42,743 nucleotides of DNA from Eremomyces bilateralis CBS 781.70 (Eukaryota). Shown here one piece after another: positions 1-42,743 of the stretch; within the stretch, counting starts at the first letter, position 1; every line of letters begins with the position of its first letter. The translations under genes and the position numbers were made by a program. The DNA lies in NCBI GenBank assembly GCA_010015585.1, contig ML975163.1; one strand, 5' to 3'. The notes beneath the pieces were generated by a model that was not told the origin of the DNA, did not search any database, and worked only from the letters and a program-made list of their open reading frames with translations.

Positions 1-1290
1 GTTCCTGGCGGCCAGGAGAGTCCTGGTCTATCCGCCCTAGACGGGCAGGAAGGGCAGGTCAATGGACGTTCCAGACCTGGGTCTGTGTCCAGTTTACCGC
101 TGTCTGTTAAAGAACAACTCGAAGATGCGAATGGTACGGAGGATTCTGGACAACCAAGCGTCGAGACCACCGAAGAACGGGCGGAATCGGCTCAACCTGG
201 AGAGACACGCAGCCTTACGAAGCAACCCAGCCGTGGCTCCATAGCTGAGCCTTCGAAACCCATCCGTCGAATCCCCGTCCCCGTCATCAACACCTCCATT
301 AGCGCATCTTCCGAACCCGCAACGCAGACGCCAACTCCTACAACCGCAACACCCGCCATCCGACCCAGTCTCTCCAAACGGCACTCGACCAGCACCTTAT
401 CTCCCGACTCCCGCCGCTCCAGCATCCCCATCTTCAGCGACCGGTTAGCCGAGGAGCTGGCGAAGACTCCACCGCCTCTTCCATCGCAGCGGCGGGCTAG
501 CCCGGGCGGATCGCGGATTCCGAACATCAGCAGGTCGAGTAGCACCGAGTCGAGGCGGACCCACCGTACTATAAGTCCGAGGCCCAGCAGTGTGATGTTA
601 GGGGACTTGAGAGTGAGTATGGCATTGATGGGGGAAGACGCGAAGGAGCAAGAGCCAATGGCTAGCATCTCGGATGAGGCAAAAGTAACCAGCATCGAAG
701 AAAAGGCCCAGGAAGACATTACGAGTGTCACGACGAATAGTTCTTCCCAGAAAGTCGAGGAGAAAGAATCAGCTCCAGACGATTTATTACCTGAACCGCT
801 CCCCCAAAGCCCTCATCGGCACCCCAAACCACCGCTTCCACCTCGTCATCCCAAACGGTCTTCCGCCGACGCCTCATCCGACTCCTCCGACTCCTCCACC
901 CTCCATGATCCCGTCAACTCTACCTTCTTCGGCCACGATTCCTCTGCCGCCAAGGCCGCTGTTTCACCTCTCTCGACATCCGACCAAGACATTGCCAGTC
1001 CCGCCTCAGGAGACCCCGCCACCCACCCTCCCTCAAATCCATCGATCCCCGGAACCGAAACCAACACCGAAACACCAGCAGCGCCAGTATCATCCGAGCC
1101 GTCGCCAATCATCATTTCCCATCACGAATATGATCCCGACGCGCCGGTCAAGCGGCGTCCGGTGCCCAAGCCGCCGTTGCCGAAGCGACACGAGCATCGT
1201 ACGGTGGCGGAGGAGAGCAAGGAGAAGGACATCGGTGTTGGAGTGCTAAGTGGACATATGGGAAAGGCATTGGTGGACACGACAGAGTGA
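1..1290 (+). CDS. 3' part of a gene entering from outside the window; long Ser/Pro/Thr-rich low-complexity C-terminal region, product unknown
   Basis: Frame is open from base 1 to TGA at 1288-1290; no recognisable domain, and it does not resemble the SLA2 ANTH or I/LWEQ domains. Confidence 0.65.
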   Translation, partial: VPGGQESPGLSALDGQEGQVNGRSRPGSVSSLPLSVKEQLEDANGTEDSGQPSVETTEERAESAQPGETRSLTKQPSRGSIAEPSKPIRRIPVPVINTSISASSEPATQTPTPTTATPAIRPSLSKRHSTSTLSPDSRRSSIPIFSDRLAEELAKTPPPLPSQRRASPGGSRIPNISRSSSTESRRTHRTISPRPSSVMLGDLRVSMALMGEDAKEQEPMASISDEAKVTSIEEKAQEDITSVTTNSSSQKVEEKESAPDDLLPEPLPQSPHRHPKPPLPPRHPKRSSADASSDSSDSSTLHDPVNSTFFGHDSSAAKAAVSPLSTSDQDIASPASGDPATHPPSNPSIPGTETNTETPAAPVSSEPSPIIISHHEYDPDAPVKRRPVPKPPLPKRHEHRTVAEESKEKDIGVGVLSGHMGKALVDTTE

Positions 1291-2892
1291 GCAGCCCGCC
1301 AGAAGGGACTTCTTGCCGACGATATATCTCAACCGGATGACGCGACTCGTTCATCCTGTCCGTCACCGCTTCGTTCGCCCCTCTGCCAGCGTGCTATCAA
1401 CGTCCATGGGCTGGCTGATGCAGCCAGTGACGGATACGATTACCTATCTTCCTGTCCATATCTTATGTTGTTCGCGACGGTGGCTAAGGAAACGCCTTCT
1501 TTTGGCGTTCGTTTTAGAGATTCGAAATACCCAGCATATAATTGTGTCTATCATCAAGGTAGTAGCCTACGAATCAAGTCGTTGATTTCTTCCTACGCAT
1601 TTCTTGCATCGTGTGTCTTGAGGACTTGCTTCAGCTGGTGAGTCGGATGAGTAGGCGTGTGCTATGACCTCGACTTGTAAGCTCAGTCAAATGTATCGCG
1701 CCTGGTGTCTCCTGTATCAACGTCCACGTATCCAGGCCATCGTCGCTGATATTAGAGGAGGTTCATTGGGGACGCACACGAGCTTGTTCGCTACGTGAGC
1801 TTATTCCTTCATCCACGTCGATGCGACGTGATTTTTTTTCAGCTTCAGCCTCTTGCCTCAAGCCATCTAATCTCTTTCACTGTGTACAATCCTCCAGTGC
1901 CAACCAGTGGTATCCGCGGCGCTTCTCTCTTGCCCCATTCTCGACTTGCTAAATGCCTTATGTACAGGGGCATCAAGATGGGAAACATTACACAGTGTGC
2001 TCGCGGTGCTCCTGTCTGCGTAGTCCTGGTCCAGAACAACACCGCTCTCAACGGTTTCACTGCCTCTTGTTTCAGCCACGAATGGTTACTAGCCGAGCAT
2101 CAACGATGGATCTTCTTCTGTTATTCTGCGCCTCTAGGATTGTAGTGAGCGGCTCGAAGGGAATCTACATTCCTAACAAAGGTTAAACTTAAAAATTATG
2201 ATCGTGCCTACATTCAAGTTTCGCGCCTTCGTGCCTTGCTGCTGGCTCGGCTTGCTGCAACTCCTCCCTGCTTCCTCGCGTAATCGCATCGTCTCGACCG
2301 CAATTTCGGCGTTCGTTCGTGTAGTAGTACAGTGTTGCACCCCTGTCTTTGATCATGATCGTGTAGGGGAAGAGGTACTCGCCCTATCCCATATGCTGTA
2401 GGCAATCTAATGTAGATCAATCCCCTCTCTGCCATCATACAGCTCCGACTCACACGAGCTCATCGAATGATGAAGTAGTCCCAACCAAAGCTGAAGCGAC
2501 CTGGAAGCGGATTGCAGAAGTCGTGATGCATTCCAGTTGCTCCTGCTTGTTCGGGGGCAATGCCGATCCTGGTACGCTAGAGTACCATAATGGACGAAGC
2601 GGCTTGGCAGAGGGACCTGTCTAAGCATATTTCAACCTCATCTCAACATTTTCGAATCATCGCGTATCAGAACATCAGTCCTACGCGTGGTTGCAATCCC
2701 ACGAAACTATTTCGGGTTCAATCGACCGTTTTGGTTACGTTTAATAGTATCCATAATTTTGTGTCAAGCCCATTGCTAGCGTAGTCTCTCACCAAACAGC
2801 ATCATGCAGTGCCCATCCCATCGCTTTATTCCTGCTTGGTATCCACATTCCTACCCGACAATGCAGTCAAATTCCTGCTTCTCACTCCTTTC

Positions 2893-3832
2893 TCACGCTA
2901 CATCCGCAGTCTCCTGCTCCCCAGTCTCTTCATCCCTAATATCCTCCAGGTCGAATACCGCATTCATGGGCAAGAATGGGTCCCTGTCGAGCAGTAGTTT
3001 CGCAACCTCAGCCGCAGTAACCTCCTTCCGGTTCTCCAGTGCCCTGAGCATCCGCCCTTGCGTTGTGCCGGTCTCCTTGTCGAACGGAGTCCATCGATCG
3101 GTCCCACCGAGCCCTTCATTATTGCGGCCTTCGACGACGAGCATTTGCAGATTGGTAGCGAGAACGTGATAGATTGCTCTGTGTACCTTGGAGTTTTTCT
3201 TCAATCCTTCTTCTTTGAAGTCGGCAACTGTTTAAGGTCTGTCAGCAACATAGAAGTCTAAACATTACGGAAGAGCAGGGGTGGATCTACTACTTACCGA
3301 TCCTATCCAACGCTTGCTGGTCGCCTTCGACGAGACACTCAAGCAGCTGCGCCTCAACAACTGATTCAAGGTAGTCCTGGTTGAAGACGAGACCGCGGGG
3401 CGTGGCCTTATAGTCTCTGATGTGGTTTTCCACAGTGAGGCCTTTCATCACCGACAGAGAGCCTGTTCGCCTGCAGATAGAAGTAAGTACGCTTTTTTGT
3501 ATTTCCCATGCCTTCCAAATTATGCCAATCACTTACTCGAACCACATCTGCAGTAGCCCTCCCTTGCACAAATCCTTGATCTCACTGGCACTCTTCTCGA
3601 GCTCCGGATCGGCTAGGTAAGTAAGAGCGAATCTGAGGAAAGACCACTGCTCATTGACTGATGCTTGTTCGCCTTGGAGTAGTTCCTCATATTTGACAAC
3701 GGCATTCGGGTCGAGTGGCTTGTTCATGTCCACGTAGACGCGTCGACCCATTGGGAGACGCGCAGACCTAGATGTAGGAGCATCGGCCCCATATCCTAGG
3801 TCGATGAACTTCTTCAACACTTCGTGAGCCAT
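2893..3832 (-). CDS. Uncharacterised multi-exon protein (~267 aa) divergent from MAT1-2-1; candidate accessory MAT gene
   Basis: Exons 3832-3537, 3470-3298 and 3227-2893 join in frame through two GTAAGT...CAG introns (3536-3471, 3297-3228), linking three separate ORF-track fragments. Both ends are uncertain: possible extra 3' exons to ~2200-2460 and a possible upstream intron. Confidence 0.7.
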
Positions 3833-4360
3833 CTTTGCTTGCCCAATGTTAGGTGTCAGCCGTTGATTAGTTTCCTTGTCTGTGTGGGATGTTTATTTGT
3901 TTCCCTGTGGCATAATCACATGCTCAAATTCTGGGTGCCATCAATCCACTTGTTATTGCCTTCTGCTCTCGATTCTTTCTCCTTCATCACAGATTTCTAT
4001 TCTCACTTCCAGCAAGTTGTCATTCACTCTACTTGGGTGATCCAGTGATAATATCATTCACTTAGGCTACGGTTCGCCTATTTCCTTCTCGTCCGCCTTC
4101 CTCTCTTTCGCAAATTTCTTATCACTTCCGCTCTCCTTCTTTTTCCCCCCGCACAAATCTCTTCCACTCATCTTCCCTTTCCTTTCACATAAACTCTTCC
4201 ACTCTTCTTCTTTTCCTCTCACACAGAACTCGCCAATACCTCTACCAATCTTTGTTTCTATCCTCCAACTCGCCCTCACCCTCAACCACTTGCTGGTATC
4301 CTAACAATATCAAGTCATCGTACCAGCTAGTACTTGCGATAGCTCCTCAATTCCGCAATC

Positions 4361-5705
4361 ATGGGGTCCAAAGTAGATTTCTACTGGAAGCTGTGCCTCG
4401 AGAGCCTCAATGCCAGGAAAGCGACAATTTCTCTCCCAAAGGCGATCGTGAATGAGATCGACCTCGCTGGCCTCGAAGAATTGAAGCAGCGTGTAAAGTA
4501 AGTTCAATCCAGTCCAACTACCTTGCATTCGCTTACTTCTTAGGGCGCATACCAAGTCTGGAGTCAAACTTCAAATTGAGGATGATGCTGTCGTTCTCAA
4601 GGCGGAGCCTGAGGCTCTCAACGCGGCCAACTCGTCCAAGGGTTCCGGCTCCAAATCTGGACCAGCCAAGGAGAAGAAGATTCCTCGCCCTCCCAATCAA
4701 TGGATCCTTTTTCGCCAGCATCATCACCATAGTGTCGTCGCCAACAATCCTGGCATGGATGTCTACACGACTTGTAAGATACCACATAATACCCTCAGTC
4801 TAGGTCCTTCCACTGACGGAAATCTCACAGCCAAAGTCATCGGTGCCATGTGGCGTGACGCATCTGATGAGGAGAAAGCCTCTTGGAAGGCGAAAGCTGT
4901 CGAGGTAGCTCGTCTCCACAGGCTCAAGTACCCCAATTACACCTACGCCCCTCGTAAGACGTCGGAAGTGAAGCGTCGCAACACCAAAGCGAAAGCCGTC
5001 ACTACTCCCAGCACCGAAGATAGCATGGAATATACGCCTAAGCAGGCCGATTCGGATAGCGAACTCGACAATGAGTACGACGATATCTTCGACGAAATCT
5101 CCATGGATGTGGATGTCTCCGGAGCCACGGTAACTGCCTCAGCTCAATCTTTCGCTGCCGCTGCTACTGCTCAGGTCAATCATGCTGTCGCTACTTCTAT
5201 CAACGGTACCCCTGCCGCACAGGCGCAGGACCCCGCACCAGAATTCCAGCCCAACGTCGCTTATGCAAATATGGGGATCAATGCTCCTCTCAATTTGCTC
5301 CACGCTCATGCTGCTGGGTTTGACGCTTCCTCCGCTCCTCATCCCAGCCTCTGGTCATTCACCCCTCAGATGCGTTCGATTGGCTTCCATGGGACTGAGT
5401 CCGCCGCAATGCCGTCTGACCTTGGACGGGGCGACTTTTGTACGAGGAGTCAAATGGTTGCTCGCCGATCTGGTATGTCACTCCTCTCTGGAGAGCGCAG
5501 CCACGGACTCGGCAACGCGGCAAACACCGGGTATCATAACAATGGGCCTAGTCTTGTCGCAACGGCCAACTACCTCAACGCCCAGTATCCGCCTGGAACT
5601 CAGTTCGGTTTCGCCACCGCGTCTGTTGCCCATCCTCCGGCAGTCGCAACCGCTTCTAGCACTGCAACTGTGCAATCTCACAACAACAATAGCAACAGCA
5701 ACTAA
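4361..5705 (+). CDS. MAT1-2-1: Mating-type HMG-box transcription factor MAT1-2-1 (~413 aa)
   Basis: Exons 4361-4497, 4544-4773, 4831-5705. Spliced HMG box KIPRPPNQWILFRQHHHHSVVANNPGMDVYTTSKVIGAMWRDASDEEKASWKAKAVEVARLHRLKYPNYTYAPRKTSEVKRR; the intron splits the conserved Ser codon (T|CC); PRKxSExKRR tail; linked to APN2. Confidence 0.95.
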
Positions 5706-6171
5706 AGTTGATGGTAACCGATTCTTTGTTCCACCGTTGCTGCTATTGCCAGTCACCAGAGCATTTCGAGCTGGCTACTCTTCGTACCTGTCCTTTCTTG
5801 AACTGTTAAAATGCACCGAGATTTTCGGAATCCTTTTACCGACTACTGTCCGACCTCGGGGTCTGTCAAGCACGAAGTCATTCGAATCACTTCATAAAAT
5901 CTTTGAAGAATCAGTTCGACTTCCATGGGTTTTCACATGGAATTCGCACCGGGTTTGTCGGATCCGTCCAATTATTTCTTGGAGCAATTTATATTCCGCT
6001 CTACCGCTCAGTTCCCCAACGCTTCTGTTCTTGTGCATAGCACTTTAGAGAGCAGTCGCAAAACCATAGCATTTTGGGCTGTTAACTAGGCGATCTTGCT
6101 CCTCTGCAGCTCTCTTCCATTGGCGCTTCTTCTTCCATTTCCCTCATTTCCACACCGCGGCGTTGATTTGT

Positions 6172-6385
6172 TTTGGGCAAGTAGGCCATTTATTTCCCAG
6201 TGTCTTTCGACACATTCCCTCAATTCCCCTCAATTCCTCCCCTCAATCCCCTCAATTCCTTCCCTCAATTCCCCTCAATATCCCTCACTAATCCGCGGAT
6301 TATGTTCCGTTTCTCCCACTTTTCACACCCCGGCGAATGCTTTGGGCAAATAGGCCATTTGCCAGTGTCTTTCGACACATACCCC
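6172..6385. repeat. CCCTCAAT minisatellite bracketed by a ~45-bp imperfect direct repeat
   Basis: Six CCCTCAAT copies plus one variant at 6217-6289. Flanks are TTTGGGCAA.TAGGCCATTT...CCAGTGTCTTTCGACACAT at 6172-6215 and 6341-6380, with a 19-bp exact core at 6197-6215 and 6362-6380. Confidence 0.85.
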
Positions 6386-6766
6386 AACTCCTTTAAATAG
6401 TCTTTAGTAGTAGTAGATAGAAAATGCAAGCTTTGGTTTCACCAATTTCTGATTCCAAATATTGGTCGAGGAACATGTGACATGTTCTAATCTGGTGAAT
6501 GAAGACTGGTACCAAAATACTCTGTCGATTATCCGATAACACTAAACAGTTCATTTTCCGTAGGTAGCAGCAGCCTTGTGAAATGTTCTAGACCAGCCTT
6601 CACCACTCATTCTCTTGTCATATCCAGCTCTCATTCACCGTCACCATCTTCTCTTTTTCGCCCTGCTCAATATTAGCACGCCACCGAACGACGGCATGCA
6701 ATCATAACATCTCAAAGATACTGGCTCCTTGGCTAAAACAACCACGATATCTCACCAGAAGCAGCG

Positions 6767-7988
6767 ATGTCTCTAGCAAACTATGCTTTCATGCAACAAT
6801 ACCGTTAGTATATCCTTCTATTCCAACCGCTCGACCACTCGGTAACCATCTTACTAGTCCGCGTGTCGGAAGAACTCACTTGGGTGATCCGTACTACCAG
6901 CCACTGCCTCTCCCTCTGGAAATTCTGCGACTACCTCGACTACAACGCCTTCAGGCAGTGTTACAACGAACTTAACTATGCTATTGAGCATCTCGATCAC
7001 CTCAGGCACAACTTCCCTTACCTCTTCGCAGAGCACAGCGGGCGTTACGCGAACTGCGAGCCATTATTCATTCAACTCAGAGGTAAAGTCGAGGCACTCC
7101 TCACGATGTTCTACAAACATCCGCAGGACGGAATATACAATGTGCCGGACCTTCACCCTGGGTTAGTCAGAACGAATTTCTGGATGTTGAAGGACGCATG
7201 GAAGACTGCATCGGACGCGTTGGAGCATGACGCACGGTGGCTGCTGCCTGTGATGATGACGCAGGATTTGTTGAAGAGGGTGCTGCCCGTGGGAATCAAG
7301 CCAGAGAGTGTGGCCTTTCTGGTCGTCTATGATGCACGATTTGCAAGGCACCTGCTGTTTGGGATCATGCTCGCGATTCGCAAGCACTTCAATCAGGCAG
7401 GACTAAATCAATTTAGAAGACATCGTGCATTGAGACTGACCGAATATAGCAACAAGCAAACCAAGGCGAAGTCCTTCAGACAGTGGCTTCAGTGTGTTGT
7501 TCTACTGCTTTTCACAAGACCCAGCTAACTTATGATAGATGTCAATCAACCGCCTCTGGGCACCTGAACTCCACAAACTACCCCTCGAAGACCGCCTTCA
7601 AGCAACCTGGCGCGACGTTCGTTTCCCCAACTCAGCTTGACTCCATTTCTCTCACGTTCTCTGCTTACACCAAACTCCACAGGACTCCTTCGTTAACAAC
7701 CGCTGCATCATGGTTTTCCACTGGAACAACCGCAAATTCCTCGGCGGTCAATGCGACGACACCTGGCAATGGGTCTGCTTCCGAAATCCCGACGACGACG
7801 AGCCGATGTTGCATCTGAAGTATCCGGCGGAAACGGGAGGGATAACCGAGCCGTTGAACGAGTTGCCGGTGAACAGGGCTTGGGGACAGCATATCGATCA
7901 GAAGGATTGGATGAGGATTGAGTTTCCGGATCCGTACTATTGGGAGCCGATGCAGAGGAGGGGCGAGAGTGGGGCATTCATTCCCTAA
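6767..7988 (+). CDS. Uncharacterised multi-exon protein (~340 aa) between MAT1-2-1 and APN2; candidate accessory MAT or MAT-adjacent gene
   Basis: Exons 6767-6803, 6858-~7465 (donor ambiguous: GC at 7466 or GT at 7496), 7539-7616, 7683-7988; GCTAAC branch site before 7538. Splicing joins ORFs 6863..7528 and 7710..7988 into one aromatic-rich, globular-looking protein. Confidence 0.7.
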
Positions 7989-8322
7989 AGAAATGATCTG
8001 AGTGATGGCGAAGATGAGTAACCTTACTGATTCGATTGTGTTGAAATGTTTGAAGGATATCGTCGCCTCAGAAGTTGGCAAGACGCCTCTCGAGGAGCTT
8101 GAGTAGGCGATTCAAGTTTTCGTCGATTTCTACAAAAAAGTATTCCGGGTATCTGGGAATTCGGCTTGTAGTCTCGTAACCCATAGCAATAACTCTTCTC
8201 AGACATATTTTCCATGGGCCATTGTGCACATCACGATACGCTATTCCGTAATAATCACGGTGCTGATTATTCTTACATGCTGAGCAGCCTCGTCTCCATA
8301 GCAGCCGTCATAGCCTCTTTCT

Positions 8323-10425
8323 TCATCCCTGCCCATTCCAGTCACTAGCCCATATGAATGTATGACATCGCCAGTGTGTCCCCTTCTCCTTGTTTCCTGA
8401 CGGTCCGATAGGTCTGCTGAATGATCAGTAGATGCGAAAGCCTAGCAAAATTTCGAACATTACCGTGGGCATATCCAGAAGTACCTCCCGACGTTGACAC
8501 CTTTCTTCTTGCTTGATAGACTGATGCATGGTTCTTCATGCCCTTCGCATAGAGGTGCTTTCCGCTTCTTGAAGACTTTGTCCCATGATTCTTTTGTCAC
8601 TATCGGGTCGTACACATCATCTGACTCACCCTTTGCGCTAAACGGCTCAGCACTTTTGGTCGCTTCAGTTTCAAAGTTAGTTACCTTTTTGGGTGTCGGG
8701 TTCGGGCTAGCCGTTGAAAGAGTTGTGGGGTTCGATTCGGAACGTAAATCAGAATTTGCTACGGCAGTAGCTGTTTTGGCCGTGCCAGGCTGGGACGGCG
8801 TTTCGGATATTGATGCGCTCCTGTCTCGACTGGAGGAGCCGTTCGGAACTGTCGACTTGGCCTGGAAGAAGCTTTTTAGCGACTTTTGGCCTTTGGAAGT
8901 TGCAGGGAGTGAGGATGTGGAAGAGCCGAGCTTTGCGCGTTTCGATGGCCGTTCGTTCGTCACCCGATTCGAGGGGTTTGACACGACTGGCGATGCCCTG
9001 GCACTTGGCGATACCCCGCTGCGCGAAACTCTAGGAGAGATCGGTGTTTTAGGTTCTGTCGATGTGATAGGAGCTGTAGATGGTGTTGAGGATTCTGTCT
9101 GGGTAGGATATATGCCAATTGAGGTGGCCGAACTTTGGCTTTGAGATGGTGACAGTGCACCTGGCTTTGGAGCAGAGCCGCTGGACTGCTTCCGGCCAAA
9201 CATGTCTCTTATGCTCCTGCGCTTATCGAATTCCGGCAGTAGCTTTCCTGAGAGCGGGAGCAAGTCTTTGGGTCCCGGTTCGCGGAGACGGACTCCATCT
9301 TTGAAGATATCCCCTGGATGCATGATATCTCGAAAGAACGTTTCCTTGCCATCAGCCTGGACTTTCTCTCCCATAATGGCATAGACTGGGCAATGATCCG
9401 AGCCCTATGGATGTTAGAAGCTACCGGCAATAGAGTTTCCTCGACATACCATCAACCCTTCCTGGATGTTGGAATCGATGAACCACTCCTTCATAGAAAT
9501 ACTGGAAAGAACGTGGTCAATCCGAGAACCGAAGTTTGCTGGCCGAGCATTGATCTTCTGCTCCCAGTGCGTGAACATGCCCTGTCTTGTCGGATGAAAT
9601 CCTCGTGGAACATCCCAGAGCACCGGGTGCTCTCTTCCCTGGTCTCTTGGCTCCACGACTGGCGAGTCTTCGACAAGCTGATTGAAAAGCCGCCGATTTG
9701 GGGAGGACACATACTCATCGTATGTGATGCCTTCCTTCTTTATGGCTTCTATGGCACGCGCGGTATCAATCACATCTCGTGAGACATTCAGATCGCCGGT
9801 AAGGATAATTCGCTTTCCCATGGCATCCAGGTTCCGTATCCGTGTCTCGAGAGCACAAAAGAAGCCGTACCGAAAGTCATCACGCAGCCCATTGCTGTTA
9901 GCAGGACAATATACGCCGAATATGACAAACGCCGGGAACTCCAGGATGACACAGCGGCCTTCGGCGTCTAACGCGGCTGCATCGACCCCCATTTCCTCGA
10001 TCTGCTCTTCAGTAGGATAGCCGCCGATTGCTTTCTCAGCAGGAAGATCTCGGTACCGAGTCGATGTACCCGGTAAGGTCAGGATGCCAAGTAGCCCTTC
10101 CTCAGCCTTGATAGGTATGCACGCCGACTGTCGAGTATAGATGCCAACTCCAGAGTAGCCTGGACGGGCTTAGATCATGTCCTTGCAACTCGTCGATCAG
10201 CTTACCTTTCTTATGCTTTGGGAGACTGAAGAAGCAGTCCCAGCCAGGGATAAGCACCATATCATCTGTGAGGTCCTTTCTTTGGATCTTCAGTTCCTGC
10301 ATGACTACTATATCCGCCTCGAGGGTGTTGAACATGGCGTCGAAGGTTCGCTTCTCCCGCCATGGCTGGTATCCGAATGGATTTCGGATGCCATTCACAT
10401 TCCATGTCGTCAACCGCAGAGCCAT
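8323..10425 (-). CDS. APN2: AP endonuclease/DNA lyase Apn2
   Basis: ExoIII motifs LTTWNVNGIR, MQELK, GVYCPA, GDLNV, GSRIDHVL; C-terminal GRF zinc finger CEGHEEPC...GRYFWIC.RP.GPSG...WRC.TFIWASDW; three introns; stop at 8323-8325. Confidence 0.96.
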
Positions 10426-10842
10426 CTTAACGATCGGCTACATGTTCACACTGATAGAACGATGGAAACCCATGTACTTTCCAGCAATTGAGGAATCTTC
10501 CAGAGGCGGAATTGAAAATCGGGGACTCGGGAGGGCTCAACCGCGCTTTCCTACAGCGCCTATTGACATTCGGATGTCTTCAGAGGATTATTCACTAATA
10601 CGATATCCTCCATCGCGAGATGAATAGGAATCACCACTTTAAGACGACAGACGCGTTGTCAATCAGCGGTCGCAACGCCTGGTCACGTGCCTCGTGACAT
10701 CTCTCTCGGCCTCGGAAAATCATGTGACCGTGTATCAGGTCACCTCATCCAACCTCGACGAAACAACAGGGACAGCTTCTTTACAGCGTACAGCTTCAAT
10801 CTCCGACCCATTCTCCGCTCTACCGCCCTCAATTCATCCGAA

Positions 10843-11421
10843 ATGCTCTCTCAGCAACTCGTCGCTCGCTCAGCGCGAGCTGTCGCCCGCTCGACCCGAC
10901 AACCCGCGGTTCGAAGCGCCGGACGCCGCCAGTATTCCGGGGCCCAGAAGTTCGAGGGAGCGCAGGACAATGCGTTCAACCGTGAGCGTGCTGCCGTGAA
11001 GCAGCATGCGTCAGAGACTACGGGTGAGTGGATTTGAAAGGTCAAAGGATGTGGAGCGAGGTAATTGAGTGCTAATGATCCACGTAGATCTTTGGAGGAA
11101 GCTTTCCATCTAGTGAGCCACCTGACCGATTTCATCCGAGGCGGATCACTTACAAGCGCAGTGGCATTATCCCGGCCGTCCTGCTCACAGGAATCAATGC
11201 CTACAACCAGTGGAATGAACATTGGGAGCATGTCAGCCATGAGCCGCCGCGGTCGGAGAAGCCGGAGTACTCCTACCAAAATATTCGGACGAAGAACTTC
11301 TGCTGGGGAGACGGTGACAAGGTACTCTTTGCGGACTTGATTGCACGACTATACGGTTGCTGACACGGCCTGGCAGACTCTCTTCTGGAACGACAACGTC
11401 AACTACCATAAGGAAGATTAA
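10843..11421 (+). CDS. COX13: Cytochrome c oxidase subunit VIa
   Basis: Exons 10843-11023, 11088-11112, 11162-11321, 11377-11421; mitochondrial presequence, DNAFNRERAAVKQHA, LWRKLSIY, EYSYQNIRTKNFCWGDGDKTLFWN. Confidence 0.95.
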
Positions 11422-11657
11422 TGAGCTATGAACGATCCTGTTGGATTGCGAAGCCAAAAGGTTGAGGATGGTAACGTTCTTTCCCGAACTTGTATAGATC
11501 ATCTCCTTTGTCACATAGCACCATACAAAGTTATCGGTCGGTTGAAATGCGGAAACTTAAAAACTGTATTTGCGTGCCCGATTGCTACTACCCTAAAGCC
11601 TTTCTACCCAGACCGCCATCCATGCCAACTTGATTGGATACACTCAAATAGGTGTGT

Positions 11658-14461
11658 CTATGATGCTGCCGTAGCTTCTGGAGTCTGATCTTCCATGACT
11701 AATTGCTCATAATGTTTCGTGGTCGCTACGTATCGAGACGCCCAGTTATCCGCAAGTCCCTGGTCTCCTCGTGTTCTCGCAATCATCGCCTGTTTATATA
11801 TCGTCTCACACTGACCTTGTACGTCCTCCACGGTGCTAAAGTCTATCAAGTACGGAAGATTAGCAAGAGGCTCGAAGAGCGGGTATACCTGGACTTACAA
11901 TCTTGCGCTCGAGTAAGGTAGAGCTCGGCCTTCGTCATGCATTGGCTTCGTTGCACCCCATCGCCCTTCCCCGCCAGTCCCATAAAAGCGTCGGCTAGGA
12001 CCGTGTTGAGCTGACCAGATATCGTGCAGTCGTTTCCTTCGATTGCCTATATGTCATAAGTATCCAGAATCATCGGGTAGGAATATTGCGTACGCACCTG
12101 GGGAATAATAGCCTCAAGAAGTTGCCGCGCAGCATCAAACTCGCTGAGGTGGTTGAGAATGTTCGATAACGTGGCTACTGCCTCCCACATCGACGGCAGC
12201 ACCTTTGCTCGGTGCGCAGTGCTAGCCGCGCGCATGGCGAGAGAAAAACCTCGTTCTGGCTTTCCGCATTTCGCAAAAAGGTTCGCCTTTGTAACAAGGA
12301 TATGGATTCGCTGATAGATGTCGGCTGAGGCGTCCTTGAAACCGTCTGCTACGTCTTCAATCAGGTTGAATGCGTCGGAAAACGAGGATATTCGGACGAG
12401 ATAGTCAATCTCGGAGATGGTGATTTGGAATCTGATTTCGGGATCTGAAGCAGCGCCAGCCTTGAGTTGTTTTAGCAGGTGTTCTGCTGCGATAAGGTCC
12501 ATCCTGAGCGAAGTGTCAGCAAGCGTCATTGGAGTTGGCTATATTCGTGGCCTAGCTGTGCGAAGGACGTTATCAAGTGCGGGATTCGTACCTTTTCAAT
12601 GCTCGTCGTAATTTCAATAGACCCGTGTAGCTGAGAAGATATTGGTGGAACTTGAGCGTGCGATGAACGGCAGGATCGACATCATGTAGAGTAGCGAATG
12701 CCTTATCGAACAGCCCACATCTGGCGAACTATCACCAGTCAGCTCATTGTGTAAGGAAGCCGAAAGAAACCCCGCAATATAACATACAGAAAACGCCTTG
12801 CGGCATATGGACCGAAGGATCTCCTCCATGGGGACGACGGTGTTGTAACAACTGAGGATCATCTCGCAGTATTCATTGGACACTGGTCCAGCACCTAAAT
12901 CGGTCATCAGCACAAGTACCAAAGGGAATAATGGGTAAGTGTCAAGTACCAAGACGTCCATAAGTCGAAGATTGCATAAGCAACTGAGCTCCGACGTTGC
13001 TCCGGATATTGTATGTCAAATTTAGATGCGAGGCTTGGTAAACGAATTCTAGCGCTCGAGACATGCTTTCTCCCTGAAGAGTCGATTAGCGTGCGCATAA
13101 TGTTAAACTAAGAGACAAACTCACGTTAGAGAGCATGAGCTTCGCTTCGCTCAACAACGTAGAGCTCAGAATATCCCACAGCCTATTCTCCCGAGCCTTA
13201 GATTTCAGGAAGGCTAGCGCCTCTTTCTCCGAGCTGAGCAACTTGCTATAGCTGCCTCCTTTCATTTCTTGCGGATATGCCTTGTTGAAGTGGTTCAGCC
13301 AACTGAGACTGTAGTTCAAGCACGTAATGTCCTGGTTTTCTCGCGCTGTGGCAATTGCCTCGTTCATGGTTGCCAGAGCTTCGCTGAAACAGCCAAAATC
13401 TGCATGCAGAATGGCCATGTGTAGCAAGGCGTATTGATAATTCGTCTTGTCTCTGGATTGCATCGTGTAGTCAAAGTACCGGTGGAGATTATCGAACGAC
13501 GCAGTGTAATCCCCTGCTCGCCAAGCGTCAAAGAATCTAGAAGGGGGTCAGACTGTCCCTTCTTTCAGATATCTGCCAGTGTTAGGGAGTGCCACCTACT
13601 TTACGAAATGTGAGACGCTGGGCACAGTAACAGCCGGACCGATCATCTCGCGGAATCTCTTTTTCATCGCTTGAGGGACCCGGATCCCCATCCCTAGCGA
13701 CATCTTAGTTGTGACTCCAGGACGGTTAAAGCAGACTTACTTTGAACTTTATATAGCTGAAACTCCAGCAACCTCTCTACATCCTCGGTGCTCATAGCTA
13801 GTTGTTCCGATTCGCCTTCATCCATCAGGGAGCCGTAAGCGACCTCAAACAGCGCATCGCCCTTCCTCAGATTCAGATCTTTGAGATTTGCGTCGAAAGA
13901 TAACGCGAATGCTCCGGGATTTCGGCGCCGCCATGATGCTTCAGACGGCTGCTTGTATTTCAGGAATGCCGTCCATAACTTCATAGTATCGTTGAACTGC
14001 AGTCTGGTGAACTCGATCCGGCACCGCCTGACAAATTGGCCCATCGGAGATGCGCGAGATAGCACGACAGCAGGAGTCGGCATGATTATACCTGCTTCTG
14101 CGTCCAACAGCTGTGCTTCCCGTGTCTTCGCGACTAGTTGGGGTAAGGATTCGAAAAACTCGTGTAGAGCGTTCAAGGAGTCGAGGTGCCATATCTTGGC
14201 AAGGAACAGATCGTACACGGATCTTCCGGGCTTGATGGAAGCCTCCTGACCGAATTTCTCCTCAAAATCAGACACGTTGAGCCAGAAGTTATGGTTCAGG
14301 GCATCGTCGATGTCTTCGGACGAGCGAGGTGACAATGGAACAATATGGTCAGCAATGAAGGCTAGTACGCTGACAACGCCTTCATGTGGGACGACACCCT
14401 CACAGTATAGCACTATCAGTGCCAGAAGGCTGACTTTGGGCGCTGTCAAGTATCGAGACAT
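11658..14461 (-). CDS. APC5: Anaphase-promoting complex subunit 5 (multi-exon)
   Basis: N-terminus MSRYLTAPKVSLLALIVLY; SPMGQFVRRCRIEFTRLQF; Apc5 motif LHRYFDYTM...YQYALLHMAILHADFG...EAIATARENQD..CLN; TPR-like C-terminal exons; canonical position beside COX13/APN2. Confidence 0.92.
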
Positions 14462-15079
14462 GGCTTCAACTCAACAGAAGGAAATGAGTCTGAGGGAGCT
14501 GTAGAAGGCCGGGCTAGTTTAACCTAAGCACATTCGTTCAACACTTAGACGCAAATCTCAAAGGTCATCTTGAGTAGCTCATTAATCCTCCCAAATGAGT
14601 GTCGTGTGAGTGATTACAGGAAGAGCCGTCTCTCCATCGTGCGTTCATCGCAGGTCCTGTGGGAAGGTGCAAGCCAACTCAATCATTAGCAGCAAATCAC
14701 CCCCTTGGCGCTGGGGAGTATACTCGAATTATTTATGGATTTTGTCAGAGAATAATTGAAGATTGATATTCTGAAAACATAGAGAGAAGAAGACGCTTTC
14801 GAGATTCGAACATATTGACGCGCTGTCACGTGCCTACGCGTCCAGTAATCATGCTGCGTTACTTAACTGCTAAGACGTGACAAGTAATCCTGTATCTTGC
14901 TGTTACGAGATTGTATCATGGAATAGTTCAAGAACCAGGTTATTAACCTATTATACGGTAGGGTGACATTGGAAATACGGAGAAGAACAGGCGAGACGCT
15001 AGCTGGTTGTTAGGGAGGCATCAGTGCACTTCAGTTACAGCATTACAGTAATCATTCGTCCATGGCTTTAAACAGTACG

Positions 15080-15921
15080 CTATGTGCGTAGTCTTATTGG
15101 TTTCGAGCTAGGGTCCTGAGGCGGTTGTCTTTGCTGTTTTTGCCGTCTTCTCATCGCATCCATTTCCTCGTCTCCGGTGGCATTCCTATCCGCGATGTTT
15201 GTCGCCCAAACCCTGCTGATACATAGTTCAAAAGGGCCGGGAACCTTAATGGAGCTTATCCCAATACTTCTTACTCTGTCCTTCATCATCTCCGACTGCG
15301 GCTCCATAATGGCCCCGTGATTTGTCCTGACAAACTCCCCGGTCCTAATCAATATCGTCTCCCACTGTCCGGGTCTCCGCGCGTAGAGCCGGTGTTGATG
15401 TAAATCTGTCGGCACAATCGACTCCGTCTGTATGTTCACGAAGTAGTGTCCGCCATCCGACTTGACCCGCAGTGCGATATACCGGTACGGATCGATGTCG
15501 TATATCCCGCTGTTGAACATGTTCCACTTCGGATCAGTCGTCCGCCATCCCGCGTAGCCGCTGTTAATCACCGACAAGTTCTCCTTCGGCAGTTCGGTCG
15601 ATATGTGTCCGCGAAATCGAGCGTGGGCTGGTTCGGAGGCAGAACCGGGAATGAATTTGAAGTCGACATTGGAGTACCCACCGATTTCGGAGTCGCACAT
15701 CGTTTTGCAATCGGTAAGTGCTTGAGGCGTGTCGAAATATACAAGCGGTCGTGGTCGCATCGGGACTGTAGCGGCTTCGAATGTTACAGCTGTAACTCGG
15801 CGTCAGCGATGAGGTCGTTTGGGAGATTTGGTAGACAAATACCGATATGCCCTAGTCGTTTAGCTTCATTATAACTTCGTTTGAGGAAGCCTCCAGCTAG
15901 AAGCGGCCTTGTACACTGCAT
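15080..15921 (-). CDS. CIA30: Complex I intermediate-associated protein 30 (NDUFAF1)
   Basis: CDSEIGGYS, ARFRGHISTELP, SGYAGWRT, YIALRVKSDG, DLHQHRLY, GPFELCI; short first exon MQCTRPLLAGGFLKRS joined by one intron. Confidence 0.93.
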
Positions 15922-16445
15922 TTTGGAGGATAGGATGTCGGCGGGGGGGTGGATTGAGAGGAGATTGAGAAGGAGGCTGATCACTCAGATACTATGGGTG
16001 TGGGTTGCTGGTGAGGTGGAAGCACTGTTTGCTTCAAACCATCTCATGGTTCTCCGGCTTTATCAACGTATTCAGGATCGTTTGGAGGAGTCGAATTGGG
16101 AGATTCGTGACTTCACGCTTCATCATGAGCTCAATAGTGTTTGCGGCGCCTCTCATTATCAGACACTCACTTCACTCACAGACACTCAGACAGGATACCG
16201 ATCGTGCACGGACCTTCGCGAGCATCTTCATCAGTCGAATTATTTCAGGAACCTCGGACGGACTTTATTGATTTCCTACATAATAGATTTCCTGGCAGAA
16301 CTCAGACAATTATCATTCCTCATTCAGAGTCCATCTTGGGGAAACGTATTCTTGTCATATTTAAGAAAACCCCCTAATACTTCATCACGTCCAACCACTC
16401 CCGCTTGCGCTTTACTCCGATCATTCGGAGGCGCCCAACCGCTAT

Positions 16446-17699
16446 ATGACCTTCGAATCGAAACCCGCTTCTCGCCAAATACCAAATCCCGGAGAACCTC
16501 GAAACCAGATCGCCACATCTTCAGGACGGGGGAATGAGGGACTCGATGGAGCCGGCAACCCCGGCTGGCATCTCGCGGAGAAATCATCCCCTTTTGCGAA
16601 ATCATGGGCGCATTTCGTAGCCGGAGGGTAAGCGTGCTCAAACCTCAATTCATTAGAACCATTTTTGATATATCGCAATGTAGAGCCGGTGGAATGACCG
16701 CGGCAACCTTCACCGCCCCTCTCGACGTCCTCAAAACCCGCCTCCAATCCGACTTCTACCAATCTCAACTCACAGCCTCCCGAGCGGCGCGTGGAATCCC
16801 GCCCCCGGAATCCATGCCCCTCCTCCGAGCATCTCTGCTGCACATCCGAGAAACGTTCCAGATCCTCTTCGCGGTTCCGCGGGTCGAAGGCTGGAGAGCG
16901 CTGTTCAAAGGGCTAGGACCGAACCTGATCGGCGTAGTTCCCGCGCGATCGATCAACTTCTTCACATACGGCAACGGGAAGAAGGTCGTTAGCAAGCATT
17001 TCAATGATGGGAAGGAGACGGCATGGGTACATGCCACTTCCGCGGCTTGCGCCGGTATAATAACCGGTACAATGACGAATCCAATCTGGGTCATCAAGAC
17101 AAGGTTACAATTGGACAAGTCGAATGCCGAGAAAGGTGGAGGGCGACAGTATCGCAATGCGCTGGATTGCACTATTAAGACGATCCGAGGTGAAGGTATC
17201 AAGGGTTTATACCGAGGCCTGAGCGCGAGTTATTTGGGCGTGACGGAGAGCACCTTACAGTGGGTGCTCTATGAGCAAGCCAAGAAGCGACTTAATACGC
17301 GTGAACAGCGGCTGCTGAGGACGCAAGGCGAGCTCACGGGCCAGGACTCTTTCATCCAGAACTCGCTCTTGCTCTGCGCTTCGGGCGGTGCCAAGTTCTT
17401 CGCCGCGATTATCACCTACCCCCACGAGGTAAGCCGGAACATGGGATAGGAACGGCGTCCATGCGCTAACATCTGGCTAGGTTGTCCGAACGCGACTACG
17501 ACAAAGCCCGGCGGAGAACGGCAAGCTCAAATATACCGGCTTGGCGCAGTGTTTCCGCCTGATATTTAGGGAAGAGGGGATGGCGGCCTTGTATGGTGGT
17601 CTGGTCCCTCACATGATGAGAGTGGTTCCGAGTGCCGCTATCATGTTCGGCACGTATGAGGCCGTGTTGCGACTGATGGGTACAGATTCAAAGGTTTAG
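16446..17699 (+). CDS. RIM2: Mitochondrial carrier, pyrimidine nucleotide transporter Rim2-like
   Basis: WAHFVAGG|AGGMTAATFTAPLDVLKTRLQSDFY, GLGPNLIGVVPARSINF, NPIWVIKTRLQLD, YPHE|VVRTRLRQ; three carrier repeats, two introns. Confidence 0.9.
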
Positions 17700-18152
17700 G
17701 GGATGTTTATATGTTGTACGATATTGGATTAATGGGTGGCTCTGTACATATTGAGTGGCGGGGAGTCTCACCTCTCCCACATATGGGCCTCGTCTCAGCG
17801 CTCCGGGTGGAGCGCGGCGTAAGGTCATCAGACGGCATGGAATGGTGCACGGGTTGTCTTAGTAGACTTGCATAGACTAGGAGATTCTCCCGACGACTAT
17901 AGGTGCTTCGTCCTGTACAATACGCTATGGAAAACGTTCTTGCTTCTCTGGAATCTGGCGCGCAGAGCAAGATTTTAAATGGAAATGGATCATAATGCCA
18001 TTCATCATTCCAGCTTCAATACCAAATACTCCGACGCTAAAAGCAATATGTGATGGGGTGGGGTCGTGCAATCAAAGTCCTGCTCGACGCTGGAGATAAC
18101 ATTCTCGGATATCATGGTGTCGCTCGCTTGGTCCGTCATATTCCAACTCTCG

Positions 18153-18750
18153 TTAATTCCACGAGTTGCGGTCCCAATTTGGATCTACGCTCTCTGTCAG
18201 TATCCATCCAAACTTTCTCACATCCCCTTATCGGCAAGCCACAGAACCTACCCTGCACAAACGCCGCCATCACCTTGCTCCCCGTCTGCAACAGCGGATG
18301 CCCCACCACAATCTGCAAAAACCGCTGGAGCCCTTCCCTCCGGTGCTCGATCACGTCGTCGCTGAACCGGTTCGTGAACACCTTGCCCGGCAGCGGCGGG
18401 ATGGTCACCCGCGCCGACTCTCGCTCGAGGATATCGCGGAACCATTCGAAGTCGCTGTAGCGGCGTCGCACGGTGGAGGCTTTGAGCTTGAATGCCGGGA
18501 TGTTCGTCCGGCAGAGGATCTCGTAGTCGGTGTACATACTGCGGCCGGTGCCGTGGGTTTGGGGGCTGCGGACCTGGGAGGGGTTAGCTGTTGCGATGCG
18601 CGGAAGCGTGGATGAGGGAGGCGGTGCGGCGAGAGGTCGAGATGGGGGAGGTTAAGGGATGAGGGGACGCACTTCGATCTCGAGGAAATTCTCCGGAGGG
18701 CCGTATATCTCCTCGAATGTCTGCTGTCGCGTATCTGGAAGGGACTGCAT
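18153..18750 (-). CDS. SNX3: Sorting nexin-3 (PX domain)
   Basis: [34 protein letters not shown]...[16 protein letters not shown]...[34 protein letters not shown]...[13 protein letters not shown]; two introns. Confidence 0.95.
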
Positions 18751-19431
18751 CTTGGTGGATCGCTACTAGAGCTTCGGGTTCTCTGATGAGCCGCAAGCGG
18801 AGGGCACTGTCACGAGCTAGAATGGAGGGTAGCAGGAGCCGATTCGGAAGTTGTTGCGAGGTCGAGCGGGAGGAATGTCAAGCGCTAGTCAAGAAGGTTG
18901 GAATTGTAAGCAAGAGGTCGGAGAGTCTGATTCATAGGCATCAGAGGGAGGAGATAGCGTGCCGTCTGGTGAATGGACTAAAGTTTGGTGGATGAGCAGA
19001 GGTGGGGGACTGATCTTGGCAATGATATTCGGGTTACAGGAGCGACGACATGGATGATGAGGTTATCTCCAACTTCCTTCTTACATCAACGGATCTCTTT
19101 TGCCAAAATGGAGAGATTATTGCGCAAACAGGACTCGACTTGAAGTCACCGATGTATTTGCTCAATATCGTACTTGAACATTCGCAGGTCGCATCCCGAC
19201 CGATACTCCTGAGACACGGTCAGCACATAACCGCCTGAACGTGTACTCTCTCTACCCGATTCCAAACTTCTACGGAAGTGCTTTTGATAGCATGAACCTG
19301 TCATTGCCCCAGAATGCACTACTCCTTAACTATCAACTAGCCATTTAATATGCTATACATGTTTTCAACCGCACTTATGCCGGATGTTCCTCAACTGGGC
19401 ACTGGGTCATCAACTCGCGCTGCATCTGGCA

Positions 19432-19790
19432 CTACAATTTTATAATTTGCCCAACACCTAGCTCCTCAACTGGCTCCTCATCTGGCGCATCTTCCCAACT
19501 TATCAGTCTACTCCAAACCAGCCAGAGCAACTGTGTGAGCGGGACCTGAGCCTCAGCCGATATCCACCTTTCCACCACATAGGAGGCTTTGGCCCAGAGA
19601 AACACCTTGATAATATAGAACATTTGATCTATTCAGGTGTAGGTTGTTTCGAGGATGCGCCTGCCCGCGGCATTGGCTTCGGACTGCATATTGGGCAGAC
19701 CCAAGACCGCACGTACGAACAATAGGCCGGTTTGGATGAGGATATATCGGAGAAGGTATTTACTCGGCGTAAATACCGGCGACCTGAAAA
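19432..19790 (-). pseudogene. Possible degraded gene fragment encoding a hydrophobic, Trp-rich segment
   Basis: One frame reads SPVFTPSKYLLRYILIQTGLLFVRAVLGLP...ETTYT*IDQMFYIIKVFLWAKASYVVERW...LLWLVWSRLISWEDAPDEE, interrupted by a single TGA and preceded by a TTTTCAG acceptor-like site. Confidence 0.3.
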
Positions 19791-20402
19791 GTAGGGATAT
19801 GAGCAAAATCGTAACGACGACTTTTGTTATTGAAGCCGTGCGGGCACGAGGCGGACCAACGAAATCAGGCTGAAGTCGAAGAGGTCGAAGTTGAATATGT
19901 TCAAGCCGACCATGTCGAAGGCGATCAAGTTGGGGGCGAGCCCCCAGAAGTCACCCCCCTCGAAGTCGACCCCCTCGACCATGTCGTAGTCCATGTTGAA
20001 GGTTGTTATATGCCGTGGAAAAGCCGTGGAAAAGATGTGGAATTGGAAAGAATTATGCGAATCCAAAGATGAATGGACCGTGCATATATTATCAAAGCCC
20101 GACATCATACAGTCCACTAGGACATGTACCACCGCGTCTCTTGCTTCTCCTTCCCCATCCATGAAAAGGTCTTGGCGTCCAGCTTGGCCCAAGTCTGGAG
20201 GTGATGCATCTCGACAGCGGCAAGGCAAGGTTGTTCATTGGCGAGGCTGGCGGAATGCATTCGCCAGCTGAGAATGAACCTCATCTGGGGGTGTAGGCAT
20301 GAACTCACTCTAGAATATTCGCATGCGTATATACATTGCAACGTGCACCACGAGAGAGCAACAGCTAGAAACGAGGGAGATTAATGTCGCTATCCCTAGC
20401 TC

Positions 20403-22312
20403 ATGTCGGGCAACACGGAACTCGTCAGCGGTGTGTCCACTAACACGCAAATCATCCGCGGTGTGTCCACCAACAACCGTTCGCAGGCCGCGGTAGGCAC
20501 ATTCAACGGACCAGTTAACTTCGGGGGCAGTAAAGGTGAGTATGCTTGGCTGGCTATGGCCTCGAAGCAGCAGGAAGCTGACCGGCACCTCAGACTTGAA
20601 CGATCTGCTCTCTCCCACTACAGCCGCGCCGTTCAACGCATTCCAGCGACAGTATGACCCGCCCTGCCATCCCGATACCCGCATCGACCTCCTTCAAGAG
20701 ATCAACAACTGGGTTGATGGTCGAGACAAGCGCTGTATCTTCTGGCTGAATGGCTTGGCTGGCACGGGGAAGTCGACGATTGCGCGCACTGTCGCCCGTA
20801 CCTACTCCGACCAGAATCGCCTAGGAGCCAGCTTCTTCTTCTCGCGCAGCGGTGGAGATGTCGGTCATGCAGGCAAGTTCGTCACGAGCATTGCGTGGCA
20901 GCTAGCGAGTAGTATACCGTGTCTTCGCCAATATATATACGACACTCTTACAGAGCGCCGCGACATTATATACCAGTCTCTTCGTGACCAGTGGCAGCAA
21001 CTCGTCCTACGCCCGCTGTCGAAGCTGGACGAAAGCGAGGGCCAATCCGTATACGTCCTTGTCGTCGATGCGCTCGATGAGTGCGACAATGATAACGACA
21101 TTCGGATCATCCTGGCTCTCTTGGCTGAAGCTCGATCGTTAAATACAGTTCGACTACGAGTCTTCCTGACAAGCCGACCTGAGGTTCCGATCCGAAACAG
21201 CTTCGTCCAAATCCCAGATAGTGAACACAAGGACTTTATCCTCCATAACGTATCTCAATCGATCGTATATCACGACATCTATGTTTACTTCGAATACAAT
21301 CCTGGGGCACAGCAGCAGTGCTAGCAGCGCCCCCCAGCAGCACCTCAACGAGATCTATATCACTGTTCTTCGCAACTGCATTTCTTCAGAGTATTCAGAT
21401 AAAGAGGTAGAGGAGCTACGATTGACGCTGAAGCTTTATCCATGACGCGAAGCGGTTCGTCCTCTACAACCGACCAGCGATCGAGCAGGCTCCCCTTCAG
21501 ACATACTGCAGTGCCCTCACATTCGCACGACAATGAGCATAGTAAGAAATCAATTCACAAACTGCATACCTGGATGGATACGAAGGTTACCACAGGTCGA
21601 AGAGAAATGGAATGCGCTGCTACAGATGCTCGAGGGCCACTTGGGCGGGGTCACGGCCGTGGCCTTCTCGCCGGACGGCAAGACGCTGGCGTCGGCGGGC
21701 TCGGTCGACGGGACGGTCAAGCTGTGGGACGCGACGTCGGGGTCGCTGCAGCAGACGCTCGAGGGCCACTCGTACGGGGTCACGGCCGTGGCCTTCTCAC
21801 CGGACGGCAAGACACTGGCGTCGGCGGGCTCGGTCGACGGGACGGTCAAGCTGTGGGACGCGACGTCGGGTTCGCTGCAGCAGACGCTCGAGGGACACTC
21901 GCACGGGATCACGGCCGTGGCCTTCTCGCCGGACGGCAAGACACTGGCGTTGGCGGGCTCGGTCGACGGGGCGGTCATGCTGTGGGACGCGGCGTCGGGG
22001 GCGGTGCGGCAGACTCTGGATATTGGCGGTATTGTCGAGACTCTCTCTTTCTCCGACGATAACACTTCTCGCTGAACAAACCAAGGATCGCATCCTATTT
22101 CATTATCTCTCTCTGATGATACGCCTGTTCTCCAACCACAAGGCCTACCTCTTATCTTTGTCAACGACAAATGGGTTTGTCACAGTATCGAGCGTATTTT
22201 TTGGCTTCCTCCTGAATATCTATTAGCCAAAGTTGGGGTCCATGGAAGCGTTGTTACTCTCGGCTGCAGATCTGGAAGAGTTAGAAGTACAATTATGATA
22301 TTCGCTTTCTGA
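20403..22312 (+). pseudogene. Disrupted NACHT-WD40 NLR (HET-E/HNWD-type architecture) with a short N-terminal candidate amyloid motif
   Basis: Exon 20403-20535, intron 20536-20593, then NACHT (CHPDTR, Walker A GLAGTGKST, Walker B VLVVDALDECD, FLTSRPE) stopping at 21324. Out-of-frame remnants follow (HLNEIYITVL; DAKRFVLYNR.AIEQAPLQ.Y.SAL), then three WD40 repeats, a stop at 22075, and a typical tail WLPPEY...LGCRSGRV. Confidence 0.9.
21629..22015 (+). repeat. Three near-identical 129-bp (43-aa) WD40 repeats
   Basis: CTCGAGGG(C/A)CAC starts at 21629, 21758 and 21887; unit LEGHxxGVTAVAFSPDGKTLASAGSVDGTVKLWDATSGSLQQT. Confidence 0.95.
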
Positions 22313-22549
22313 GCCTTTCCTAGCCTCCTCCCCACCCACCGCCTTTGCAGATAGTGTCTTTATATACTAGTGGATAGCACAAGTGGCAACAGCTAATGAG
22401 TAATACTTGATTATTAATGCAGATACTTTGAAATCAGATCGTGCCGCAAGGCGATATCGAATATGGAATCAGATCTGTGTTTGGCGTTGCTATCAAAGGT
22501 GTCTAAGAAACTCAGTAACTAACACGCCCAGTAAAGCAGATCAACCATG

Positions 22550-22900
22550 ACCTTGGCAGCTTGAATCTGGTTTAGCCGTATATGATATAGAAGACCTTGG
22601 CAACATGTTGGAATAATATGTTTGGGACTGCGCTTGGGCTGAAGCCAATTTCGCTAGTGATTATATCGCCAAACCGAGGTCACTGCAGTGGAGGACAAAG
22701 AGACACCGCGAAATTATAGAGAGAATTGTTTGTTCAGCAGAGAATAATGATCTTGGACACTTGGTCGGCCTGTTACAAGGCGTTGAAACTGGCATTATGC
22801 TTTTCAAAAATCGACTTGAAAGTGAAAAATAGAGACAGATATAGTTCGAGAGAGACATACAATCCGCACTTTCATCAGGAACCACCCAGTCGTTATGAAC
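22550..22900 (+). pseudogene. Protein-like frame interrupted by TAA/TAG stops; RIP-like relic of unknown family
   Basis: Frame WQLESGLAVYDIEDLGNMLE*YVWDCAWAEANFASDYIAKPRSLQW...LVGLLQGVETGIMLFKNRLESEK*RQI*FERDIQ; the three internal stops are each one C>T change from Gln codons. Confidence 0.4.
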
Positions 22901-23334
22901 CAGCATATATAAGACCATTGAAGACACTCGAATCTGTCATCGCAGACATAGATAGATACATAAACAAAACATTGAACCGCTAAACTGGACACATAGGAAA
23001 TTTTGGCCGGGACAAGTCTTTGAAGCAGTTCGGGTAACCCCTCACTCTTCCAGCGGTGGGTTGGATTTCCAATTGATACCGGCCAGTCCGTATGTACCAC
23101 CTCACTACTTTGACCAATCCTCACGAACATAACGCTCTCAGAATCAAAATCACCCAGTCTGTATCATACGGAGATATAATCCGGACGACTGAAAACACTG
23201 ATGGAGTTGAGACAGTCATCTGTCACGTGCCATCGACGTACCCTTCCATTCCATCTTGTTTCAAACAATCGAATCGATGTCCATTCATCACCAACACCAC
23301 AACACCTATACACAGGCTCTCTGAAGTCAGCAAT

Positions 23335-23864
23335 ATGGCGTCCATCCTTCCTCCGATCCCACGAGCGATCTTTACGATCTTCGAGCCAATATCTCTGTAA
23401 TCCGTCCGCCCAACCCCTCACCTCTCCCAAATGACTAACGCTTCCTAAGCGTTGCGGGATGGATCGCGCCGTTCATCAACATGTCCTACTTCGTGAACTC
23501 CCAGCTCCCATTCCTCAACCCCCACACCCCTCTTCCCACTGAGGAATTGCTCGCGCTGCAGCTATGTAACCTGTACGGGCTCCTGGCGCTGGTGGGATTG
23601 GCGGTCTTGCACACGACGACAGAGGCGAGGGTCGTTCATGGGTATCTGGTGGCGCTGTGGATTGCCGATATCGGACACATCGCCATTTGCGCGTGGGGAT
23701 TTGGCTTGGAGAGGACGCTGGATGTGGGGGAGTGGGATGCTCTAGCTTGGGGGAATATCGGTGTGACTACGTCCCTTTGCGTGGCTAGGACGTTGTATCT
23801 CCTCGGGGCTTTTGGCCCGGATCGGGACTCTAGGAAGAATTTGAAGCGAGGCAAGACGAATTAA
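23335..23864 (+). CDS. Small conserved fungal multi-pass membrane protein of unknown function
   Basis: MASILPPIPRAIFTIFEPISL|VAGW... via intron 23397-23449; QLCNLYGLLALVG, LWIADIGHI, WGNIGVT...RTLYLLG; about four hydrophobic helices. Confidence 0.85.
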
Positions 23865-24361
23865 CCGGCGTTGGGATGTCCCGCTCTGCCTCCAGAAACC
23901 CGGGTCGGCATTCTCTGGCCAAGATAAGTACGGGTAGGGAGGTGCTTATTGAAAGAATGGCTTTGTCATTTCGTGCCATACATCGCCCTAACAGGGCTCC
24001 TTTTCAGCCGAATCGTCCAATCGATACGATCGGCGAACCTTCCGAACGCCAGGAATGATATTCGCTCTCTCGTATTGGACTAGAAAATGAATACCACAGC
24101 TCCATCGTGAGTTCGTGATGTGACTTAAGACTTTTGTTCATCTTTCAGCTTGACCTGAAATGGTTTAGCGTATTGATCTGACTCAGATCGTCATTTGGAC
24201 CAAGACTTTGCAGATTTCGGTTGGGAATAAAATCACACCCGTCCCCCGCTTTGGCTGAACAAATTCAACCAATTTTTATCTCACGCGTCAATCGCGTATC
24301 CTTTCAAGCGTGTTTGATCTGTGTAATATCTGAAAGACATCCTGAAGGAGCGTTGATCAAG

Positions 24362-26653
24362 ATGGGCATGCCATCGTTTGCGGCGTCGAACGCCATCATT
24401 TACCTCACATATGGACTTTTCCTGTAGGCCCTTGGGATAACTGCCAATCATGGATTTGGGGCTAACGGGAGTGCAGAGTTGGTGGAGTCGCGATCGCATG
24501 GCGAGTCCGCACTCACAATACGAAGGAGTATCTCTCCAGCAATGGGACACAGAAGGGTCAGATCTACTACAACCTCGCGACTTTTCTTTGGGGTTTCATC
24601 TGCTGAGGAAGGGTAAGCAAAGGATCTGCCATACTAACCGTGTCTAGGCATACCGCTTGCCCTGAACTTTATAGCTTCGGGTGAGTTGAGCGACCAGCGG
24701 CAGCGACGAAACCACCGGCACGGCCTGGCCTTACTACAGGCCACTTGAGGCGTTCGGGACAATATGGAAGCAAGCATCTACAGTGAAATCCAGGTTCGTA
24801 TCTCATTAGATCTCTCGCGAGGTGTCGGAAGCCGTTGCAATGCAGACAGTCGCTGTTTGCATCGCATCAGGCTTCCGGCCCTCGCGCGGCTTCGCGACGG
24901 GCGCCGAATCCTTTGCAACAGTCCGCGATCCAACCATGATTTTAAGTATCATGGAGATCGTGGATGATTGTAATAGGACGAAGCTGAGAAGTACCGTAAA
25001 TACTCGATCAAGATAATGCTTGCGTGGGGAACGTGCTGCCGCAATCCTCCCCTTTCCCCCTTTCCTTTTGACTGTCATCACTAACGTAGGGCCATATTTG
25101 TCGTCGGATATAGCTCTTGGATCTGGTATCTTGTTTACGTACCCAGAGATTGCAACGCTCTGTGGCGTCCAAGGACTTATCGTCTATGCTCTGTCGAGTT
25201 CCCTGCCGCTCTTGATATTTGGGTACCTTGGTCCCATTATCAGAAAGCGATGCCCGGAGGGTTTCGTCCTGACCGAATGGACGAGACAGAGATACGGAAT
25301 CGTAACGGCGCTGTTCTTGAGCTTCTTCACGTAAGCTGGGTACTTGATTGCCAATGAGTCAAGAAATTAACTTGATGCAGACTGGTGACGTTATTCCTGT
25401 ACATGGTTGCCGAACTATCAGCAATCCAGCAGATTGTCACTGCATTGACCGGCCTGAACGGACTGCCGGCAGTGATTGTGCAATGCGTCGTTACCACAAT
25501 TTATACCAGTGAGTCTCCCACGACGCTCGTGGTGAACCGCAGCTAACTCGTCCTAAAGCTATCGGGGGTTTCAAGGTCTCATTCATCACGGACAACATTC
25601 AAGGCGGACTGGTCTTGCTTATTATCGTGGTGTCCGTGATCTCAGTCGGCGTCGAGACCGACATCGATCGGAGCAAGATTGATTCATCGGGGCTGCTAAA
25701 GTCGAGCCTGCTTGGATGGCAGCTCGTATACATCCTTCCAGTCGCCATTCTCACCAATGACTTCTTCATTTCGGTAAGCGAACCCAGCCATTCTATAGGC
25801 ACCCTCGCTGACTCGCGCCATCCAGGGATTCTGGCTCCGTACATTCGCCGCGAAAACAGACAAGGACCTTCGCATCGGCGTTACCATCGCGACGGTCGTT
25901 GTGGCCATGATTTTGACGTTGGTTGGCAGCTCTGGCCTACTTGCCGCTTGGTCCGGAGTTTGGGAGCCAGATAATGACGACGCTCCAGGAAGCATGGCGC
26001 TCTTCCTCCTCCTGGGTCGGCTTCCAGCCTGGGTTGTAGGTATTGTCCTCGTCATGGTCATCACCCTCTCCACCGCGGCGTTCGACTCTTTCCAATCCGG
26101 AATGGTGGCGAACGGCTCGAATGACCTATTCAAAAATAAGCTTCCGCTCTGGACGGTGAGGGTCTGCGTCGTCCTCGTCATCATCCCCGTCGTGGTTCTC
26201 GCGCTGAAATCACCCGATATCCTGACCATCTACCTGATCTCGGATCTCGTGTCGGCATCCCTCGTTCCGCCACTTCTGGTTGGGCTAGTCGACCGGTTTT
26301 ATATGTGGCGAGGCTTCGAGGTCGTGGTTGGCGGGCTTGGTGGGATCTTGTCCGTCTTTATTTTCGGAACCATCTATTATGGGGACGCGAGGAAGGGTGG
26401 CGAGCTCATCATCCTTCAGGGCGGTCTGTACGGGAGCGATTGGGGCGCGTTTGGTGCCTTCGTCGCCGCCCCTGTTGGAGGCATGCTTTTTGCTCTGGCG
26501 GCATTTGCGCTGCGGATCGGGACGCTGTGGCTGTGGAGCAGATTTGGCAACAGGAAGTTCGATGCGTTCGATCGGCCCGTTGTGCGAGCTGTTCCTGATT
26601 TAGATGATGTTGAGGTGGAGAGCCAGTACGTGGCAAATGGGAAGTTCATTTGA
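24362..26653 (+). CDS. Sodium:solute symporter family transporter (DUR31/NCU01977-type, likely thiamine or thiamine-precursor uptake)
   Basis: Seven exons: MGMPSFAASNAIIYLTYGLFL|...LSSNGTQK|GIPLALNFIAS|ALGSGILFTYPEIA...CPEGFVLTEW...|LFLYMVAEL|GGFKVSFITDNIQG|GFWLRTFAAK...; many TM helices; carries an intronic TPP riboswitch. Confidence 0.9.
24886..25042 (+). promoter_or_regulatory. TPP (thiamine pyrophosphate) riboswitch in intron 24681-25113
   Basis: Core GCTGAGAAGTACCGTAAATACTCGATCAAGATAATGCTTGCGTGGGGA at 24983-25030; P2 ACGG/CCGT; P1 GCGGC..CGCG with CGTG..GCCGC; extended P3 hairpin CGATC..CCATGAT/ATCATGG.GATCG. Confidence 0.92.
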
Positions 26654-26825
26654 GACAGGGTGTGCTGTGAGAGGAGGAGAATCTTTGCAAAGACCTCTCA
26701 GGGCTGGTTGATATTATGCCCAAGTAATCATGGCGATAGTAATCGGAGAGATGTTGGAGCAATCTGTCTTTAACGCTGGTAATCTTCACAACGGCATCTT
26801 GGAAATGTTGCTCTGACTAGCTAGC

Positions 26826-27799
26826 TTAACCGGAGCCGACTTGCTCTTTTGAAGACTTTTGCCAGAGAGATTTCCCCTCTTCGCCCACAAGCTCTTGATC
26901 TGCCTTTTCTGCGATGCCAACACTTTCCGTTACATTAGTCGCCTCCCCATTGCCTGGCTTCTGTTGAGGACCTGCCGCCTCGGCCTTCCTCAACCGCTTC
27001 CTCGCTCTACCGATCTCGATCTCTAGTTCGCGCATCTGGGTAGCAATGTTCACGATTGCGGGAATGGGTTCTTCCACGGCCTTGACAAAATCCACTTGTG
27101 CGCTGCGTAATGCTGGTGGAACCAAGATACCGTACCAGTGAAGAGGGTCGATAATCAGCTTCGCGGGATCCGTGTCGTTGGATTTGTCTTGGAGGGATAG
27201 AGAGGAGAGTGATGGAGGTTCGGTCTCGGACTCGTCTTTACTCTGCTCAGGTGGTTCTGCAGGCTTATCCTCGGGCGTATCTCGTGTTTCATGGCCATTC
27301 TTCAGGCCATTCTTAATCTTTTTCTCAGCTACTTTAGCCGCCGAGTGTTCTCCCTCACCACCTCGTACTGCCTGCCCCGTAGTCGAGAACTGGATGCATG
27401 GTCGATTGGCGTGACCAGAAGATTTGGCCTCTTCTATCCGTCTAATAGCCGATTAGATTCACAAATTCAACGGGGAGCATAGAATCCATCAATACATTTT
27501 TCTCAGCGCCTGCATACGCTCATCGTAGTAGTCCCGTCCATGACGGATTTTGCTCGGAGACTTGAAGTTGGCTTCGGCAAGAGAGAAATGACCCTACAAG
27601 GTCAATTTAGGCACCGAAACATTCAACAAGACTCGCTATCGCATACTGAAGAAAATAAACCTGAAAGGGCTTTTCGCTGGACCTGATACTGGTCAAGAAG
27701 GTCCAAATAATCCACTAGGAGTCGATCGAGGATGGTGCTATCCATATCTCCGGTCGCCTTGACCGGCGTTTGGTTGGTAGGACCTATTCCGTTTGCCAT
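26826..27799 (-). CDS. VMA22: V-ATPase assembly factor Vma22/CCDC115-like
   Basis: LDRLLVDYLDLLDQYQ...SS|GHFSLAEANF...GRDYYDERMQA and DPLHWYGILVPPALRSAQVDF motifs; spliced, with internal boundaries approximate. Confidence 0.85.
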
Positions 27800-28682
27800 G
27801 ATCAACAAGCCACTTCATCACAAGATATGTTCAAATACGAGTTCGAAAGAAAAACGCGATAAACATCTGGATGGATGGAATCGTTGGAGCTCTCTGCTGC
27901 GGGCTGCCTGCTCTGCTACTGGAGCAGGGGCCCTGATGCCGTGATTGGCCAGATACTCACCCCGGACGACCTCGTGATTACTTCGGCAATATTTCAGTAG
28001 TCCCTTCCCTTATCCTATCTCCCGGTCCTCTGCTTCCAGAACTCTTCCTATCGACTTTCGCGAGACACAAACTCTCATTCTCCATGCATGTTACGGATAG
28101 AGCTTGTGTAACCCGTTTACGGAATTCCCAAACAATCATCTGTGATGTAGGTGATGGGGATATAGTGTTGAAGCTAGTTCAATAGACAAGACTATCGGTA
28201 CAGTTGAGACCGGAGATCACGATACGAGTGGCATCCGCCACGAGAGTCGCGATGTCCTTAAGAAGTCCAGACAGTAGAACGGCAAGGTAACCGGACCGTA
28301 TGGCAGGTTGATAGCGATCTTTTCCTCTTTTCCGAACATTGAGCATTGTCCATTTCATCACCAACTATTTCTAGATTATTCTTTGGTCCCCTTTCCTCTT
28401 AGTGGTTGTATGACCCCTTGCATTCTGAGCTTTTCTGCGCCATAAACTCCATTCCAGATCTCACCAAACAAGGTGCGCGTTCAACCCCTTCATTGTCGCG
28501 TCAGAATGCTCGGTGGCTTCTGATGACCGGAGATTGACCGGCTTGTGCTATATTCGACTTCGTCGGTATGCATCCTGCTCTTCTGGTTTGACCCCATCCT
28601 TCATGCTTTTTGATACCTTATGTGTTGATGTTTCTGGCACATAGAGCCAAAGCTGGATAGAAGCGGCCGTCCAATCCTTCCA

Positions 28683-31600
28683 ATGTGGTCCCTAATCGTC
28701 GTCGCCTGTTCCATCCTCGGACCGTCCCTAGCTCTTCCTGAAGTGTCGTATCCCTTCAATTCGCAATTCCCAACGGTTGCTCGAGTGGATAATCCATATG
28801 ACTTCCAGCTTGCGCCATCATCTTTCGCTCCGGTCGGTGATGGTGTGAAGTATGCGCTCTCTGGCGCGCCGGTATGGCTGTCGATCGACTCGACGACTCG
28901 ACGACTCCAGGGGACGCCAAAGGTCAACGATGTTGGTGTATCTATGTTCCGAATCTCAGCGACCGATTCGAGCGGAACCGCGTCTATGGATGCCATGTTG
29001 TTCACGGTGATGGATCCGCCTCCTGGACTAGGAGAAGATGTCAGTTCTCAGTTAGCGAAGACGGAGAAGTTGTCGGGGCCAAGGACGGTTCCAATCCGCT
29101 CGGGGGCGCAGTTTGACATAAAGTTTTCAAGAAACACATTCGCAGATGATGGCTCACGTAAAAGATACTACGCCACTTCAAAAGACAGGACACCATTGCC
29201 AACGTGGTTGAAGTTTACGCCAGAGACGCTGGGGTTCACTGGAAGAACACCAGACACCACGGGGCCTCCTCAGGAGTTCATGATCATTCTGATTGCGTCC
29301 GAAATAGATGGGTTCGAGGCTGCGTCTGTGAATTTCACCATCGCAGTGAGCCCACATGAGCTCGTCTTCGATCCGTGGGAGAACAATTTGAGACTAAGAG
29401 GAGAGTCGGGGAGCACGAGAAATATCAAGAATACGCTGTTTCTGGACGGCAAGGTTGCAGTAAATTCGGATATCTCCAGGCTCTCAGTCGAGACACCAGA
29501 CTGGATCAAATTCGACGACGGAGTATTCAGAGCGGCTGGTGGCATCCCTTCGAGCATCCAGGAGACGACAATCAATGTGCTTGCGGAGGATCGCTTTGGC
29601 AATCGAGCGTCATGTGTTGTGCGTGTTAAGGTGGACAAGGACAAATTAGGTCTTTTCCGCAACGACATCGGGCCGATCGACGCGACGATCGGTGAAGAAT
29701 TCCGTTACACGTTCGCACAATCTCTGTTTACACGTCCAGATGTGTCGGTGGAAATCGTTTTAGGGTCTGCGTCTTCCTGGCTTCAATTCGATCCACGCAC
29801 GCTCACCCTTCACGGCAAAGTTCCAACTGGCCTTGAACCATCAAAAATCCCTGTTAAACTCATCGCTAGTTCAAGTTCTAACTTTGAAGATGAAGAAAAG
29901 TTTCATATATCACTAAAACCAGTCACTTCGAAGGTATTACCAACACCATCATCGACCTCAAAAACAGATATGGCTCCCTTATCGGCCATCCCTTCCTCGA
30001 CCTCGACTGCTGGTTCAGGACCCGTGCTCGCTTCTGCTTCCAAAGAGAAAGCTACTCGGAAAATCACGGTCATCGTTGTTGTCGTCTGTGTTTTGTTGTT
30101 CCTCATTCTGGTCACCGGTGCTTGCTTCCTCTACCGCTACAAACGATTCAGATTCTGGCGCAAATCCGGTCGAAGCGTTTTGAAGGCAGATATCTCGAAG
30201 CCGAGCCTCGTCCAAGAGGAATGGGAGCAAGATGGTCCCGCAGAATTCCAGGATGCTGAGAAAGGCACGACCGGCAGGACTCCTAAACTCGAGCGCCCAC
30301 CGCGTGTCCAGCTGAACCTCTCACCTGTGCGCTCGACTAATCGCTTCTCCCGGTCCAGCCTGAGAGCAATGATAGCCGGCGACTCACCCACGAAAAATAC
30401 CGTAGCGGGACAGAAGGCGATCCGTCGGTTGTCAACTGACCATTGCTCCCTCACCGAAGCCGAAGCGGACATGATGGCCTGCCAGGCTTGGGATCCTGCT
30501 TCCAGGTCCGCTGGAGACGACCTTGACGACAGCATGAGCATCCCCACGGCAATGGCACGTCGTTCGCAACGGATATCTGGTGTTCACTCGAACCGCACGT
30601 CCAAACACTTCTCCAAACCTGTCCCGGTCAACCGATGCGTCGTTGGGTTGGGACACGGCCGTGGGGCCAATATTTACGGTCCGTCGTCTGGTGTCAGCAA
30701 TCTGAACGTCAACGAAATCGATCCAAACCGACCCACGCCACGCAGGGGTAGCAGAGGAAGAGATTGCAGCACCGGTTCATACAGCACGCATTCCACTGGC
30801 CTGGTGCCATCCGTCTCGCCTTCGCAATTCCCATCTCCCCCGACATTCCAGCGGCCTCCAGTGAACCCCTTCATTTCCCCCTGCTACGAAATTCCCGCGC
30901 CAAACATTATCACCGACGTGTGCACCACTTCCGAGCCGCACCAGCAACCATCAACAGCGCGAACAGGCTCTCTAAAAAAGGGCCCCGGCCTAACCCGGCA
31001 ATCGACCAGCACCACCTTCTTCACCAAACACCGCTCCTACATCCCAACCCGGCGCTCTGTCCATGGCTCCACCTTCTTCCACACCCGCTCCTGCACGCCC
31101 TCCGAGACACGCGTGGGCAGCGGGCGAGGCTCCCTATCCCGACGCTGGACGGCATACGTTGGGAAAACCGAGGACGGCGATCTAGAGAGTTTGAGCCTTG
31201 AGCCGCTGCCACGATGCTATCTCCCACGCGAGCGCAGTAGCTTGCGGAGTAGTGTGCTTTTCGGGGATGCGCGTGAGGGAAGCGAGAGCGAGTGGTCGGA
31301 TGACTCCTCGATATCGCTCTTATCCGACACCTCGCATTCCGACACCACCGGCGAAGACAATGCCGATACCGTGATAGACGCGGACGCGGACGCAGACATC
31401 ATCGCAGAAGAAGAGCGGAGCACCACACCCGCCGACCTCACCGTCCCGCCCCTCACCATCCGCTCCCCAGCACGGAATTGCAACGACCAAAACCCCAACG
31501 CTTGCGACGCCTCCCCTTCCCCCCCCATTCCCATCGACCCCCGCGTCGCCCCCGGCCAAGAAAACCCCATCTCCATCAACGACATCGACCTCCCTTCCCC

Positions 31601-32195
31601 CCTCCGCTCCCACCTCCACATGAAGCACGCCGCCAGCGATCTTCACTCTCACCGACGCCACTCCCGCGCGCTCGCAGAACGCAGCACAAACACGTGCGTG
31701 CGCGCGGGCGGGCCTTCTTCTCGGCGACCGAGCAGCATCGCACGGATGGCAGAGCTGGGCGAGGATCAGGGGGAGCCGTCCAGTGCGGTGCAAGATCGGA
31801 GTTTCCTGGCGGTGCCGCGGAGGCGAATGGCCGGGCGGGTACGGGTATTGGACGAGGAAGACGAAGAAGGGGCCACGGCGCAGGTGGGCTCGAGCGGGGT
31901 GAGCGAGAGGTGGATGCGGGCGATGGGGTTGGGGGAGGGGGCGATCATGAGTCGGGGGCGGGAGAGCTATCGGTTGTGGAAGGAGGAGGGAATGGTGCGG
32001 GAGCGGGTGGAGCGGTTGGAGAGCGGGGAGAAGTGGGCACCGTTGGATGCAGGCGGGGAGGGTTGCGGGTGGGAAATGGATGAAGGGTTGGGGGTAATGA
32101 TGATGGAGGATCGGGAAAGGGGCAGGCGAGAGAAGACGATGAGTGGAGATTGGGAGACGGTGAGGGAGGCGAGTGAGGGGATGGTGTTTTTCTGA
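28683..32195 (+). CDS. AXL2: Axial budding/polarity landmark Axl2 (cadherin-like ectodomain, single TM, long disordered tail)
   Basis: 1170-aa ORF; signal peptide; YPFNSQFPTVARV; repeated P.WL.FD..T..L.G.P CADG units; YYATSKDRTPLPTWLKF; TM ITVIVVVVCVLLFLILVTGACFLY. Confidence 0.9.
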   Translation: MWSLIVVACSILGPSLALPEVSYPFNSQFPTVARVDNPYDFQLAPSSFAPVGDGVKYALSGAPVWLSIDSTTRRLQGTPKVNDVGVSMFRISATDSSGTASMDAMLFTVMDPPPGLGEDVSSQLAKTEKLSGPRTVPIRSGAQFDIKFSRNTFADDGSRKRYYATSKDRTPLPTWLKFTPETLGFTGRTPDTTGPPQEFMIILIASEIDGFEAASVNFTIAVSPHELVFDPWENNLRLRGESGSTRNIKNTLFLDGKVAVNSDISRLSVETPDWIKFDDGVFRAAGGIPSSIQETTINVLAEDRFGNRASCVVRVKVDKDKLGLFRNDIGPIDATIGEEFRYTFAQSLFTRPDVSVEIVLGSASSWLQFDPRTLTLHGKVPTGLEPSKIPVKLIASSSSNFEDEEKFHISLKPVTSKVLPTPSSTSKTDMAPLSAIPSSTSTAGSGPVLASASKEKATRKITVIVVVVCVLLFLILVTGACFLYRYKRFRFWRKSGRSVLKADISKPSLVQEEWEQDGPAEFQDAEKGTTGRTPKLERPPRVQLNLSPVRSTNRFSRSSLRAMIAGDSPTKNTVAGQKAIRRLSTDHCSLTEAEADMMACQAWDPASRSAGDDLDDSMSIPTAMARRSQRISGVHSNRTSKHFSKPVPVNRCVVGLGHGRGANIYGPSSGVSNLNVNEIDPNRPTPRRGSRGRDCSTGSYSTHSTGLVPSVSPSQFPSPPTFQRPPVNPFISPCYEIPAPNIITDVCTTSEPHQQPSTARTGSLKKGPGLTRQSTSTTFFTKHRSYIPTRRSVHGSTFFHTRSCTPSETRVGSGRGSLSRRWTAYVGKTEDGDLESLSLEPLPRCYLPRERSSLRSSVLFGDAREGSESEWSDDSSISLLSDTSHSDTTGEDNADTVIDADADADIIAEEERSTTPADLTVPPLTIRSPARNCNDQNPNACDASPSPPIPIDPRVAPGQENPISINDIDLPSPLRSHLHMKHAASDLHSHRRHSRALAERSTNTCVRAGGPSSRRPSSIARMAELGEDQGEPSSAVQDRSFLAVPRRRMAGRVRVLDEEDEEGATAQVGSSGVSERWMRAMGLGEGAIMSRGRESYRLWKEEGMVRERVERLESGEKWAPLDAGGEGCGWEMDEGLGVMMMEDRERGRREKTMSGDWETVREASEGMVFF

Positions 32196-32871
32196 GCGTG
32201 GCTGGGGGCTGGGAGGGACTGTACTCTGGACGACGGACTGGATTCAGCGGTCGGGACTGAATGGACTGGTTGTCCGGGATTGAGCCGGACAATCGCGGGA
32301 TGACAACGCTGTGCTGAAGGCATGGAGAAGTTGTTCTGTTGATGTGAAAAAGTCGTTTGTATGGAGTTCATCGTTCACCTGTGCCTTAGGTTAGGTATCG
32401 TAGGTAGCCGGAAAATAGGATTCATCATGGTTATTCTCGGATTCTGCAGAGTGCAATTCTAGGCCCTGTAGGCCCAGGCCTTCGCGCAGCAACGAAGAAC
32501 ACAGTCGTCCAACTTGCAGTTCACCACATAGCAAAGGGATGGGCAGTTTTTTTCTTAATTCTTATTCATTGATCCCAGGGGATTAGTAGAGTACAGAGTT
32601 GGTCAATGGCCTCTGTCCCAGCCGAGCATTGAAAAATCTCGCCAGAACCAGAGCTAGTGATAGACGTAGAATAATTCATACCGTGTCATGAAAAAGCGCC
32701 ATTCCGCGCTCAATTCCGAGTTGAACATAAAGTTCGATGGACTTCGCCCAACACCGAAAAATCAGTGATGAGCAGTCATGTCAATCAGATCCAGTCACTT
32801 CCTGCCGTTCGCACAGGCCTCCTTAGCACCGCCGTCTCCTTAGCAATGCCGTCACTTCTCCCTCCCCCACA

Positions 32872-33675
32872 TCACATCTTCTTGTCCGCGCTCACCGCGT
32901 CCTCTTCCTCCACGCTCCCATTCAAGGTGGCGCTGTCCCCCGAGCTCTCGGTGTCCGCCTTCTGCAAGTCGGCACCGTCCTCAGCAAGGGGACCGTGGAT
33001 CTCCTCTTCGAAAACGGGCTCGGGTTCGACCGTCTCGAACTTGGTCTTGAAGTGGTCGAGGTGGTGGGAGTGGGTGGAGGAGTTGGAGCGGCGGCGGGGG
33101 TTGGTCATGTTGTAGTTGGAGTCGGAGGCTTCGTCGCCGGGGTGGCCCCTAAAGTGAGTGTTAGTGGAGTTGTGGGAGAGTATGAGGGTGATAAGATGAG
33201 TATGATCTGGAGGTGAGGATGTGCAGCTTTGATTGCTGGACGGATGCATGGAAAGCCATGTTGGTGGAGTGAGATATGTGACGAGGTAGGGAACGAGTCA
33301 TGGATAAAGCGGGATACTTACCAATTGCCCTTCCCTCCACCGTTCTTCTTGGTCTTGTTGGGATCTTCACCCGCATGGCCAGCCTTGGCGAAGAAGCGAG
33401 GGACGCCCTCGTGGTGTTCGGCATGCTGCACGCCGGTATGGTCACGTTCTCCGAACTTGTGGGAGCGAGTCACTGTTCGATGGCATGTTAGCTCGATGAA
33501 ACTCGTTCGTTTCGATGAAGAAAACACTTCGAGCTATCTTCATCGATGAAACCAATGAATGAGGTGATGGTAATGCTCCACCCTCCTCCACTCCGAAGAG
33601 GTGAGACGGGGAAGCTCGAAGGAGGGGTTGACGGTTGGTGGAACATGCAACGGACAAAGAGAATCGGGACTTACT
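32872..33675 (-). CDS. Small Stf2/Tma10-like hydrophilic protein
   Basis: A|TG start split by intron 33674-33473; exon 33472-33322 MTRSHK...PRFFAKAG..DPNKTKKNGGGKGNW; exon 33148-32872 GHPGDE...PRRRSNSS...FKTKFE. Confidence 0.8.
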
Positions 33676-35080
33676 TTTGGCTGGATGACGATGATATCAG
33701 AAGCTGCTGTGAGTAGAAGTAGTCGAAGGAATTGATCGAGCCGAGAGAGACTTGGAGATCAAGACGGGTTGGATGATGGATGGATGGAAAGATAGGATGC
33801 TTCGTGAGAGAGAGTTAAAGGATCAAGATGATGATGATCGTTGTAAGAAGAGGAGTCGTAGTACATACAAGGAGCTTCAATTGGAAATGGCAGGAGCAAG
33901 CAGCCACCAAGAGCTTAAGTCTTTCCCTTCTTAATGATGTGTTCCCAATTGCCCCTTCCGTTTCCATGAGCATCCATCCAACACTCCTGCCTTCCTCTCC
34001 GCCTCCGACCCCCCCAGTCAGGCAGTCAAACGTCGCGTGACCGCTGCCCAATGAGGAGCTGGGAAAGGACCCAATGAAAGGAACGGTCGCCCCAAACATC
34101 GCCCGTTCCAGCGCCACACTTCGATTCCCCCGCACCACGCTACTGTAACCTGACCCAGAACCTGACCGTTCCACCTTTTGCTTGGAGCTCACTTGAGAAC
34201 ACTTGAGCGGGTTTCGTGATGGATGGGAGCTTTCGAGACGGCCCTTCCCTGGTACCTTGCAGCCCTGCCATCCCCATCATCAATTATTGCCATTCACAGA
34301 GTAGGCAAGCAATTGAGTTGGCAATGGGGTTTCGTATCGGTACCTGAAATGGCGTCGGTCTAAGCGTTCCATCCGAGTTCCCGACCAACCATCGCGCGTC
34401 TTGTCCATGTAACAAAGTGAGGACCCGCCATGACGCAACCTTGTCCCAACGCCCAATTCGGTCACTGGCGATGTACCCACATAGCGTGATCGACAACCAG
34501 GACCCATCGTCAACCGGCCAGATCATCTCCTCCATCAAAGGGAATTCTTGAGCAAATGGCCTCAAATGGTAGGTAAATTACGACATTTGGATTGGCGATT
34601 GTTTTTGCATCGGGAGTTCGGAATGCGGGAATTGATTCGGAACAGGAATGCAATGCTAGCGAGAACCGAAACGATGCCGCTGCGGCTCCTGAAAGGAGAA
34701 AACTGCGGTACTTGCGTGGCTTGAAGGAAACCACGCGGGCATGGCTCACGAGACTCGTGGGTCTTCAGCGGTGTATCTCCACGGCATCACGCGGCGAGGC
34801 CGTGACCTGACATCTGGCCAAATTGGTGGCATTGCGGCTTAAACCTGCCGGACCGGAGTTCTGCAATTGCTTTTGCTTTTCCGGTGACTCTGCATCTCAA
34901 GGTTGGTTTGCGAACAGTCACAATGGAACGAAAGCGTCTCGGCAGAGCTGGACCGAGAAGTCACCACATTTACCTTGTGCAAAGGACCGTTTTGTTCCAT
35001 CTAGCCCTCATCGAACTCGGTACGTGTAACCCGTTGCTCACAATAATCGGATTCGTTCGTAAATCTCAAGCATTCCAAAT

Positions 35081-36796
35081 CTGTGTCAATCACGTGAAGA
35101 CCGCCCATTCCCAACTACTATGCCTTTCACCACCTCTACCACCAATTTAGTTTTAAGGCCAGAGATATTTTGGCGTTATATTTGAGATACAAGGAGCTAA
35201 GCGAAGAAATTATTGTTACCTCCGTTTTCTAGGCATTTAACGAGCGATGCCTAAAGCGATCGGTCTCCATATCAACTTTCTCCCTGGGGACAATGTGCCA
35301 TGCATGTTCCAATGCAACGATAGCCTTTTCGTAGGACAACTTTCCCCTTGATGTCCGTAAATCCTCAAATGGTAAGTGATCCACGTTATAATGCCAAACC
35401 CGTTCATCCTTGTTCAGATCAGGGGATCGCGGAGGCCACTTCACCACGTTGATTCCGAGCTCTTGACGCTCCTCAAAGGTAAACTTCCTTGTCTTTGTAT
35501 GGGGAGATGCGTTGTCCTCGATAATCCAAACCGTCCTACCTGTATCCCGATCCACGTCCTGTGCGAAAGGAAAGAGCTTTTCGTGCAGGACTGTCTATCT
35601 GTACCGTGCCCAATCTTTACCGCCCTTGGTCTTACCTGAACGTGTTGCGAGCTCCCGTTTGAACTCCCATTCGGGCCGGCGATTTCGCCTGCGTGTACCG
35701 TACCGTTTGGCACCGTCTTGCTACTTACCTCTGTATATCCTCGTTCATTTCTTGCATTTCTCGGAATTGATGAGTGCCAGGCTGCCGTGCAGCGGCTCTG
35801 TCCTGCTCCATTAAGCGCTCCTTTTCAACGTTCTCTTGGTCGATATTTTCCTTCAACTTTCGCGTCTCCTCTATGGTCTCCGGGGACCAGGTGTGACAGG
35901 GCCCTGTACCGTACAGATCGTATTCGTAGACAATTGCCCCCCAAAACATGATTGCAGGCTGTATCTCATCGGCTGGTGGGCGTGAGTAATCGAATGGGTT
36001 ATCTCCTACCTCCCGGGTAACGGCAGGAGGTTTATTATGTCGATCCGTATAGATAGACACCTCGTCTGTAAAGATAAAGAGATCTCCTCGATCTAGCTTA
36101 GGGAGTGCCCATTCTGCGAGCTGTATGTGGAACCGTCTGTGCCAGACAGAATTTGAGGTGAAATTTACGTAGTGGGCGACGTCGTCGGAGGTGATGATCG
36201 TCGTGGACGGTCCTCCATCCCGTTGTCTGAGACAGGCTCTCCGTATACCTGTGAAAAATCGTCGATTACATGTCGCCAGGGCGTGTCTTGGGCCTCTTCT
36301 GTACATTGCGCATGGATCCGAAGGGCATCGGAAGTCAGTGGGGAAATCGCATGGGGTCTTCCAGGACGAGCCCAAAATAGTCCCAAGGGCGATTCTGTAC
36401 GATCGCATCTAGGACATCGGATAAACTCGGAACGAAATTGACTGGCAAATCTCTCGATAAGGCGTATCTCACGGGCACGCCGAGAGATACGCGATAATGC
36501 CTTTTGCGCAGTATCCGGTCTAACCCGGATTAGGCTAGAGATCTGGGGAAGATTCTGCCCTAAACGGTACGCCGTCACCCGTCGGCCCGTCGCGATACTT
36601 GCGATTTGGGGACCTGTAAGTCTTGGTCTCTGTGGTGTACATAGTATGTCGTTGCGGAGGCATTGAATAGAGCGAAAATGAAAATAAAGTCAGACTTGGC
36701 TAGATTTCTTAGTATTTACTAGCTAAATTGGTCGTGATCTATCACTATGTAGTTTTAGTGAGGGTTGGCGAGGCCGTCTGCACCTGATTGACGGAG
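35081..36796 (-). mobile_element. Degenerate Tc1/mariner-type DNA transposon with frameshifted DDE transposase
   Basis: FIFTDE, IMFWGAI, IIEDNASPH and WPPRSPDLNKDERVW motifs spread across several frames; HTH-like N-terminus near 36600; GGNNNF end near 35200; imperfect inverted repeats 35085-35105 / 36772-36792 (18/21) and 35141-35150 / 36723-36732. Confidence 0.88.
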
Positions 36797-37431
36797 TTTT
36801 GAAATTTGCTAAGGCAACATTTGGTTGAGTAGATGAATCGTTCAATTGTAGAACTAATCCTTGACTTCCGTGAAAGGAGTAGGAAGGGGATTATGCCCTT
36901 TATCCTATGCAATATTACGCCTGCGTTCCATCAAGGCGAGCTTCCCCGCTTTAGGAACCACATGCTAGGTTGTAGCCTGTAGGTGACCTGCTGCTTACAT
37001 AGTACAGGGTGATCATCTAACTTGTGCAATCACCAGTCATTATTATCATCTCATTTGTGGGGTAATCTCACTTGCGGGGTACGTTAGCTGTGGCATTATG
37101 CAGTCCTCTAGGAAGAATTCCACTCCGGAGGCAATCTCCAGCATGCCATTTGCTACAATGGACAAGCTACACCTGTTCGCAACAGAGCTGAAGAGTTATG
37201 AATACGGGGCAACTCCCGTATAAAGTCGTTATCCTGCTCAACGATTTTGCACTTCATTTGTTTTGTCAAGCGCAATTGTTGACGGCATCTTCATTTCCAA
37301 CACGGTTTCTTATACACTCGAATTCTCTCCGAAGCAGGCAATTTTTATATTCGTCTCATTTTTCTTCACCAATTTGAAAATACCTCCTCTTAGGCCACCC
37401 TTGATCTCCCCCTAAAATTGGAGAATACCAA

Positions 37432-39334
37432 ATGGCAGGTAAAAATATATCCGCAGCTGATTTTGCTGCAAAGTCCTACGATTATGTGATTGTTGGTGGA
37501 GGTACTGCTGGGCTTGTTGTCGCCGCTCGGTTGTCCGAAAATCCAGCTATTTCTGTTGGCGTGATTGAGTCTGGCATTGATAGAAGCGACGACATTCTTA
37601 TTCGCGCTCCATTACTTCATACAGAGCTGTACGAGAAGCCAGAATACGATTGGCTCTACAAGACAGTCCCTCAGGTGAGTCTCTGAGCAGTGCTACTTCT
37701 TCCAACTAAAATTTATATAGGGCAAAAATGGAAAAGTGCATGCCTGGCCACGCGGAAAGGTCCTTGGTGGCTCAAGTACCATCAACTTTAGTATGCTAGC
37801 AAAACCATCCAAGGGATGCATTGACAACTGGGCTGCTCTTGGAAACCCTGGCTGGGACTGGGAAGGAATGTTACCGTACTATCGCAAGTTCATGACGCTT
37901 AATCCTCCTCCAGTAGATACCGCCAAACACTTGGACACCACTCGAATGCAGAAATGGATCGGCAACGGCAACGGGCCAATTCAGGCTTCATGGCCGCCTC
38001 TGGAGTACCTGAACACTCAACAGCAAATTGGCCCAGATCTCGGCACAGCCCTTGGCCTTCGAGATCCAAGTGCCGATATTGGTGCTTCCACTGGATATTA
38101 TGACCAAGCGCTTTCGGTTGACATGAAGAAAGGCCGGCGGAGCTCGGCTGTCTACGAGTACTATCATCCGAATGCTCAACGAAACAACCTTTCGTTGATC
38201 ATGGATGCTATGGCACAACGCATTGTGTTTAGTGTCAATGATGCAAATGGGGACAATGTCGCATCAGGTGTCGAATTTCTTGTCGACGGCAAGAAATACA
38301 GTGTCGGAGCAAAGAAGGAAGTCATTCTGTGCGCCGGTACCATCGGATCCCCCCAACTTCTTGAGCTTTCTGGGATCGGTGATAAATCGATTCTTGAGAA
38401 GTACGGCATCAATTGTCTTGTTGATAATCCAAATGTCGGTGAAAATCTTCAGGACCATCTTATGTCCGGTATTGCGTATGAAGTTGTTCCTGGGGTTGCA
38501 ACAATCGAGGATCTCAAGAAAACAGGCATTATGGAGATGTTGATTGGTGAGTATGTCAAAGCTCCCATTGGCCTACTCGTCAATCAGATGACTAGCTCCA
38601 TCTTTTCGTCCTACTCCGATGTTGTCGAAGACAAGTCTAAGCTCAAAGAGAAGGTTGAGGCAATTGTTCCTTCGTCACAGACATCAAACGACTCGGCGAA
38701 GGCTAAGGCAATGAAAATCCACAAGGACAGGCTTCTCGACCCAGAAGCCTGCTCGGTTTGGTTCATTACTCTTCCGGGTGGAACAGACCTCCGTAACGCC
38801 AGTCATGGGTCTGGCATTTTCGAGCACAAAGATCCTGGAAACTATCTGTCCATGGCAGTCGGTCTTAGCCATCCCATGTCGCGAGGGTGCACGCATATCC
38901 AGTCTGCAGACGCCAATGTCAAACCTTTGATGGATCCCCGCTATCTTTCCCATCCAGCCGACATTGCACTTCTTGCTGATGGTTTGCGATATCTCGATTC
39001 TAAGCTCATCCACGTCGAACCGCTTGCATCGAAAGTCAAGGACGGTCCAAATGGGACCAAGAAGAAGATGCCTTCGTACGAAACCTTCCATCCCGAGAAA
39101 GCGGAAGAGCATGTGCAAAACTATCTTTCGACTCAATGGCACATCATGAGTTCTTGCTCCATGTTGCCAAAGGAAGACGGTGGTGTGGTTGATCACAATC
39201 TAAAGGTTTACGGAACATCAAACCTGCGTGTCGTCGATGCTAGTATTATTCCCATGGAGGTACAGGCAAATATTCAGACTTCGGTGTATGCTGTAGCAGA
39301 AAAGGCAGCGGATCTGATCAAGGCGTCACAGTAG
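37432..39334 (+). CDS. GMC oxidoreductase (CAZy AA3-type), apparently non-secreted
   Basis: [65 protein letters not shown]; His/Asn pair (QWH...QAN); intron 37675-37720; no signal peptide. Confidence 0.95.
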
Positions 39335-40917
39335 AGGAGGCTTACAAATTATCTAGCTGGATAAGTGTTGGCTAGATCACTTCCAAAGTGTGATCAATTT
39401 CTAAAGACAAGCTGTTCGCTTCGTTACCTTGTGTTCTTATTATATCATACCGGTGCTTGCCCCTTATGGATAATATGGAGGATATTGTCATGAGCAAGGG
39501 GCCATCATGGTATTTGCACCACTACCATAATTCGGTTACACTAAAGAAAGTGAAAAGTGACCGTGGGTACCTGGTTAGACATCAACTGTTACCACCGACA
39601 CCTTATAGTATTCCATTGCGAGTCGCAGTGACAGTATTATCGGGTTCCGTTTTAGTGTTTCGAATTTCGATTTGTACAGTATGGATACTCGGTACACAGT
39701 CCTCTTAACAAGGGGGATAAATATCCTACTACGTAGTACTCGCGCCCCACGCCCATTACAAGTAATGGGCGCTATGGTATGGTATCCATGAGAACAACTT
39801 GCTGGGTATGTTCGCCGAGGTTGATCTCGTTTGCATCTATTCCGGTCGATCTATGCATCAAGAACCTCAGAAATCTGCGGTCTTTGATTTTATATCCTAG
39901 GCCAGATCAGATCCCGTTTGTGAGGGTTTGGCTCTAGACAACGGGAATATTTTGATCTGTACCAAACAGGTTCAGTAGCACTTAGTAACACTTCACTTAA
40001 TATCTCCAAAGGGAAACAAAAGTATTTAAATTAACAAGTTTTTTTAGTATTCTATTAATTGTAACTCCTTTAAACAATGCGACGGCAGATTGACCTCAGT
40101 TTTCGGCGGTTTGTGAAGCCGATTTTGGTGGTAATTCTGCTATCCACTGGCGCCAGTCAGAGCCTCCCTAACCCTCCCGATATGGACCATTGCAGATTGC
40201 CCACATTATAATTTTGAGACCACCCTGACCCGACTTAGACCATTTCGGCTCTCCGTTTCTCGGTTTTCCTGTTTCTAACCTATCTCGTCCTCTGCGTCCA
40301 AATTACCAGAGCCAGAAATAACCCTCCTGCGAGTTTCTGTGTCATGCCTCAAAATGGCCTAGCTTCCATTCTCTAGGTGTCTTTCGAATCGTCCTCCCTA
40401 TTCCCCTCTGTTCTTAACTTACCATCGCACCTGAGACTGCTGTTTTCGAGTTGCTCTTGAATCGGTAGAGTGCATGTATTCCCACCGAACTCCTAACGAA
40501 GCATTTCGAAACCTTGAGGTTCAGACCTCAGTTTTCGGATGTGTTTGACGTTTAGCATAGCGCGTGTCAACTTTTCTTAGCTTGGGGAAATAGCACCATT
40601 TAAGCACCAAAGCGGCCGAATAACTCAGACTCCATTCTCTCGACTGCCCTTAGGCCGTGATCTATAGGGTAACACTTCCTGTCAAAATATATTCACTAAT
40701 AATGGAGATTTCAGGAGGGATGTCCCTTTTAGTGCAGTGGTATTTTTCGACATCCCATTCCAGGTCTCTCCTATGCATAGTTTCTTGCGAAATCAACCAA
40801 TGAACAGCCTCATCCTGGAATGAGCTTTCACATCAGTTTCATCACCATTGCCGACTGAGACCTCGCGGCCTCAATACTAGCGTTAAGCCAACGTCCTCTC
40901 TACTTCCACTTCCCTAG

Positions 40918-41994
40918 TTAGACCGCTCTCCAAACTATACCTGCATATTCTTGTAGGAATTCTTCACTGAATACGACGTCTGCCTCCGGCGGGATAGGTT
41001 TTCGAAGGAAGAGATCCATAAATTCCAATTGCAAAGGACCACCAGTAATAACATATGAGGCCCCATCGAATCGATTCGGATCCGTATCATTGATGCCAGG
41101 GGTGCGAGAAATATCAATGGTCTGGACACAATGCGACTGAGGGGCAGCGGCGGCGGTAGCAGCTCGTGTTCGTGTTGTTACTCCAGCTGAGGGGGGGAGT
41201 TGGATGGCTTTCCATTTCTCGAGATGAATTATTTGAGATTGCTGGTCCAACTTGGCAAGAATGACAATCTTGATATCGCCGCCTGAGACATCGAACCACC
41301 ATTTTGCCTTTTGTCTCAACGATGACAAAGACTGTGAAAAACCGGCTTCGATGACCAACGTCGGAAAATTGCTAGGCAATGGACGGGTTGATAGAGGGAT
41401 ACGAGCTGAATCTCCCTCTCCGGCCGATTCTGTACCTCCAGTACTATTCCACTTCTGATATATTGTAGCACCGGCCCGTATTAGGTCGTGCGTTAAGCCC
41501 ATTCCCACAATTTCCCGGAATATTCCATCGTCGAGATGGCCATGAAGGCGTTCATGAGGTCCTGTTGGAATGGTGATGAAGAGGCATTTCGAATCAGCCG
41601 AGTAGAGTGTCAATCGAAATTTCTGTATCCTGCACTTCTCCCTTGCTAATTCAATTCCGGCAAAGTCCTGGGTAGAAACATTTTCAATTGTAAAGAATTC
41701 AGGAGTAGAATCACTGATAAGCAGTTTATTGAGGTCAGAAATCCCCTTGAACTGGAAAGTTGGAGGTGGCAAGGCTGATGCCCAAGTTTGCGATGCAGTT
41801 GTGGGCATAGGTGCGGACCCCAAGGCCGTCTTCGAAATTGAAGTCGACGTTGAATTAGAAGTCGACGTTGAAGTCGAAGTCGAAGTGGTTCTGGACATAG
41901 ATGTTGACCCTGAAGCTGCCGTCGAAGTCGAAGTCTGCCATGTAGTTCTGTATAGAGGTACTGATGTATCCTCATCAGCAAAAGTAGTTGCCAT
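40918..41994 (-). CDS. Intronless fungal PD-(D/E)xK restriction-endonuclease-fold (Uma2/DUF820-like) protein with Ser/Thr-rich N-terminus
   Basis: LFITIPTGPHE, GATIY, GEGDSARIP, FPTLVIEAGFSQSLSSLRQKAKWWF..SGGDIKIVIL, L.LEF.DLFLR.P motif series; intact 358-aa ORF. Confidence 0.7.
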   Translation of the reverse strand: MATTFADEDTSVPLYRTTWQTSTSTAASGSTSMSRTTSTSTSTSTSNSTSTSISKTALGSAPMPTTASQTWASALPPPTFQFKGISDLNKLLISDSTPEFFTIENVSTQDFAGIELAREKCRIQKFRLTLYSADSKCLFITIPTGPHERLHGHLDDGIFREIVGMGLTHDLIRAGATIYQKWNSTGGTESAGEGDSARIPLSTRPLPSNFPTLVIEAGFSQSLSSLRQKAKWWFDVSGGDIKIVILAKLDQQSQIIHLEKWKAIQLPPSAGVTTRTRAATAAAAPQSHCVQTIDISRTPGINDTDPNRFDGASYVITGGPLQLEFMDLFLRKPIPPEADVVFSEEFLQEYAGIVWRAV

Positions 41995-42108
41995 GATTTG
42001 AACGAGTCAGCGGAACTAGAATGGGTGTGGTCCGATAGGCTGAACTTAGGGATATGTAAAGTGCGAAAAGTAAGGACCTTACCGTAAACTAGCCCTAGAT
42101 TTCTGGAA

Positions 42109-42564
42109 GGCTGGTGAGATTTTCCCCCCCGTTTTTGAGATTTTCCCCCCTCAGAAGTACCAAAATCACCACATTTCAACTTCAACGCCAAACAGCTCAA
42201 CACCAACTTCGAAATAATATAATTTTTAAATGCTAAGAAAAATACTAAAGCCTGGGTAACTGAGCCTACTATTTTAGACCTCTAAATACCCCCTGCGTTG
42301 TGGTCTAATTTTGTGCTGAAGTTGGTGAGTTGTATGAAAAAATTGCCATAACTTTAATCCTAAATCACGTAACACCACAACTTATTAGGATTAAATTCCG
42401 GAGACTAGGAGCAAGAGGGAGTCCTAAAGAGCTCTATATAAGTTTTGAATTTAAAAATAATGTTGAAAGTGTGGCTATATTGCCTTGTAAATTTCCAAAG
42501 CGGCGGTTTTGGTACTTCTGAAGGGGGGAAAATCTCAAAACGGGGGGGGAAAATCTCACCAGCC
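42109..42564. mobile_element. 456-bp non-autonomous Mutator-like element (MITE)
   Basis: ~60-bp TIRs GGCTGGTGAGATTTTCCCCCCC..TTTTGAGATTTTCCCCCC.TCAGAAGTACCAAAA at 42109-42170 and 42502-42564; exact 9-bp TSD TTTCTGGAA at 42100-42108 and 42565-42573; AT-rich non-coding interior. Confidence 0.92.
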
Positions 42565-42743
42565 TTTCTGGAAAGGTTATTTTTTACCTTACATGACGGT
42601 ATGATACGCTAGCTTAATATGGTTAGTGTATTTTTTAGTATCAGCAGCACGCTAGCCGTATATAGTTAGTGGAGACGATTCTACCAAGGCCCCAAATTCC
42701 AAACCACCCTCATTTCTATCTACGATATCTTCACAAAACGACA

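Follow-up and report, generated by a model that had tools for sequence, protein, structure and literature searches.

The closest described counterpart of the locus presented here is the TPP riboswitch of the Neurospora crassa gene NCU01977, on which Li and Breaker (2013, PMC3597705) performed experiments that included compensatory mutants. The class represented by this gene is called 'Type II' by Mukherjee et al. (2018, PMC5882874) and corresponds to the urea-transporter group, TPPsw-UREA, of PMC11683625. A further precedent comes from Candida parapsilosis DUR31, an ortholog of NCU01977 whose protein transports thiamin and whose intron is spliced in a manner that depends on thiamin (Donovan et al. 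2018, PMC5997356). The NMT1 and THI4 switches of N. crassa (Cheah et al. 2007, as described in PMC3597705) also act on splicing.

We analysed a stretch of 42,743 nucleotides (the window) from Eremomyces bilateralis CBS 781.70 (contig ML975163.1, assembly GCA_010015585.1). We consider it highly probable that an NCU01977/DUR31-type TPP riboswitch controls 5' splice-site choice in a thiamine-transporter-type gene of this window, and its most likely effect is to silence the gene by redirecting splicing to an internal site. This design has already been described in Neurospora, and the E. bilateralis case extends a known mechanism by one more, well-supported example. It brings a Dothideomycete (order Eremomycetales) into a riboswitch class that has been worked out mechanistically in one species. 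A literature search for Eremomyces bilateralis together with 'riboswitch' found no entry.

Host gene and riboswitch intron

The gene and the landmarks of its long intron are as follows.

24362..26653, + strand: host gene for a 520-aa sodium:solute symporter family (SSF) transporter (reading frames, identity to P0001, Pfam)
24362-24423, 24477-24556, 24648-24680, 25114-25330, 25381-25508, 25559-25773, 25826-26653, + strand: exons of the host gene
24681..25113, + strand: riboswitch intron, 433 nt, phase 1 (sequence, frames, P0001 model)
24681..24686, + strand: S1, the productive 5' splice site GTGAGT (sequence, P0001 model)
25079-25085, + strand: branch-site-like CACTAAC (sequence)
25112-25113, + strand: 3' splice site AG (sequence; acceptor used in the X1 RNA joint described below)

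The translated exon model is 100% identical to the deposited protein model P0001, and the full protein matches the SSF family in Pfam (PF00474) at 33.1 bits (cut-off 22.8); none of four single exons gave a Pfam match, the full-length protein being required. The best homologs are SSF proteins named 'urea transporter', and among them are genes of Nannizzia gypsea, Coccidioides posadasii, Parastagonospora nodorum and Fusarium verticillioides, four species that appear in Fig. 4 of Li and Breaker (PMC3597705). On sequence grounds the host gene probably belongs to the SSF 'urea-transporter-like' NCU01977/DUR31 ortholog group, a placement judged from the Pfam match and the best homologs, and by analogy with the N. 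crassa and Candida work its product may carry thiamine.

A preliminary description of this DNA had singled out an intron of 433 nt at 24681-25113, and both the sequence and the P0001 model bear it out: its borders read G|GTGAGT to ATAG|CT, and in translation it separates ...NFIAS from (A)LGSGILF.... The remaining introns (1, 2, 4, 5 and 6) measure 53, 91, 50, 50 and 52 nt, with the GT..AG joints of all five present in RNA contigs; the earlier figure of about 50-70 nt is roughly right for four of them but not for the 91-nt intron. An intron of 397-742 nt occupies the same codon position in 35 distinct related sequences, and 41 metagenome loci share the intron, the codon and the aptamer. It is at exactly this junction that the long riboswitch intron breaks the automated gene models of relatives.

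The TPP aptamer and its detection

The aptamer is made up of the following parts.

24886..25042, + strand: complete TPP aptamer, 157 nt (class model R1, canonical pairing)
24886..24896, + strand: P1 5' shoulder (GCGGC, UU, CGCG), pairing with 25032-25042
24897..24902, + strand: P2 5' strand ACGG-G-C, pairing with 24991-24997
24903..24984, + strand: P3, a GC/GC base and a long extended hairpin, 82 nt
24927-24934 and 24954-24959, + strand: class-conserved P3 motifs GAUCCAAC and GAGAUC
24984..24997, + strand: J3-2 CUGAGA and P2 3' strand GUACCGU (RF00059 alignment; invariant in relatives)
25003..25028, + strand: P4/P5 arm CUCG-AU-CAAG-AUAAUG-CUUG-CG-UGGG (RF00059 alignment; 100% paired in 30 relatives)
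25024..25042, + strand: alpha', that is the P4 3' strand (GUGG) and the P1 3' shoulder (CGUGCUGCCGC), with P1/P4 or alpha as partners

A full TPP aptamer had been proposed near the 3' end of the intron, and the pairing and a class model (R1) built from 30 relatives, with the window left out, both confirm it. The model matches 24885-25042 at 124.5 bits (E 1e-34) along its whole length (positions 1-158 of 158), this being its sole match in the window, and all 24 of the hand-assigned P1-P5 pairs are canonical. The 3'-end position was placed correctly, whereas the 5' strand lies about 100 nt upstream of where a compact aptamer would be expected to have it. P1, P2, P3, P4 and P5 surround a three-way junction, as is characteristic of a TPP aptamer, and, as in the NCU01977 class, the aptamer sits towards the 3' end of a long intron that interrupts coding sequence: the 3' splice site follows its end, and thus that of alpha', by 71 nt (53-78 nt in relatives). 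The P1 5' shoulder is homologous to the GCGGCU(U)CACU of relatives and of N. crassa, the latter sequence being taken from the PMC3597705 supplement.

When the aptamer is folded in isolation, its MFE structure (-60.8 kcal/mol) forms P1 and P3 unaided, and enforcing the TPP-type fold gives -58.0 kcal/mol. The columns of P2, the P3 base, P4 and P5 are paired in 100% of the 30 relatives, compared with 28-41% when they are slid. J3-2 CUGAGA and the P4/P5 motifs (GAUC..UAAU.C..GCG..GGA) align to upper-case consensus positions of RF00059 and are invariant in relatives, as would be looked for in a binding pocket; we take both to be the ligand contacts of TPP aptamer structures. The aptamer lacks covariation support because its sequence is too conserved (1 compensatory pair in 23 across the 30 relatives). 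RNAalifold recovered P4 and P5 from the relatives' aptamers and missed P1-P3, and the structure of the alignment was therefore supplied by hand. Binding of TPP by 24886-25042 is likely by analogy with the N. crassa and Candida work; in-line probing has demonstrated binding for the N. crassa ortholog only, with a shortened P3 (PMC3597705).

RF00059, the search suggested earlier as a check, gave no match over the whole window at the gathering cut-off (54.3 bits), but in E-value mode it matched 24954-25047 at 34 bits (E 1.2e-4), below that cut-off. The match spans only the 3' two thirds of the aptamer. The true 5' half (24886-24904) precedes the long P3, and the score falls short because the 82-nt P3 draws a false 5' half into the alignment. 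None of 20 relatives passes the gathering score, 9 of the 10 relatives that were scored reach 33-49 bits, and in those with a shorter P3 (L033, L034, L017 and L080) the RF00059 match starts 2 nt inside the assigned 5' end. There is precedent for this behavior, as RF00059 truncates fungal aptamers with a P3 above about 60 nt (PMC11683625). We attribute the sub-gathering score to the model; it does not imply that the fold is absent. Treating 'no RF00059 hit' as a refutation, as had been proposed, is too strict, since the class as a whole lies below the gathering score; standard Rfam annotation misses the NCU01977/DUR31-type class entirely.

Long-range pairing and the choice of 5' splice site

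Three further features bear on splicing.

24695..24715, + strand: alpha element, core AGCGGCAGC at 24695-24703, pairing strand 24697-24715 (consensus fit, duplex energy, MFE)
24746..24748, + strand: in-frame TGA, kept when S2 is used (frame 24638..24748)
24792..24800, + strand: S2, internal 5' splice site AG|GTTCGTA, with intron start 24794 (X1 RNA joint, conservation)

The sequence AGCGGCAGC fits RGCGGYRRY, the consensus for NCU01977-type introns (Li and Breaker 2013, PMC3597705), and begins 14 nt past the intron start, within the stretch of about 60 nt typical of the class. The complementarity of 24697-24715 to 25024-25042, which the preliminary description had pointed out, is real: alpha and the P1 3' shoulder form 8 perfect pairs, 9 with one G-U and 11 with one bulged A, and the duplex with alpha', CCAC/GUGG included, amounts to -27.3 kcal/mol. 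Alpha is the best upstream partner of the alpha' strand, which reaches -23.2 kcal/mol with the P1 5' shoulder region. The alpha-alpha' helix is present in the window's whole-intron MFE and likewise in 34 of the 36 related introns. Its flanks covary in relatives (of 31 distinct combinations at position -2, 10 have G-C and 9 have A-U). In nearly all species the helix has at least 11 continuous pairs (PMC3597705); that of the window has 9, one G-U included, and is without 3 flanking pairs of most relatives. Two other pairings were tried and rejected: (i) that of the exon 3 end AUAGCUUCG with J3-2 (inverted repeat I1), where the Ala codon varies among GCA, GCC, GCT and GCG in relatives, and (ii) that of GCAAGCAU (24770-24777) with the P5 3' strand (25016-25023) as a conserved second anti-aptamer, the partners in relatives being weak and scattered.

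We favor a scheme in which, at low TPP, alpha' (25024-25042) would pair with alpha (24697-24715), which starts 16 nt past the first donor; about 300 nt would be looped out and S1 (24681) brought beside the acceptor (25113), such that the intron is spliced out in full and the mRNA encodes the 520-aa transporter. At high TPP the aptamer (24886-25042) would close its own P1 and free alpha, and splicing would either move to 24794, the internal donor, or fail; the mRNA would then retain at least 113 nt with the in-frame TGA (24746-24748), and no transporter would be made. The direction of this switch, and the response of splicing to thiamine, are modelled on the N. crassa and Candida work.

RNA contigs document use of the internal donor. 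In X1, the only public run used, which is RNA-like by its spliced contigs, one contig carries the joint 24793/25114, its shorter side being 28 nt. This joint leaves 113 nt in the mRNA, the in-frame TGA included, and so gives the premature stop that internal donors of the class produce. The donor CAG|GTTCGT at 24794 and the TGA upstream of it had both been pointed out earlier; both are present, and there is now RNA evidence that the predicted site is actually used. Four transcript-like metagenome contigs of relatives display the same partial retention, and two of them (L031 and L062) map to AG|GTTCGT and use the same S2 junction. A further X1 contig, covering 24764-25141, is unspliced. The productive junction 24680/25114 was found in none of the X1 contigs or the 80 metagenome loci, a count to be read with the fact that contigs can drop variants. 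The GGTTCGT motif is conserved: 35 of the 36 related introns have it, as do 26 of the 27 intron clusters. A search for GUUCGU or GTTCGT together with fungal TPP riboswitches found no paper, and we did not find the conserved internal donor AG|GUUCGU described in print; Moldovan et al. 2018 may already note it. Taken with the RGCGGYRRY fit, the SSF host and the 41 metagenome loci, the use of this donor upholds the earlier naming of an NCU01977-type switch.

It is possible, though we regard it as doubtful, that the ligand-free aptamer also hides S2, with CAG|GUUCGU (24791-24799) pairing with the P3-3'/J3-2 strand ACGAAGCUG (24977-24985). It is equally tentative that TPP would lock the P3-3'/J3-2 strand into the aptamer and unmask S2, placing an NMT1-like layer atop the looping. 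Consistent with this idea: (i) the pairing is in the window's MFE, and in its ensemble about 6.5 of 8 S2 nucleotides are paired with that strand; (ii) sequestering the aptamer lifts the unpaired probability of S2 from 0.18 to 0.80, that of S1 staying at 0.27-0.28; (iii) positions -2, -1 and +2 to +6 are complementary in 23-26 of 26 cluster representatives and (iv) masking would account for the unusual +3U/+4C of the donor, conserved in 35 of 36 sequences. However, real covariation is absent because both strands are nearly invariant, the small pairing excess at the variable flanks is reached by 49 of 2000 shuffles, and there is a G.G mismatch mid-helix. Moreover, among 35 related introns the MFE contains this pairing in just 8 and S2 becomes open in 21, and a search for S2 partners placed the P3-3'/J3-2 strand in the top three for about half of the loci, partners elsewhere being weak and scattered. 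In N. crassa, regulation stayed intact after single mutation of S2 or S3, or a double deletion that kept S4 (PMC3597705); S3 appears, from the supplement sequence of that paper, to be the GTTCGT site.

We hold more loosely still the fuller proposal that S2 is a conserved 9-nt AG|GUUCGUA whose +3U/+4C is kept for pairing with ACGAAGCUG, such that alpha-alpha' would promote S1, S2/J3-2 would mask S2 and TPP would break both. Constructs from which alpha had been deleted kept a residual response to TPP, which led Li and Breaker to infer an 'other undiscovered route' (PMC3597705), and S2/J3-2 masking, if true, could be that route. The conservation of AG|GUUCGU and its complementarity to the aptamer bear on splice-site choice by eukaryotic riboswitches.

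Returning to the switch by long-range looping, we think it improbable that the element is instead a relic, with a conserved aptamer, thiamine-independent splicing and an S2 isoform that is noise cleared by nonsense-mediated decay. Such a reading would sit well with RNA contigs that gave only non-productive or unspliced forms. Against it, 27 intron clusters have kept the aptamer, alpha and S2 at conserved spacing while other intron sequence falls below 80% identity, a pattern that speaks for selection acting on the complete device, and the N. crassa ortholog responds (PMC3597705). The least probable account makes the complementarity accidental and the aptamer purely local in action: six inverted repeats of at least 8 nt occur within the 601 nt examined, a perfect match of 8 bp is by itself close to what chance would give here, and 23 of 1000 dinucleotide shuffles of the upstream part of the intron reach the same duplex energy anywhere upstream, but alpha lies just past S1, where only 5 of 1000 shuffles do so within the first 60 nt, fits an independently published consensus (PMC3597705) and recurs in relatives with covarying flanks.

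Comparison with known systems

The three-way junction of P1-P5, the J3-2 CUGAGA and the P4/P5 motifs of RF00059 are all in the E. bilateralis aptamer. With NMT1 and THI4 the proposed switch would share the OFF logic through 5' splice-site choice and the pairing of aptamer strands with the donor region without TPP (PMC3597705). Those switches, however, lie in 5'-UTR introns, work through uORFs and use P4-P5 to mask a proximal donor (PMC3597705), whereas in E. bilateralis the main contact is that between the P1 3' strand and a distal element close to the productive donor. DUR31 resembles the present gene in its orthologous transporter family and in having a TPP riboswitch in a coding-region intron (PMC5997356); the portion of that paper on which we draw makes no mention of long-range alpha pairing.

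The likeness to NCU01977 is closest. In both, the host is an SSF 'urea-transporter-like' gene with the riboswitch in a long coding-region intron, alpha conforms to RGCGGYRRY, follows closely on the first donor and has the P1 3' shoulder as its partner, internal donors yield premature stops, and P3 is long; the same 5'-half sequence and the AG|GTTCGT donor are found in the N. crassa supplement sequence (PMC3597705). The differences are of dimension and number. The intron has 433 nt in E. bilateralis and runs from nt 246 to 929 in N. crassa; alpha starts 16 nt past S1, compared with about 70 in N. crassa and 33-82 in 35 relatives; and the alpha-alpha' gap is 330 nt as opposed to about 530. One good internal donor is evident in E. 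bilateralis, where N. crassa has three (S2-S4), and the E. bilateralis helix is shifted inward, lacking 3 outer pairs and extending instead to the inner P1 and to the 3' strand of P4.

Host gene and its long intron

From the reading frames, the host gene was assigned seven exons:

24362 (ATG) to 26651-26653 (TGA), + strand: host gene, seven exons

When the last exon served as protein query, the search returned P0001, a 520-aa protein from Eremomyces bilateralis CBS 781.70 annotated as hypothetical, at 100% identity; its sequence is that of the seven-exon model, including the junction ...NFIAS|ALGSGILF... produced by excision of 24681-25113. The protein is a member of the sodium:solute symporter family (Pfam SSF, 33.1 bits vs a cut-off of 22.8). 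The excised intron is 433 nt long and the remaining five measure 53, 91, 50, 50 and 52 nt. A preliminary description had placed in this intron two complementary strands (24697-24715 and 25024-25042), a donor-like CAG|GTTCGT at 24794 and an in-frame TGA at 24746-24748, all of which are found in the sequence at those positions.

One public sequencing run (X1) covers the locus; its RNA label is guessed, but its contigs are spliced, and on 24100-26800 they contain GT..AG joints of introns 1, 2, 4, 5 and 6 that exactly match the model. Intron 2 (24557-24647, 91 nt) has a weak donor, GTCAGA, whose use is backed by such a joint, and a perfect TACTAAC branch site (24632-24638). A consensus-like GTAAGC lies 56 nt 3' of this donor, at 24613, directly after an in-frame TGA (24604-24606); none of the RNA-contig joints starts there. 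In the long intron, an in-frame acceptor-like TAG (25087-25089) lies 24 nt 5' of the acceptor in use and only 4 nt 3' of a branch-like CACTAAC, and the X1 joint does not use it. In three relatives (P0003, P0018, P0040) the deposited gene models are disrupted at the riboswitch-intron junction: in one, additional residues separate NFIAS from ALGSG, and in the other two an unrelated N-terminus begins just ahead of LGSGILF. Automated annotation thus seems to fail on the riboswitch intron.

The TPP aptamer and its relatives

The preliminary description had proposed a search with RF00059, the Rfam TPP model, and this had a divided outcome: nothing in the window matched at the gathering score (54.3), and in E-value mode 24954-25047 scored 34 bits (E 1.2e-4). 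The alignment is good over J3-2, P4 and P5, with several non-canonical pairs in its 5' portion, and we rejected that portion as the true aptamer 5' half, as it is a false alignment within the long P3. The 5' half was instead assigned by hand:

24886-24904, + strand: aptamer 5' half, GCGGC-UU-CGCG-ACGG-G-C-GC

With this assignment every one of the 24 pairs in P1, P2, the P3 base, P4 and P5 is canonical. Enforcing the TPP-type fold costs only 2.8 kcal/mol (-58.0 vs -60.8 for the unconstrained MFE), and the isolated aptamer already has P1 and the long P3 hairpin in its MFE.

A 30-homolog alignment used as the query against metagenome contigs gave 80 loci, 45 with both exon-end motifs; in 41 of these the intron is 397-742 nt long, at the same codon and phase as in the window. 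They represent 35 distinct introns (36 with the window) in 27 clusters at 80% identity. In all 35 the aptamer 3' half is near-identical, and a P3 of 50-141 nt lies between it and a 5' half reading GCGGCU(U)CACU-ACGGGCGC. These relatives share that 5' half with the NCU01977 sequence of N. crassa, whose aptamer, assayed with a shortened P3, binds TPP (Li & Breaker, PMC3597705, and its supplement); shortening P3 there cost about half of expression and left regulation intact. RF00059 reached its gathering score in 0/20 related loci tested and gave 33-49 bits in E-value mode in 9/10; PMC11683625 reports that it likewise fails on long-P3 fungal aptamers. In four loci with shorter P3 (L033, L034, L017, L080) the Rfam match starts 2 nt inside the hand-assigned start.

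We aligned 30 relatives' aptamers with a hand-supplied structure, and from this alignment built a class model that excluded the window. P2, P3-base, P4 and P5 columns are 100% paired (vs 28-41% with a slid partner). Because there is only one compensatory pair, the argument for the aptamer rests on conservation, not covariation. Against the 42.7-kb window the model gave one match, 24885-25042 on the + strand (124.5 bits, E about 1e-34), spanning its full length with zero non-canonical pairs flagged; with the canonical hand-assigned pairs, this bears out the full intronic aptamer described earlier.

Within the variable P3 arm there is a conserved motif pair, GAUCCAAC (24927-24934) and GAGAUC (24954-24959), which is class-wide in the alignment. 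In one relative (L003, about 467-500) the P1/P2 5' strand is tandemly duplicated as two C-A-C-N-GCGGGCGCGG copies about 17 nt apart, and the RF00059 alignment falls on the second.

Long-range helix and internal donor

Li & Breaker (PMC3597705) described alpha as a GC-rich element close to the first donor, with the consensus RGCGGYRRY; the partner of alpha is the P1 3' shoulder (here within alpha', 25024-25042). The window element matching this consensus is:

24695-24703, + strand: alpha core, AGCGGCAGC

The complementarity noticed earlier between the alpha region and the aptamer 3' strand holds up: the duplex 24697-24715/25024-25042 has an energy of -27.3 kcal/mol, the best for alpha' from 24600 to the aptamer (vs -23.2 for the P1 5' shoulder region within the aptamer), and is contained in the whole-intron MFE (-179.7 kcal/mol, z -5.6). 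Chance is a caveat for the window alone, as 8-bp inverted matches are common (6 within the 601 nt examined) and 23/1000 dinucleotide shuffles of the upstream intron match the duplex energy somewhere, 5/1000 within 60 nt of S1, the productive donor at 24681. The case for the helix draws its weight from the relatives: it is present in the MFE of 34/36 introns, and covariation is seen in the pairs next to the conserved core (at position -2, 10 of 31 distinct combinations have G-C and 9 have A-U).

The internal donor, S2 (AG|GTTCGT, intron start 24794), is also conserved: GGTTCGT precedes the aptamer in 35/36 sequences (26/27 clusters), 112-256 nt into the intron. In the N. crassa supplement sequence ATAG|GTTCGT occurs at about nt 495; given that S1 is at 246 and product III exceeds product I by 249 nt (PMC3597705), we infer that this is Li & Breaker's site S3. 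No link between GTTCGT and fungal TPP riboswitches was found in literature that did not include Moldovan et al. 2018 and one supplement file.

For the long intron X1 has a single joint, 24793-25114, in which one contig (28 nt on its shorter side) links the internal donor with the normal acceptor; an unspliced contig spans 24764-25141. No productive joint was found among X1 contigs. The 24793-25114 joint establishes the internal donor as genuine, but X1 says nothing on regulation, since variants may be lost from contigs and the growth condition is off record. Four metagenome loci are transcript-like, with their other introns gone (L031, L040, L062, L064), and all four cross the junction in the non-productive form, a partial retention of only the 5' part of the riboswitch intron. 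The retained part stops exactly at AG|GTTCGT in L031 (vs genomic L033) and L062 (vs L067). The productive junction was seen in 0/80 loci.

The boldest reading of S2, which we consider rather improbable, is that it is masked by pairing with the aptamer P3-3'/J3-2 strand. S2 is complementary at 8/9 positions to ACGAAGCUG (24977-24985, P3 3' base and J3-2 start), with a fixed G.G at the helix centre; the window MFE contains this pairing, which also dominates the ensemble, and blocking the aptamer nucleotides raises the unpaired probability of S2 from 0.18 to 0.80 and leaves that of S1 at 0.27-0.28. At each of seven S2 positions 23-26 of 26 representatives keep the complementarity, although both strands are near-invariant and the variable flanks contribute little (49/2000 shuffles pair at least as well). 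Support across relatives is mixed, with S2 opening in 21/35 introns and its pairing in the MFE of just 8/35, and in N. crassa regulation survives the loss of both S2 and S3 as long as S4 is kept (PMC3597705).

A perfect 8-bp complement, GCAAGCAT (24770-24777) with ATGCTTGC (25016-25023, P5 3' strand), also pairs in the whole-intron MFE; the GCAAGCAT site is 17 nt 5' of the internal donor, and some relatives have GCAAGC motifs like it, at scattered positions.

Comparison with the NCU01977 switch

The best-supported account of the window intron is that it probably operates by the mechanism published for NCU01977 (PMC3597705, Discussion). Without TPP, alpha would pair with alpha', looping out the internal donor and drawing S1 beside the acceptor, and the entire intron would be excised. 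With TPP, P1 would close and free alpha; the internal donor would be chosen or the intron retained, and translation would stop at the TGA at 24746. Because Candida DUR31, described as the NCU01977 ortholog, transports thiamin (PMC5997356), we naturally infer a putative thiamine import role for the host gene.

The window helix differs in detail from that of its 35 relatives: alpha starts 16 nt after S1 vs 33-82 nt, three outer pairs are absent, and the helix runs inward instead through G-U, a bulged A, C-G and G-C to CCAC/GUGG on the P4 3' strand. A literature search found no riboswitch reports for Eremomyces bilateralis. The aptamer class, alpha consensus and internal donor use fit the NCU01977 system, in agreement with the preliminary interpretation, and support placing the intron, with putative TPP binding and thiamine response, in an already known riboswitch kind ('Type II' in PMC5882874), which thereby gains a member in the Dothideomycetes, Eremomycetales.
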